A stretch of DNA of 64,000 nt from assembly GCA_945285405.1 (NCBI GenBank), contig CALYQJ010000003.1, forward strand, positions 2,761-66,760, read 5' to 3'. Under the pieces are notes generated by a model. That model was not told the origin of the DNA. It did not search any database and saw only the letters and a program-made list of their open reading frames with translations. This document shows positions 1 through 64,000 of this stretch, piece after piece. The translations under genes and the position numbers were made by a program. This DNA comes from an uncultured Lactobacillaceae bacterium. Its GTDB lineage: Bacteria > Bacillota > Bacilli > Lactobacillales > Lactobacillaceae. Numbering within the stretch: position 1 is the stretch's first letter; each line of letters starts with the position of its first letter.

Positions 1-1
1 T

Positions 2-736
2 TTATTAGAAAAATATCATCTTCATCCGGCTTATATAACTTTAAATGGAGCCCAAGTTTTTGATGAAAATGAAAAAGTTCAAGTTGAATTACCATTAAAT
101 CTTGAAGTTAGCCATCAAATTATTTCCACTCTAAGAAAATATAAATTATATTTTGAAATGGTCACGAATCAAGGTATATTCTCTAATAGTAAAGTTCAAC
201 GAATTAATAATATTGCCAACTTAATTACTAATCTTAATCCTGATACACCATTCAAACTTGCAATCGCATTATCTTCTGCTAGATTAGAACTGATGAAAAT
301 ACAGTATATAAAAGACTACGATGAATTGTTGGCTAGACCTGCAATTAACATTTTTAAAATTATCGCATTCGATTCTAATCATCCCAATAATTTAATTTCT
401 GTAAAAAATGACCTTATAAATGAATTTAATTCAAAAATTATCATAACTTCTAGTTCAAAATTTAATATTGAAATTAACGATATTCATGCTCAAAAAGGCA
501 TTGCTTTAAAGAAATATGCTGACAAAAAAGGAATCAGTTCCGATGAAATTATGACTTTAGGTGATAATATTAACGATACAACGATGATTCAGTACGCTAA
601 ATATTCAGTAGCAATGGAAAATGCGGTTGATTCCATTAAAAAAATTGCCAATTATATTACCACTAGAAATGATCAAGCTGGAGTTGCTAAAGCAATTAAA
701 AAAGCGATTCAATTTAATGCAAATAGCATATCCTAA
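2..736 (+). CDS. Cof-type HAD-IIB family hydrolase, 5'-truncated by the window edge
   Basis: The frame is open from nt 2 (LLEKYHLHPAYITLNGAQV) into ORF 158..736. HAD motifs KGIAL and LGDNINDTTM are present. Confidence 0.88.
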   Translation, partial: LLEKYHLHPAYITLNGAQVFDENEKVQVELPLNLEVSHQIISTLRKYKLYFEMVTNQGIFSNSKVQRINNIANLITNLNPDTPFKLAIALSSARLELMKIQYIKDYDELLARPAINIFKIIAFDSNHPNNLISVKNDLINEFNSKIIITSSSKFNIEINDIHAQKGIALKKYADKKGISSDEIMTLGDNINDTTMIQYAKYSVAMENAVDSIKKIANYITTRNDQAGVAKAIKKAIQFNANSIS

Positions 737-783
737 AAAAATTGCTTAACTTTGTAGTTCATTAACAAAGCTAAGCAATTTTT
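737..783. terminator. Bidirectional intrinsic terminator between the convergent HAD hydrolase and whiA
   Basis: Inverted repeat AAAAATTGCTTAACTTTGT...ACAAAGCTAAGCAATTTTT with A/T tails on both sides. Confidence 0.8.
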
Positions 784-1717
784 AATTTTCCATTAGGCGT
801 TGCGCATAACTATTAATTTTACGTAAGCGATAATTAACACCTGATTTACTGACATTTTCGCCCATTTCATTTTTCATCAATTTACTTAATTCTTCGGTTG
901 AAGCAGTAGGATATTTAAGACGCAATTCAGCTACACTACGCCATTGTTCTGGAAAATCTTCATCACCTTTTAAACGGTAAATCAATTTAATATTTTCAAT
1001 TTGGCGTTGCGCTGCAGCAATTGTCTTATTAATATTAGCCGTTTCACAATTCACTACGCGATTTACAGAATTTCGCATATCTCGAACAATCCGTTCATCT
1101 TCAAAATAAAGCATCGATTCTGTTGCACCTAATAACTGCAAAAAATCACTAATTTTTTCAGCTTCTTTAAGATAAACGATAAAACCATTACGACGTTCCG
1201 TAATACGTGCATTGAAGTCTAACTTCTTCATTATTGTTTGAATTTGTCGAGCTTGTTCCCGATATTGAGTCGCAATTTCTAAGTGATAACTAGATTGTTT
1301 AGGATCATTAACGCTACCAGTAGCCAAAAATGCTCCTCGTAAAAATCCGGCTTTTTTTTCATCATTATTGGTGAAGATACTAGCGGCTCGCGTTAAATTA
1401 CCATCCAAAGAAAATCTAAATTTAGTTAAAACCTGATTTGCTTCATGAATAATTCTTAAAATAAACTGACGATTTTTTTGTAGTTTATTTTTTCGAGTAA
1501 TAACTACAGTAGGTTCAAAATTAAAAATTTTTTTAAAAAGTAAATAAATTCTCCGAGAAGTAGGTGAATTTTCAGTTTTTAATTCTAAAACCAAGTGTTT
1601 ATCAATAATATGAATCGATCCGGTTAAAATAATGAGTGCTGCTAATTCACTATTAGCTTCCGGCTTATCAATTGGAGATACTGTTAATTCTTTTTTAACA
1701 TCTTGAGCAAAAGACAC
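782..1717 (-). CDS. whiA: DNA-binding protein WhiA
   Basis: MSFAQDVKKEL start, FLRGAFLATGSVNDP, RNSVNRVVNCETAN, SKSGVNYRLRK. Lies in the rapZ-yvcK-whiA operon. GTG start after GAGG. Confidence 0.96.
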   Translation of the reverse strand: MSFAQDVKKELTVSPIDKPEANSELAALIILTGSIHIIDKHLVLELKTENSPTSRRIYLLFKKIFNFEPTVVITRKNKLQKNRQFILRIIHEANQVLTKFRFSLDGNLTRAASIFTNNDEKKAGFLRGAFLATGSVNDPKQSSYHLEIATQYREQARQIQTIMKKLDFNARITERRNGFIVYLKEAEKISDFLQLLGATESMLYFEDERIVRDMRNSVNRVVNCETANINKTIAAAQRQIENIKLIYRLKGDEDFPEQWRSVAELRLKYPTASTEELSKLMKNEMGENVSKSGVNYRLRKINSYAQRLMEN

Positions 1718-1728
1718 CTATTACCTCG

Positions 1729-2742
1729 TTAATTATCATTTGAAAAAGATAAATTTAAAATTTCTTTAGCAATTTTAGGACCATTATGATAAACCCCATC
1801 ATCTCTGAAATCAAGAAAATTATCCATGATTACTTTTAATCCTAAATTACGCAACGTTGCAAAATCATCTTTAACTGGTTCTAAATAGCCGTCTCCCGTT
1901 GGATGAATTAAATATCGTTTAGGAACATGACCATTATTAACCAAAATTGTATCAATAAAATTTTGATGTAGATGTTCATTTAACACTTGAATATGCATCG
2001 CATCAGTAAAATGTTCTGTTTCACCTTTTTGCGTCATCAAATTGCAAATATAAACTATTTGCGCAGAAGTTTTAATTAATGCATCTCCAACATTTGAAAT
2101 TACTAAATTAGGTAAAATACTAGTAAATAAACTTCCCGGACCTAATACTACAACTTTAGCATTCATAATTGCGTCAATAACCGCATCAACTGCATGAGGT
2201 TCAATTTGGGAATTGATTTCTTTGACCCAAACTTTTTTTATTTGCTTACTAGAAGCAACAATTTCAGTTTCACCTACACCTCTACTACCATCAGTAAATT
2301 CAGCATGTAAAGTTAAAGGCGTATTGCTAGCTGGATAAACATGACCATCTACTTTCATCATTTGGGATAATTCCTGAATAGCAGGAAAAATGCCACCGCG
2401 CATTTCAGATAAAGCCGAAATAATTAGATTCCCAATTGCATGCCCTGCTAAAAATGAGTCGTTACTCTGAAAACGGTACTGAAAAATGTCCAATTCTTCC
2501 TGAGACAAATCTGATAATGAAACTAATACATTGCGAATATCTCCTGGTGGAACAACATTCATATAATTACGAATAATTCCAGAAGAACCTCCGTTATCTG
2601 ACACCGTAACTATAGCAGTAAGATTAGCATTTAAATTACGTAAATTTTTTAAAACTACCGGAAGTCCTGTACCTCCACCAATTACAACTATGTTAGGGCG
2701 GCGTCCTTTAATAACACGTACAATACGATTTTCTCTTGTCAT
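1729..2742 (-). CDS. yvcK: YvcK/GlmR family UDP-GlcNAc-binding protein (gluconeogenesis factor)
   Basis: VIGGGTGL, DNGGSSG, PPGDIRN and GPGSLFTSILPNL motifs. Confidence 0.95.
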   Translation of the reverse strand: MTRENRIVRVIKGRRPNIVVIGGGTGLPVVLKNLRNLNANLTAIVTVSDNGGSSGIIRNYMNVVPPGDIRNVLVSLSDLSQEELDIFQYRFQSNDSFLAGHAIGNLIISALSEMRGGIFPAIQELSQMMKVDGHVYPASNTPLTLHAEFTDGSRGVGETEIVASSKQIKKVWVKEINSQIEPHAVDAVIDAIMNAKVVVLGPGSLFTSILPNLVISNVGDALIKTSAQIVYICNLMTQKGETEHFTDAMHIQVLNEHLHQNFIDTILVNNGHVPKRYLIHPTGDGYLEPVKDDFATLRNLGLKVIMDNFLDFRDDGVYHNGPKIAKEILNLSFSNDN

Positions 2743-3615
2743 TTATGCTTCTCGCTGTTCTTTTTTAAAATCACGATTAGTCAAATCGACCGAATAATTT
2801 AATGATAAATCATCATGTAACCGTTTAGCAATTGCAACTGAACGATGTTGCCCTCCAGTACACCCAATTGCAATTGTTAAATTTTGTTTACCTTGTTTTT
2901 TAAAACCCGGTATCGTGCTATTAACCAATGCCAAGAGTCGTTGATAAAAAGCATTGATTTCTGGTTGTTTCATAACATAATCATAAACGGGTTGATCTAA
3001 GCCGGTTAGAGGTTTTAAATTTGATACATAAAAAGGATTTTGTAAAAAACGAACATCAACAACAGCATCTGCATCAATGGGAATTCCATATTTATATCCA
3101 AAACTAATAATTTCAATAAAAAATGGCTCTTCTTTATCGTCTTTAAAATCGTGAAAAATTTGATGACGTAAATCAGTAGGTTTTAAATTAGTTGTATCAA
3201 TAACAATTTGCGACTTTTTTCTAACTTCTCGTAGCAATTCTCGTTCACGTTTAATACCATCCATTAATCTACCCTCTGGAGCTAAAGGATGATTACGACG
3301 AGTTTCTTTATAGCGAGCTACAAGTGTATCATCTGTTGCATCTAAAAACATAATTTTAGCTTGGTGGGTCTTTTCAGAAATAAACGTCAAAAAAGAACTC
3401 ACCTGATCAAAAAAGACATTAGATCTTAAATCAATAACTAAAACTATTTTTTTTATTGACGAATTATTAATAATTAATTCCCAAAACTTAGAAAATAAAG
3501 CGGGGGGCATATTATCAACACAAAAATAGCCCATATCTTCGAAACATTGAGCAGCAACTGTCTTACCAGCACCACTCATTCCTGTAACAATAACTACCTT
3601 AATCTCATCTTTCAT
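2743..3615 (-). CDS. rapZ: RNase adapter RapZ (YvcJ) P-loop protein
   Basis: TGMSGAGKT, VDNMPP, DVRFL and IGCTGGQHRSV motifs. Confidence 0.96.
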   Translation of the reverse strand: MKDEIKVVIVTGMSGAGKTVAAQCFEDMGYFCVDNMPPALFSKFWELIINNSSIKKIVLVIDLRSNVFFDQVSSFLTFISEKTHQAKIMFLDATDDTLVARYKETRRNHPLAPEGRLMDGIKRERELLREVRKKSQIVIDTTNLKPTDLRHQIFHDFKDDKEEPFFIEIISFGYKYGIPIDADAVVDVRFLQNPFYVSNLKPLTGLDQPVYDYVMKQPEINAFYQRLLALVNSTIPGFKKQGKQNLTIAIGCTGGQHRSVAIAKRLHDDLSLNYSVDLTNRDFKKEQREA

Positions 3616-6452
3616 ACTTTTTCCTTTTTTAAAATTTCGGCTAAATAATGACCAGTGTAAGATTTAGGTGATTTAGCTACTTCTTCAGGTGTGCCACTAG
3701 CAACAATTTGACCACCCTTATCTCCACCTTCAGGTCCTAAATCAATAATATAATCTGCTGATTTAATTACATCAAGATTATGCTCAATAATAACTATTGT
3801 ATTACCCTGATCAACCAAGCGATTAAGGACATTTAATAAACGAGAAATATCGTCAGTATGTAACCCTGTTGTTGGTTCATCCAATATATAAAAGTTATGG
3901 CCACTGGACTTCTTTTGTAACTCTGAAGCTAATTTCATTCGTTGAGCTTCTCCCCCGGATAAATCTAAAGCACTTTGTCCTAATTTTAAATATCCCAAAC
4001 CTACATCTACAATAGTTTGTAACTTTCTTTTTATTTTTTGATGATTTTTAAAAAATTCTAAAGCTTCTTCTACTCGCATTTCTAAAACATCGTAAATATT
4101 TTTTCCTTTATACTCTACTTCTAAAGTTTCAGAATTATAGCGGCGTCCATGACAAACATCACATTTTACAAAAACATCAGGAAGAAAATTCATTTCAATT
4201 TTTATAATTCCGTCTCCACGACAAGCTTCGCATCGTCCACCTTTAGTATTAAAACTGAATCTTCCTTTTTTGTATCCCCTTACTTTAGCATCATTCGTTT
4301 GGGCAAATAATTCTCGAATATCGTCAAATACTCCTGTATAAGTAGCTGGGTTAGAACGTGGTGTTCGGCCAATAGGGCTTTGATCAATATTAATAATTTT
4401 TTCAATTCCACTCATTCCCGAAAGTTGCTTAAATGGCTCAGGTTTCGAGGTTGAAAGATGAAGATATTGACGCATTGCTCGTTTTAGAGTTCCATTAATT
4501 AAAGTCGACTTCCCCGAACCAGAAACTCCCGTAACTAAAACTAATTCACCTCTTGGTATAGTTACTGTTAAATTTTTTAAATTATGACCACATGCTCCTG
4601 TAATTTTAATTTGTTTTCCATCCCCTTTACGACGTTTTTGAGGTAAAGGAATAACTTTTTTTCCTGATAAATATTGTCCAGTTAATGAATTAGGATTCTT
4701 TTCAACTTCTTCTGGAGTTCCAGCAGCTACGATTTGGCCACCTTGATCACCAGCTCCTGGACCAATATCAACTAAATAATCGGCAGCTAACATTGTTTCT
4801 TCATCATGTTCAACAACTACTAAAGTATTCCCCAAATCTCGCATTTCCTTTAGTGAAGTAATTAAACGGGCATTATCGCGTTGATGTAATCCAATTGATG
4901 GTTCATCTAAAATATATAAAACTCCAGATAAATTAGAACCAATTTGAGTTGCTAAACGAATTCGTTGAGCTTCTCCACCTGATAGAGTTCCAGCAGCGCG
5001 ACTTAAAGAAAGATAATCCAATCCAACATTAATTAAGAAAGTTAACCGGTCAATAACTTCCTTTAATATCGGTTTAGCTATGGTCATTTCTTTTTTTGTA
5101 AGCTTTAAACTTTGAAAGAACTTTAATTCATTTTTTATTGGTAAATCACAAATTTCAGCAATATTTTTACCCATAATTTTAATAGCCAAAGCTTTCCGAT
5201 TTAAGCGAGCCCCATGGCAAGTAGCACAAACAATTTCATCCATATAACCGTACATTACTGAGCGTACAAAATCACTATTAGTTTCATGATAGCGCCGATT
5301 AATATTATTCATCACTCCTTCAAAAACATATTTGCCATCACTAACTTTGCCAAATTCATTAACAAAATGAAATGGAAATTTTTTACCCTGTGAACCGAGT
5401 AAAACCAAGTCTTGATCTTTTTTTGGTAATTTTTCAAAGGGCACATTACGATCAATACCAAAATAATCACATGCTTGATTTAGCATTTCTGGATAATATC
5501 GACTAGTAATTGGATTCCAGGGAACAACTGCACCTTCGTTTATAGTTTTGTGTCGATCTGGAATTACTAAATCGGGATCCACTTGCAACTGAATTCCTAA
5601 ACCATCACACGTTTCACAAGCACCAAAAGGTGCATTAAAAGATAAAAGTCGTGGTTCAATTTCACCAACAGTAAAGCCACAAATTGGACATGCATAGTGT
5701 TCAGAGAAAATTAAAGGATCTGAACCAATTACATCAACATTAACATACCCTTCTGCTAGTCTTAGTGCTGATTCCATTGAATCAAAAAGCCGACTTTTAA
5801 TCCCATCTTTAATTACAATTCGATCAACAACAACTGAAATATCATGTTTTTTATTCTTATTCAAGTTAAGTTCATCAGCTATATCATGGATTTCACCATC
5901 GACCATTATTCGGACATAGCCTTCTTTTTTGATTCGATCTAATACTTTCTGATGTTGACCTCTTTTTTGACGTACCATCGGACTTAAAATCTGAATTCTT
6001 TGACCCCCTGGTAAATTTAGAATTCGATTAACCATTTGTTCAACTGATTGACTAGTAATTTCTGTACCATCATTTGGACAAATTGGATGACCTACTCGAG
6101 CCCATAATAGTCTTAAATAATCATTGATTTCAGTCACCGTTCCAACAGTTGAACGAGGATTTTTAGAAGTAGTTTTTTGATCTATTGATATTGCTGGTGA
6201 AAGGCCATCAATACTATCCACATCAGGCTTTTCAATTTTACCTAAAAATTGTCGAGCATAGCTTGACAAGCTTTCAACATAACGTCGCCGTCCTTCAGCA
6301 TATAAAGTGTCAAAAGCTAATGAACTTTTTCCAGATCCAGAAAGTCCAGTAAACACGACTAAAGAATTTTTAGGAATCTTTAAATTCACATTTTTTAAAT
6401 TATTTTCTCGTGCCCCTCGAATAATAATATCTTTTTGTTCCCAATGTGCCAT
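3612..6452 (-). CDS. uvrA: Excinuclease ABC subunit A
   Basis: Two ABC ATPase modules (GLSGSGKS, GVSGSGKS, LSGGEAQR twice) and CxxC zinc fingers. Confidence 0.98.
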   Translation of the reverse strand: MAHWEQKDIIIRGARENNLKNVNLKIPKNSLVVFTGLSGSGKSSLAFDTLYAEGRRRYVESLSSYARQFLGKIEKPDVDSIDGLSPAISIDQKTTSKNPRSTVGTVTEINDYLRLLWARVGHPICPNDGTEITSQSVEQMVNRILNLPGGQRIQILSPMVRQKRGQHQKVLDRIKKEGYVRIMVDGEIHDIADELNLNKNKKHDISVVVDRIVIKDGIKSRLFDSMESALRLAEGYVNVDVIGSDPLIFSEHYACPICGFTVGEIEPRLLSFNAPFGACETCDGLGIQLQVDPDLVIPDRHKTINEGAVVPWNPITSRYYPEMLNQACDYFGIDRNVPFEKLPKKDQDLVLLGSQGKKFPFHFVNEFGKVSDGKYVFEGVMNNINRRYHETNSDFVRSVMYGYMDEIVCATCHGARLNRKALAIKIMGKNIAEICDLPIKNELKFFQSLKLTKKEMTIAKPILKEVIDRLTFLINVGLDYLSLSRAAGTLSGGEAQRIRLATQIGSNLSGVLYILDEPSIGLHQRDNARLITSLKEMRDLGNTLVVVEHDEETMLAADYLVDIGPGAGDQGGQIVAAGTPEEVEKNPNSLTGQYLSGKKVIPLPQKRRKGDGKQIKITGACGHNLKNLTVTIPRGELVLVTGVSGSGKSTLINGTLKRAMRQYLHLSTSKPEPFKQLSGMSGIEKIINIDQSPIGRTPRSNPATYTGVFDDIRELFAQTNDAKVRGYKKGRFSFNTKGGRCEACRGDGIIKIEMNFLPDVFVKCDVCHGRRYNSETLEVEYKGKNIYDVLEMRVEEALEFFKNHQKIKRKLQTIVDVGLGYLKLGQSALDLSGGEAQRMKLASELQKKSSGHNFYILDEPTTGLHTDDISRLLNVLNRLVDQGNTIVIIEHNLDVIKSADYIIDLGPEGGDKGGQIVASGTPEEVAKSPKSYTGHYLAEILKKEKV

Positions 6453-6461
6453 AAATCCTCC

Positions 6462-8459
6462 CTACTTTTGTGCTTCTAATTCTAAAATCGTATCACGCAA
6501 TTCTGCAGCTGTTTCAAAATCAAGTTTTTTAGCCGCTTCTTGCATTTGCTTTTTTAAACGATTGATAATTTCTTTACGTTCTTTTTTATTCAATTTATTA
6601 TAATCAAAGTTTTCAGTTGTAATTTGATCTTTATTGTTGTCTTCAACAATTGCGGAAATATTATCACGGATTGGTTTAATTATAGTTTTTGGAGTAATTC
6701 CATGCTCTTGATTATACTTTTCTTGAATTGAACGACGTCGTTTAGTTTCATTAATTGCTGCCTTCATTGAATCGGTAATCTTATCAGCATACATAATTAC
6801 TTCACCATGCTCATTTCTAGAAGCTCGACCGATTGTTTGAATTAATGAACGTTCAGCACGCAAAAAGCCTTCTTTATCTGCATCTAAAATTGCAACTAAT
6901 GAAACTTCAGGGACATCCAAACCCTCTCTTAAAAGATTGATTCCAACCAAAACATCAAATTTACCTAATCTTAAATCTCTAATGATTTCTGTCCGTTCCA
7001 AAGTCTTAACATCACTATGCAAATATCGTACTTTAATATTAAGATTTTTTAAATAATCAGTTAAATCTTCAGCCATTTTTTTAGTCAAAGTAGTTACAAA
7101 TACTCGCTCATTTTTCGCTACCCGCTGATTAATTTCCCCAACTAAATCATCGATTTGCCCCATAATTGGTCGAACTTCAATTAAGGGATCCAATAACCCA
7201 GTAGGTCGAATGATTTGTTCTGTAATATTTTGAGTACGACTCAGTTCATAAGGACCTGGCGTAGCAGAAACATAAAGAATTTGATTAACATGTTGTTCAA
7301 ATTCATGCAACTTTAAAGGTCGATTGTCTAATGCTGAAGGCAACCGAAAGCCATAATTAATTAAAGTTTGCTTTCGAGCTCGATCACCATTATACATTCC
7401 CCGAATTTGAGGCATGGTTACGTGAGATTCGTCAACCATAATTAAAAAATCTTTTGGAAAAAAGTCTAACAATGTATATGGAGGTTCTCCTGGTTTACGA
7501 CCATCCATATGTCGTGAATAATTTTCAATTCCAGAAGTGTATCCCATTTCCCGTAGCATCTCAATATCATAGTGAGTTCGTTGTTCTAAACGTTGAGCTT
7601 CAAGTAATTTATTATCATCACGTAGTTGCTTTAATCGATGATCAAGCTCATTTTCAATTCCTTTTAAAGCTATATCCATTTGATTAGCATTAACCATAAA
7701 GTGAGTAGCAGGAAAAATTACTACATGATTTCTTTTACCAATCACTTCACCAGTCAAAGCATTTACTTCCGTAATTTGATCAACTTCATCACCAAAAAAT
7801 TCAACTCGAATTGCATTTTCTCCTTGTGATGCTGGAAAAATTTCTACTACGTCACCTCGAACTCGAAAACGTCCCCGTTGAAAATCAATATCATTACGTT
7901 CATATTGGATTTCAACTAGTGCTTTTAATAATTTATTACGAGAAATTTCCATTCCAGGACGAATTGATACTGAATGATCACGATATTCTACTGGATTTCC
8001 TAAACCGAAAATACTAGAAACCGAAGCAACTACAATTACATCATTACGTTCAAGTAAAGCACTTGTTGCCGAGTGGCGTAATTTATCAATTTCATCATTA
8101 ATCGAAGCATCTTTTTCAATATAAGTATCACTTGAAGGAACATAAGCTTCCGGTTGATAATAATCATAATAACTGACAAAATACTCTACTGCATTATGGG
8201 GAAAAAATTCTTTAAACTCACCATACAATTGTCCTGCTAAAGTTTTATTATGCGATAAAACTAACGTAGGACGATTTAAATTAGCAATAATTTCTGACAT
8301 GGTAAAAGTTTTACCAGTTCCAGTTGCACCCCAAAGAATTTCTTCTTTATTTCCTTTTAAAAAGTCTTCTGTAATTTTCTTAATTGCCTGAGGTTGATCA
8401 CCTGCTGGTTGATAATTTGTAACTAGTTCAAATTTATTATTTGTCGTTCTTTTGATCAT
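6462..8459 (-). CDS. uvrB: Excinuclease ABC subunit B
   Basis: [18 protein letters not shown] beta-hairpin, DESH and C-terminal UVR domain. Confidence 0.98.
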
Positions 8460-8476
8460 TATTCTTACCTCATCGC

Positions 8477-8509
8477 TAAATAAAGCGAGACAATCTAGTG
8501 TCTCGCTTA
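8477..8509 (-). terminator. Hairpin/terminator between the HD-domain gene and uvrB
   Basis: 10-bp stem AAGCGAGACA-N6-TGTCTCGCTT followed by TATTT on the minus strand. Confidence 0.6.
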
Positions 8510-8531
8510 AACTAAAAGGTTAATATTATAA

Positions 8532-9182
8532 TTAAAGTTCATGAATTTCAATTGAATTCATAATGTTATCTACAATTGTTGCTAAGCGATCCTGATAAAG
8601 AAATTCTTCTTCTAACATTTCAGGAAGAATTTTTTTAATAAAGTAACGTACTGAATAAAGCTCTTGAAATTTCAAGATGGTTGTTAAACTTTCTTCAAAC
8701 ATTGAAAAATAAACTTCCTCAGGATTACCTTTTTCAATTTCACCAAAAGATTCATAAAGTAAATCCAACTTATCAGAAACTGAAAGAATTTTACCTTCTA
8801 GAGTATCATCTTTACCTTCTCCAAATCGACGACGAAAAGTATCTCGTAAATTTTCAGGAATTTCATGATCAATAAAGTTAGTTGTCATTGAAGATTCAAC
8901 AGTAGCTAACATTTCTCTTAAACTAGGTGATGCATATTTAACTGGTGTTTTTATATCTCCAATGAAACGTTCAGTATAATCATGGTTTAATGATTTTTCA
9001 TATAGTCGTCGCCAATTTACTGGATTACCGTTAAGATTTTCCAAATCACCAAGTAATTGAGCTATTTCAGCTACTCTAAAAGAATGTGCTGCCACGGAAT
9101 GTTGCTCAAATTTAAAATATCCAGGAGCTCGATAAATTTTTTCTAAATCATTTAAACTTCTTAAATATTGATGTAATCCCAA
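8532..9182 (-). CDS. HD-domain phosphohydrolase (YfbR-like 5'-deoxynucleotidase family)
   Basis: HSVAAHS, NHDYTE, GDIKTPVK and DKLD motifs. TTG start after AGAGG. Confidence 0.85.
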   Translation of the reverse strand: MGLHQYLRSLNDLEKIYRAPGYFKFEQHSVAAHSFRVAEIAQLLGDLENLNGNPVNWRRLYEKSLNHDYTERFIGDIKTPVKYASPSLREMLATVESSMTTNFIDHEIPENLRDTFRRRFGEGKDDTLEGKILSVSDKLDLLYESFGEIEKGNPEEVYFSMFEESLTTILKFQELYSVRYFIKKILPEMLEEEFLYQDRLATIVDNIMNSIEIHEL

Positions 9183-9192
9183 AAAATTACCT

Positions 9193-10914
9193 CTATTTTA
9201 AATACTTTTTTAACTCTGAAATGAGCGTTGATAGTTTTTTATCTGCCAAAGTTTGGTTCTCACCTTGAGTTCCAAAATAAAATTTAATTTTAGGTTCCGT
9301 TCCTGAAGGACGAACAGCAATCCAAGAACCATCAAGTAAAAGATATCTTAAAACATTAGATTTTGGCATATTTAATAAACTTTCCTTACCAGTTGTAATT
9401 TCTTTACGTAAATTTTGATCGTAATCTTCTACAAATTCAACTGGAAATTGGCCAAAATTAACAATTTTAGTTTGTCGTAATTTATTCATAATTGCAGTCA
9501 TTTTATCTTTACCAGATAAACCAGAAAACTCCTGCGATACTGTTTTTTCGACAAAATAACCATATTTGGCAAATATTTCCTGTAAGCCATCATAAATAGT
9601 TTGATTTTTTGATTTATAATATGCCGCTATCTCTGCCATAATTGTAATTGCTTGAATTGCATCCTTATCACGAACAAACGGCTTTAACAAATACCCATAA
9701 CTTTCTTCAAAACCAAACAAGAATGTCCCATTGTGCTTTTGAGCAAATTCTTCAATTTTTTCACCAATAAACTTAAATCCAGTCTCAACTTGATATGTTT
9801 TGACACCAAATGATGCTGCAATTTTTTGTGGTAAAAAGCTAGAGACAATTGACTCTATAATAGCTCCATCTTTAGGTAATTCATGGTTTAACTTTTTAGC
9901 AGTTAACAAATAATTTAAAATAATAGCTGCTATTTGATTACCAGTCAACTGATGATACTTACCATCAAGAAATTTAATTTCTACTCCTAAACGATCAGCA
10001 TCAGGATCTGAAGCAACCAAAATATCAGCATTTACTTGTGCCCCAATTTTCTCCGCCGCTGCAAATGTTTCTTCATATTCGGGATTTGGTCGCGGTGTTT
10101 GAGGAAATTCTGGATCTGCAATTGCTTGATTAGCAACCATATAAAAATTACCAAATCCTTCGTTTTTTAAGGCTTTATAACCAATAACTTTACCCGTCCC
10201 ATATAAAGGCGTATAAACAATTTTAGTTTTTGGTGCCCAAGATTTAATTAATTTTTGATCAACGTTTACCGTTTTTACCTGTGCTAAATACGCCTCATCA
10301 ACATCATAACCAATAATCTCTAATAAATTAGCAGCGCGTAATTCATGAGTAAATGATTCTGGAATATGGAAAAGATCAGTAACTTGACGGATATATTTAG
10401 TAACTATCGCTGCGTGTTCGGGCGACATCTGTGCTCCATCAGAACCATAAACTTTATAGCCATTATAGTTTTTAGGATTATGACTTGCAGTAATCATGAT
10501 TCCCGCAAAAGTATGTAATTCTCTAATTGCAAAAGAAAGTTCTGGAGTTGGGCGAATATCATCAAACATGTAAACTTTAATTTGATGGTGACCTAAAACC
10601 GCTGCCGACTTTTCAGCAAATTCACGAGAATGATATCTTGAATCGTAACTAATTACTACACCCTGTTGTTGAGCTTGTGATCCTTGGTCAAGAATAAATC
10701 GAGCTAAACCTTCTGTAGCTTGCTTTACAGTATAAATATTCATTTGACCAACTCCGGGGCCCAATAATCCCCGCATTCCTGCTGTACCAAATTCCATTGG
10801 ACAGCCAAAAGATTCCTGCTTCTCATTTTCTGACATATTAAGTAACTGTGTCTTTAATTCAGGATCCAATTCCTTAAAATTAAGCCAGTTTTCAAATTCT
10901 TTTTGATAGTCCAT
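9193..10914 (-). CDS. pgm: Phosphoglucomutase / phospho-sugar mutase
   Basis: FGTAGMRG, phosphoserine motif ITASHNP, DPDADR, GFEESYG and RPSGTEPK. Confidence 0.93.
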   Translation of the reverse strand: MDYQKEFENWLNFKELDPELKTQLLNMSENEKQESFGCPMEFGTAGMRGLLGPGVGQMNIYTVKQATEGLARFILDQGSQAQQQGVVISYDSRYHSREFAEKSAAVLGHHQIKVYMFDDIRPTPELSFAIRELHTFAGIMITASHNPKNYNGYKVYGSDGAQMSPEHAAIVTKYIRQVTDLFHIPESFTHELRAANLLEIIGYDVDEAYLAQVKTVNVDQKLIKSWAPKTKIVYTPLYGTGKVIGYKALKNEGFGNFYMVANQAIADPEFPQTPRPNPEYEETFAAAEKIGAQVNADILVASDPDADRLGVEIKFLDGKYHQLTGNQIAAIILNYLLTAKKLNHELPKDGAIIESIVSSFLPQKIAASFGVKTYQVETGFKFIGEKIEEFAQKHNGTFLFGFEESYGYLLKPFVRDKDAIQAITIMAEIAAYYKSKNQTIYDGLQEIFAKYGYFVEKTVSQEFSGLSGKDKMTAIMNKLRQTKIVNFGQFPVEFVEDYDQNLRKEITTGKESLLNMPKSNVLRYLLLDGSWIAVRPSGTEPKIKFYFGTQGENQTLADKKLSTLISELKKYLK

Positions 10915-10993
10915 ATTTTCCTCCAGACTTTAAGTAAAACTAAGTAAATTATAGCTTGAACCCACAAGAAAATATATTATTTTTATTCAAAGA

Positions 10994-11941
10994 TTATTTG
11001 TCAGATCTAATTGTTAAAGTTTGCAGATAATTAAATACTTCATTACCGGCAGTAGCTCCTTCACCAACTGCATTCGCAATTTGTCTTAAATCTTTTTTTC
11101 TAGCATCACCAATGCCATAAATTCCTGGAATTTTTGTAGCCATTGTTACCGAGTCACTTAAAATCCAGCCATTTTCATCTAATATACCTAAATTCTGAAA
11201 TGCTTCAGTTAAAGGAACTACTCCCACATAAATAAATACCCCTTTAGCCGGAACTTTCTTTAATTCTTTAGTAACTTTATCTTGATAAGTAACTCCAGAT
11301 ACAGAATTGCCATCGCCAACAATTGTTTGGACATCAGCATTCCAAATAAAGTGAATCTTAGAGTTAGCAAAAGCTTGATCTTGTAAAATTTTTTGAGCTC
11401 TTAGTTGATCACGTCGATGAATTATGGTTACTGAACGACCCAAGTTAGCTAAATAAATCCCTTCTTGTACTGCTGAATCACCACCGCCAATAACAACAAT
11501 ATCTTCATTTTTAAAGAAATTGCCATCACAAACTGCACAATATGATACTCCTCGACCGCTGTATTCTTCTTCACCAGGAATTCCAATCTTTCGATGTTCA
11601 GCACCAGTGGCAACTACTAAAGCCGGAGCGATAAAATTTCCTTCATCGGTAATTACTTTTTTATTTATTCCTTGAACTGTTACCTTATTGACCGTGCCAT
11701 AACGGTAATCGACTTGAAATTTTTTCACCCCTTCGTACATTTTCTGTGCTAAATCCGGACCCAAAATACTAACATAACCAGGATAATTTTCAACTGCTGC
11801 TGTATTATTCATTTGCCCGCCATAAATTCCTCGATCTAAAAGTAATACTTTTAGATTAGAACGGGCTGCATAGATCGCTGTAGTCATTCCCGCAGGACCT
11901 GCACCAATAATAATTACATCAAATTTTTGAGTTTCAGTCAT
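10994..11941 (-). CDS. trxB: Thioredoxin-disulfide reductase
   Basis: GAGPAG, CAVCDG active site and GGGDSA. Confidence 0.97.
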   Translation of the reverse strand: MTETQKFDVIIIGAGPAGMTTAIYAARSNLKVLLLDRGIYGGQMNNTAAVENYPGYVSILGPDLAQKMYEGVKKFQVDYRYGTVNKVTVQGINKKVITDEGNFIAPALVVATGAEHRKIGIPGEEEYSGRGVSYCAVCDGNFFKNEDIVVIGGGDSAVQEGIYLANLGRSVTIIHRRDQLRAQKILQDQAFANSKIHFIWNADVQTIVGDGNSVSGVTYQDKVTKELKKVPAKGVFIYVGVVPLTEAFQNLGILDENGWILSDSVTMATKIPGIYGIGDARKKDLRQIANAVGEGATAGNEVFNYLQTLTIRSDK

Positions 11942-12024
11942 TTATTTCTACCTCACAAGCTTACTATAAGTAAGAGCAATTTACATTATAACATCATTTA
12001 TTCATTAGCCAAAATTGTAGAAAA

Positions 12025-13038
12025 TTATTGAAATTCGGGCTTTAAATCACGATTCATTAATTTTTTTATACCTGTTTTTATATTATTATTTTCATATAAA
12101 ATTTCATAAAGTGCATCAACAATTGGCATTGATACATTCAAATCCTTAGCTGCAAAATGCACGGCTTGATCGGTATAAACCCCTTCGACAATTTGTCCCA
12201 TTTGCGCTAATACTTGATCAAGTGACTTTCCTTCTCCTAACTGGTTACCTGCACGCCAGTTACGAGAGTCATTACTGGTACAAGTTACAATTAAATCACC
12301 CAAGCCTGATAAACCACTAAAAGTTAATGGGTTAGCTCCTAATTTACTGCCAAATCGACTAATTTCAGCAAGTCCTCGGGTCATTAGAGCTGCTTTAGCA
12401 TTATCACCATATCCTAAACCATTAGCTATTCCTGCACCTAAAGCAATAATATTTTTCAAAGCCCCACCAATTTCTACCCCAACTACATCTGAATTAGTAT
12501 AAAGTCGAAAATAATCATTACCTAATAACCGCTGAACTTTTTCCGCAGATTTTAAATTTTTGGAAGCTACCGTCAACATTGTAATTTCTTTTTTAGCAAC
12601 TTCTTCAGCGTGTGATGGCCCTGAAATTACCACAACTTCTCCAAATTCTTTAACTGGTAATAATTGGTCTAAAACTTGAGATATTCTTAATTTAGTACTC
12701 AATTCAATTCCTTTAGCTGCATGAACTAAAAGTGGTTTAACCGTCATTTTCTCTAATTGAGGTTTAACTTTTTTTGCTACACTTCTAATAGCATTAGTTG
12801 GAACAACAAAAAGCACTAGCTCGACTGCAGCTAGCGCTTTACCTATATCAGTTTGCGCCTTGAGATGAGAGTGTAGGTGAAAATGCGGCAAATAATGCCG
12901 GTTGGTATGTTCTTGGTTAATCTCCTGAACGATATCTTGATTTCGTCCCCATAATTGAACATCATGACCATTTTCAACTAAAAGATTAGCTAAAACTGTT
13001 CCCCAAGAACCTGTACCTAATACCGCAATTTTACTCAT
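12025..13038 (-). CDS. gpsA: NAD(P)H-dependent glycerol-3-phosphate dehydrogenase
   Basis: GTGSWGT, SGPSHAEEV, GALKNIIA and GLGDLIVTC motifs. Confidence 0.96.
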   Translation of the reverse strand: MSKIAVLGTGSWGTVLANLLVENGHDVQLWGRNQDIVQEINQEHTNRHYLPHFHLHSHLKAQTDIGKALAAVELVLFVVPTNAIRSVAKKVKPQLEKMTVKPLLVHAAKGIELSTKLRISQVLDQLLPVKEFGEVVVISGPSHAEEVAKKEITMLTVASKNLKSAEKVQRLLGNDYFRLYTNSDVVGVEIGGALKNIIALGAGIANGLGYGDNAKAALMTRGLAEISRFGSKLGANPLTFSGLSGLGDLIVTCTSNDSRNWRAGNQLGEGKSLDQVLAQMGQIVEGVYTDQAVHFAAKDLNVSMPIVDALYEILYENNNIKTGIKKLMNRDLKPEFQ

Positions 13039-13051
13039 TAATGATCTCCTT

Positions 13052-13867
13052 TTAGTTAATATACCATTCTATTGTACCTTTTCGACGCCGATAAATAATT
13101 AAAATTATCGCACCAATAACTAAAACTAAAGCCAATATTTGAGATACTCGCAAATTACCCCACATTAACGAATCAGTTCTCATACCTTCAATAAAGAAAC
13201 GTCCAAATGAATACCAAATCACATAGGTTAGGGCAATTTCTCCTTGTTTAAAAAAATGTTTTCGATGTCTTAATGCAAGCAAAATTATAACTCCTAATAA
13301 ACTCCATAAGGACTCATAAAGAAACGTTGGTTGATAATAAACACCTTTAATTTGCATCTGATTAATCAACCAATCAGGCAAATGAAGATTGGCTAAAAAA
13401 GCACGAGTTGTTGGTCCACCATGAGCTTCTTGATTCATAAAATTACCCCAACGTCCTATCGCTTGAGCTAATAATACACCAGGTGTTATAACATCAAGAA
13501 TTTGCCACATATTTAAACCCTTATGATGACAATAAAAATAAATAACTAGTAATCCTGTGATTAAGCCACCATAAATTGCAATGCCTCCTTGCCGAATATC
13601 AAAAATGGCCATAAAGTCATCTGCGTAGTTTTTCCAATCAAAAACTACATAATAAATCCGTGCACCAACAAGAGCTATGGGTACAGCTAACAACAAAATA
13701 TCGTAAAAAGTATCTTCAGGTAGGTCTACTTTTTTGCCTTCTTTTAAAGCCATCAAAAAAGCAATAATAATTCCGCAAGTTATAATTACGCCATACCAAC
13801 GTATTTCAAGACCAAAGAATTTACCAAAAATCGGATTCAAAGCTGATAAAAGTTGATTATTCGCCAT
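13052..13867 (-). CDS. lgt: Prolipoprotein diacylglyceryl transferase
   Basis: IRWYG, GRWGNFMNQEAHG and PTFLYES motifs; multi-TM. Confidence 0.97.
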   Translation of the reverse strand: MANNQLLSALNPIFGKFFGLEIRWYGVIITCGIIIAFLMALKEGKKVDLPEDTFYDILLLAVPIALVGARIYYVVFDWKNYADDFMAIFDIRQGGIAIYGGLITGLLVIYFYCHHKGLNMWQILDVITPGVLLAQAIGRWGNFMNQEAHGGPTTRAFLANLHLPDWLINQMQIKGVYYQPTFLYESLWSLLGVIILLALRHRKHFFKQGEIALTYVIWYSFGRFFIEGMRTDSLMWGNLRVSQILALVLVIGAIILIIYRRRKGTIEWYIN

Positions 13868-14876
13868 CTTGGTTTAATTCATGATGCTTTTTTTGAGCTT
13901 CACGATCCTTTTCCAGTTGTTCAGGAGTTTCTTGTGCCTTATCTTGCTCCGAATTTTTAGCAATTAATTGTTTAAGATTTCTTTTAAATTTAAGTGCAGC
14001 ATCAAATCCCATCAATTTTGATCGATAATTCATTGCTGCAGCTTCAATAATACCAGGCACATCGCGTCCAACTTTTACTGGTACTGTTATCCGAGGGATT
14101 TTAATACCTAAAAAACTATCGGTTTCAATTTGAGTACCGATACGATCATAACGTGTATTATCTTTCCAATTGACTAATTCAACTTTTAAATTAATATCTG
14201 CTCGATCACGAACAGCAGCAACTCCAAAAAGATTCATGACATCAATAATGCCAAGCCCACGAATTTCTAAAAGATGTTTCAATACTACTGGAGGTTCCCC
14301 AATTAATGATGTTTGATTCAATTGGTGAATTTCAACTCGATCATCTGCAATTAAAATATGCCCACGTTTTAATAATTCTAAGGCTGTTTCACTTTTACCG
14401 ATACCTGATTCGCCAGTGAGTAAAACTCCTAAACCATAGATTTCTACAAAAACACCATGAACTGAAATTCGTTCAGCCAATCGATCACTTAAATATTGTT
14501 CCAACATACTAGACACTTGACTTGTTGCCAGTTTACTAGCAATCACTGGTATTCCATTAGACGTAGCTATTGCCATTAACTCTGGTGGAACTGGTAATCC
14601 TCTAGTTACCAAAAAAGCGGGAGTGTCTTGACTGCACATTGCTTCAAATGTTGCCATTCTATTTAAATGACTGTTAGATTCAATATAACTAATTTCTGTA
14701 CGACCTAGAACTTGTATCCGATTGCTAGGATAGTAATCAAAATATCCAGCTAATTCCAAACCTGGTCGGGAGAGATCACTCACTTTAACTGGACGTTCAA
14801 TAAAATCTATACCTGATTTAACTGTAAAATTAAGCTTTTTTACAACTTCACTAATTTTAACTGCATCAACTGTCAT
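13857..14876 (-). CDS. hprK: HPr(Ser) kinase/phosphorylase
   Basis: RPGLELAGY, GESGIGKSE, ADDRV and LEIRGLGII. Start refined to ATG 14876 after AAGGAG. Confidence 0.97.
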   Translation of the reverse strand: MTVDAVKISEVVKKLNFTVKSGIDFIERPVKVSDLSRPGLELAGYFDYYPSNRIQVLGRTEISYIESNSHLNRMATFEAMCSQDTPAFLVTRGLPVPPELMAIATSNGIPVIASKLATSQVSSMLEQYLSDRLAERISVHGVFVEIYGLGVLLTGESGIGKSETALELLKRGHILIADDRVEIHQLNQTSLIGEPPVVLKHLLEIRGLGIIDVMNLFGVAAVRDRADINLKVELVNWKDNTRYDRIGTQIETDSFLGIKIPRITVPVKVGRDVPGIIEAAAMNYRSKLMGFDAALKFKRNLKQLIAKNSEQDKAQETPEQLEKDREAQKKHHELNQDGE

Positions 14877-14922
14877 CAGCAACTCCTTATCTTTTTAGAA
14901 TATTATACCGAATTTTACTAAC

Positions 14923-15285
14923 CTATTTTTGAAAATAATCTTGAACTAACATATTTGCTAAAGAAAATATCAAGCCCAAAACTAAAGCACTTCCAAAACC
15001 ATTAATTGTAATATATTCACCATGCATCATTTGATTAACCCAAGTTGTACTTAGCTCTAATAACCCAGCATTAATGAATAACAAAAATGTTCCTAATGTA
15101 ATTATAGTTAAAGGAAAGGAAAAAAATTTTAAAATAGGTTTTAAAATAGTATTAACAATCGCTAAAAAGAATCCAGCTATTATACCAACTTGAACTGAGT
15201 GCACAAAAAGCATACCTGGTAAAAGGTATGCTGCAATCAAAAATACTAGTATATTAGTTCCTGTTCTTAAAATAAACTTAGTCAT
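14923..15285 (-). CDS. YvlD/LiaZ-like 4-TM membrane protein (Phage_holin_4_2-like family)
   Basis: VNTILKPILKFFSFPLTIITLG pattern; conserved position immediately upstream of hprK. Confidence 0.85.
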   Translation of the reverse strand: MTKFILRTGTNILVFLIAAYLLPGMLFVHSVQVGIIAGFFLAIVNTILKPILKFFSFPLTIITLGTFLLFINAGLLELSTTWVNQMMHGEYITINGFGSALVLGLIFSLANMLVQDYFQK

Positions 15286-15294
15286 AAATCAGTT

Positions 15295-15558
15295 TCAAAA
15301 ATTACTCCATTCATCATGATTCGTACGGTGTCGATTTTTTCGATCCTTTTTATTAACCACATACCAACCATTTCGATAATGATAATGATGTTTAAATTTC
15401 TTTCTGCCAGACAATAAATCAATTAGCCAAATACCAAGACCACATATCACAATAATACCAAAGATCTTAAAAAGAAAACCAAACAGAAAACCGGCAATTG
15501 AAAAGATAATACCCAAGAGTAAAGTTACTACGAAAACAGATATTAACAAACTAAACAT
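15295..15558 (-). CDS. Small membrane protein in the LiaY position, with a conserved DEWSNF-type tail
   Basis: Hydrophobic N-terminal half, basic C-terminal half ending HDEWSNF. Lies between liaX-like and yvlD-like genes. Confidence 0.65.
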   Translation of the reverse strand: MFSLLISVFVVTLLLGIIFSIAGFLFGFLFKIFGIIVICGLGIWLIDLLSGRKKFKHHYHYRNGWYVVNKKDRKNRHRTNHDEWSNF

Positions 15559-15560
15559 AA

Positions 15561-16907
15561 CTAATTAACTCCTTCTAATGAACTATCTTTTAAATAAACT
15601 GAACCAGAAATTGTACTAATTTGAAATTTAGCATCACCATTGCCATTGTGATTAATTTTAACTGATTTATAGTGCTTATCATGTTCAATAATATCAGCAT
15701 CACTTAACCGATGATTAATACTACCATTTTTGGTATCAGCTATAATTTTATAACCCAATTCTTTAGGAATAGAAATTTTAACATTACCATTAACCAAGTG
15801 AGCATCAATATTAGTAGTTTTAGAACTAATATTACTTAAAATAATGCTGCCATTAACATTAGAAACTTCCAAGTTAGTACAACTATTGTATGTACGAATT
15901 GAACCATTAGTTGTACTTAAGATTCCACTTTTTAACCAACTATCATTCACCGAAATTGAACCGTTAACATTATTAACCTCAGCATGATCTACATTAAAGT
16001 TATTAAAAGTAATACTGCCATTAGTAGCAACAATTATCAGATCTGTGATCTCTAAATCACTTAATTTAAAACTGCCATTTTTGCAACGTAAACGTGCACT
16101 AGCTAACTTAAAATCATGTGGAAAAATTAACTGAATATCTGCAGCAATCCGACGATGTAACTTAATATTTAAAGTTGCGCCATTTAACTGATTTATGGTA
16201 TTTTCCTCAAAAAACTCTTCAGGACTACTATTATGAATATTGCCATAAACTCGATAGGTTACTATTTCATGAATTTTCTGATCATTACCTTGCTTAATTG
16301 TGACATTACCATTAAAGTTTTTTAAATTTAAGACATTAATTTCTGTTGGGTCATATTCAAAACTAGCTTCAATTTTTTTAGTACGAACAAAACTAGGAAT
16401 TTTTATATTAAAATCTTGAAATTCAAAATTATTTGAAAAATTTTTAACACTATCTTTTATTCTTGAAGCAAAATCACGTGCTCCATCTTCTATATCACTA
16501 GAATCAAATCCAAAAAATTTATTATTTTGATTATTAAAAGATTTTTCATAATTTCTTTTTTCTAATTCTGCTTTAGCCAATTCGGATTTTAATTCAGATA
16601 AAGATTTATTTAACTCATCACGTTCAACGGCTTCATCATCATCTAATCTTTCAAAATCATCCAAAGTATTTAAAACCGTTAACCGTTCTTCAATTTGATT
16701 AATACGTTTTTTCAAATTAGCAATATAATCACTACTTGCATCATTTTGTTTATGATAAGTATTATTTTTTTCGTTAGAGGCCTGAGAATTATCCTCGTTA
16801 ACCTCTTCTGCGTTTTCTTGTCCTAATTTTTCCAATAAAACAATTGCTTCTTCCGAAGTGATAATCCCTTTTTTTACTAAATCCATGATCCTTTTACGTT
16901 CATCCAT
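15561..16907 (-). CDS. liaX: LiaX/YvlB-like envelope-stress protein with a C-terminal DUF4097 beta-repeat domain
   Basis: MDERKRIMDLVKKGIITSEEAIVLLE start, coiled coil, repeated (T/V)NGSI motifs. Start refined to ATG 16907 after GGAGG. Confidence 0.85.
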   Translation of the reverse strand: MDERKRIMDLVKKGIITSEEAIVLLEKLGQENAEEVNEDNSQASNEKNNTYHKQNDASSDYIANLKKRINQIEERLTVLNTLDDFERLDDDEAVERDELNKSLSELKSELAKAELEKRNYEKSFNNQNNKFFGFDSSDIEDGARDFASRIKDSVKNFSNNFEFQDFNIKIPSFVRTKKIEASFEYDPTEINVLNLKNFNGNVTIKQGNDQKIHEIVTYRVYGNIHNSSPEEFFEENTINQLNGATLNIKLHRRIAADIQLIFPHDFKLASARLRCKNGSFKLSDLEITDLIIVATNGSITFNNFNVDHAEVNNVNGSISVNDSWLKSGILSTTNGSIRTYNSCTNLEVSNVNGSIILSNISSKTTNIDAHLVNGNVKISIPKELGYKIIADTKNGSINHRLSDADIIEHDKHYKSVKINHNGNGDAKFQISTISGSVYLKDSSLEGVN

Positions 16908-16968
16908 GAATAATATAACCTCCAACTTCTTTACTCTTACATTATGAAGGGTTTCTAAGGATTTAACA

Positions 16969-16984
16969 TAAGTCTAGAGGCTGA
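16969..16984 (-). promoter_or_regulatory. LiaR/CesR-type response-regulator box upstream of the liaX operon
   Basis: TCAGCCT-CT-AGACTTA has one mismatch to TCAGHCTnnAGDCTGA and fits T-N4-C-N4-G-N4-A. It sits 22 nt upstream of a CATAAT -10 (16941-16946). Confidence 0.75.
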
Positions 16985-17000
16985 TTTTCGCTTTTTAGAT

Positions 17001-17669
17001 TTAAAGCATATTATCAGTATCTAAATCTACTAATTTTCCTTTAACAAGATAAACAATCCATTCGCAGATATTAGTGACATAATCACCCATTCGTTCAATT
17101 GTGTTAGCAACCAACATATAATTTGTATCTGTCTCAATTGTGTCAGCTTTTTTCTTCATATTCTTAAGACATCTCTTATATACACTTAAGGAAGTTTTAT
17201 TAATCTTTTGATCAGATCGTGCTATTTTAATTGCTTGATCTTCATCTTCTTTAGTAAAGGCCTTTAACACCTCGTCAAGCATTTTTTCCACATTTAGTCC
17301 CATTTCAGCAATTAATTTTTCAATTGAAACAATTCGTTCAATTTTTTTGAGCCGTAAAAGATACTTAGCTACACTAACTGCATGATCACCCATTCTTTCC
17401 AAGTCAGAACTTGCTTTCAATACTGTAACAATTAGTCTTAAATCAGAAGTTACAGGCTGTTGTAAAGCAATTAATTCCAAACTCTTTTTTTCTAATAACA
17501 TCTGAGCTTCATTAACTTTTAAATCTTTAGCAACTACTTTATTTGCTAAATCTAAATCTTGATTAAGATAAGCACCGATACTATTTTCAATTTGGTTTTC
17601 CACCATCTTACCCATTAGAGTGAATTCTTCATTCAATTTCTCTAATTCTTGATCAAAAGTTTGTCGCAA
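17001..17669 (-). CDS. phoU: Phosphate signalling protein PhoU
   Basis: ALQQPVTSDLR, DLERMGDHA and IERMGDYVTNICE motifs. Probable TTG start at 17669. Confidence 0.95.
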   Translation of the reverse strand: MRQTFDQELEKLNEEFTLMGKMVENQIENSIGAYLNQDLDLANKVVAKDLKVNEAQMLLEKKSLELIALQQPVTSDLRLIVTVLKASSDLERMGDHAVSVAKYLLRLKKIERIVSIEKLIAEMGLNVEKMLDEVLKAFTKEDEDQAIKIARSDQKINKTSLSVYKRCLKNMKKKADTIETDTNYMLVANTIERMGDYVTNICEWIVYLVKGKLVDLDTDNML

Positions 17670-17685
17670 ATTATACCTACCCTTC

Positions 17686-18438
17686 TTAGCCAAATCGCCC
17701 AGAAATATAATCCTGAGTTTCTTTTTTTTGTGGATTCAAAAACATTTTTGATGTTTTATCAAATTCAATTAATTTACCTTGCAAAAAAAATGCTGTCATA
17801 TCTGCAATCCGTGAAGCTTGATGCATATTATGAGTTACCATAATCATCGTATAATGATCTTTCATTTTTAATAATGTATCTTCAATTTTATTAGTTGAAA
17901 TGGGATCAAGAGCACTTGTTGGTTCATCCAGTAAAATAATTTCTGGTTTTACTGCCAACACTCGAGCAATACAAACACGTTGCTGCTGACCACCAGATAA
18001 ACCTAATGCTGAATCATTTAATTTATCCTTTACATCATCCCATATCGCCGCTTCTTTCAATGATTGTTCACAAATTTCGGATAACTTTCCTTTATCTTTT
18101 AATCCCGCTAATTTTAAGCCATAAACAACGTTTTCATAAATTGAAAAAGGAAAGGGATTCGGTTGTTGAAAAACCATTCCGACTTTTTTTCGTAACTTAG
18201 TTACATCCGTATTAGGAGCATAAATATCAGTATTTCCAATTAAAGTTTTACCTGTAATTGTCACATTAGGAATTAAATCATTCATGCGATTCAAGGTTCG
18301 TAAATAAGTTGATTTACCACAACCTGAAGGTCCAATTAGCGCTGATATCTGATTTTTTTCAAATTCTATCGAAATACTATGAAGTGCTTCAAATTTACCA
18401 TAATATAGATTTAAATTTGTTGTTTTAATAAGCGCCAT
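17686..18438 (-). CDS. pstB: Phosphate ABC transporter ATP-binding protein
   Basis: [26 protein letters not shown] and YISGRFG. Confidence 0.96.
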
Positions 18439-18449
18439 TATCTATCCTT

Positions 18450-19253
18450 TTAACCAAAATGTCCTGACACATAATCATCAGTTAGTTTAATATGCGGATG
18501 AAGAAAAATATTTTTCGTCCGATCATACTCATAAACATCGCCTTGATGAAAAAAAGCCGTATAATCACTAATTCGAGCTGCTTGTTGCATATTATGGGTC
18601 ACAATAATAATTGTGTATTTATCTTTTAATTGAACCATTGTGTCCTCAACCGCTTGTGTTGAAACCGGATCTAAAGCACTCGCCGGTTCATCCATCAACA
18701 AAATATCAGGTTGCATTGCAATCGCACGTGCAATACAAAGTCGCTGAGCCTGGCCTCCTGATAAAGCTAGAGCGCTAGTATGCAATTTATCTTTCACTTG
18801 ATCCCAAAGTGCAGCTTGTTTTAGTGTTTTTTCTACAATTTCATCTAGTTTTTCTTTATTTCTTTCACCATGCTGTTTTAATGCAAAAGTAATATTATCA
18901 TAAATTGATTTAGCAAATGGATTGGGCTGTTGAAAAACCATGCCAATATGTTTACGCATTTCATAAACATCAATCTTATCTGAGTTAATATTTAATCCAC
19001 GATAATAAATTTTTCCTAATACTTTAGTACCATAGATATTATCATTCATTCGATTTAATGAACGAAGGTAAGTTGATTTACCAGAACCAGAAGCTCCAAT
19101 TAATGCCGATATTTTAAAGCGCTCAAAAGCTAATGATACTCCATGAATAGCTTCATGAGAACCATACCATACATGTAAATCATCTGTACTAATGGCAATC
19201 TCATTTCCTTCTTTATTAAGATCACGAATATAAGTTTCTGTATCAGTAATCAA
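18450..19253 (-). CDS. pstB: Phosphate ABC transporter ATP-binding protein (second copy)
   Basis: [26 protein letters not shown] and YVSGHFG. Confidence 0.95.
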   Translation of the reverse strand: MITDTETYIRDLNKEGNEIAISTDDLHVWYGSHEAIHGVSLAFERFKISALIGASGSGKSTYLRSLNRMNDNIYGTKVLGKIYYRGLNINSDKIDVYEMRKHIGMVFQQPNPFAKSIYDNITFALKQHGERNKEKLDEIVEKTLKQAALWDQVKDKLHTSALALSGGQAQRLCIARAIAMQPDILLMDEPASALDPVSTQAVEDTMVQLKDKYTIIIVTHNMQQAARISDYTAFFHQGDVYEYDRTKNIFLHPHIKLTDDYVSGHFG

Positions 19254-20164
19254 CTTTTAACCCCCGTCATATGCTGATAAATTCGATTACTAAGATAACG
19301 AGCTATAAAATTAAATAGTAGTACAGCAATAATTAGTACTGCTGAGGCTCCTGCAGAAACTGAACTTGCATCAGGAATCAAACCTTCGGAATTAACTTTC
19401 CAAATATGCACTGCTAAAGTTTCAGCTGGTCGAAATGGACTTAAAAAACTAGACAGATCAAAAATATTCCAATTACTAAAACTTATTGCAGGAGCACTTT
19501 GTCCTGCAGTATAAATTAAAGCTGCAGCTTCACCAAATACCCGGCCAGCTGCTAAAATCATTCCCGTTACAATATTCGGTAAAGCAGCAGGAACTACAAT
19601 TTTCAAAACAGTTTCAATTCGCGAAAGCCCTAATGCTAACCCAGCTTCTCTTTGAGTAAAATGAACTGTTTGTAAAGCATTTTCTACATTTGTCGTCAGT
19701 AAAGGTAAACTAAAAATTGTTAATGCCAATGCTCCTGAGAGCAAAGAAAAACCTAAGTTAAATTGTAAAACAAACAAAATAAAGCCAAAAAGTCCTACAA
19801 CAACTGATGGTAAGGAACTTAATATTTCAATAGTTGTTCGAATTAAATTAGTAAGGCGATTTTTTTTAGCATATTCTGAAAGCCAGATTCCTGCACCCAA
19901 TGAAATAGGAACTGAAATTAGCATTGTTAAAATTAATAAATAGAAGGAGTTAAATAACTGGATGCCGATACCACCACCAGCTTGAAATGGCTTAGACTTC
20001 CCAGTCAAAAAGTGCCAAGAAATATGAGGTAATCCCGTTACCAAAATATAAATTAATAGCGCTGCTAGAATCAAGACAATTAAAATCGCAATAACATAAA
20101 ATACTTTATAAGCAAGTCGATCGATTAATTGGGTGCGACGAGTTTTGGAATATTTATAATTCAT
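19250..20164 (-). CDS. pstA: Phosphate ABC transporter permease PstA
   Basis: SLPSVVVGLFG and GRVFGEAAAL motifs; multi-TM. Confidence 0.95.
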   Translation of the reverse strand: MNYKYSKTRRTQLIDRLAYKVFYVIAILIVLILAALLIYILVTGLPHISWHFLTGKSKPFQAGGGIGIQLFNSFYLLILTMLISVPISLGAGIWLSEYAKKNRLTNLIRTTIEILSSLPSVVVGLFGFILFVLQFNLGFSLLSGALALTIFSLPLLTTNVENALQTVHFTQREAGLALGLSRIETVLKIVVPAALPNIVTGMILAAGRVFGEAAALIYTAGQSAPAISFSNWNIFDLSSFLSPFRPAETLAVHIWKVNSEGLIPDASSVSAGASAVLIIAVLLFNFIARYLSNRIYQHMTGVKS

Positions 20165-21072
20165 TTCAAAGAACTCCTTTTACCAATCCAACGGACTAAT
20201 AAATTAAAGACTAATGACATTAATAGAAGTAATAACGCCAAAGACCAAATAGCATTATTTTCTAACGTACCCGATACGGAATTACCAATTCCCATTGTTA
20301 AAATTGAAGTTAATGTAGCAGCCGGACTTGTTAAACTCGTTGGCATTAAAGCTGCGTTACCAATAACCATTTGAACTGCAAGAGCTTCGCCAAAAGCTCT
20401 TGACATTCCAAATACTACTGCAGTCATAATCCCTGGTGTTGCAGCACGCCAGACAACTTTATAAATGGTTTGAAATTGAGTAGCCCCTAAAGCCAAAGAA
20501 GATTCACGGTAATTACGAGGTACTGAATTTAAAGCATCTGTTGTCATTGAAGTAATTGTTGGTAAAACCATTAAAAACAAAACCAAGGTTGCGGTAAAAA
20601 TGCCAAAACCACTTCCACCAAAAAGATGACGCGTAATAGGAACGAACACCGCTAAACCCACAAAACCATATACTACAGATGGAATTCCTACAAGTAATTC
20701 CATTACTGGCTGCAAAAATTTCTTACCAGTGCGTGGAGCAATTTCCGTCATAAAAGTTGCAGCACCAATAGCAAAGGGAGTCGCAATTATTGCAGCTAAA
20801 ACTGTAACGATAAATGACCCAAGAAACATTGGTAAAGCTCCAACTTGTGGTGGTTTTGCAGAAGGATTCCAATTAACACCAAAGAAAAAGTCAAAAGGGC
20901 TGACATGATTAACTACAAAAGTAGCTAATCCTTTTAAGCTCACAAATAAAATAATTGCAACTACCATTACCATGATTAAAAGAATACACAAAAAAGTAAC
21001 TAATTTACCAATTTTTTCTTGTTTCGCTTTTCTTGAAGTTTTCAGTAAACTCTCTTTAATTGGATCCATCAT
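20161..21072 (-). CDS. pstC: Phosphate ABC transporter permease PstC
   Basis: GIPSVVYG and RAFGEALAVQMVIGN motifs; multi-TM. Confidence 0.95.
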   Translation of the reverse strand: MMDPIKESLLKTSRKAKQEKIGKLVTFLCILLIMVMVVAIILFVSLKGLATFVVNHVSPFDFFFGVNWNPSAKPPQVGALPMFLGSFIVTVLAAIIATPFAIGAATFMTEIAPRTGKKFLQPVMELLVGIPSVVYGFVGLAVFVPITRHLFGGSGFGIFTATLVLFLMVLPTITSMTTDALNSVPRNYRESSLALGATQFQTIYKVVWRAATPGIMTAVVFGMSRAFGEALAVQMVIGNAALMPTSLTSPAATLTSILTMGIGNSVSGTLENNAIWSLALLLLLMSLVFNLLVRWIGKRSSLK

Positions 21073-21941
21073 TTATCCTCTACATTAGTGGGAGTAATTT
21101 TTCCGTTGAAATCCCTTTGTACTTCCATTTCATTTGTCGGTATATATTTCATTGCTGATATTAATTTAGATACTTTAGGAGAATAAAGAAATTTTAGAAA
21201 ATCTTTGGTCGTTTGATCCATGTTTTTTTGCGTGTAAATATGTTCATATGACCAAATTTTCCAGCGATTAGTCTTCACATTATCTTGGGTTGGTGCAACA
21301 CCATCTACTTTGGGATGCAAAACCGTATCTTTTAAATAAGAAAAAGAAACATAACTGATAGCACCAGGAGTAGAACTAACAATTGATAAAGCCATACCAC
21401 TTGAATCTTGCTCTTGAGCTGGTTTGGGTTTATTTCCCTTTAAAACTATCTTTTCAAAATTAAAACGTGTACCACTGCCATTTGATCGATTAACAATAAC
21501 AATCGGTAAATCTTGACCAGTAATAGAATGCCAATTAGTAATCTGACCACTAAAAATTTGTTGTAACTGTTTAAACGTAAGATTGTTAACCTTTACTTTT
21601 TTATTTACAACTGGTGCTATACCTGTAACTAATAAGCGATGATCTAAAAGAGTATCAGCTTTAATTCCCTTTTTTTCCTGTGCATAAAGATCACTCATCC
21701 CCATTGACACCGCACCTTGCTGTATCTCTGAAAGCCCCGTACCAGAGCCACCGCCTTGAACATTAATGAATAGCCCTTGACGGTCTTTAAGATATTCTTC
21801 TGCAGCAGATTCAATTAAAGGTTGTAAAGCAGTGGAACCAACAACAGTCATTTGTTTACCTTTAATTTTAATGCCACAAGCACATAAAGATATTGCTAAA
21901 AAGGGAAAGATTAAAGTTACCAAAAATTTCTTAAATTTCAC
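21069..21941 (-). CDS. pstS: Phosphate ABC transporter substrate-binding lipoprotein
   Basis: Lipobox-like SLCACG, VGSTALQP, QGGGSGTG and GSGTR. Probable GTG start at 21941. Confidence 0.94.
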   Translation of the reverse strand: MKFKKFLVTLIFPFLAISLCACGIKIKGKQMTVVGSTALQPLIESAAEEYLKDRQGLFINVQGGGSGTGLSEIQQGAVSMGMSDLYAQEKKGIKADTLLDHRLLVTGIAPVVNKKVKVNNLTFKQLQQIFSGQITNWHSITGQDLPIVIVNRSNGSGTRFNFEKIVLKGNKPKPAQEQDSSGMALSIVSSTPGAISYVSFSYLKDTVLHPKVDGVAPTQDNVKTNRWKIWSYEHIYTQKNMDQTTKDFLKFLYSPKVSKLISAMKYIPTNEMEVQRDFNGKITPTNVEDK

Positions 21942-21975
21942 GATTACCCTCACCTAATTTTAGGGAATTAAAGAG

Positions 21976-22863
21976 TTAAATTTTTAAGAAGCGCCTCATT
22001 GAAACTAATGAGCCTAAACTTCCAATAATAATAGCTAAAACAATCAAGAGTAAATCAATTCGGAAAAGGAACATTCCTGGAGTAAAAAGTGAATATCCAG
22101 CATTCATTAAACCGTTAACTGTTTGCTGATAAACTACTGAATAGCCCCAATTAATTACAATAATCGGAATAATTGAACCTAAAATTCCTGTCTCAGCACC
22201 TTCTAATAGAAACGGCCATCTGATATACCAGCTGGTAGCCCCTACTAAACGCATTGCTTGAATTTCATTTTTACGAGATAAAATGGTTAGCCGAATAACA
22301 TTAGAAATTAAAAACAGAGCTATTGCTATTAAAATTACTATACAAATAGTTCCCCATAGCTGTACTTCACTCATAAATTTAAATAGCTTCTTTGCTTGTT
22401 CGCCACCATATTGCGCTGTTTTTACATTATCAAGTTGGCGAATTTCTTTAGCTACTTTAATAGTTTTACTTGGACTTGTAGTTTCAACTATAAAGACATC
22501 ACTTAAAGGATTAGCATCACCAGAAAACATTTTAAAATTGGAATTATAAGTTTTAGTAATTTTATCCAATTCGTTCTTTTTACTAGAAAAACTAACCTTT
22601 TTTACTCCCGATATTTTTGAAATTTCTTTACGTAAAGTGTTTTCTTTATTTCTACTAGTTTTAACATCAATTTCTACACGAACTTTCACATCTTTTTCAA
22701 TTTGCTTTGAAATATTATTAACATTAAAAATTATTGTAAACAAAGCACCCACGATAAATAAAGTAACTGTTACTGCACTTACAGCGGCAAAAGTCATCCA
22801 ACCATTTCTTTTAATACTACGAAGGCTCTCAATAATATGGCGCCACATTGTTCTAAGCTTCAT
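21976..22863 (-). CDS. ftsX: Cell-division permease FtsX
   Basis: SIKRNGWMT and MRLVGATSWYIRWPFLLEG. Start ATG 22863 overlaps the ftsE end. Confidence 0.96.
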   Translation of the reverse strand: MKLRTMWRHIIESLRSIKRNGWMTFAAVSAVTVTLFIVGALFTIIFNVNNISKQIEKDVKVRVEIDVKTSRNKENTLRKEISKISGVKKVSFSSKKNELDKITKTYNSNFKMFSGDANPLSDVFIVETTSPSKTIKVAKEIRQLDNVKTAQYGGEQAKKLFKFMSEVQLWGTICIVILIAIALFLISNVIRLTILSRKNEIQAMRLVGATSWYIRWPFLLEGAETGILGSIIPIIVINWGYSVVYQQTVNGLMNAGYSLFTPGMFLFRIDLLLIVLAIIIGSLGSLVSMRRFLKI

Positions 22864-23539
22864 AACGGTATGCCCCTTTTTCTTGATCACTAACTAGACG
22901 ACCATGTTTAATGGTGATCACTCGGTGAACGTAATTATTAACGATACTCTGATTATGAGTTGCCATAATTACCGTCGTATTTTGCTGATTAATACGTTCA
23001 ATAATTTCCATAATTTCATTGGAAGTATCAGGATCTAGATTTCCTGTAGGTTCATCAGCAATTAATACAGAAGGTTTATTAGTTATTGCCCGAGCAATAG
23101 CAACTCTTTGTTGCTCACCACCTGAAAGTTCACTCGGATAACGGCGAATTTTATCCTTTAACCCTACCATTTCCAAAACTTCAATTACTCGGCTTTTTAT
23201 TTCTTCTGGCCTCTTTTCAATTACTTCCATCGCATAAGCAACATTTTCATAAGCAGTAAGTCTTGGTAATAACCGATAATCTTGAAATACAACTCCCAAT
23301 TCACGACGTAAATATGGAACTCGGCGATCTTTCATTCTTACCAAATCATACTCGTTAACTTTAATAATTCCTGAAGTAACTTTTTCTTCACGATAGAGAG
23401 TTTTAATTAAAGTTGATTTACCAGAACCTGAAGCTCCAACAATATAGACAAACTCTCCTTGATCAATTGTTAGATCAATACCTTTCAAAGCGGTAATCCC
23501 ATTAGGGTATTTTTTTACTACATTTTTTAATTCAATCAC
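22853..23539 (-). CDS. ftsE: Cell-division ATP-binding protein FtsE
   Basis: [25 protein letters not shown] and DEPTGNLD. Confidence 0.96.
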
Positions 23540-24658
23540 TATTTTGTTTCCTTATTTTGATTCATATTCCATTGTAAATAAGCAGTAACAAAGCCCATAA
23601 TTTTTCCATCCATTACAGCGTTAACATCACTAGTTTCATAATTTGTGCGGTGATCTTTAACTAAATTGTAAGGGTGAAAGACGTATGAACGAATTTGAGA
23701 TCCCCATGCATTTTCTAATTGAACACCCTTTATTTGTGCCATTTCTTTTTCTTTTTTTTCTCGTTCTAATTGATAAAGTTTAGATTTTAACATAGTTAAA
23801 GCCGTTTCTCGATTCTGAAACTGCGAACGTTGTTGCTGCGATGCAGCAACTAAACCTGTGGGTAAATGAGTAATCCTTACCGCACTCGAAGTTTTATTTA
23901 TATGCTGACCCCCAGCACCACTAGAACGATAAACATCAACTTTTAAATCTTCTGGTCGTAAATCTACTTTAACTGATTCATCAATCTCAGGAATCACGTC
24001 AACTGAAGTAAATGATGTCTGTCGCTTGCCTTGGGCATTAAAAGGGGAAATCCGAACTAAGCGATGTACTCCTTTTTCAGATTTGCATAATCCATATGCA
24101 TTATTTCCTTTTAAAACAAAAGTTGCACTTTTAATACCAGCTTCGTCACCTATTTCATAATCAATTAATTCAAAATCAAAACCGCTGATTGTAGCATAAC
24201 GATTATACATTCGATAAAGCATTTCACCCCAATCCTGCGATTCTGTTCCTCCAGCTCCTGGATGAATTTCAAAAATAGCATTCAAATGATCATATTTACC
24301 ATTTAATAATTGTCGAGTTTCATAATTTTGTAAATCATCTTGTAACTTACCTAATCCAATTTCTAAGTCTTTTTGTATTTCTGAATCAGGTTCTTCAACA
24401 ATTAAATCATAAGAAACTTGTAATTCTTCTAAATTATCTGCTAAATTCTTAAAATTTTGATAAGTTTCTTTTAGCTTATTATTTTCGTTAATTAAATTTT
24501 GAGCTTTTTGTGAATCAGACCAGAAATCTGTTTCAGTCATTTTATGCTCATTTAATGCAATTTGAGCTTCAAGGTCCGGTAGGTCAAAGTGACCTCCTAA
24601 ATTGGTTTACTTTATCATTTATTCGATCTAATTCTTTTTTTATTGTTCCTAATTCCAC
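23539..24658 (-). CDS. prfB: Peptide chain release factor 2, expressed via a programmed +1 frameshift
   Basis: GTG 24658 opens 24 codons (MELGTIKK...FRRSL) ending CTT TGA C. The +1 frame continues DLPDLEAQ... into ORF 23539..24540 with SPF and GGQ motifs. Confidence 0.97.
24583..24598 (-). promoter_or_regulatory. prfB frameshift cassette (internal SD plus CTT-TGA-C)
   Basis: AGGAGG-TCA-CTT-TGA-C on the minus strand. Confidence 0.95.
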
Positions 24659-24710
24659 ATTTACCTCCAAAGATAGAAAAAATCGCCGGAGCGATTAAAT
24701 TTTAAGTTAA

Positions 24711-27191
24711 TTAAGCTACATTTTGTCTAATTTCTGCTTTCATGAATAACCGAGTAACCCCATCTTCAATATCAGCAATCATAATTTCAAAACTGTTATA
24801 TCCTTCTTCTTGATATTCAACTAATGGATTCATTTGCCCATAACCACGTAAACCGATAGAATTTCTCAATTGATCCATTTCATCAATATGATTAGTCCAA
24901 CGATCATCAACTACTCGTAAAATAACAATTTTTTCAAACTCTAACATCTGTTTTGAGTCAACTAATTGTTCTGATTTTTCCTTATAATTTTGTTCAACAA
25001 AATCCATCAAATATTTTTTAATTTCATCAGCAGACTTTCCTTGTATTTTTTCAACACTAATTTCATCTTCTGAAACTAAAGAATTACGGGCATAATTAAC
25101 AATATTATCTAAATCCCATTTTTCTTTATCATCACCTTGAGTATGAACATTAACTACTCGATTAATGGAGCGCTCGGCCATTCCAAAAAGTACAGACTTG
25201 AGGCTATCTTCTTCATCAATAACTTGTCGTCGCTGTTTATAAATAACCTCGCGTTGTTCCCTCATAACATCATCATACTGGAGAGTCTGTTTACGTGCAT
25301 CATAGTTCTGGCCTTCAACTTGTTTTTGAGCAGCTTCAACTTGACGAGTAAAAATACGGCTTTCCAATACTAAATCATTATCATTAATTCGTAACATTTT
25401 TAGCTGCTTTTTCATTCGTTCTGAGCCAAAACGTTTCATTAAATCATCTTCCAAAGAAAGATAAAATTGCGACTCTCCTGGATCACCCTGCCGACCAGAA
25501 CGTCCCCGTAACTGATTATCAATTCGGCGAGATTCATGGCGCTCTGTACCTAAAACCATCAAACCACCTAATTCTTTGACTCCGGGTCCTAATTTAATAT
25601 CAGTACCTCGTCCAGCCATATTAGTGGCAATAGTTACAGCACCTTTTTGCCCGGCATTCATAATAATTTCTGATTCTCGAGTGATATTTTCTGGCTTAGC
25701 ATTTAAAACCACATGGGGCACATGAGCTTCAGTTAAAAGCTTAGATAAATACTCTGAAGTTTCAACTGCAACTGTACCTACCAAAATTGGTTGTCCTTTA
25801 GTATGACGTTCAATAATATCATTAACTACTGCTGCAAATTTATTTTGTAAAGTTGCATACAAAATATCATGACGATCAACTCGAATCATTGGGCGATTAG
25901 TAGGGACTTCAATAACCCGCATATTATAAATTTCAATAAATTCTTCTTCTTCAGTTTTAGCCGTACCTGTCATCCCAGCTAACTTAGCATACATTCGGAA
26001 ATAATTTTGATAAGTAATAGTTGCTACAGTTTGAGATTCATCTTGAATTTCAACTCCTTCTTTGGCTTCAACTGCTTGATGCAAGCCATCAGACCAACGT
26101 CGCCCTTCCATTGCTCGACCAGTAAAAGGATCAACTATCAAAATTTCACCATCTTGTACAACATAATCTATATCTTTCAACATGATATAGTTAGCTCGCA
26201 ACGCCTCTTCTAAATGGTGAGTCAACGCTGTATTTTCAAGATCATATAAATTATCTAAGCCAAAGTTTTCTTCAGCTTTATGCATGCCTTTTTCTGTTAA
26301 GCTAATTGTTTTAGTCGGCCAATCAATTTTATAATCTTCTTCATCCTTTAAAGTTTTTACAAAACGATCTGCTCGAATATATAGTGCATTGGATTTTTCA
26401 GCCTGTCCTGAAATAATCAAAGGAGTTCGTGCTTCATCAATTAAAATTGAATCAACTTCATCAACTACTGCAAAATTCAATCCTCTTTGAACCATTTGAT
26501 CTTTAGAAACAACCATATTATCTCGTAAATAGTCAAAACCTAGTTCAGCATTAGTTGAATAAGTAATATCTTTGGCATAAGCTGCCCGTTTTTCTTCAGA
26601 AGATAAACTAGCTAAATTTAGTCCTACGCTTAAACCAAGCCAGTTATAAAGCTCTCCCATCTCTGTCGCATCACGTTGAGATAGATATTCATTAACAGTT
26701 ACTACGTGAACCCCTTTCCCGCTTAAAGCATTCAAATAAACAGGCATAGTTGCTGTTAAAGTCTTACCTTCCCCCGTTTTCATTTCGGCAATATTTCCTT
26801 CATGTAAAGCAATACCACCAATAATTTGAACTCTAAAAGGGAAAAGTCCTAAAACTCTACGAGAACCCTCTCGAACAGTAGCAAAAGCTTCTGGCAAAAG
26901 TTGATCAAGAGTTTCACCATTTTGATAGCGTTTCTTAAATTCTTCAGTTTTTGCTTTTAATTCATCATCAGATAGCTTTTTATATTCTTCTTCATAGGAA
27001 ATTACCTTATCTGCGATTTTTCCCATTCGATTAACTTCACGTTTATCACTTTCAACCCAACGACGAAGAAAATTAAAAGCACCTGGACGTTTATTAATAT
27101 CAATTGTTCCAGCTTCATGGGCTTTTTTCGTATTTTCTTTTATTTTAGGATCTTTAATTTTATTTAATGTAGGATCTTTTTCTTTTATCAT
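24711..27191 (-). CDS. secA: Preprotein translocase ATPase SecA with an N-terminal extension
   Basis: [27 protein letters not shown] and [10 protein letters not shown]. Ends AEIRQNVA with no C-terminal zinc tail. Confidence 0.98.
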
Positions 27192-27409
27192 TTAACCTTC
27201 CCTAAAAAAAATAGGATTATTCATTTATAGTGCGTTTCAAACTCGAAAAATAGTTTAGAATTATACAGTTTTATATTATACAGTTCTTTAAAATAAAAAT
27301 GAACTCTTGCGAAAAAGGAGGATAACATAATTTCTAAATTCCCTAAGTTTTTCGTATTTTAAAAAAAATTAGTCAAAATTAAGATGTAAATCATTAATTG
27401 TAATTTAAT

Positions 27410-27457
27410 AAAACAGGCGATTTATCAAGCTTTTACTAAAAGTCTGATCAATCACCT
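27410..27457 (-). terminator. Probable terminator of hpf
   Basis: Long imperfect hairpin AGGTGATTGATCA...TGATAAATCGCCT followed by GTTTT on the minus strand. Confidence 0.6.
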
Positions 27458-27480
27458 TTAATTAAGTAAATTATTAAATT

Positions 27481-28038
27481 TTATTCATCAGTCTCAATTA
27501 AGCCATATTTATTATCATGTCGTCGATAAACTATACTAGTACCGTTAGTTTGTGAATCTTCAAAAATAAAAAAGTCATGTCCCAATAGATTCATCTGTAA
27601 AATTGCTTCTTCAGCATCCATCGGTTTTAATGAAAGCCGTTTCGTTCGAACAACAGGAGTTTCTTCATCTGCTAAAGTATCAGGTTGAGAATCAATGATC
27701 AATTCTTTTTCTTTAAATCCTTTAGCTCGATTACGACGATTAATCCTAGTTTTATACTTTCTAATTTGTCGTTCTAATTTCTCATAGACAAAATCAATAC
27801 ATTGATACAAATCATCCGAGGTATGTTCAGCACGTAAAACTAAAGAATGAATTAAAATTGTTACCTCAGCTTTAGCTTGTTTTTGAGGATAAACTCTAAG
27901 ATTAACATTGCAACTAGGTTCACTATTTTTTAATTCGTCTGTAAAATATTTATTTAATTTATCCAATCTTTTTTTTACATAATTACTAATTGCGTCAGTA
28001 ACTTCGATGTTTTCTCCACGAATATTATAACGAAACAT
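27481..28038 (-). CDS. hpf: Ribosome hibernation promoting factor (long HPF)
   Basis: YNIRGENIEVT, KLERQIRKYKTR and KPMDAEEAILQMNLLGHDF. Start refined to ATG 28038 after AAAGGAG. Confidence 0.95.
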   Translation of the reverse strand: MFRYNIRGENIEVTDAISNYVKKRLDKLNKYFTDELKNSEPSCNVNLRVYPQKQAKAEVTILIHSLVLRAEHTSDDLYQCIDFVYEKLERQIRKYKTRINRRNRAKGFKEKELIIDSQPDTLADEETPVVRTKRLSLKPMDAEEAILQMNLLGHDFFIFEDSQTNGTSIVYRRHDNKYGLIETDE

Positions 28039-28136
28039 ATTTAATGCTCCTTTCATACCATTACTTCATTCCAACTCAATTATATCTAATAAATAAAATT
28101 AAATCTCGCAATTTTCATAATTATTTATTTAAGAAT

Positions 28137-28832
28137 TTACCTTGCCAAAGTGAAACTAAACAGCTCTGCAGTAATGCTCAAATTTCTTAATGTCTCACGT
28201 AAAGAATAAAGGGTCGCACCCGTCGTATAAATATCATCAAAAAATAAGATTCGTTTAACTTTTTTCAATTTTTTAATTGCGGAGAATGATAAGCTAAAAT
28301 TTTGAGATCTTTTTAACCTTTCCCAGCGATTTTTTTGTGATTGTTCAATACTATCTCCTACATATTGAACTTTGACTGTTGGTTTTATTAAATCACCATA
28401 TAATGCAACAACTGGATCAAATCGACGTTCTTTAAAGTGAGCTAATGAAGTTGGAATAAAAATATAACTATCATAATGTTTATTTCTCAAAAAATCGCTA
28501 ATCATTTGTTTAAATACTAAACGTAGTCGATAATCACCAATCATTTTAAAATTATGAAAATAATCATGCATTGCTTGATTATAAACGAACAAAGAACGAT
28601 TTATAATCACATCCTCGTGACATTTAATACGCCAACGCTGACAATCTAAACAAAAACGATTGTTTGTTTGGCTACGACCACATTGTGCACATGCTTTTTT
28701 AGCATTAATTCGTTCAAAATTTGCCAAACATTTTTGACAAATTGTTAAATCAAAAAGCGGTTTCCAAGATAACAAATCACCTAAAAGAAATTGTGGAAAA
28801 AATTTTTTTTGACACAAATTACATTGATTCAT
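28137..28832 (-). CDS. comFC: Competence protein ComFC (ComF family PRTase-like)
   Basis: N-terminal CxxC zinc ribbons and DDIYTTGATL; overlaps comFA. Confidence 0.92.
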   Translation of the reverse strand: MNQCNLCQKKFFPQFLLGDLLSWKPLFDLTICQKCLANFERINAKKACAQCGRSQTNNRFCLDCQRWRIKCHEDVIINRSLFVYNQAMHDYFHNFKMIGDYRLRLVFKQMISDFLRNKHYDSYIFIPTSLAHFKERRFDPVVALYGDLIKPTVKVQYVGDSIEQSQKNRWERLKRSQNFSLSFSAIKKLKKVKRILFFDDIYTTGATLYSLRETLRNLSITAELFSFTLAR

Positions 28833-30129
28833 TAAATCCAGCCTTTTGATTTAACTGTTTTATTTGATTGATCGCTTTTTTTATTGCAGATGTATAGACA
28901 CTGTAATAAAAAATAACCCGATCTGCAAAATACTTTGAATCTCTGCCTGCACGTCCTGCAATTTGAACTAGGGTAGCCCAATTAAAAATTCGACTTTCAG
29001 CACCAATCACAATAACATTAATTTTTTTAATGGTCACCCCTCTTTCTAAAATTGTTGTAGTAAACAATACATCATAATTTTCTTGCCTAAAGTCCATTAT
29101 TTTTTGCTTTCTTTGAGGATCTTTGGCATGAACACTAGTCCATTTAATTAATGGAAAAGCTCGTTGAAAAGCTTCTCCTAAAATATTTAATAAATTAATT
29201 TCACTCACAAAAATCAAATATCGTTCATGGTGAGATAGTCCTCTTTTTAATTCTTGCTTAATTTGATGTACTAACTTTTTTTTCTGAAGAGCCTTACGCC
29301 AGTTTCCAATATAAACCACCTGCGGAACCGGTAAAGGATGGCCATGAAACCTTTTAGCTAAATATAAAATTGGTAGTCCTTGGAGTAAATCGTCTGGAGG
29401 AGTAGCTGATAAATAAATTTGACTACTATGAGGTTTAACTGCCTGTTTAGCTGCAAAATTTAGCTCTAAATTATTTACATAAGGAAAAGAGTCAACTTCG
29501 TCAATGATTAAAACATCAAAAGCATGAAAAAAGCGCAAGAGCTGATGTGTAGTACATAAAACAAATTGCCGATAACTATATGACTCTTCCATTTGACCAT
29601 AGAGTACACTAAATTGTAAATCTGGAAAAGCTCGTTTTAGTCGTGGAGCTAACTCCAAAATTACATCAACCCTTGGAGCAGCCCAACAAACTCGCAGTCC
29701 TAACCTAAAAGCATAGTTGAGACTTAAAAACATCATTTCAGTTTTACCTGCTCCGGTAACAGCCCATAGTAAAATAGCCGATTGACGAACAATAATATCG
29801 GTAATTTTCTCAGAAATTTCTAATTGTGCAGATGTAAGAGGATTAAGGAGATGGAGATAATCTTTATTTTTTTCAAAATAATTACCTTCAGGCAAGTGAT
29901 ACAGTAATTCATCACTAGTAACTCGACCTAAACTAATACAACTAGGACAGTAAAAATTACCATCAGGCATTTTTACCACGGTTTTATTCCAAGAGCTATT
30001 ACAACGATTACAAATTACAGTTTTATTTTGAATCACCATTGCTGGCCAGCTCAAATATTTTTTAGGTAATGGCAGCGGCAATTGGAAACTAAGCAATTGT
30101 CTACCAAATAATAATTCTTCATTAGTCAT
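28819..30129 (-). CDS. comFA: Competence DEAD/DEAH-box helicase ComFA
   Basis: CNRC...CPSC, AVTGAGKTE, DEVDSFP, SATP, TTILERGVT and QIAGRAGR. Confidence 0.93.
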   Translation of the reverse strand: MTNEELLFGRQLLSFQLPLPLPKKYLSWPAMVIQNKTVICNRCNSSWNKTVVKMPDGNFYCPSCISLGRVTSDELLYHLPEGNYFEKNKDYLHLLNPLTSAQLEISEKITDIIVRQSAILLWAVTGAGKTEMMFLSLNYAFRLGLRVCWAAPRVDVILELAPRLKRAFPDLQFSVLYGQMEESYSYRQFVLCTTHQLLRFFHAFDVLIIDEVDSFPYVNNLELNFAAKQAVKPHSSQIYLSATPPDDLLQGLPILYLAKRFHGHPLPVPQVVYIGNWRKALQKKKLVHQIKQELKRGLSHHERYLIFVSEINLLNILGEAFQRAFPLIKWTSVHAKDPQRKQKIMDFRQENYDVLFTTTILERGVTIKKINVIVIGAESRIFNWATLVQIAGRAGRDSKYFADRVIFYYSVYTSAIKKAINQIKQLNQKAGFNESM

Positions 30130-30137
30130 AATGACTA

Positions 30138-30147
30138 ATTACGCAAA
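30138..30147 (-). promoter_or_regulatory. Candidate ComX/SigH-type competence promoter box before comFA
   Basis: TTTGCGTAAT ends 8 nt before the comFA ATG, with no SD. The same 10-mer is at 34185-34194 before recA. Confidence 0.45.
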
Positions 30148-30173
30148 AAATAGCTATTATTTATTTTTAAAAA

Positions 30174-31262
30174 TTATTTTCGATTACGATTGAGGCGCTG
30201 AGCAAAACCCTTCAAAAAATGTAAAAATGGTTGTCGATTTTCACCTAAAAGGCCAATTGCTTCAATAAATAGTTCTAAACCCATTAAAACTGCAATAGTC
30301 AAAAAAATACTAGCAGCTAAGGAAGAAATAGGGTACATTAGGGCAATAAAAGAGAAAATCAAAGCTATTCCATAAATTGCAAATACAGTTTGAGGGACAC
30401 TAAAACCCATTTGTAACAATTGATGATGTAAGTGATGTTTATCAGCTCTTGAAATTGGTTGCTTATTTAAAATTCGACGAATAATGGCAAAAAACGTATC
30501 AGTAACTGGAACGCCTAAAATAATTACTGGAATAATAATTGTTAAAAATGTGACATTTTTTAATCCTTGCAATGAAAGAACAGCAATCATAAACCCAATA
30601 AATAGTGCTCCTGTATCACCTAAAAAAATACGAGCAGGATGAAAATTATATGGTAAAAATCCCAATAGCGCCGCCGCTAAAACAAAAATTGAAATTGCTA
30701 CACTAGGATTTTGCATATTTAAAAAGAAATAAGCGATAACCCCCATTGTACACAATGCAATAAAAGAAACTCCCGTAGCTAAACCGTCTAATCCATCAAT
30801 TAAGTTAACCGCATTAGTAATTGCAATAATCCAAAAAATGGTAATTGGCATACTCATAAATCCAAAGTTGATGCGACCAAAAAATGGTAAAGTTAAAGAA
30901 TTCATCCGAATTCCAGCTAAATAATATACAATCAGTGCAGCAATTAAAATTCCTAGCATTTTTTGTCGAGGCTTTAATTCTTCAATGTCATCAATAATTC
31001 CAGTTAAGATAATGATACATTCTGCAATAAAAACAGAAAATAACGTATGGGTTGGAAAATTATATCGTAACAAGATCATCATTGAAATATTAACAGCAAT
31101 GAAAATACTCAAACCACCTATTGTCGGAATTGCTTTTTTATTGACTCTTCTTTTATTAGGTTTATCTACTGCCCCAAGTGTAAATGCTAATTTCCGAATT
31201 AAAGGAGTAATGCACAAAGAGATTAATCCTGTGCAAAACAACATAAAAATTGTCTTAAAAAT
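30174..31262 (-). CDS. tagO: TagO/WecA-type undecaprenyl-phosphate GlcNAc-1-phosphate transferase (glycosyltransferase family 4/MraY-like)
   Basis: GIIDD, NAVNLIDGLDGLA, FLGDTGA and DKHHLHH. Start is ATG 31244 or in-frame ATT 31262. Confidence 0.88.
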   Translation of the reverse strand: MFKTIFMLFCTGLISLCITPLIRKLAFTLGAVDKPNKRRVNKKAIPTIGGLSIFIAVNISMMILLRYNFPTHTLFSVFIAECIIILTGIIDDIEELKPRQKMLGILIAALIVYYLAGIRMNSLTLPFFGRINFGFMSMPITIFWIIAITNAVNLIDGLDGLATGVSFIALCTMGVIAYFFLNMQNPSVAISIFVLAAALLGFLPYNFHPARIFLGDTGALFIGFMIAVLSLQGLKNVTFLTIIIPVIILGVPVTDTFFAIIRRILNKQPISRADKHHLHHQLLQMGFSVPQTVFAIYGIALIFSFIALMYPISSLAASIFLTIAVLMGLELFIEAIGLLGENRQPFLHFLKGFAQRLNRNRK

Positions 31263-31305
31263 GATTCTGCCCTAACCTCTCTTAACTATTAACACCATTT
31301 TAAAC

Positions 31306-31346
31306 AAAAAAAAGATGAAACGAAAGTCTTATAACTTTTTTCATCT
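31306..31346 (-). terminator. Terminator of rny
   Basis: AGATGAAA...TTTCATCT stem followed by a T-run on the minus strand. Confidence 0.7.
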
Positions 31347-32924
31347 CTAACTAGCAACATCTACAGCCCTAAATTCACGTATAACAGACACTTTTATATG
31401 TCCTGGATAAGATAAACTATTTTCAATTTTATTTTTTATATCTCGAGCCAAAAAAACAGTTTGATCATCGCTAACTTTTTGCGGTGAAACCATAACCCGA
31501 ATTTCTCTTCCAGCTTGAATAGCGTAGCTCTGTTTAACTCCAGGAAATTCATTAACTAAGGTTTCTAATTTTTCTAATCTTCGAATATAATTTTCCAATG
31601 ATTCAGAACGTGCACCTGGCCGTGCCGCAGAAATTGCATCTGCTGCTGTAACCAAAACTGCAATTACTGAATCAGGTTCAACATCACCATGATGACTAGC
31701 AATAGCGTTAATAACCGTTTTTGGCTCATGATATCTTTTAGCTAATTCAGTTCCAATTTCAACATGAGACCCTTCAGTTTCATGATCAATAGATTTACCA
31801 ATATCATGTAGTAATCCAGCACGACGTGCCATTGTTTCATCTTCACCTAACTCCACAGCCATGGTTCCTGCAATTAAAGCTACTTGAATGGAGTGACTTA
31901 AAACATTTTGCCCATAGCTAGTTCGATACTGTAAACGACCAACTAATTTGATTAATTCTGGATTCATCTCCTGAATCCCTAAATCATAAATCGTCTGATC
32001 ACCTAATTCACGTAAATGATCATTAAATTCCTTTTGGGCTTTTCCTACAGCTTCTTCGATTTTACCCGGATGAATTCGTCCATCAGCAATTAACTTTTCA
32101 AGCGCAATTTTAGCAATTTCTCGGCGAACAGGGTCAAAACTACTTAAAACTACTGCTTCAGGAGTTTCATCAACTATTAAATCGACACCTGTTAAAGCCT
32201 CAAAACTTTTAATATTACGTCCTTCACGTCCAATTACTCGACCTTTCATGTCTTCATTAGGTAAATTAACAACACTTACGGTAACATCAGTTACTACATC
32301 AGCAGCACTTCTTTCAATTGCTTGAACGATAATTTCTTTAGCAACTCGTTTAGATTCAACTCTACTACGAGCTTCACTCTCACGAACCATTTGAGCTCGT
32401 TCATGAATTAATTGCTTCTTTAACTTTGTTAAAATTTGTGATTTTGCTTCATCTTCACTCAATTGCGCAATTTCATTTAATTTATCTTGCTGCGTAGTAA
32501 CTAACTTTTTAGCTTCATTTTGTAGCTGAGTAACTTTTTGACGTTGATTTTCTAAGTTAATTGACTGTTGACTAAGTTGATTTTCTTTTTTTTCAATTAA
32601 AGTATCTCGATGATCTAATTTTTCTTCTCGAGTATTTAATCTCTTTTCTTGATCAATAATTACTACTTGACGTGAGTGTAATTCATCTTCAATCTTAGAA
32701 CGATATCTGCTATTTTCTTCTTTGCTATTTAAGAGCAACTCTTTTTTTAAAGTTGCCGCTTCTTTCTTAGCGTTGTCAATAATTCCTTCAGCATTATTTC
32801 GAGCATCATTCAAATTTTGGTTAACTATATAATTATGAACCAAAACTCCAAGAACAAAACCTATTACCAAAGGAACTAAAATAGTGAATATAATAACGAG
32901 GACTGGCGGCAGGTTTAATCCCAT
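31347..32924 (-). CDS. rny: Ribonuclease Y
   Basis: N-terminal TM helix, coiled coil, KH domain ([12 protein letters not shown]) and HD domain (LLHDIGK). ATG 32924 after AAGGAG. Confidence 0.97.
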
Positions 32925-32969
32925 AACCAATCGCTCCTTTTTTAATATTGGCTCTTATAAGCCAATTAA

Positions 32970-32998
32970 ATAGTAAGAAGAAAATGGAGATGTGTCAA
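32970..32998 (-). promoter_or_regulatory. Sigma-A promoter of rny
   Basis: TTGACA-17nt-TACTAT on the minus strand. Confidence 0.75.
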
Positions 32999-33019
32999 GC
33001 ACAAGTATTTAAATTTTAT

Positions 33020-34123
33020 TTAAATTAATTCTTCTTGTCCGGCTACATTATCATTTTTGGGATCTACTTCTTTTTTATTTTTTTTACCTTTATTGTCTTT
33101 ATTATCTTTATTTGATGTACTATCAGGAAAATAAATTTCTCGAAGTTTAAGATTTAAAGCTTGTCTTTTATCATCATGTTCTTTAAAATATTTTTTCGCA
33201 TTTTCTTTACCTTGTCCAATACGTTCACCATCATATGAATACCAAGAACCCGATTTTTCAACAAGATTTTGATCTACTCCCATATCAATTAACTCACCAG
33301 TCTGAGAAATTCCTTCACCATAAATCATATCAACTTCAGCAGTTTTAAATGGTGGAGCAACCTTATTTTTTACAACTTTAATCTTAGTCCGGTTTCCTAA
33401 AACCTCTGCTCCGTTTTTTATTTGTTCTGCTCGTCGAACTTCAAGACGAATTGTGGAATAAAATTTTAATGCTCGACCACCAGGAGTTGTTTCAGGATTA
33501 CCAAATAAAATTCCTACTTTTTCTCGAATTTGATTAATAAAAATAGCAATAGTATTCGTTTTACTTAAAGATCCCGATAATTTACGCAAAGCTTGTGACA
33601 TTAAACGAGCCTGTAAACCAACATGAGAATCGCCAATTTCACCTTCAATTTCTGCTCGAGGGACTAAAGCTGCAACCGAATCAACAACTACTAAATCAAT
33701 TGCACCACTAGTTATCAATGCATCAGCAATTTCTAATCCTTGTTCTCCTGTATCTGGTTGCGATAAAAGTAAATCATCAGTATTAACTCCTAAATTCTCA
33801 GCATAATAGGGATCCAAAGCATTTTCAGCATCAATATAAGCTGCTACTCCACCAGATTTTTGAACTTCGGCAACTGCTTGAAGAGCTAAAGTTGTTTTCC
33901 CTGAGCTCTCAGCACCGTAAATTTCTACAACTCGACCTCGTGGAAAACCACCAACACCTAGAGCTACATCAAGGGCTAAAGAACCACTTGAAACTGTATC
34001 AATTTCTTGATTCGCACTTTCACCCATGCGCATAACAGAACCTTTGCCAAAATTCTTTTCAATTTTTTTTAAAGCAGTATCAAGCGCTGCTTGACGTTTA
34101 TCTTTTTCTACTTCTTTTGCCAT
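33020..34123 (-). CDS. recA: Recombinase RecA
   Basis: [20 protein letters not shown] and GGRALKFY. Start refined to ATG 34123. Confidence 0.99.
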
Positions 34124-34150
34124 ATATACTCCATCCAAAAATTATCATTT

Positions 34151-34164
34151 AGAACATTTGTTCT
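34151..34164. promoter_or_regulatory. LexA (Cheo/SOS) box of recA
   Basis: AGAAC-ATTT-GTTCT matches GAAC-N4-GTTC and lies directly downstream of a TTGCGT-17-TATAAT promoter. Confidence 0.9.
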
Positions 34165-34194
34165 ATTATATTCTTTCACAAATGATTACGCAAA

Positions 34195-35583
34195 CTATTT
34201 CTTCTTTTTTTTAACTTTTTCTTTATTATTTACAAACTTATTTGTAGCTTGCATAAATTGAGTATAATCAATCTGCACTTGTGCAGCATAAGCTTGTGCC
34301 CAACTTACCATTTGTTCGTCAAATTCAGAACTATCACCAATATAGCCATAAATACATGCCGCTAGAGGACTTTGCACATGAGCTGCTGCCAAAAGATATC
34401 CACAGATTTCCGAATATAATTCAAATTGTCGAACATTTAATTTATCAAGTTCAAACGATTCTTTCATATCTCGAAACTGTCGAACATAGAAGCTCTGATT
34501 ATTTAAATTAAAATAACCTAAAAATGGATCAAAAGCGCTTTGAAGAATTTTTTGTGAAGCAGTTATTCGCTGACCTTCAGAAATTATTTGATCAGCTTGA
34601 AAATGTAAAATTTCACGACTTGTTTCACCAATTGTAGGTAAAGCTTCTTTAATTTGTAAAATCAGATGAGTCCCATCACTATGTTGTAATAAAACCAAAT
34701 AACATAGAGTTCCGTAACTGCCAATTCCAACACTATGACGTACAATATCCAATATTTTATATTCGGATAATAAAACTGCAACATCTGTTCTTACTGTTAA
34801 AAGATATCTCTTTAATCCCCGAATTAAATCATTATAACGATCCTTACTAATGTGAATTCGTCTTGGAGGTTCTTCATTAAAAGCTAAATTACCCGTTTCA
34901 TCAACTTGGGTATACTTCTCAACTACTTGTTCTGCTGTTCGATTTCGAGCTTTAGCTACAATCGACTGAAAAAGATTAACGTCTTTCTCTTTAAATTTTA
35001 AATGATTGAAAGCTGATTCAAACTCAGTTTGACGATAAAATCGGTTTAAAGCTGGCATTTCAAACATTTCCTTTAGCCCATAACGATAAGAACGACAAGC
35101 ATTAACTGCTATGTCGAGCATTTTACTTTGTTTAAAATCATTAATACTTCCAGCCAAAAAAATACTTACTAAAAAGCGTCTTAAATCCCATTCCCAATCT
35201 TTGTATCCTGCCTCATCAAAATCATTCAAATCAAATAAAAGATTACGTTCAGGAGAAGCATAAAAACCAAAGTTTTCCAAATGAGCATCACCACAAATCA
35301 CAATTTTTATGCCGGTATCTTTTTGCTCCAAAAGATCTAAAGACATTAATTTAGCAGAACCGCGAAAAAAAGCAAACGTTGAAGCACGCATTCGATCAAT
35401 TCGTTGCGGAATTAATTCAGGTACTAAAACTTTACGCGCATTTTCATCAATTTGAACAACATTACGATTAACAGTATGGAAATGTCCTATTTCATCAAAA
35501 TTTATTTGTTTACGAAGTGAAAGACCAATTTTAATTAACTCAGTTTGTGAGCTATTTGTTGTTAATTTTGATAATTTATTCAT
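34195..35583 (-). CDS. DUF2252 family protein (kinase-like fold, function unknown)
   Basis: FAFFRGSA, CGDAHLENFG, FDLNDFDEA, LILQIKEA and FYVRQFRDMK. Confidence 0.88.
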   Translation of the reverse strand: MNKLSKLTTNSSQTELIKIGLSLRKQINFDEIGHFHTVNRNVVQIDENARKVLVPELIPQRIDRMRASTFAFFRGSAKLMSLDLLEQKDTGIKIVICGDAHLENFGFYASPERNLLFDLNDFDEAGYKDWEWDLRRFLVSIFLAGSINDFKQSKMLDIAVNACRSYRYGLKEMFEMPALNRFYRQTEFESAFNHLKFKEKDVNLFQSIVAKARNRTAEQVVEKYTQVDETGNLAFNEEPPRRIHISKDRYNDLIRGLKRYLLTVRTDVAVLLSEYKILDIVRHSVGIGSYGTLCYLVLLQHSDGTHLILQIKEALPTIGETSREILHFQADQIISEGQRITASQKILQSAFDPFLGYFNLNNQSFYVRQFRDMKESFELDKLNVRQFELYSEICGYLLAAAHVQSPLAACIYGYIGDSSEFDEQMVSWAQAYAAQVQIDYTQFMQATNKFVNNKEKVKKKKK

Positions 35584-35656
35584 ATCTTAATAATACAACT
35601 TTAAATCATATCCAACATTATTTATTTTGAATTCAAATTTTCAAAAATCTATAAAT

Positions 35657-35698
35657 AAAAAACCCAGTCTTGCATTAAATCAAGACTGGGCTTTTTTT
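35657..35698 (-). terminator. Terminator of the glycolytic operon (after eno)
   Basis: CCCAGTCTTG-N8-CAAGACTGGG with A/T tails. Confidence 0.85.
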
Positions 35699-35707
35699 AA
35701 AAATTTA

Positions 35708-37033
<1,326 letters not shown>

Positions 37034-37083
37034 TTATTGATTTAACATCTTTATTGTAACTAATCAGTTAGCAAAATAAAATA

Positions 37084-39062
<1,979 letters not shown>

Positions 39063-39082
39063 ATCTTTTTCTCCTTATCCAT

Positions 39083-39118
39083 AAAAAAAGACGAATAGCC
39101 AAATAAACTACTCGTCTT
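39083..39118 (-). terminator. Internal terminator/stability hairpin between gap and pgk
   Basis: AAGACGAGTAG...CTATTCGTCTT followed by a T-run on the minus strand. Confidence 0.7.
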
Positions 39119-39131
39119 CATCATTACTCTA

Positions 39132-40160
39132 TTAAAGAGTAGCAAACTTGAGAAGTGTCCGTACCATTTGGCAAGTAAAGCCGTACTCGTTATCATACCA
39201 AGCAACTGTCTTTACTAATTGAGAACCATCTGGACCAGTTGTAACTTCTGTTTGAGTTGGATCAAATACTGAACCATGAGTATCATTGATAATATCAGAA
39301 GAAACAATTTCATCAGCATTCCAACCGAATGAATCGTTATTTTCGTTTGCATATTTATGAATAGCTTCATTAACTTGATCTGCAGTGACGTTACCTTTAT
39401 TCAAGATTGAAACTAATTCTGTTAATGAACCATCAACAACAGGAACACGTTGAGCATGTCCTTGCAATTTACCATCAACTGAAGGGCAAACCAAACCAAT
39501 AGCTTTAGCAGCACCAGTTGAATGAGGAATTGTATTATTAGAAGCAGTACGAGCTCCACGCTTGTTACCACCACGAACAGGACCGTCAAGAATCATTTGA
39601 GTTGAAGTGAAGGCATGAATTGTAGTCATTGTTCCAACTTTAATTCCAAATTCTTTATCAACGGCATTAACCATTGGTGCTAAACAGTTAGTTGTACATG
39701 AACCAGCAGAAACAATTCGATCATCACCATTTAATTGATCATCATTTACGCCATAAACAATTGTTTTAATTTTACCTGCAGGTGCAGAAATTAAAACACG
39801 TTTTGCACCAGCATCCAAATGTGCTTGTGATTTTTCAGCTGAAGTATAGAATCCAGTACATTCAAGAACAAAATCAACACCATCATTTTTTACCCATGGT
39901 AATTTGCTTGCATCTGGTTCGGCATAAACCCGATAATTTTTACCATTTACGACAATACCATCATCCGTTGCACTAACGTCTGCTTGTAAGGTTCCATGAG
40001 TTGAATCATATTTCAACAAGTGAGCTAAAAGAGCAGGTGAAGTAAGATCGTTAATCGCTACAACTTCAATATCGTTACTTTTATCACCAAGTTCTAAAAT
40101 TCTGCGAAAAGCTAAACGACCAATACGTCCAAATCCGTTAATACCAATTTTTACTGTCAT
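39132..40160 (-). CDS. gap: Type I glyceraldehyde-3-phosphate dehydrogenase
   Basis: [19 protein letters not shown] and WYDNEYG. Confidence 0.99.
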
Positions 40161-40281
40161 ACTTTAACAGTTCCTCCTTAGGAATTTATCTTATATAGGG
40201 TCTAAAGGCCCTTCAAATAACAAAAATGCTATTAAGCCAATGCTTAAGCGATAGGTACCTTTAGCCCTATCGACCATCAAA

Positions 40282-40310
40282 ATAATACCACTAATCCCTA
40301 ATATTTGCTA
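40282..40310 (-). promoter_or_regulatory. Probable gap promoter (extended -10)
   Basis: TAGCAA-17nt-TATTAT with TG at -15/-14. Confidence 0.5.
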
Positions 40311-40568
40311 GAAGCTTAATTCTAAATTTAAGAAAATTTTATTTAAAAATGAAGTCTTATTGCTTTTTTAATTTAATTTAGTTTTTAATAAATTTTTTCA
40401 ATCAGTTAGTTCAATTTCAAATAAAAATATTATGGTAATATTTTTAATTTTAAATTTATATAAAACAAATTTTGTTTAATAGGCTCGTTATTATTATCTA
40501 ATAGTATTATTGCTCTTTAATTATCATTCAAATATAATATAAGCGATTTGTGATTTAAGGAGGAAAAT

Positions 40569-41627
40569 ATGAAGTTAGCGACGGTTCTAAAAGCGACTTT
40601 CACCAATATGGATATTATTAGCGCAATATCTTCAACACTGTTTATCATTCTTTTAGGTTTTATTTTGCGAAAAAAGGGGATATTTGATAATAAATTCGGC
40701 AAAATAATGACTAAAGTTGTTTTAACGGTTTCACTACCTGCTTTAGCCTTTAACTCTTTTATGGTACCTATTGATCAAAAAACTTTAAGACATGGAATTA
40801 ACGTCTTAATTTTCGGAATATTAATTTATATTATTTTAATTTTTGTTACGCCTTGGTTCTATGTAAAATATGACAAAAGTAAACGAACGGTTCTAAGTGT
40901 TTTAACTACATTTGGTTCAACAACATTTTTTGGTATTCCAATTGTAGCTGCTATTTATGGCCAAAAAGGAGCAATGTATGCTTCAATTTTCAATATTGGT
41001 TATCGAATTTTCCTTTATTCTTACGCTTATATTGTAATGAGCGGTTTGAAAATGGATAAAAAAAATATTAAACAAATGTTTTTAAATCCCGTAGTACTGG
41101 CTACTTTCTTCGGTTTAATTCTTTGGATCATTCAGCCGTATATGCCCAAAGTTAGCGGTATTAGTCCCACTTCTAAAGCCATGGTAAATGTAGCATTTTA
41201 TCGAATTGACGTTACTGCACCTTGGATCTATAAACCACTTTCATACCTTGCAAGCCTGGCTTCACCTTTAGCTTGGTTAGCAATTGGTTCAACTTTAGGT
41301 GAAATTAGTGTTAAAGAAGCCACAAGTAGTAAAATTTCTTGGTACTACACCTTTATGAAAACTTTAATCGTACCTTTAATTACCTTTGGTTTACTAGTAA
41401 TTTTAAAAGTAGTTAATATCATGCCAGTCGATTTAACAGCTTTAGCAACCATGACCATTATGATGGCAACACCTACTGCTGCAGTGGTTTCTTCTTATGC
41501 GATTGGTTTTGATCGCGAAGCAGTAATGACCTCCAATGCTTCTTTTCTTTCAACATTGGGTTCTGTTGTGATGATTCCAATTTGGATTGTTGTAATTACT
41601 TCTATTGGTACTGCGGGATTATTTTAA
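40569..41627 (+). CDS. AEC (auxin efflux carrier/malate permease-like) family transporter
   Basis: About 10 TM helices, LPALAF, FFGIPIV, SPLAWLAIG and ATPTA motifs; AAGGAGG RBS. Confidence 0.88.
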   Translation: MKLATVLKATFTNMDIISAISSTLFIILLGFILRKKGIFDNKFGKIMTKVVLTVSLPALAFNSFMVPIDQKTLRHGINVLIFGILIYIILIFVTPWFYVKYDKSKRTVLSVLTTFGSTTFFGIPIVAAIYGQKGAMYASIFNIGYRIFLYSYAYIVMSGLKMDKKNIKQMFLNPVVLATFFGLILWIIQPYMPKVSGISPTSKAMVNVAFYRIDVTAPWIYKPLSYLASLASPLAWLAIGSTLGEISVKEATSSKISWYYTFMKTLIVPLITFGLLVILKVVNIMPVDLTALATMTIMMATPTAAVVSSYAIGFDREAVMTSNASFLSTLGSVVMIPIWIVVITSIGTAGLF

Positions 41628-41642
41628 AAGGAGGATAAAAAA

Positions 41643-42638
41643 ATGAGTTTTAAAATTGCAGCTTATGGAGTTAGAAATACTGAAATACCGTATTTTAATG
41701 AATTAAATCAAAATCATTATGATTTGAAATTAATTCCAGAATTACTTAGCCATGATAATATTGATACTGCTAAAGGAATGGATGGAGTTTTACTACGGGC
41801 TAATTGCGTTGCAGATAAAACTAACTTAGATCAAATGAAGAAATGGGGTATTAAATACGTTTTTACACGAACTGTTGGTTATAATCATATTGATTTAGCA
41901 GCAGCTCATAAAAATCAACAACTTGTTGCTCGAGTACCCGCTTATTCACCTCATGCAGTTGCTGATTTAGCTTTTACCTTGGGCCTTTCTTTACAACGGC
42001 ATGTTAGTTTAGCAACCTTTAACAGTAAAAACATGGACTTCCGGGTAACTCCAGAAGAATTTAGTTTAGAAATTCCAGATTTAACAATTGGTATTGTCGG
42101 TACTGGCCATATTGGGCTAACTGAAGCAAAAAACTACAAAGCTTTAGGATCAACTGTTTTAGGTTATGATGTCTATCAATCGGATGAAGCCAAAAAAGTA
42201 GTTAAATTTGTTAAACAAGAAGATCTATTTGCCCAATCTGATATTGTTTCTTTACATGTTCCCTATTTTCCAGGAAAAAATGATCAATTTATCAATTCTG
42301 AATTAATTTCTTTAATGAAGCCAACAGCAATTCTAGTTAATACGGCTCGAGCTGAAATTGTTAAAACTTCTGATATTATTTCCGCAATCAAGAAAAAACA
42401 ATTGGGTGGATTTGCCACAGACGTAATTACTCATGAAAAAGATTACTTTGGGCAAAAAGTGACAAAAATTAGTGATCCTCAACTACAAGAATTAATAAAT
42501 CTTTACCCAAGAGTATTAATTACACCCCACATGGGCTCTTATACTAAAAAAGCCCTAATTGATATGATTCAAATTAGCTACGAAAATTTTCATGATGTTT
42601 TAACTACTGGAACTACTAAAAATCTTATTCAAGAATAA
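41643..42638 (+). CDS. D-isomer-specific 2-hydroxyacid dehydrogenase (D-lactate dehydrogenase-like)
   Basis: RTVGYNHID, YSPHAVA, GTGHIG, NTAR and TPHMGSYT. Confidence 0.9.
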   Translation: MSFKIAAYGVRNTEIPYFNELNQNHYDLKLIPELLSHDNIDTAKGMDGVLLRANCVADKTNLDQMKKWGIKYVFTRTVGYNHIDLAAAHKNQQLVARVPAYSPHAVADLAFTLGLSLQRHVSLATFNSKNMDFRVTPEEFSLEIPDLTIGIVGTGHIGLTEAKNYKALGSTVLGYDVYQSDEAKKVVKFVKQEDLFAQSDIVSLHVPYFPGKNDQFINSELISLMKPTAILVNTARAEIVKTSDIISAIKKKQLGGFATDVITHEKDYFGQKVTKISDPQLQELINLYPRVLITPHMGSYTKKALIDMIQISYENFHDVLTTGTTKNLIQE

Positions 42639-42654
42639 AATTGTTCTAAGAATT

Positions 42655-42689
42655 AAAAAAAGTCTTAATCTTAGATTAAGACTTTTTTT
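42655..42689. terminator. Bidirectional terminator
   Basis: AAAAAAAGTCTTAATC-TTA-GATTAAGACTTTTTTT. Confidence 0.85.
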
Positions 42690-42727
42690 CTTACCGGCAA
42701 AAGATTAATTGAAACAAAATTAAAAAT

Positions 42728-43441
42728 TTATTCAACTTGTTTAATCGCATAAGCTGTTTTTTCTAAAAAATTCAAACCTAAATTTTGTGCAAGCTCTTTT
42801 TGCCAACTAAATTTACGATTTTCTATTTGAAAAACTGGATCCAACCATTGTTGAGTTGGTAAAAGTTTCAACATCTGTTTACTTGAAAATTGTCCAAACC
42901 AAAAATTTTTTCCAAATAATTCCAATAATGTCTTTAAAAATTGAGGACAATTTATTGACAATAAAAAATGATTATAATTATTACGCCATCCAAGAAAAAG
43001 AGGTAATTTAGAAAAATCTGTGATTAAACTAAAACTTTCCTTTTTATGAGATTTGGCCATCGTTTCCGACATACGTAAAAGCCAAATTAATCCTGCTTGA
43101 TTTAAAATTAGGCTTTGCTTTAGTATAGCTAATTCAAAATTACTTAACTGATAGGAATATTTTTGTAAATTTTGCAACCCCAGTTTAGTCTCCAATTCTA
43201 AGTGAGAACTTTTACCATTTATGGGCCAAGTTATTTTTAATTGATGAGAATCATCTAACCAACTAGGATGATTACCTACACGTAAAGTAACCCAATTTAA
43301 TATTTTTTTACTTGATGGTAACTTAATTAAAAAATAAATACTATTTTTATTTCCTGAATAGTTAACTGCAACAATTTGAGATCCCGGTGCTAAATAATGA
43401 TAAATTAGATTGATTAGTTGTTGCTGTTTTTTATTAAACAT
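42728..43441 (-). CDS. Hypothetical protein (237 aa)
   Basis: Long ORF with an AAAGGA RBS, bounded by terminators. No family recognised. Confidence 0.65.
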   Translation of the reverse strand: MFNKKQQQLINLIYHYLAPGSQIVAVNYSGNKNSIYFLIKLPSSKKILNWVTLRVGNHPSWLDDSHQLKITWPINGKSSHLELETKLGLQNLQKYSYQLSNFELAILKQSLILNQAGLIWLLRMSETMAKSHKKESFSLITDFSKLPLFLGWRNNYNHFLLSINCPQFLKTLLELFGKNFWFGQFSSKQMLKLLPTQQWLDPVFQIENRKFSWQKELAQNLGLNFLEKTAYAIKQVE

Positions 43442-43484
43442 TTTTCCTTTATATCCTTTATATTAAATATGAAACAAATCATCG

Positions 43485-43520
43485 AAAAAAATCGTCCTCT
43501 AACTATAGAAGACGATTTTT
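43485..43520 (-). terminator. Terminator of the S8 proteinase gene
   Basis: AAAAATCGTC...GACGATTTTT inverted repeat. Confidence 0.8.
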
Positions 43521-43536
43521 AAAGGATTGAAGTAGA

Positions 43537-46500
43537 CTAATCAGTACCCAAATAGTTAACAATTAGCCGTTTAGTAACTTTATTTCCTGCCATATCAATT
43601 AATGTTACTTCATATTGATTAATCCCTGGAGCTGGAATAACTTCATATGAGAAATCTACTGGAAAACCATTTTGAACTGAAAATACTTCTTGCATTGGAG
43701 TAACTGCAACAAGATTATTATTGATAAATACCATAAATCCTGAATAATTATCACCAGCAGTCCCTCTAATTACAAAAGGTCTTTGAAGAGTACTAAGATG
43801 ATAATCTCCTTTTTCATCAACCTTCCAACTATCACTATTTTCCAATTTCAATGTTGGTAATGTGGTATCAATTGAAAAATGAATTGACCCATCTACGAGA
43901 GCCTTTCCTTTTTCATCAGCCACATAGACCCAAATTGATTTATAACCATTAGCTGGTAACTTGACTTTTTTACTGAATTTTAAATTATAAGGATTATAAT
44001 CAACATTTTCTCCCGCAATTTTGAAAGTCGCTACAGGCTTTTTTAAATGTCCAGTAATAGTATAACTACCATCTTCTGGATTAAAATCTTTAGTTTCTGT
44101 ATTAATTAACTTATTTTCACCAATGTCAATTTCATCATCATCAAAAATTACTTGTTTACCAGGGTCATCATCATAACTTGTAATTATTGTTACTTTGATT
44201 GGATCTGTAACATTACCGTCTTTATCTTTTGCCGTTATCGTAAATTCATTAATACCATATACTAAGTCAAGTCCTACCTTAAATGTATGGTCTTTTTCAA
44301 AATCTATTTTCTGTACTTCAATATTTTTATTTGGTCCTTTGATTAGAATCTTTTCAATTGCTGGATCGACAGTACCAGTTAATTCATAAGTTTTTTGATC
44401 AGTTCTAATAGTTTGATTAGCATCCTTAATTACTAATGGAGCAATCTTCATTGCAATTACAGTACTAAAATTATTAATTAACTTAAATCCTTTAGAATCA
44501 TCTGAAAATCGGAAAACTCCATCTTTAGGAATAAGTACTTTAGCATTAAACATTCCATCTTTATCTACCTTAATTGGTTGACCATTAAGATAAAAGTCAT
44601 GATCATATGATCCTTTTACTGTAATGAAATTATTTTTAGCATCAACGTCTGGTGTTGTAGATGAAATTGTCATTCCATTTTGAATATTATAGACAATTAA
44701 ACCACGTTCAGATTTTCCAGGGGCTACTAAATAAGATTCTTGATATCCAAAATTAGCTGCATTATCCAAGACACCAACTTCCACTAAATTCTTTCCGGCT
44801 TGTAGATTAGCACTTTGTTCAGGAACTAATTTAATAGTGAAAGGCTGTGTTGACAGAGGCTTACCATCTGGATCATTTAAACTATATTCGTGACTTATGC
44901 CATTAACTGATACCTCAACTGTACCCATATTCTCTAATCCACTATTTTCGTCACTGAGATTAACTTTTAAATAATAGTCATTGCCATCCTTAGTTAACTT
45001 AACCTCTCCGATTTTTGGCTTTTGGGTATCTACTCTAATTTTTAAATCTTGACTTTGAGTAATTTCATTATTAAGTTCACCACCAACTTTAAAGCGATAA
45101 GTATAAACACCATCAGTAACTGGTAACTCTTTACCTTTAGCTTTATCCCATGCCTTGCCATTCCAACCTAATTGAGTATCACTAACAGTAGTAAAATTGC
45201 CTCCATTAGCGTCATAGAATGATTTACGAAGATAAGTATCCTTATACAAGATTTTTACAGATTTGCCTTGTTCATTGTAAATTTCAAATAATGGATTTCG
45301 GCAATTTTTAAATAAATAGTAAGTTGGATAAGCATCATCTTGATGGCCATCATCATTAGGCGAAATAGCTACGGTATCTGGTTTAATATAACTTTTTAAT
45401 CTATTCGTATCTGAGCTAAAATCAGGAGCATTGTTTTGATCTCCTCGCTGATCTGCCGGCAAATCACTTCCTAAAATATTACCATCTTTATCTTGGAAGT
45501 ATCCGCCGCCAAAAACAGACTCGTCTTCAAAAGCAGGTTTATCAATAGTTTGAACTTGATCCCAGTTACCATAGAAACCTAAATAAGGAACTACCAGATT
45601 AGGTGCAGTCTCACTATCAAAACCAATATAGCCTTCAACAAATTTTTGTTTTTCTAAATTCATTGGTAATGATAAATTTACTGTAACTTTAACTCTACCA
45701 TTCGCTGGAACTACAATGACTCCTTTATCTGTGGTTAAACTAGCACCTGCAATTTGTACTTCACCAATTGCTTTATTTAGTTCATCACTACTAGTCCAAG
45801 GTCCACCATGATTGTTAAATGTATACTTAATTTCTTTGTTACTCCGATTATTCAAAGTAACTGTCATTTGAGTACTTACCCCAATTTCTTTTAATGCAAA
45901 AGCAGCATCACCTTCAGGAGTAGTTGCTGTAACACGATTATCCACTGCTTTATCCAATTGAATCATCCCTGATCCTTGCTGACGTGGAGAGACGACATTA
46001 CCATTGTCAGAAAGATTTAGCATTGGTTTTGCTGTATTCATTAAACTAATCTTTGCGAATTTAGTTAGTTGATCTTTACTAAGTTGAATACCTTCTTTTT
46101 GTAAACTTTCTACCATAATTGCTGTAGCACCAGCAATAAATGGTGCGGCCATTGAAGTTCCACTCATATTTTGGTATTTATTTCCATTAGCCATTGACCA
46201 AATTTGGCCTCCAGGTGCCGTTACATCGGGTTTAAATGAAAGATTAGAGTTTGGACCAAAAGAAGTAAACGTTGACATCTTACCTTGATCTTTGTTTGGC
46301 ACTTGTTGTTTGCTAACTGTAATTTTATAAGTTTTATCTGGTGCAGCTGTGATTGCCTTCACCAAATCTTTACCATCACTAGTAGTAACTCCTAATGTAG
46401 GAAAATCTTCAAGCCAAGCAAAACCTTGATTACTATTATTAGGATTGTTATCTACAATTACTAATCCTACTGCTCCAGCAGCTTTAGCATTTTTTTGTTT

Positions 46501-48009
46501 AGCAGTAAAAGCTATTGCTCCCCGAGCAACAACCGCAATTTTTCCTTTTACTCCACCATCAAAGTCTTCTGGATTACCAATTCCAGGTAAACCATCCTTA
46601 CCATTTTTAGCTATATAAAAGGCGTGACCAGAAACATCTTCAAATTTTGCTGTTTTTGATAGCTGACCTACAATAGGACGACCAATAATATCTTGATTTT
46701 TATCATCAACAATTTTAGTTACATTAGTAATTAATGTACTATTTTCAGCAGAAGCAACGGTAATTGCTTCAGGTGATACTCCTGGGGATCCCACTGTGGC
46801 AGTATCAGCAGTTTTATAAAAAGGTACATTATCACCTTTAGCAGAATTAGATAGTCCTGAATTTCCAGCAGAAATAACGGGAATAACTCCTTGTTTAGTG
46901 GCATTAACTATTGCAATCTGTTCCGGATCTTTTGAATCAACATCTCCAGCAGTTGATCCCAAAGACATATTCATAATATCAGCACCAAGTTTTACAGAAT
47001 CTTCAATTGCACTGATTAAATCATCAGATGTTGCACCCTTAGATGTATTACTAAAAACTTTTAAATCTAACAATTGAGCTTCTGGAGCGACTCCCTTGGC
47101 AGCATTTATTGGATCATCTCCTTCTCCATTAGCAGCCGCAATTCCTGCAACGTGCATTCCATGCATTGTAGTCCCTGTATCCCAAACAGTTTGGTCAGTA
47201 CCATCAGCATAGTTATAAGCAAATGGCACTTTATCATTGCAAGCTTTACCATAACCTAAAGTTTTAGCTAAATTATTCCCTTGATTAACGCTAATTTTTT
47301 CTTTACTAGGTTCAGAAATTCGTAAATCTTTATGTGTTGGATCAATCCCCGTATCAAGGATGGCGATTACCATGCCTTCACCTTTAAAATGATTTGATTC
47401 CCAAACCTTTTGAACATTAGCTAATTCATTCGCTGAATTATCTTGTGGATAGTAAACCTTCGCTATACTAACATTTTTTACGCCATTAACTTTCTTAATT
47501 TGTGCAATTTGACTTGGTTTTGCCATAATCGAAAAGCCGTTAAATAAATAACCATATTTACGGCGAACCTTAGTTCCAGTTATATTTTCAACTTGTTTTT
47601 TTGTTTCACTTTGTTGATTAATTACCTGATTACTTGCTTGATCAATTTGTTGAACTGAAGTATTTGAACCAGTAGGAATAATGTTTTCCTTAAAAGCCGG
47701 TTGCGATTTTAATTCGACAATCACTTTAACTGGCTGATCTTTAACTTGTTCTAAATTCAAATTACTAACATCAGCACCTCGCGCTGCTAATTGATCTTTA
47801 ACTGCATTAAAATATTTTTGATTTATTTGTTCTTTACGTTTACTTGATGCACTTCGTAACTGGTTTTCTAATTGCTTTTTCCCGGTAGCAACTGATTTTA
47901 CGGGAGAATCAGTTGTTGCTGCTCCAGCCGTTTGTACCTGAACTAAGGGTTGGCTCAACAATAAAACCGAGCCTAAGATCCCTAAGATTTTTGATAACTT
48001 TTTCTGCAT
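43537..48009 (-). CDS. Secreted S8 subtilase, PrtP/lactocepin-like cell-envelope proteinase with no visible anchor
   Basis: Signal peptide, I9-like propeptide, triad ILDTGID / HGMHVAG / GTSMAAP, PA insert (GKIAVVARG), SPRQQGSG and Ig/Fn-like A and B regions. Confidence 0.92.
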   Translation of the reverse strand: MQKKLSKILGILGSVLLLSQPLVQVQTAGAATTDSPVKSVATGKKQLENQLRSASSKRKEQINQKYFNAVKDQLAARGADVSNLNLEQVKDQPVKVIVELKSQPAFKENIIPTGSNTSVQQIDQASNQVINQQSETKKQVENITGTKVRRKYGYLFNGFSIMAKPSQIAQIKKVNGVKNVSIAKVYYPQDNSANELANVQKVWESNHFKGEGMVIAILDTGIDPTHKDLRISEPSKEKISVNQGNNLAKTLGYGKACNDKVPFAYNYADGTDQTVWDTGTTMHGMHVAGIAAANGEGDDPINAAKGVAPEAQLLDLKVFSNTSKGATSDDLISAIEDSVKLGADIMNMSLGSTAGDVDSKDPEQIAIVNATKQGVIPVISAGNSGLSNSAKGDNVPFYKTADTATVGSPGVSPEAITVASAENSTLITNVTKIVDDKNQDIIGRPIVGQLSKTAKFEDVSGHAFYIAKNGKDGLPGIGNPEDFDGGVKGKIAVVARGAIAFTAKQKNAKAAGAVGLVIVDNNPNNSNQGFAWLEDFPTLGVTTSDGKDLVKAITAAPDKTYKITVSKQQVPNKDQGKMSTFTSFGPNSNLSFKPDVTAPGGQIWSMANGNKYQNMSGTSMAAPFIAGATAIMVESLQKEGIQLSKDQLTKFAKISLMNTAKPMLNLSDNGNVVSPRQQGSGMIQLDKAVDNRVTATTPEGDAAFALKEIGVSTQMTVTLNNRSNKEIKYTFNNHGGPWTSSDELNKAIGEVQIAGASLTTDKGVIVVPANGRVKVTVNLSLPMNLEKQKFVEGYIGFDSETAPNLVVPYLGFYGNWDQVQTIDKPAFEDESVFGGGYFQDKDGNILGSDLPADQRGDQNNAPDFSSDTNRLKSYIKPDTVAISPNDDGHQDDAYPTYYLFKNCRNPLFEIYNEQGKSVKILYKDTYLRKSFYDANGGNFTTVSDTQLGWNGKAWDKAKGKELPVTDGVYTYRFKVGGELNNEITQSQDLKIRVDTQKPKIGEVKLTKDGNDYYLKVNLSDENSGLENMGTVEVSVNGISHEYSLNDPDGKPLSTQPFTIKLVPEQSANLQAGKNLVEVGVLDNAANFGYQESYLVAPGKSERGLIVYNIQNGMTISSTTPDVDAKNNFITVKGSYDHDFYLNGQPIKVDKDGMFNAKVLIPKDGVFRFSDDSKGFKLINNFSTVIAMKIAPLVIKDANQTIRTDQKTYELTGTVDPAIEKILIKGPNKNIEVQKIDFEKDHTFKVGLDLVYGINEFTITAKDKDGNVTDPIKVTIITSYDDDPGKQVIFDDDEIDIGENKLINTETKDFNPEDGSYTITGHLKKPVATFKIAGENVDYNPYNLKFSKKVKLPANGYKSIWVYVADEKGKALVDGSIHFSIDTTLPTLKLENSDSWKVDEKGDYHLSTLQRPFVIRGTAGDNYSGFMVFINNNLVAVTPMQEVFSVQNGFPVDFSYEVIPAPGINQYEVTLIDMAGNKVTKRLIVNYLGTD

Positions 48010-48254
48010 TAACTTCTCCCTTCAGCTATTTGGAAAATTGTAAAAGATTTTGTGTTAAATTACAAGAAAAATATACAAAAAAACGAAAATTTATGAATCA
48101 ATTTTCGCCAATATACCTTAAAAAATTTATAAACTTGCAGTTAAATTTTGAAAAATGAATAAAATAATAGTAAAAGTTCTAAATATTAGAAATTATTTTA
48201 TGTTATAAAATAATAATAAAATCTTTTGTTGTTTTAACCTAATAGCTAACTTTT

Positions 48255-48298
48255 AAAAATAAAAATGACAGTTAACGTAAAATGTTAACTGTCATTTT
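48255..48298 (-). terminator. Terminator downstream of tRNA-Arg
   Basis: AAAATGACAGTTAAC-N7-GTTAACTGTCATTTT. Confidence 0.8.
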
Positions 48299-48334
48299 AT
48301 GAAAAAAATCGTGATAATCAAAAGTTGATAAAAA

Positions 48335-48406
48335 TGCGGGACCTGGGAGTCGAACCCAGATTTCAGGAACCGGAATCCTACGTGCGATCCATTACACTAA
48401 TCCCGC
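48335..48406 (-). tRNA. tRNA-Arg(CCG), CCA not encoded
   Basis: Cloverleaf with acceptor GCGGGAT/GTCCCGC, anticodon arm TAGGA-TTCCGGT-TCCTG and T-arm CTGGG-TTCGACT-CCCAG. Confidence 0.95.
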
Positions 48407-48417
48407 GCACGATTAAT

Positions 48418-48446
48418 AGCTTACCTAAAAGCGCCTAAAACGTCAA
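48418..48446 (-). promoter_or_regulatory. Sigma-A promoter of tRNA-Arg
   Basis: TTGACG-17nt-TAAGCT. Confidence 0.65.
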
Positions 48447-48580
48447 GGGACAAACAGACATGGTTCAAGATAATCTTTAAGTTTTAATGATATTACTTTG
48501 TAAATTTTAAATTATAATAGGTTTACTAAATAAAAATAAAAAACTATTATTTTTTACTAAAATAAGTTTGAGGAATATCC

Positions 48581-49930
48581 ATGAAATTGAAAACTCATCT
48601 AGCAATTGTTGCTGCTAAAACTAGTCACTTTATTTTAAAAAATATTTTACATCGAAGTGCTACTGCTTTTCCTGGAAAAATTGCTTTAAAAATTGACCCA
48701 AATTTACTACAAAATCTTAATGAAAAAAGTACGACTATCCTAGTGACTGGAACTAATGGAAAAACATTAACGACAGCTCTCTGCGCTAAAATTATGCGTA
48801 CCGCTGGTTTTAAAGTCATGACTAATTCTTCTGGATCTAACATGATTCAAGGAATTGTCAATACTTTAATTATGCAACAATCTAAAAATCATAACAATCA
48901 AAAAAGTGTTGCTATCTTAGAGGTAGATGAGGCAAATATGGCTCAAGTATCAGCGGCATTAAAACCTGAATTTATCGTCTTAACTAATATTTTTCGTGAT
49001 CAAATGGATCGCTATGGCGAAATTTATACAACTTATGACAAAATTTTAGCAGGTATTAAAAAAGTTCCACAAGCAACCTTAATTGTTAACGGTGATTCAC
49101 CAATCTTTCAACGCAATAAGCCACAAAATCGCCAAATTTATTATGGATTTGACTTAACAAACAAAAATGAAAACCGGCAGGCCCCTAGTAATACTGATGG
49201 AGTTTTATCACCTACTGACCATAGTATTTTACATTACCGGTTTTTAACTTACGCTAATTTGGGAGCATATTATTCAGTCACTGACGACTTTAAACGTCCG
49301 CCACTAAATTATGCTGTTACCAAAATTAATAATTTAACTCCTAAGGAATCTGAATTTGAAATTGAACATAAACCCTTTCGAATTGAGATTGGAGGATTAT
49401 ACAACATCTATAATGCCTTAGCTGCTTATGCTTTAGCTTGTGAACTAGGAATTAAACCCGAAACAGTTCAACGAACTTTTGAACAAAATCAACAAATTTT
49501 TGGCCGGCAAGAAGCTATAAATATTAAAGATAAAGAATTAACTATTGTTCTAATTAAAAATCCTGTCGGAGCAAACGCCATAATTGATTTAATGTTAACT
49601 GAAAAAGATCCTTTTTCTTTAGGCGTTCTTTTAAATGCCAATTACGCTGATGGGATTGATACTTCTTGGATTTGGGATGCCGACTTCGAAAAATTACATC
49701 AAGCATCAATAAAAAAAGTAATCGTTGGCGGAGAAAGATATCGTGATATTCATGTACGTCTAAAAATGGGGGGCTTTCCAACTCAAGATATTGAACCTGA
49801 CCTTACTAAATTAGTCAACCATTTATCTAATGTACCAACGAAAAAAATTTACTTAGCTGCAACTTATACTGCAATGTTACAATTGCGTGAACAATTAGCT
49901 AAGAGTGGCTATCTTAAAGGAGGCTTTTAA
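48581..49930 (+). CDS. murT: Lipid II isoglutaminyl synthase subunit MurT
   Basis: VTGTNGKT, EVDE, NIFRDQMDRYGE, KNPVG and DTSWIWDADFE; coupled to gatD. Confidence 0.94.
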   Translation: MKLKTHLAIVAAKTSHFILKNILHRSATAFPGKIALKIDPNLLQNLNEKSTTILVTGTNGKTLTTALCAKIMRTAGFKVMTNSSGSNMIQGIVNTLIMQQSKNHNNQKSVAILEVDEANMAQVSAALKPEFIVLTNIFRDQMDRYGEIYTTYDKILAGIKKVPQATLIVNGDSPIFQRNKPQNRQIYYGFDLTNKNENRQAPSNTDGVLSPTDHSILHYRFLTYANLGAYYSVTDDFKRPPLNYAVTKINNLTPKESEFEIEHKPFRIEIGGLYNIYNALAAYALACELGIKPETVQRTFEQNQQIFGRQEAINIKDKELTIVLIKNPVGANAIIDLMLTEKDPFSLGVLLNANYADGIDTSWIWDADFEKLHQASIKKVIVGGERYRDIHVRLKMGGFPTQDIEPDLTKLVNHLSNVPTKKIYLAATYTAMLQLREQLAKSGYLKGGF

Positions 49931-50634
49931 TGAACTTAACAATCCAAATTGCTCATCTTTACGGTAATATCATGAACACCTATGGGGACTATGGCAATAT
50001 CGTTGCTTTACGCTATTATGCCAAAATGTTGGGAATTGTTGTTAATGATAAAATAGTTTCTTTAGGTGATCCTTTAGTAGCTGATGAATATGACTTTATG
50101 CTATTTGGAGGCGGTCAAGATTTTGAAGAAAAGGTCTTAGCCCCTGATTTTCGTCAAAAAGCTTCTATTATGCAAGAATATATTGAAAATGGTGGTCCAA
50201 TGTTAGCAGTTTGTGGAGGATACCAAATGCTGGGACAATATTTTGTTATGTCTAATGGTGAAAAAATTTCTGGATTAGGTGTTTTACCGCACTATACTGT
50301 TAATCAAGCTAACTCTCGTTTTATCGGTAACATTACAATTAAAAATTCCCAAACCCAGGAAACTTACCATGGCTTTGAAAATCACCAAGGACGTACTTTT
50401 TTAGGTGCTGGTGAACAACCCTTAGGAGAAGTTATTTCTGGTCACGGTAATAACGGTGAAGATCAGAGTGAAGGAGTAATTTATCAAAATGTCTTTGGTA
50501 CTTACTTTCATGGTCCAATCTTAACCCGTAACGGTAATTTGGCTAAAAGACTTTTAAAAATTATTTTAAACAGAAAACTACCTGAAAAAGATTGGGACAC
50601 TTTAGTTGACCCTTTACCAGCAGAAAATTTTTAA
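49930..50634 (+). CDS. gatD: Lipid II isoglutaminyl synthase glutaminase subunit GatD
   Basis: MNTYGDYGN, GGGQD, catalytic AVCGGYQ, GFENHQG and GTYFHGP. Confidence 0.94.
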   Translation: MNLTIQIAHLYGNIMNTYGDYGNIVALRYYAKMLGIVVNDKIVSLGDPLVADEYDFMLFGGGQDFEEKVLAPDFRQKASIMQEYIENGGPMLAVCGGYQMLGQYFVMSNGEKISGLGVLPHYTVNQANSRFIGNITIKNSQTQETYHGFENHQGRTFLGAGEQPLGEVISGHGNNGEDQSEGVIYQNVFGTYFHGPILTRNGNLAKRLLKIILNRKLPEKDWDTLVDPLPAENF

Positions 50635-50753
50635 ACTATTATTTAGGATCCTTGTATAAAGATAATTAATTATTATTGGAAGTTGATTCCCTCAACTTAT
50701 GGAATAGGCTAAAATATAAAAGATTATTTCTAATGAAAAAATAAGGAGAAAAA

Positions 50754-52292
50754 ATGAATTTCTTTATTACCAATAATATTTCCGAAAGCATGTCGGGAAT
50801 TGAACATGCCCAAATTAAACGATTGAACCTTTTTCATGAAGAAGGCGGGGAAGCAATGATTTTAACAGTGAAACATTGGACTAACACCCACTCGGTACTT
50901 AAAGATATTAATATTCCTAATGATTGGCACTTAAATGCTTTCGATTTTTATCAAGGAACTAAAGATGTAGCTAAAATTAAAAATGGTATCGATCAATATG
51001 AAAACAATGATCAGTACCAAGTTATTTTTTTGGGAACTAATCGTACAGATTATGGTTATCAAGTTCATGATAAACAAAAAAATTGTAATTATATAATTCA
51101 AGTTAATCCTAAGAACAAACAAATTACCTCTTTTGTTTATCTAGAACCCGATGGCCATACATTTAAAAAATATGATTACTATGATGAACGCGGCTTCTTA
51201 TCTTCTCGTAATTATATTGATGAAAAGCAACGTTCTATTTGCGAGCAATTTTTCGATTTAAATGGAAATATTGTTGTAGAAATTAAAAACGTATATCCTC
51301 GTAACGTGCCTACCGTTGATAAAATTACCGTTAAATATCAAGGTAAAACTACCATTTTAAATAATGTTGATGAATTTCAAAGCAAATTTTTAGACGACGT
51401 TAATCTTCTTTATGGTGAAGGCAAAAAAGTTAATAATTTCTTTTCCGATCGAATGGAGCTAACTCATTCTTTAGCTACAATGCAAACTCCGGCATACAAA
51501 TATATGATTATCCACAGCTCCCATGTTGCTAATACTCACGATATAATGCATTCTCGTCTTAACGAAAACTATGAATATGGTTTACGTCATGTTGGTTTAT
51601 TTGATGGAATTATCGTCCCAACTCATACTCAACAAGTGGATGTTCAAAAACGCTTTACTAGCACTGATACTAAAATTTATCATGTCCCCGTGGGAATTGC
51701 TGATCCTAAGATTAAGTATGCCCCCTTTGATCAAAGAGATCATAAAACGATCATTGCTGTTTCTCGAATTTCTGAAGAGAAAAGACTAGAAGATTTAGTT
51801 CGTGTTTTCAATCTTGTACATAAGGAAGTCCCTGATGCCAAACTTGATATTTGGGGATATGCAATGAACGACTTTGAAGTTAACAAAATTTTAATTGCAA
51901 TTAATCGCTTTGCTTTACAAAATGTGATTCATTTACGCGGATATACGCAAAATATTTCTGAAGTTTATGATCATTCAATTTGCTTAGCTAGTACTTCCCG
52001 TGTTGAAGGTTCACCCCTATCAATGGTTGAAGCTATCAATCATGGTGTTCCTATTGTTACCTACAATATAAAATACTTTGATCCAGATGTTGTTGGCGAT
52101 GGGGAACATGGTTACCTCATTAAAGAAGGTGACGTTAAACAGATGGCCAAAACTTTAATTAATATCCTAAAAGATCCATTTTTACAAAAAACATTAAGCT
52201 CTCGAGCTTATGAAGCTGCTGCAAAATTTTATCCACACGAAGTTTGGTTAAAATGGCAACAAGTGTTAAATCATGAAGAACCTACTGATTAA
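50754..52292 (+). CDS. GT4 glycosyltransferase (TagE/GtfA-like, e.g. poly(glycerol-phosphate) alpha-glucosyltransferase)
   Basis: SGIEHAQIKR, IHSSH, SRISEEK and the GT-B signature SRVEGSPLSMVEA. Confidence 0.85.
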   Translation: MNFFITNNISESMSGIEHAQIKRLNLFHEEGGEAMILTVKHWTNTHSVLKDINIPNDWHLNAFDFYQGTKDVAKIKNGIDQYENNDQYQVIFLGTNRTDYGYQVHDKQKNCNYIIQVNPKNKQITSFVYLEPDGHTFKKYDYYDERGFLSSRNYIDEKQRSICEQFFDLNGNIVVEIKNVYPRNVPTVDKITVKYQGKTTILNNVDEFQSKFLDDVNLLYGEGKKVNNFFSDRMELTHSLATMQTPAYKYMIIHSSHVANTHDIMHSRLNENYEYGLRHVGLFDGIIVPTHTQQVDVQKRFTSTDTKIYHVPVGIADPKIKYAPFDQRDHKTIIAVSRISEEKRLEDLVRVFNLVHKEVPDAKLDIWGYAMNDFEVNKILIAINRFALQNVIHLRGYTQNISEVYDHSICLASTSRVEGSPLSMVEAINHGVPIVTYNIKYFDPDVVGDGEHGYLIKEGDVKQMAKTLINILKDPFLQKTLSSRAYEAAAKFYPHEVWLKWQQVLNHEEPTD

Positions 52293-52301
52293 TATTCTGT
52301 T

Positions 52302-52330
52302 AAAAAAAGCTGTTAAGAAACAGCTTTTTT
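52302..52330. terminator. Bidirectional terminator between the GT4 and transglutaminase genes
   Basis: AAAAAAAGCTGTT-AAGA-AACAGCTTTTTT. Confidence 0.8.
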
Positions 52331-54586
52331 ATTTGCATATTTTATAAGTTTTTGCAAAAGTTGTTCTATTTGTTGCTTAAAACGCTGATCACTAACTTGT
52401 TTACCGTAAACTTGTATCTCATAATTTTGCGTTAAAACAATAAATTGTTCTCCCCATTCTGGAAAATATTTAAATACTTTTGTGGCATAAACTTTTAAAG
52501 GCAGACTTTTCTGACGAGGTAATTGACGTTCAACTTGATTTAAGATCAAGCTATAAATCTGACAAGGATTTACCCCTAATTTTAAAAGAACTAGATAAAA
52601 TAACCATCTTAATCCTCGACGTTGCCAAAATCCTAACATCAAGCCTAAAGCCAAAAAACTTCCAATTAGTATTTTTTGCCAATTGCTTTCTTGTTTGGCT
52701 TTTGTTTTTGCTTTTTTGGGGTAATTTTTAGCTTTAAGCTTGTGCTTTTTCAAACTTACCTTTTTAGAAGAAGCGGTACTTGCTTTCGAAGTAAATTTTT
52801 GGTCATTACGCGAACTCTGATTAACTTTAGAACTTGTACTTGAAGATTGCGGAATAGTTTCAGAAATTATTGGAGACTTAAGATTTCCAGCATAGTGTTT
52901 AAAACCAGGAGTGGGTTCAAAAGGAACCCAGCCAATATTCGCAAAATAAACTTCTGGCCAACTATGAGCATTATTACTTCGAATTTCATACCCGTTTAGT
53001 TCACCAATTTTTTGTTTATAATTTCCGGGAGCATAACCTTCTGCATAACGCGTTGGAATATTTAACGCTCTTAAAAGGACTAACATCGCTGCTGCAAAAT
53101 GATCACAATAACCTTCAGGGGATTCAAATAAAAAGTAATCAACAAAATCATGGCCTTTTGGGGTATGTGGCGCATCAAGACGTGTATAAGTAAATCTAGG
53201 ATTAGTTTTTAAATATTTCTCAATAGCTAAAACTTTATTTAACTGTGATTCTTGATTCCTAGTTAACTTTTTTGCTAAATTTTTAATTCTGGAAGGAAGT
53301 CGTTTGGGCAATTTAGTATTTTTCTCTTTAACTGTTAAAGGAATTTCAGATAATTTAGCTTCCTGTAATTTAGCAGAACTAAAAATATAATTACGAACTT
53401 GAAAAACTAATTGATTAACTTGATCTTGACTATTGTTGTATTGTAAAAGGGAATTTTCGGGATTATATGTCAATGAATTAATCTTTTGTTCCTTAAATTT
53501 GAATTCAGTTTTGCCATATATTTGTGGAATTAATTGATTTTTCAAATTTTTTAGATTGTCTGCAAAAATAATTTTTAATGTTGAAGACGATGGTGACTGT
53601 GCTAAATTTAAATCATTAAGCATCATGGTGTTTTGTTTTAATGATTTACCTAACTCAACCTGATCACTAAAACCTCGACCAGTATAATCATGCTTTACAT
53701 CCAATCGTAAATAATTTGGTTGCTTTTCCCAAATTTGATAAATTAACTGCTGATTATCTAAAACCGGTCCTCCTAATTCTCGACTATCTAAAGAAAAGCC
53801 AGATTTTCTTCCAGTATAATTAACCCCTAAACTTTGATTATTAAGAGATTGATAAAAGCCTAAGGTATTTAAACGATTGCGAACTTTAATTCCTGGCATA
53901 TCAATTACATGGGCCATTTGAACAAAATATTGTTGAAATACGGTGCCAATACCTACCGAGATTAATAAAATTACTCCAGCTAAAAGCCACAATTTCAGAC
54001 TAATTTTAATAGAAACTTTTAAAATAGATTCATTGCTCACGGCAAAAACTTCAATGCCAAAAATAGTCATTGCTAAAATAGCTGGTTTCAAATAATTATG
54101 ACTATCAAAAACTGAGAGTGAAAGTAAATAAACTAAAATCAAGGGGAAAGACAAATACCAAACTTGATGATAAATACTGAGCCATAGAGTCAAATTAACT
54201 AAGCTTAAAGCAATAAAAGTAGCTAATTCTTGAGGGATCACAACAAAATTAAAATGACTAAGATTATTTAATTCTTGTCCAATTATTCGAAAGAAATTAC
54301 TGAACCACTGACCAGATTCTTGATTTGGAAATAAAACATATAAAACTCCGAATTCCCCTCCTAATGCTAAAATTACGCCTCCTAAACCCAACCATCCTTT
54401 TTTACAAGCACAAAAATAAAAAATCAGGCTATTCAAAGTCAAGTAAGCAGTAATTATCAAAACACTGCGTTGATAACCTATCACTGAAGCTGATAAATTA
54501 ATTTTTACAAAACCTGGAACCGCACAAAGCAGAATTAAAAGAGTTGAAATTGTTAAAAAAAATAGAGCTTTAACGTTATTTCTCAT
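52313..54586 (-). CDS. Membrane-bound transglutaminase-like cysteine protease (TgpA/YebA-like)
   Basis: Multi-TM N-terminus; catalytic motifs GYCDHFA, NAHSWPEVY and GWVPFEPTP; Ser/Lys linker; C-terminal TM plus DUF4129-like tail. Confidence 0.88.
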   Translation of the reverse strand: MRNNVKALFFLTISTLLILLCAVPGFVKINLSASVIGYQRSVLIITAYLTLNSLIFYFCACKKGWLGLGGVILALGGEFGVLYVLFPNQESGQWFSNFFRIIGQELNNLSHFNFVVIPQELATFIALSLVNLTLWLSIYHQVWYLSFPLILVYLLSLSVFDSHNYLKPAILAMTIFGIEVFAVSNESILKVSIKISLKLWLLAGVILLISVGIGTVFQQYFVQMAHVIDMPGIKVRNRLNTLGFYQSLNNQSLGVNYTGRKSGFSLDSRELGGPVLDNQQLIYQIWEKQPNYLRLDVKHDYTGRGFSDQVELGKSLKQNTMMLNDLNLAQSPSSSTLKIIFADNLKNLKNQLIPQIYGKTEFKFKEQKINSLTYNPENSLLQYNNSQDQVNQLVFQVRNYIFSSAKLQEAKLSEIPLTVKEKNTKLPKRLPSRIKNLAKKLTRNQESQLNKVLAIEKYLKTNPRFTYTRLDAPHTPKGHDFVDYFLFESPEGYCDHFAAAMLVLLRALNIPTRYAEGYAPGNYKQKIGELNGYEIRSNNAHSWPEVYFANIGWVPFEPTPGFKHYAGNLKSPIISETIPQSSSTSSKVNQSSRNDQKFTSKASTASSKKVSLKKHKLKAKNYPKKAKTKAKQESNWQKILIGSFLALGLMLGFWQRRGLRWLFYLVLLKLGVNPCQIYSLILNQVERQLPRQKSLPLKVYATKVFKYFPEWGEQFIVLTQNYEIQVYGKQVSDQRFKQQIEQLLQKLIKYANKKAVS

Positions 54587-54600
54587 TGATATTTTTCACT

Positions 54601-55671
54601 TCACAGTTCAATATTTTGACTAATTTTTTCAGTACTAATTGACACTAGATGGGGGGTTCGATACGTTACACAAATAACTTGATTAAATTGTCTAACATAA
54701 GATAGAGTGTGCTTCAAAATAGGAGAATTAAACGGCGTAAACAAAAAGATTTGACTTTGTCTTAAATGATTTAATTTAGTAAAATTTTGTCGATCATCGA
54801 AAGGTTGAACTAAAGCTGCCCACTGGTCATTCATCACTTTCCCATAAAAATCTTTTTTTCCTAGAAGAATAATTTCAGAAAAAAAATGAAAATTAATATC
54901 TTTTATCAGGGAATAAAACAAACTTAAAGTTGCTTCAAAATTATCACCAGCTTCTCCCCAAAAGATTAAAACGTTTTGTTGTTCCACATCAGGATAATTT
55001 TCTCTTACTAATAATTTTCCGGTTTTTGCCGTTTTTTTCCAATCAATCGCCCTTAAACTATCATGATTTTGATAAGAACGGTATCCTTTAAAGTCATAAC
55101 TTAGAAAATCTCTTTGCAGAAGATGGCATTTTAAAAATTGTAATAATGCCCGATTTAACTTTTGTCCTGCTTCTTGCCAATTATAAGGCAAGACATAAAT
55201 TGCCGTTGAAGCCTTCAAAAGATAACATTTTTCCCAAATTTGAAAATAATCGGTTGCTATAAATTGCATTTTAATTTGAGAATAATATCCTCGAGGCAAG
55301 TTAAAAATTATTAAAGGTATCTCAACAGCGTTATGAAAATTATGATTATTAATTTCTCCTTCACCCTTTAATTGTTGTTGATGATATAACTGTACTTTTA
55401 AATGCGGAATTAAAAACCAAGATTTTGTCCACAAACGAATTTTAAAAGCGGTATCCAAATCATCAGGATGTACTAATTGCTCTTTTATCTTAAAATTCAA
55501 ACAATGCAGGGGTAAAATTAGCTGAATTAATTCAATGAAGAAAAAACAAATTATTGCATAAAAAATGCCCCATCCAGTTTGATTATTAAAAAGCCACCCA
55601 AAAATTAATAAAAGAATAGCAATCCAAAAGGTTGCTAAATTATGTAAATAACTAATAAGTTTATAATGCAT
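54601..55671 (-). CDS. DUF58 domain protein
   Basis: FKGYRSYQNHDSLRAIDWKKTAKTGKLLVRE signature and N-terminal TM helices. Start ATG 55671 just after the moxR stop. Confidence 0.85.
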   Translation of the reverse strand: MHYKLISYLHNLATFWIAILLLIFGWLFNNQTGWGIFYAIICFFFIELIQLILPLHCLNFKIKEQLVHPDDLDTAFKIRLWTKSWFLIPHLKVQLYHQQQLKGEGEINNHNFHNAVEIPLIIFNLPRGYYSQIKMQFIATDYFQIWEKCYLLKASTAIYVLPYNWQEAGQKLNRALLQFLKCHLLQRDFLSYDFKGYRSYQNHDSLRAIDWKKTAKTGKLLVRENYPDVEQQNVLIFWGEAGDNFEATLSLFYSLIKDINFHFFSEIILLGKKDFYGKVMNDQWAALVQPFDDRQNFTKLNHLRQSQIFLFTPFNSPILKHTLSYVRQFNQVICVTYRTPHLVSISTEKISQNIEL

Positions 55672-55672
55672 C

Positions 55673-56635
55673 TTAGCGAACCGGCACGGCAACTTGAGAG
55701 ACTATATCCTCCAAGATGACTTCAGGCTGTAAAGAGTTGACTTCTTCATCAGATAAAACCAATCGATGACAAAAAACTGGAATTAAAACCTGTTGAACTA
55801 ATTCTGGACTTACATAATCTTCACCCACTGTTATTGCATAAGCTTTAGCTACTTGAACCAAGGCCATAGTTCCCCTCGGACTAATCCCTAGTTTTATGGC
55901 TGGATCATTGCGAGTAGCAGTAACTAAATTTAAAATATATCCAGCTACATTTTTGGCTAAATGGACCTCAGAAACTAACTGTTTTAAATATCGAATTTCT
56001 TTCCGATCAACAACTTGATGAATTTGGGTCATTTTATTAGAGCCATTTGACTGATACATTAGCTTAATTTCATCATTAAATTCAGGATACCCAATGCGTA
56101 AACACATTAAAAAGCGATCAAGCTGGGCTTCCGGCAAAGGATATGTTCCCTCAAAAGATAAAGGATTTTGTGTGCCTAACACCAAAAAATCTGAATCTAA
56201 ATCAAATTGCTGATTATCCACAGTTATTGATAAATCGGACATTGCTTCCAATAAGGCCGATTGAGTACGAGGAGTAGCTCGATTAATCTCATCCGCCAAA
56301 ACTATATCAGTAAAAATTGGCCCTCGATGAAAAACAAATTTTTGATTTTCCTGATCAAAAACTGAGGTTCCTAAAATATCCGCTGGCATTAAATCGGGAG
56401 TGAATTGAATCCGTTTAAAATCCAATCCCAAAGCTATTGCCATTGCACGAACTAATGTTGTTTTACCCACTCCAGGAATATCATCAAATAAAACATGACC
56501 TGAAGCCAACATCGTCGCTAAAGCCATTCGAATAACTTCGCCTTTACCAATAATTACTTTAGAAATCTCATGAATAATTTGATCGATAATTTGTCGTGCT
56601 TGTTTAACGTCTTGATTTGTTGAATATTGATCCAT
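55673..56635 (-). CDS. MoxR family AAA+ ATPase
   Basis: DIPGVGKTT, RIQFTPDLMPAD, DEINRATPRTQSALLEAM and YPLPEAQLDRF. Start refined to ATG 56635. Confidence 0.95.
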   Translation of the reverse strand: MDQYSTNQDVKQARQIIDQIIHEISKVIIGKGEVIRMALATMLASGHVLFDDIPGVGKTTLVRAMAIALGLDFKRIQFTPDLMPADILGTSVFDQENQKFVFHRGPIFTDIVLADEINRATPRTQSALLEAMSDLSITVDNQQFDLDSDFLVLGTQNPLSFEGTYPLPEAQLDRFLMCLRIGYPEFNDEIKLMYQSNGSNKMTQIHQVVDRKEIRYLKQLVSEVHLAKNVAGYILNLVTATRNDPAIKLGISPRGTMALVQVAKAYAITVGEDYVSPELVQQVLIPVFCHRLVLSDEEVNSLQPEVILEDIVSQVAVPVR

Positions 56636-56663
56636 TTCTCTTCCTTTTTTAAAAATATAACAC

Positions 56664-56693
56664 AAAAAAAAGAAATGGATATCCATTTCCTTT
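56664..56693 (-). terminator. Terminator of lexA
   Basis: GAAATGG-ATAT-CCATTTC followed by T8 on the minus strand. Confidence 0.7.
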
Positions 56694-56706
56694 AAACAAT
56701 AATCAA

Positions 56707-57348
56707 TTAAACTAAAACCGGACGGTAAAGACTTATTACCAAACCTAGGATAGTTACCTGATCATAAATTAAATCATCCATTGTTGTATTTTCTGGATGG
56801 AGACGAATATAACTCTTTTCACGGTAAAATCTTTTTACTGTTGCTTCATTATCCTCAGTCATAGCGACCACAATTTGACCGTTTTCAGCAGTTGTTTGTC
56901 GATGCACGATAATCTCATCGCCATCATTAATTCCAATATCAATCATTGAATTTCCTTGAACTTTAAGCATAAAAAGTTCATCCGGAGCATAGCTAATATT
57001 ATTTGGTAGAGGAAAGTAGCCTTCAATCTCTTCTTCAGCCGTAATTGGTTGCCCGGCAGCAACAGTTCCTACCATTGGAATCATTAAACCAGTAGCTTCA
57101 TTTTTGTCTTTACCAATCATTTTCATCCCTTTTGAAGTGATTTCTAAAGATCGAGAACGACTGTTATGTTTCCTTAAATAGCCATCATTAATTAGCCGAT
57201 CAACATATGTTGCTGCTGTACTTGAAGAAACAACATTCATCATCTGCGAAATTTCTCGAATTGAAGGTGGATAATTGTAATCTTCAACATAAGAATTAAT
57301 TTTATTTAAGATTTCACGGCGGCGGTGGTCATTAAATCTCTGTCCCAT
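56707..57348 (-). CDS. lexA: SOS repressor LexA
   Basis: YPPSIREI HTH, Ala-Gly cleavage site VAAGQP, catalytic GNSM and TVKR. Start refined to ATG 57348. Confidence 0.96.
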   Translation of the reverse strand: MGQRFNDHRRREILNKINSYVEDYNYPPSIREISQMMNVVSSSTAATYVDRLINDGYLRKHNSRSRSLEITSKGMKMIGKDKNEATGLMIPMVGTVAAGQPITAEEEIEGYFPLPNNISYAPDELFMLKVQGNSMIDIGINDGDEIIVHRQTTAENGQIVVAMTEDNEATVKRFYREKSYIRLHPENTTMDDLIYDQVTILGLVISLYRPVLV

Positions 57349-57390
57349 ATTTTTCCTCAATTATCTAAGTATTATTAATTAATATATTTT

Positions 57391-57404
57391 AGAACAAATG
57401 TTTT
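57391..57404. promoter_or_regulatory. Imperfect LexA autoregulatory box
   Basis: AGAAC-AAAT-GTTTT, one mismatch to GAAC-N4-GTTC, 42 nt upstream of the lexA ATG. Confidence 0.7.
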
Positions 57405-57647
57405 GAAAAAGAAAATTTTTTTTAGTGTTTAACTGATTCTATAAGAAATAATTTTTGAAAATACTAATTACTTAAATATGATAAAAAATTATCATTTGAG
57501 TATTTTTGATTTAATTTTATAATAAATTCTGGCAATTTTCATCTTAAAGAATAAAATTTATTTTTTCTCATTTTAAAATTTTAACTACCTAGAATCGTAT
57601 TTCAATATAAATTTAGGTATAATAATTTTAAAAAAGGAGAAATTATA

Positions 57648-59459
57648 ATGAATAAAAATACAAGTGTGCCGCCACGTGAATTGGTAGATCCAAAAGAAAC
57701 GTGGGATCTAACTCCACTCTGTAAAGATAATGAAGACTTTCAAAAACGTTTAGCAGATTCTAAAAAACAGGTGCAACATTTTTGCGAAATGTACCAAAAT
57801 AAAAAATTTAATTTAAGTCAAATTGGGCAACTTTTAAAAGATTACAATAAATTATTTAAAGATTTGCTTCCTTTAATTGACTATGGCTTTTTGGTTAGTA
57901 CCACTGACTTAACTAATGCCGAGAATAATCAAATTACTTTTCAAAGTGAAAATTTTTATTCTGAATTTTCCGCTCAAACTAAATTTGTTGAAGATGATTT
58001 ATTAGCCTTAACAACTGAAGAAATAAAACAACTTCAAAAAGATTTACCTCAATTTACTGGTTATCTGAGAAAAATTAAAAAGTATAAAAAAATTGCTTTA
58101 AATCCTGAAGTTGAACATGTTCTTACCAAATTAGAACCTACTTTTAATTCATACAGTAATATCTACGGACAGATTCGTTCAGCAGACCTTCACTTTTCCC
58201 AATTTTCAGCCAATGGTCAAACCTATCCTTTATCTTTCAGTCTTTATGAAGATCGCTATTCTTATGATCCCGACCCAGAAATTAGACGCAATGCTTTTGC
58301 TAAATTTTCTGAAGAATTATCTCATCATCAAAATGCTGCTGCTGCAAATTATCTGGCTCAAGTCTCTAATGAAAAAAGATTAGCCGATTTACATGGCTTT
58401 GATTCAGTGATCGATTACCTCCTATTTGATCAAGAGGTTGACAGACCTTTATTTAATCGCCAAATTGATTTGATCATAGAAAAATTTGGTCCCATAATGC
58501 AAAAATATTTAAAATTTGTTGCCCAAGAACGCGGATTAGATAAAATGACCTTTGCAGATCGCTTAATTGATTTAGATCCGAAATATGCACCCAAAGTAAG
58601 TATTGCTGATTCCAAAAAATTCATTAAGGATGCTATAGCAACCTTAGGAGATGATTATCAAAAGATGATCATGCCAGCATTTGAAGAACGTTGGGTTGAT
58701 TTTGCTCAAAATCAAGGAAAAGAAACTGGCGGGTTTTGTTTGCAGCCATATGAAACTCACCCTTATATCTTATTAACCTGGCAAGACGGATTAGCTGATG
58801 TTTATACTTTAATTCATGAATTAGGACATGCCGGGCAAGGAATTCTTTGTACACAAAATCATCCAGTTTTAGAGACAGACTCTTCAACTTATTTAATTGA
58901 AGCGCCTTCAACTTTTAATGAGCTTTTATTGACTGACTCTCTGGAAAATAAAGCTAAAGATCCACGGCAGAAGCGTTTTGCTTTATCTAAAATGTTAACT
59001 AATACATATTTTCATAATTTTATTACTCACTTACTAGAAGCAGCTTATCAACGTGAAGTTTATCGTTTAATTGATGCCGGTAAAAGTTTTAATGCCGATA
59101 AATTAAATGAAATTACTAAACAAGTTTATTCAGAATTTTTTGGTGATGCCTTAGAATTAAACCCTGGTAGTGAATTAACTTGGATGCGACAATCTCATTA
59201 TTATATGGGCCTTTACAGTTACACTTATTCAGCAAGTTTAACGATTGCTACCCAAGCATTTTTAAATGTTAAAAAATTTGGACAACCAGCGATCGAAAAA
59301 TGGCTTGACTTTTTAAAATTAGGTAACAGTAAAGATCCGGTTGCTGCTGCTGCAACCGCTGGAGTAGATATCAATAGTGATCAACCTTTACTTAATACAA
59401 TTAATTACCTTGACCAAACCGTAAATCAAATTATTGCATTAACAAAGGAAATAAAATAA
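57648..59459 (+). CDS. pepF: Oligoendopeptidase F (M3B)
   Basis: ETWDL, TLIHELGHAGQ zinc motif, EAPSTFNE and HYYMGLYSYTY; AAGGAG RBS. Confidence 0.93.
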   Translation: MNKNTSVPPRELVDPKETWDLTPLCKDNEDFQKRLADSKKQVQHFCEMYQNKKFNLSQIGQLLKDYNKLFKDLLPLIDYGFLVSTTDLTNAENNQITFQSENFYSEFSAQTKFVEDDLLALTTEEIKQLQKDLPQFTGYLRKIKKYKKIALNPEVEHVLTKLEPTFNSYSNIYGQIRSADLHFSQFSANGQTYPLSFSLYEDRYSYDPDPEIRRNAFAKFSEELSHHQNAAAANYLAQVSNEKRLADLHGFDSVIDYLLFDQEVDRPLFNRQIDLIIEKFGPIMQKYLKFVAQERGLDKMTFADRLIDLDPKYAPKVSIADSKKFIKDAIATLGDDYQKMIMPAFEERWVDFAQNQGKETGGFCLQPYETHPYILLTWQDGLADVYTLIHELGHAGQGILCTQNHPVLETDSSTYLIEAPSTFNELLLTDSLENKAKDPRQKRFALSKMLTNTYFHNFITHLLEAAYQREVYRLIDAGKSFNADKLNEITKQVYSEFFGDALELNPGSELTWMRQSHYYMGLYSYTYSASLTIATQAFLNVKKFGQPAIEKWLDFLKLGNSKDPVAAAATAGVDINSDQPLLNTINYLDQTVNQIIALTKEIK

Positions 59460-59484
59460 AAAACAGGTAATTACTGTTTTTTTT
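59458..59484 (+). terminator. Terminator of pepF
   Basis: AAAAAACAG-N7-CTGTTTTTTTT. Confidence 0.6.
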
Positions 59485-59647
59485 ACACAAAACACCCAAT
59501 TATAAAAAGTATTATTTTTTATAATTAATACTGAGAAAATATTTTTTTAATATTTCTTTTCGCCTTTAAATTATTTTTAATTATTAAAAAATTAGCCTAA
59601 AAAAAGATATTTTTTTTTAAAAATAAATGTAATCTTTATGATTTTTT

Positions 59648-59680
59648 TGCTATAATAAAATACAAAAATAAGATAGGAGG
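59648..59680 (+). promoter_or_regulatory. Extended -10 promoter and SD of the BlaI-like cassette
   Basis: TG-C-TATAAT at 59648-59656 and AGGAGG at 59675-59680. Confidence 0.7.
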
Positions 59681-59688
59681 GTTTTTCT

Positions 59689-60021
59689 GTAAAAAAATTA
59701 ACTTACAATGAAAGGCAAGTAATGAATATTTTATGGACAATTAATCAGCCATCTTCAATCAAAGTAATAGGCCACTTTTTATTAAAATATAAGCGAAATA
59801 GAATAAACTTTATTTTAAATAGTCTTTTAGATAAAGGACTGATTACTGTACTAGAAACTAAAAAGGGATCAGTTTGGGTACAACTATATGAACCAATAAT
59901 TACTGCCGAAGAATATTACTATTCACTTATTCCACACGAATATTTAGAATTTTTAATTTCCCATTTTATTAATACAAGTGAAGATATAGAGGATATAAAT
60001 GAAGCAAAAAAATACAATTAA
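59689..60021 (+). CDS. BlaI/MecI/CopY family winged-helix repressor; start codon reads GTA, so possibly a pseudogene
   Basis: In-frame (V)KKLTYNERQVMNILW 8 nt after AGGAGG, plus LNSLLDKGLI and YEPIITAEEY, which are typical of the family. Confidence 0.75.
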   Translation, partial: VKKLTYNERQVMNILWTINQPSSIKVIGHFLLKYKRNRINFILNSLLDKGLITVLETKKGSVWVQLYEPIITAEEYYYSLIPHEYLEFLISHFINTSEDIEDINEAKKYN

Positions 60022-60086
60022 TTTTTCTAGTAAATTTAAACTAGAAGATTCCCAAAATTATCGTATTGGAATTTATAATTAGTCAA

Positions 60087-61235
60087 ATGAAATTTTCAAT
60101 TGCCTCGTTATTTATTTCACTATGTCTGGCTTCAGTATTAATTATATTACTCAGACTATTTTTATCACATAAATTAACGTACAAGCAGTTCAGAATTGAC
60201 TTTTTATCAATTTTTAGTCTTATTATTACATTACGGTTATTGTTACCTTTTGAATTTGCAAATACACAAACGGTCGCATCTCAATACATCCTACCTGCAA
60301 TTTATTCTGTGGGTAAAATTGATCTGATAAATACTTCTTTAAAATTAACACTTGGTAAAATTTTACTAGCGATTTGGATCTGTGGAAGTATAATTTCATT
60401 AATCCATTTTTTAAAAAGTAAGTATCTCTTAAGAAACTTTACGCATTCCCTTGTTAAGTTGCCAGAGAACTATCTTGATCAAAGTGTAAGAGAAATGATC
60501 CCCCAAAAAATCAAACTGTATTATTCTAAATTACCAAATTCTCCATATACATTTGGCGTAGTGAGGCCTGGTATTGTCTTTTCAAATTTAAAGTTGAGTG
60601 TTGATGATCAAAGATTTATTGTCGGTCATGAACTTGAACATATTCGACGCCATGATAATTTAAAGAAATATGTCATTGAAATTCTAGTCTGTATTTACTG
60701 GTGGTATCCTTTAATTTATTTGTTCCGACGTGAAGTTAATTCGATAATCGAAATTAATATTGATTATCAAATGATAAAAAACAAAAATAGTAAAATCTAT
60801 TTCGATTATACAGAATGCCTAATTAAAATAGCTAAGCAATTAAAGAATTTTACATATCATTCTAAGCTTCAAAAAGAGATTTATAAAAATTCTAATTTAT
60901 CTAATTTTGTGCTTTTTCAAGAAAATACTTTAACCAGAAGAATTAACTTTTTATTAGAAGAATACCCGGTCAAACAAACTTCTTGGGTTTTAAAAATTTT
61001 ACTTGTACTTTTACCGCTAATTATTACTTCAGTTATTATTGAGCCGTACTACGATAAAACCAATTTGACTGAGGGAACTTTTAAATTAAGTGATAATAAA
61101 AGGGATAATTTTATATTAAAAATGAATAATAATTATTATTTAATAATTAAAGGAAAGAATTTAGGCAAAATTAAAAATTATTCACCTGGAAAAGATACTA
61201 ATTTAAAACATTTACCAATAAAAGAAAAAAAATAA
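60087..61235 (+). CDS. M56 family (BlaR1/MecR1-like) membrane metallopeptidase lacking a penicillin-binding domain
   Basis: LRLLLPF, SPYTFG...PGIV, HELEHIRRHD, WWYPLIY, EINID, LTRRINFLL and four TM segments. Start is ATG 60087 or TTG 60066. Confidence 0.9.
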   Translation: MKFSIASLFISLCLASVLIILLRLFLSHKLTYKQFRIDFLSIFSLIITLRLLLPFEFANTQTVASQYILPAIYSVGKIDLINTSLKLTLGKILLAIWICGSIISLIHFLKSKYLLRNFTHSLVKLPENYLDQSVREMIPQKIKLYYSKLPNSPYTFGVVRPGIVFSNLKLSVDDQRFIVGHELEHIRRHDNLKKYVIEILVCIYWWYPLIYLFRREVNSIIEINIDYQMIKNKNSKIYFDYTECLIKIAKQLKNFTYHSKLQKEIYKNSNLSNFVLFQENTLTRRINFLLEEYPVKQTSWVLKILLVLLPLIITSVIIEPYYDKTNLTEGTFKLSDNKRDNFILKMNNNYYLIIKGKNLGKIKNYSPGKDTNLKHLPIKEKK

Positions 61236-61250
61236 GGAGATAAAATAATT

Positions 61251-61478
61251 ATGAGAAAAAAGATTACCAAATTTTTATTACTATTTGCTTTAGTTACACC
61301 TTTCGCTGTTAATACTGCAACTGTTAACGCAGCAACAACTTTTGAAACTGACAATCCAAAACTTGAGCCACTGAGACCAATAATTGAATATCGTTATAAA
61401 CTTGTAAAAGGATATTTATACCGTCGTTTATATGATGCAACTAATGATAAATGGCTTGGACCTTGGGAAAAAATTTAA
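61251..61478 (+). CDS. Small secreted Tyr/Trp-rich peptide (75 aa precursor)
   Basis: AAGGAG RBS, Sec signal MRKKITKFLLLFALVTPFAVNTATVNA, followed by a terminator. Confidence 0.85.
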   Translation: MRKKITKFLLLFALVTPFAVNTATVNAATTFETDNPKLEPLRPIIEYRYKLVKGYLYRRLYDATNDKWLGPWEKI

Positions 61479-61502
61479 TGGATAAATAATTATTTCTAAT
61501 GT

Positions 61503-61537
61503 AAAAAGTTCTTAATCAGACGGTTAAGAATTTTTTT
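61503..61537 (+). terminator. Terminator of the BlaI-M56-peptide cassette
   Basis: AAAAAGTTCTTAATC-AGAC-GGTTAAGAATTTTTTT. Confidence 0.8.
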
Positions 61538-61544
61538 ATAATTG

Positions 61545-61580
61545 AAAACAAAAAAACGCAGAATTGCGTTTTTTTGTTTT
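61545..61580 (-). terminator. Terminator of the aldo/keto reductase gene
   Basis: AAAACAAAAAAACGCA-GAAT-TGCGTTTTTTTGTTTT. Confidence 0.8.
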
Positions 61581-61599
61581 ATCTATATCTATATCAATA

Positions 61600-62487
61600 C
61601 TAAAGAAACGGAATTGGTTTTACAAAATCAAAATTATCTGGATCTTCATGTTGGGCTGTCTTCCCGGCTAAAGAGTTTAATTTCTCATGATCTGCATCAG
61701 TTAATTCAAAATCAAAAACTTGCGCATTTTCCTGAATATACTTTTCATGAGTTGATTTAGGAAGCGGTACAAAATCCGATTCTAAACTCCAACGTATTAA
61801 AACTTGAGCTATTGATTTATGATGTTCTTTAGCAATTTCTTCAATAATTGGTTGGTGCAATAAATTGCCAGTACCTAAAGGGGAATAAGCTTCTGTTAAA
61901 ATTTTTAAACTTTGATTGTATTTTACTAACTCTGGTTGCGGATCACCAGGATTAAGGAAAATTTGATTTACCATTGGTGTAATTTCCCATGTCTTTTGCA
62001 ACTCTTTAATATGCTTAGGTTGGAAATTACTAATACCAATTGCTTTTGCTTTGCCTGAACGATAAATTTCTTCCATAGCTCGCCACGTATCAGCATTAAT
62101 TTTTTGCCAACGATCACGATATTCGGTCGGTACTGGCCAATGAATTAAATATAAATCAACATAATCTAACTGCAAACGAGTTAAAGAATCCTGAAAAGCT
62201 TGTAAAACATGGTCATAGCTATCTCTTTGTGAATTCCAAAGTTTAGTAGTAACAAATAGCTGATCGCGATCAATTCCTGAATCTTTAATCGCTAAACCAA
62301 CTGATTTTTCATTACCATAAGTCGCCGCTGTATCAATATGACGATATCCCGCTTTTAAAGCCCATTTTACGGCATCATAAGCTTCATCGCCATCTTTTGA
62401 CTGCCAAGTTCCAAAACCAATGACTGGTATCTTTACCCCATTTGCCAATTCTTTAGTATCGGTTAATGAGTTTGCTTCTATTTTCAT
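61600..62487 (-). CDS. Aldo/keto reductase (AKR5, 2,5-DKG reductase-like)
   Basis: GFGTWQ, GYRHIDTAATY, FVTTKLWN, DLYLIHWP and PLPKS. Start refined to ATG 62487 after GGAGG. Confidence 0.93.
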   Translation of the reverse strand: MKIEANSLTDTKELANGVKIPVIGFGTWQSKDGDEAYDAVKWALKAGYRHIDTAATYGNEKSVGLAIKDSGIDRDQLFVTTKLWNSQRDSYDHVLQAFQDSLTRLQLDYVDLYLIHWPVPTEYRDRWQKINADTWRAMEEIYRSGKAKAIGISNFQPKHIKELQKTWEITPMVNQIFLNPGDPQPELVKYNQSLKILTEAYSPLGTGNLLHQPIIEEIAKEHHKSIAQVLIRWSLESDFVPLPKSTHEKYIQENAQVFDFELTDADHEKLNSLAGKTAQHEDPDNFDFVKPIPFL

Positions 62488-62556
62488 TTTGCACCTCCGT
62501 AAATATTTTAACATGACATTTACGGCCAAAATCACCTTTACTTTTTTAATAGTGAG

Positions 62557-63468
62557 TTAATAATCGCGCATTAAAATTTGCTTAATTTGATGACCAGCAT
62601 CAAATTGAATAATTATTTTTGCTTGCTGCCGCGATGGCGCAATATTTTGTTCAAAATTAGGCTGATTAATTTGAGCATAAGTTGCTAAAGCCAACTTATT
62701 AGCAGTATCGCGATCCATTTTAGCATATTGTTCATAGAAACTTCCTGGAGTAGCTTTATCTAATAATTGATCAAAACGTTGCACGAACCAATTAAGTATA
62801 GCTTCATTTGAAGCATTAAGATAAATAGTTATATCCATAGTTTCACTAAACGGATGCTGATTTAGAGGATTTATTTGAAAAGCGTTAATCCCCTCTATAA
62901 TCAAAAAATCTGCTGCACGTACTTTTTGCTTCTTATTGGTTAATATGTCATAAGTTTGATGATCGTAAATTGGAATTTCTTGAGCTTCATTGAAGCTAGC
63001 AGCGTTAATTAAAAATTGCCATAGTTTGTGATTATCAAAACTTTCAGGAAAGCCTTTTTTTTCCATTAAATCTTTTTGAACTAATTCAGTATTAGAGTAC
63101 AAAAAATTATCAGTAGATACAACTTCAATTCGAGCATTGGGATTGATTTGATGTAAGCTAGCAGCTAAATTATTAGCAAATGTACTCTTACCAACCGATA
63201 CTGCACCAGAAATTCCAATTAAAAAAGGAGTTTTACGCTTGTAAAAAGCGCCTTTAAAAAATTGATCAAAATTACGGTCAGAATTAATTTTTAATTTTTG
63301 TTCTAAACCAATTAAATAAAGTAAACCTAAAAAACTACTTTGTTCCCCTATTTGTTGCATTACTTGAGGCTTTAAGTATGCTGGATCAATTCTTCCCCGC
63401 AAACTTGTCATTTGAGAAACCGATTTTAAATTCAATTCGTGATAATTAAGCAAATCATTATTAGTCAC
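62557..63468 (-). CDS. coaA: Type I pantothenate kinase
   Basis: PFLIGISGAVSVGKST, STDNFL, KKGFPES, IIEGIN and INQPN. Confidence 0.88.
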   Translation of the reverse strand: MTNNDLLNYHELNLKSVSQMTSLRGRIDPAYLKPQVMQQIGEQSSFLGLLYLIGLEQKLKINSDRNFDQFFKGAFYKRKTPFLIGISGAVSVGKSTFANNLAASLHQINPNARIEVVSTDNFLYSNTELVQKDLMEKKGFPESFDNHKLWQFLINAASFNEAQEIPIYDHQTYDILTNKKQKVRAADFLIIEGINAFQINPLNQHPFSETMDITIYLNASNEAILNWFVQRFDQLLDKATPGSFYEQYAKMDRDTANKLALATYAQINQPNFEQNIAPSRQQAKIIIQFDAGHQIKQILMRDY

Positions 63469-63484
63469 TTCTACCTTAACCCCA

Positions 63485-64000
63485 TTAAATTTTAATTAAT
63501 TCATATGTATCTAAAGGAACTTGCTGTAATAGTGGTGAAATTTCACCAATTGTAATTAATTGAAGTTGATGCATTGCTCGTGAACACATTGTATATAACA
63601 ATTTTCTTTCATAATCTGCAGCAAAAGTAGCTTTGCTAACATCATAGGCAATTACTGAGTCAAACTCCAAGCCCTTTGCCAAGTAAGCGGGAATGATCAT
63701 CGTCATTTGAGATAAATGTTGCTGTGAAGATTGAATCAATAAATTCTTTAGATTAAATTTATCTAACACTTGTGACAACTTTTTAGCTTCAGCTAAGGTT
63801 TTAGTAATAACAGCAGTAGTAAAATGCTTTTTAACGTCCATTTCTAACAATCTAATCAACTGTTTAACTGCATCCGATTCATTACCACATAAAAATAGTT
63901 TAGGAAGTGATCCATCACGATCAAATGCTTCAATATGTTGACTATCAGCTAAAATCTCTTTGGTAAAATTCGTGATTTGTTTAGTTGACCGGTAAGATGT
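63485..64000 (-). CDS. helD: HelD-like RNA polymerase-recycling SF1 helicase, C-terminal part (runs off the window)
   Basis: The frame is open from 64000 (TSYRSTKQITNFTKEIL); YLAKGLEFD and LLYTMCSRAMH. Confidence 0.8.
   Translation of the reverse strand, partial: TSYRSTKQITNFTKEILADSQHIEAFDRDGSLPKLFLCGNESDAVKQLIRLLEMDVKKHFTTAVITKTLAEAKKLSQVLDKFNLKNLLIQSSQQHLSQMTMIIPAYLAKGLEFDSVIAYDVSKATFAADYERKLLYTMCSRAMHQLQLITIGEISPLLQQVPLDTYELIKI

Follow-up and report, generated by a model that had tools for sequence, protein, structure and literature searches.

The window, a 64,000-nt stretch of DNA from an uncultured Lactobacillaceae bacterium of the bee gut, carries a cassette of three genes bordered by the terminators of pepF and of an aldo/keto-reductase gene. 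As had been read from the bare letters in a preliminary description, its three co-oriented open reading frames (ORFs) encode a BlaI-family repressor, an M56 protease and a 75-aa protein with a signal peptide, which we call the miniprotein. The features of the cassette, in window coordinates, are:

59648..59656, + strand: extended -10 element TGcTATAAT with a poor -35, kept in sister strains (sequence reading)
59675..59707, + strand: AGGAGG Shine-Dalgarno, then the N-terminal codons of the ancestral blaI from GTA on; overlaps the palindrome TGTAA-N10-TTACA (59688-59707)
59722..60021, + strand: gene for a BlaI/MecI/CopY-family winged-helix repressor, 99 aa from the first ATG (PF03965; alignment with relatives)
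60087..61235 (alternative TTG start 60066), + strand: gene for an M56 (BlaR1-type) membrane zinc metalloprotease, 382 aa (PF05569)
61041..61232, + strand: C-terminal tail of M56 outside the cell (residues 319-382), a predicted three-stranded beta mini-domain, hypervariable between strains (AF2 strands 341-346, 349-354 and 357-362)
61060..61560, no strand: hypervariable allelic block of M56 tail, peptide gene and terminator (identity of sister strains L003 and L009 0.28-0.75 inside, 0.99-1.00 on both sides)
61234..61239, + strand: AAGGAG ribosome-binding site of the peptide gene, overlapping the M56 stop codon (sequence reading)
61251..61478, + strand: gene for the 75-aa secreted miniprotein, with signal peptide (61251-61331), variable spacer and conserved beta core (residues 41-75; 61371-61475)
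61505..61537, + strand: intrinsic terminator of the cassette, after the peptide gene (folding of 61498-61540: about 13-15 paired bases, then a U-run; -13 kcal/mol, z -5.8)

The layout proposed earlier was confirmed in its main lines. The cassette is AT-rich, with a GC content of 0.20-0.30 over 59400-61600 against 0.32-0.36 in the flanks. The extended -10 promoter is present, and is missing from the output of a consensus promoter scan because its -35 is poor. The terminators are hairpins with a U-run: that of pepF folds at -7.4 kcal/mol (z -3.3), that after the peptide gene has the values listed above, and a further, bidirectional one is shared with the reductase gene (z -5.7). Contigs of RNA-seq libraries (4 runs from two studies) begin at 59668-59679, just 3' of the -10, and the same comparison of library contigs found no cover over 59400-59630; these contig starts give a weak hint of a transcript start just 3' of the -10. 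Contigs from insect-gut RNA libraries lie over all three genes, with the gene junctions not bridged; a single contig does connect the M56 tail with the peptide gene, from a run that is guessed to be RNA. All three ORFs are intact, with dN/dS values of 0.2-0.28 against sister strains, and the cassette is under purifying selection. As also claimed before, a Pfam search found no transpeptidase or beta-lactamase domain in it; the five PF00905 genes of the genome are all on other contigs.

The first gene is a BlaI/MecI repressor, as it scores 27.3 bits with the Penicillinase_R model PF03965 (cut-off 22.6) over residues 5-79 of a 110-aa reading of the frame from 59689. Its dN/dS against sister strains is 0.23-0.25. 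In an alignment with 10 relatives, the stretch 59689-59721 matches the ancestral blaI N-terminus residue for residue, the alignment having a near-invariant T5 and an invariant E8 and W16. The first codon there, behind the AGGAGG, is GTA (59689), which is not a standard start and is also present in the sister strains L003, L009 and L025. The in-frame ATG at 59722, with a Shine-Dalgarno-like GAAAGG site, leads to the 99-aa product, and gene callers annotate the equivalent product in relatives. The window's BlaI further has a divergent recognition helix and a short C-terminus: the position of ..HFI.. is kept, matching the N|F cleavage region, and the protein ends about 10-20 residues before its relatives (119-136 aa). 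With no canonical ancestral start and a short C-terminus, this blaI could be a weak allele.

The palindrome TGTAA-N10-TTACA is at most a weak operator candidate. It was found twice against 0.88 expected in a window so rich in AT, which is not above chance; similar palindromes lie upstream of blaI in L028, L030 and L033. The upstream AT-rich inverted repeats are many and indistinguishable from chance, and were rejected as operators.

The second gene encodes a four-TM M56 zinc protease, as previously described (Peptidase_M56, PF05569, 99.4 bits against a cut-off of 31). Its HELEH motif (60627-60641) is followed by a conserved Glu in IIEINID, and H181, E182, H185 and E222 are invariant in the alignment. 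The AF2 model (pLDDT 78.7) consists of four long helices and a protease core, and the top PDB matches are cryo-EM structures of S. aureus BlaR1, 8EXS by structure (E 3.6e-7) and 8EXP by sequence (E 2.3e-10). The NCBIfam BlaR1 equivalog model NF000326 scores only 61.9 against its cut-off of 400, and no PF00905 match was found by Pfam, about 60 residues following TM4. The protease had been called sensor-less; this is correct for the penicillin-binding domain but not overall, since the roughly 60 aa after TM4 form a conserved beta-rich ectodomain. The modelled topology is that of BlaR1, with all parts past TM4 predicted outside the cell. The tail is not put forward as a vestige of the BlaR1 sensor domain, whose last beta-strands its profile touched at an insignificant -1.7 and -2.9 bits. 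A profile-profile comparison of tail and miniprotein core gave a probability of 0.6%; the two are therefore not paralogues.

The third gene product was rightly described as a Sec-type secreted peptide, for it begins with a classical n/h/c signal peptide ending in VNA|A (sequence reading); it has no lipobox because it has no Cys. AF2 models residues 41-75 with a pLDDT of 97-98 as a three-stranded beta-sheet (strands 45-52, 55-62 and 67-74), and the mature core reads as cationic (net charge about +4), with a high content of Trp and Tyr. Fold searches with this model yielded a best Foldseek E of 1.4 and no VIA-align match with Z>=2, the sheet being too small to classify. No Pfam or NCBIfam model, bacteriocin models included, matched the miniprotein at E<=0.1. 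Its family is nevertheless large, comprising 839 clusters at 50% identity (E<=1e-3); it has no name in Pfam or NCBIfam and is new here. Seven core positions (K, G, Y, R, W, G, W) are invariant in alignments of 13 to 137 members, and dN/dS is 0.07-0.20; this conservation suggests that the core has kept a binding function.

The miniprotein gene is strictly linked to the protease gene. Each homologue that we found comes immediately after an M56 gene preceded by blaI, which is the recurrent synteny that the preliminary description had asked for; the independent lineages that show it number about 20 and range from Lactobacillaceae to Enterococcaceae and Erysipelotrichaceae. In the lineages examined we found no peptide gene away from M56, either alone or with another regulator. 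All 10 peptide-positive genomes among 401 Lactobacillaceae fall within the 12 genomes that have this M56 subfamily. In most loci the end of the M56 gene overlaps the start of the peptide gene or comes within a few nt of it (up to about 45 nt in one), and abutting or overlapping genes are the usual arrangement for co-produced partners. The linkage is looser from the side of the protease: of the 18 M56 copies in this subfamily, 7 stand without a peptide gene, so the protease-repressor pair can persist without it, and two genomes have none at all. In G187 a decayed remnant of the peptide gene follows one M56 copy, a second possible remnant resting on by-eye similarity only. The sister lineage L006 has lost blaI, its M56 and peptide genes still adjoining. 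Fused M56-plus-peptide proteins were absent from 8000 long candidates, which is weak evidence.

Tail and peptide gene make up a single allelic block, old and strongly divergent, that starts about 10 codons past TM4 and extends through the peptide gene. Three species-level groups of bee-gut lactobacilli, with two different chromosomal sites between them, show an almost constant M56 body next to a hypervariable ectodomain of about 60 aa; among 15 proteins whose first ~320 columns hardly vary, there are at least 4 types of tail. Between L003 and L009, dN is 0.41 and dS 0.74 in the tail against 0.004 and 0.025 in the M56 body, and dS in the peptide gene is about 1.9. B. mellifer, with five alleles and the cassette at the other chromosomal site, repeats the pattern: pS is 0.53 (tail), 0.375 (peptide core), 0.055 (M56 body) and 0.033 (blaI).

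Covariation of peptide and protease had been put forward as a sign of a ligand-receptor pair. Within species, ectodomain and peptide gene do vary as one hypervariable block; across lineages, peptide distance does not follow tail distance when the M56 body is taken into account. A partial Mantel test over 25 pairs, controlled for the M56 body, gave a peptide-tail partial r of 0.05 (p 0.29), and one representative per lineage gave r 0.12 (p 0.14). Physical linkage alone could explain the co-inheritance within species. Moreover, the peptide core differs far less than the tail between alleles, so that tail diversity may have another driver and the peptide gene may have hitchhiked as a linked neighbour. 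A predicted complex of full-length M56 with the 40-aa core scored 0.21 (mark 0.32); the tool gave no call, and we count this result for neither side.

The reading that we tentatively prefer, at a little short of an even chance, is that the miniprotein is an extracellular partner of the M56 ectodomain, acting either as its ligand or as a detached co-sensor. The suggestion that the peptide is a ligand thus gains from the strict linkage and the allelic block; the deep covariation that it might have left behind was not found. A strict pair of ligand and receptor is also opposed by the M56 copies that have no peptide gene and by the noncanonical ancestral start of the window's blaI. On this partner reading the system would be a three-component proteolytic switch of the BlaI/BlaR type. 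A sigma-A promoter with the extended -10 would drive blaI, M56 and the miniprotein gene as a single unit, and a BlaI-like dimer would repress this promoter through a putative operator and probably act on further targets. M56 would be a four-TM protease with its gluzincin site (HELEH plus Glu) in the cytoplasm and its L2 loop and beta tail of about 60 aa facing outward. The miniprotein, presumably exported by Sec and cut after VNA, would fold into its 35-residue three-stranded sheet and bind the M56 ectodomain, as a self-made ligand or in place of the BlaR1 penicillin-binding domain. Its binding state would then set the activity of M56 on BlaI, by activation or by inhibition of a presumed cleavage, and with it the expression of the operon in a feedback loop, and the allelic block of tail and miniprotein would confer strain specificity. 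A true pherotype system, in which a strain's own folded miniprotein is recognised by its own M56 ectodomain and so triggers or blocks BlaI cleavage, we consider unlikely.

The miniprotein might instead be the output of the switch, an exported envelope-acting or surface cargo whose level is set by BlaI, with the M56 tail sensing an unrelated cue from outside or from the envelope; we regard this as a serious possibility, if a rather doubtful one. It follows the logic of CenI/CenR of C. difficile, a non-canonical BlaIR system in which CenI imposes an approximately 500-fold repression on CDR_0474, a small exported protein whose gene is 215 bp downstream of cenIR (Kurtz et al., J Bacteriol 2026, PMC13492132). 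The penicillin-binding domain is missing from most M56 proteins, and from about 94% of annotated BlaR-like proteases (PMC13492132). An output role would also fit the BlaI-M56 pairs of this subfamily that persist without a peptide gene, the missing deep covariation of peptide and tail in the partial Mantel tests, and a diversity peak that lies in the tail and not in the peptide. However, CDR_0474 has a promoter region of its own, whereas in most lineages of the present family the peptide ORF adjoins the sensor gene or runs into it, so that the peptide would be made whenever the sensor is made. Nor was the peptide found alone or with other regulators, and a sheet of 35 residues that has an invariant aromatic and basic surface but no catalytic features is more probably a binding module than an effector. 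The regulated effector of the preliminary description is therefore still a live rival on the CenI precedent; its antimicrobial version found no match among the bacteriocin models of Pfam and NCBIfam.

That antimicrobial version, a Sec-dependent bacteriocin-like antagonist of rival strains with the hypervariable M56 tail as the determinant of self-protection or self-recognition, would account for the diversification at strain level, and seems to us quite improbable. The cationic, Trp/Tyr-rich mature core would suit it, as would alleles of tail plus peptide that look old and balanced, like those of toxin-immunity cassettes; in the same genome, a paralogous blaI-M56 pair without the peptide adjoins a weak lactococcin-972-like gene (TIGR01653, E 0.0018, below cut-off). 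Yet the miniprotein has no hydrophobic or amphipathic membrane-active segment, its core is strongly kept across bacterial families, unlike fast-evolving toxins, and the cassette includes no dedicated immunity or ABC transporter gene. An immunity role for an M56 protease is not known to us from the literature. That the cassette of this genome is a decaying remnant without regulatory function is very improbable. The nonstandard ancestral start of blaI, its short C-terminus and divergent recognition helix, the absence of blaI in the L006 lineage and the low GC all point that way, but the three ORFs are intact at the dN/dS of 0.2-0.28 given above, the ATG with its GAAAGG site provides a 99-aa product that gene callers annotate in relatives, the catalytic residues of M56 are in place, and RNA-library contigs cover all three genes.

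With this subfamily, sensor-less BlaR-like proteases gain a tangible candidate for their missing input or partner, one that is itself genetically encoded. Because the tail and the small protein vary sharply between near-identical strains, the small protein can be tested as a candidate for the cue that such switches detect, and the natural allele series of ectodomain plus miniprotein, set in otherwise identical backgrounds of bee-gut lactobacilli, amounts to ready-made swap experiments. A specific signal and receptor would represent a new transduction chemistry for bacterial cell-cell recognition, with a bearing on the coexistence of strains in the honey-bee gut. Should the cassette prove a true pherotype system, it would be a strain-specific circuit for self-recognition or quorum sensing that works through repressor proteolysis and not through a kinase or RRNPP receptor, and would give the large sensor-less BlaR class its first natural protein ligand. 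If the miniprotein is cargo, the CenIR paradigm would be extended to a widespread conserved effector.

Literature searches on this triad, on M56 with pheromones and on BlaR in bee lactobacilli returned nothing relevant beyond the CenIR paper. By the definition given there the cassette is a non-canonical (CenIR-like) BlaIR system, a blaI-like gene with an adjoining M56 gene that has no transpeptidase domain (PMC13492132). It shares with CenIR the BlaI-family repressor, an M56 protease without a transpeptidase sensor, a small signal-peptide protein encoded downstream and the absence of a beta-lactamase. CDR_0474, however, is a repressed target of 136 aa, restricted to C. difficile and encoded 215 bp away, whereas the protein here has 75 aa, belongs to a family of 839 clusters from several Bacillota families and is encoded by a gene that abuts or overlaps the protease gene in most loci. 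CenR has a long tail, disordered for the most part; the tail here is a compact beta mini-domain, hypervariable between strains.

With BlaI/BlaR1 and MecI/MecR1 of S. aureus and Bacillus licheniformis the cassette has in common the repressor family, the four-TM gluzincin fold (8EXS as top match) and the blaI/blaR-like gene order, and from this common order we presume a common mechanism of repressor proteolysis. Unlike BlaR1 and MecR1, the protease here has no class-D-like penicillin-binding domain; there is also no bla or mec target gene, and a secreted third component is added.

Comparison with agrBDCA of staphylococci and comCDE of streptococci brings out differences in both receptor and signal. 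The receptor there is a histidine kinase, whereas here it would be a membrane protease cutting a repressor. The candidate signal is a folded, Sec-exported miniprotein of 35-48 aa, where theirs is a short modified peptide; it has a core far more conserved than pheromones are, and its specific activation of the receptor is putative. The hypervariable regions of agr and comCD consist of the signal gene and the sensor part of the receptor gene. The cassette resembles these systems in that a gene for a secreted peptide adjoins that for a membrane receptor, and in that an old hypervariable block takes in the peptide gene and the sensor-encoding part of the receptor gene alone, the rest of the locus being conserved.

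The cassette lies between pepF and a convergent aldo/keto reductase gene, with these coordinates in the window:

57648-59459, pepF (Peptidase_M3), the upstream neighbour of the cassette
59460-61540, cassette region, with three ORFs that all share one orientation
59648-59656, extended -10 element TGcTATAAT, read from the sequence
61549-61575, perfect hairpin, extended by 12 A/U-rich base pairs and bordered by A-runs and T-runs, between the cassette and the reductase gene

The preliminary description had placed three co-oriented genes behind one extended -10 promoter, in an AT-rich stretch bounded by terminators. This architecture was borne out: an ORF and domain search recovered the three genes, the promoter element is present, and GC content is 0.20-0.30 across the stretch versus 0.32-0.36 in the flanks. 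Three hairpin-plus-U terminators fold well below shuffled controls, after pepF (z = -3.3), after the peptide gene (z = -5.8) and before the reductase gene (z = -5.7). The hairpin at 61549-61575 appears to be a bidirectional terminator common to the cassette and the convergent gene.

The first ORF encodes a BlaI/MecI/CopY-family repressor (PF03965; 27.3 bits, cut-off 22.6) and the second an M56 protease (PF05569, 99.4 bits), with its HELEH motif at 60627-60641 and the conserved Glu 37 residues further on. An AF2 model of the protease (pLDDT 78.7) has four long membrane helices and the protease core. Among PDB entries the protease is matched best by the BlaR1 cryo-EM structures from S. aureus (E = 3.6e-7 with Foldseek; E = 2.3e-10 with a profile spanning residues 9-311). 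No transpeptidase domain was found in the protein; past the last membrane helix there are only about 60 residues, for which the AF2 model shows three short beta-strands, and the protein reaches 61.9 with the NCBIfam BlaR1 equivalog model, whose cut-off is 400. The cassette belongs to the broad non-canonical BlaIR class, outside BlaR1/MecR1 proper. A profile of the extracellular tail (residues 319-382; 61041-61232) could be aligned to residues 498-579 of BlaR1 (8EXP), the last strands of its penicillin sensor, at insignificant scores of -1.7 and -2.9 bits; the pattern in this insignificant alignment, Y-[VI]-[IL]-x...K-Y-Y-[FL]...D-G-K-x-x-G, may have arisen by chance or be left over from a lost sensor.

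The third ORF (61251-61478) encodes a 75-residue miniprotein with a standard signal peptide ending VNA|A, and has no match in Pfam or NCBIfam. A word-based search retrieved four close clusters only. Run against 1.84 billion representatives, a profile built from its last 40 residues matched 839 proteins at E<=1e-3, of which 293 reach E<=1e-10; nearly all are 46-114 residues long and carry the domain at the extreme C-terminus. The approximate consensus is D-I-I-x-W-R-Y-K-x-x-N-G-x-x-Y-K-R-x-Y-N-x-[ST]-x-x-x-W-I-G-x-W, with K, G, Y, R, W, G and W as its invariant or nearly invariant positions. Residues 41-75 are modelled by AF2 (137-sequence alignment) as a three-stranded antiparallel sheet at pLDDT 97-98; no convincingly similar solved structure was found, and its neighbours in the ESM Atlas are all "hypothetical protein" clusters from Bacillota. 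The family is large and has no name.

The recurrence of blaI-M56-peptide synteny, proposed as a check on the cassette, was confirmed. The peptide profile clearly matched 10 of 401 Lactobacillaceae genomes, each time with an M56 gene directly upstream on the same strand and blaI before it. Two further matches (L022 and L023) were discarded, being weak, unmatched by the peptide-core profile and without an M56 gene nearby. The triad is found in the named species Bombilactobacillus mellifer, B. bombi, B. apium and Lacticaseibacillus manihotivorans, and outside the family in a Vagococcus MAG, an Erysipelotrichaceae isolate and Enterococcus columbae. The four distant members of the family picked from the profile search each directly follow an M56 gene, preceded in three by Penicillinase_R (the fourth contig ends within the M56 gene). 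So do the three further matches in a phylum-wide sample, where the flanks are too short to tell whether blaI comes before. In most cases the M56 and peptide ORFs overlap by 4-14 nt or the peptide ORF begins 1-15 nt downstream of the M56 ORF; one locus has a gap of about 45 nt. One distant triad (L037) has a 78-residue fragment with a weak transpeptidase match upstream (946-1182) and, convergently downstream, a 726-residue protein with PG_binding and CHAP (peptidoglycan hydrolase) domains (3916-6096), neighbours that hint at a cell-wall context, as in CenIR.

From the peptide's side, then, linkage to M56 is absolute; from the protease's side it is looser. The M56 subfamily occurs in 12 of the 401 genomes as 18 copies, 11 of them with the peptide gene, and two genomes carry it without an intact one. 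In genome G187, a decayed remnant (L069:2632-2820, minus-strand frame; core motif broken, profile E = 7e-4) follows an intact M56 gene, and a possible second, behind the other M56 copy (L065:2654-2827), was judged only by eye from similarity to a relative's signal peptide. This suggests that the third gene was lost more than once. M56-BlaI pairs that persist without a peptide gene show the miniprotein to be dispensable for protease and repressor.

The closest named record by M56 is an uncultured Lactobacillaceae MAG (90% identity), others being MAG proteins labelled B. mellifer by NCBI, and samples containing the cassette are insect (bee) gut metagenomes; the source is therefore a bee-gut lactobacillus close to Bombilactobacillus. 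Its assembly (1.57 Mb, 32 contigs) has five PF03965 genes above the family cut-off and one below, and only two M56 genes. Besides the two copies paired with M56 there are three or four more PF03965 genes, on contigs C11, C13, C16 and C24; the strongest (105 bits, C11) is probably CopY, and the others without an M56 partner are orphan repressors. The second blaI-M56 pair (108 and 389 residues, the latter 45% identical) lies on contig C26 (L002:344-2646), with no peptide gene downstream. Divergently upstream of it are a gene for a 77-residue signal-peptide protein and the start of a membrane protein gene; the former matches lactococcin-972 weakly and below threshold (TIGR01653, E = 0.0018), and the locus may be one for a bacteriocin controlled by BlaI/M56.

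Comparison of two near-identical sister strains (L003 and L009) revealed a hypervariable block. They are 99-100% identical in pepF, blaI, M56 residues 1-322 and the reductase gene (dS 0.01-0.025), whereas identity is 28-75% in a stretch that begins some 10 codons past TM4 and continues over the peptide gene to its terminator (tail dN 0.41 and dS 0.74; peptide dS about 1.9). Among 15 M56 proteins of one 90%-identity cluster, the first ~320 columns are nearly invariant and there are at least four tail types; going by contigs in common and neighbouring accession numbers, each goes with a distinct peptide allele. The tail is equally hypervariable at the protein level in a more distant sister lineage (L006 type), while the outward loop L2 is invariant within species and highly conserved throughout the subfamily. 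In B. mellifer proper, where the cassette sits at another chromosomal site, between deoR and suf genes, nucleotide diversity rises from about 0.01 in the flanks to 0.07-0.12 in the peptide gene and 0.18-0.24 in the tail. There pS reaches 0.53 for the tail and 0.375 for the peptide core, compared with 0.055 for the M56 body and 0.033 for blaI. Since dN/dS is below 1 everywhere (tail 0.3-0.56, peptide core 0.07-0.2), the alleles are old and have been retained or exchanged in one piece, rather than being the product of rapid recent change.

RNA-seq libraries made from insect-gut metagenomes (three runs, two studies) yielded contigs over blaI, M56 and the peptide core; none of the contigs from these confirmed RNA runs spans a gene junction of the cassette. 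Those covering blaI begin at 59668-59679, 12-23 nt past the -10 box, with nothing upstream (the three RNA runs and a fourth whose RNA origin is a guess), which hints weakly that a transcript starts there.

The agr and com pherotype loci are marked by a polymorphic block that takes in a secreted-peptide gene and, of the neighbouring receptor gene, only the part encoding the sensor. The cassette block likewise consists of the peptide gene and only the outward part of the M56 gene, which supports a ligand-receptor relationship. We tentatively favour the miniprotein as an extracellular partner, either ligand or detached co-sensor, of the M56 ectodomain. What sensor-less BlaR proteins sense becomes directly testable here through natural allele swaps. 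The preliminary proposal of a ligand-receptor pair is partly supported: the allelic block within species speaks for it, deep covariation does not. Variation is far greater in the tail than in the peptide core. Over 25 pairs of tail and peptide, distances between peptides did not track those between tails once the M56 body was controlled for (partial r = 0.05, p = 0.29). Peptide distance instead tracks the body (partial r = 0.54), probably reflecting plain phylogeny. Because tail and peptide parts lie only a few hundred bases apart, linkage alone could account for their co-inheritance. That the miniprotein is cargo, in a CenIR-like role, is a possible though doubtful alternative; a bacteriocin-like antagonist we consider improbable.

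Very unlikely is that the cassette is in decay, for which the oddities of the repressor gene have to be weighed. Its earliest standard start, ATG 59722, gives 99 residues; the 11 open codons before it (59689-59721) match the N-terminal residues of ten relatives position by position, retaining a near-invariant Thr and an invariant Glu, and lie 8 nt past a perfect AGGAGG, the first codon being GTA, also in sister strains. Either translation begins at a non-standard codon, or the protein starts at Met12 without half of helix 1. Aligned with relatives, the protein is 10-20 residues shorter at the C-terminus, and its recognition helix lacks the usual S-x-N-T-[VI]-Q signature. Despite these oddities blaI is under purifying selection (dN/dS 0.23-0.25). 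The L006 lineage has lost blaI: pepF and the M56 gene are separated there by 475 bp devoid of ORFs (L006:3360-3834), and the M56 and peptide genes remain intact and adjacent.

Among described systems CenIR of C. difficile comes closest. It pairs a BlaI-like repressor with an M56 protease that has no penicillin-binding domain, and its chief target is a small exported protein whose gene lies 215 bp downstream (PMC13492132); the transpeptidase domain is present in only about 6% of roughly 15,000 M56 proteins (PMC13492132). Both systems combine such a repressor and protease with a downstream gene for a small exported protein. However, the third gene of the cassette comes from a widespread conserved family, whereas that of CenIR is species-specific; it abuts or overlaps the protease gene at most loci, whereas that of CenIR stands apart; and in the cassette the ectodomain-plus-peptide block is allelic.
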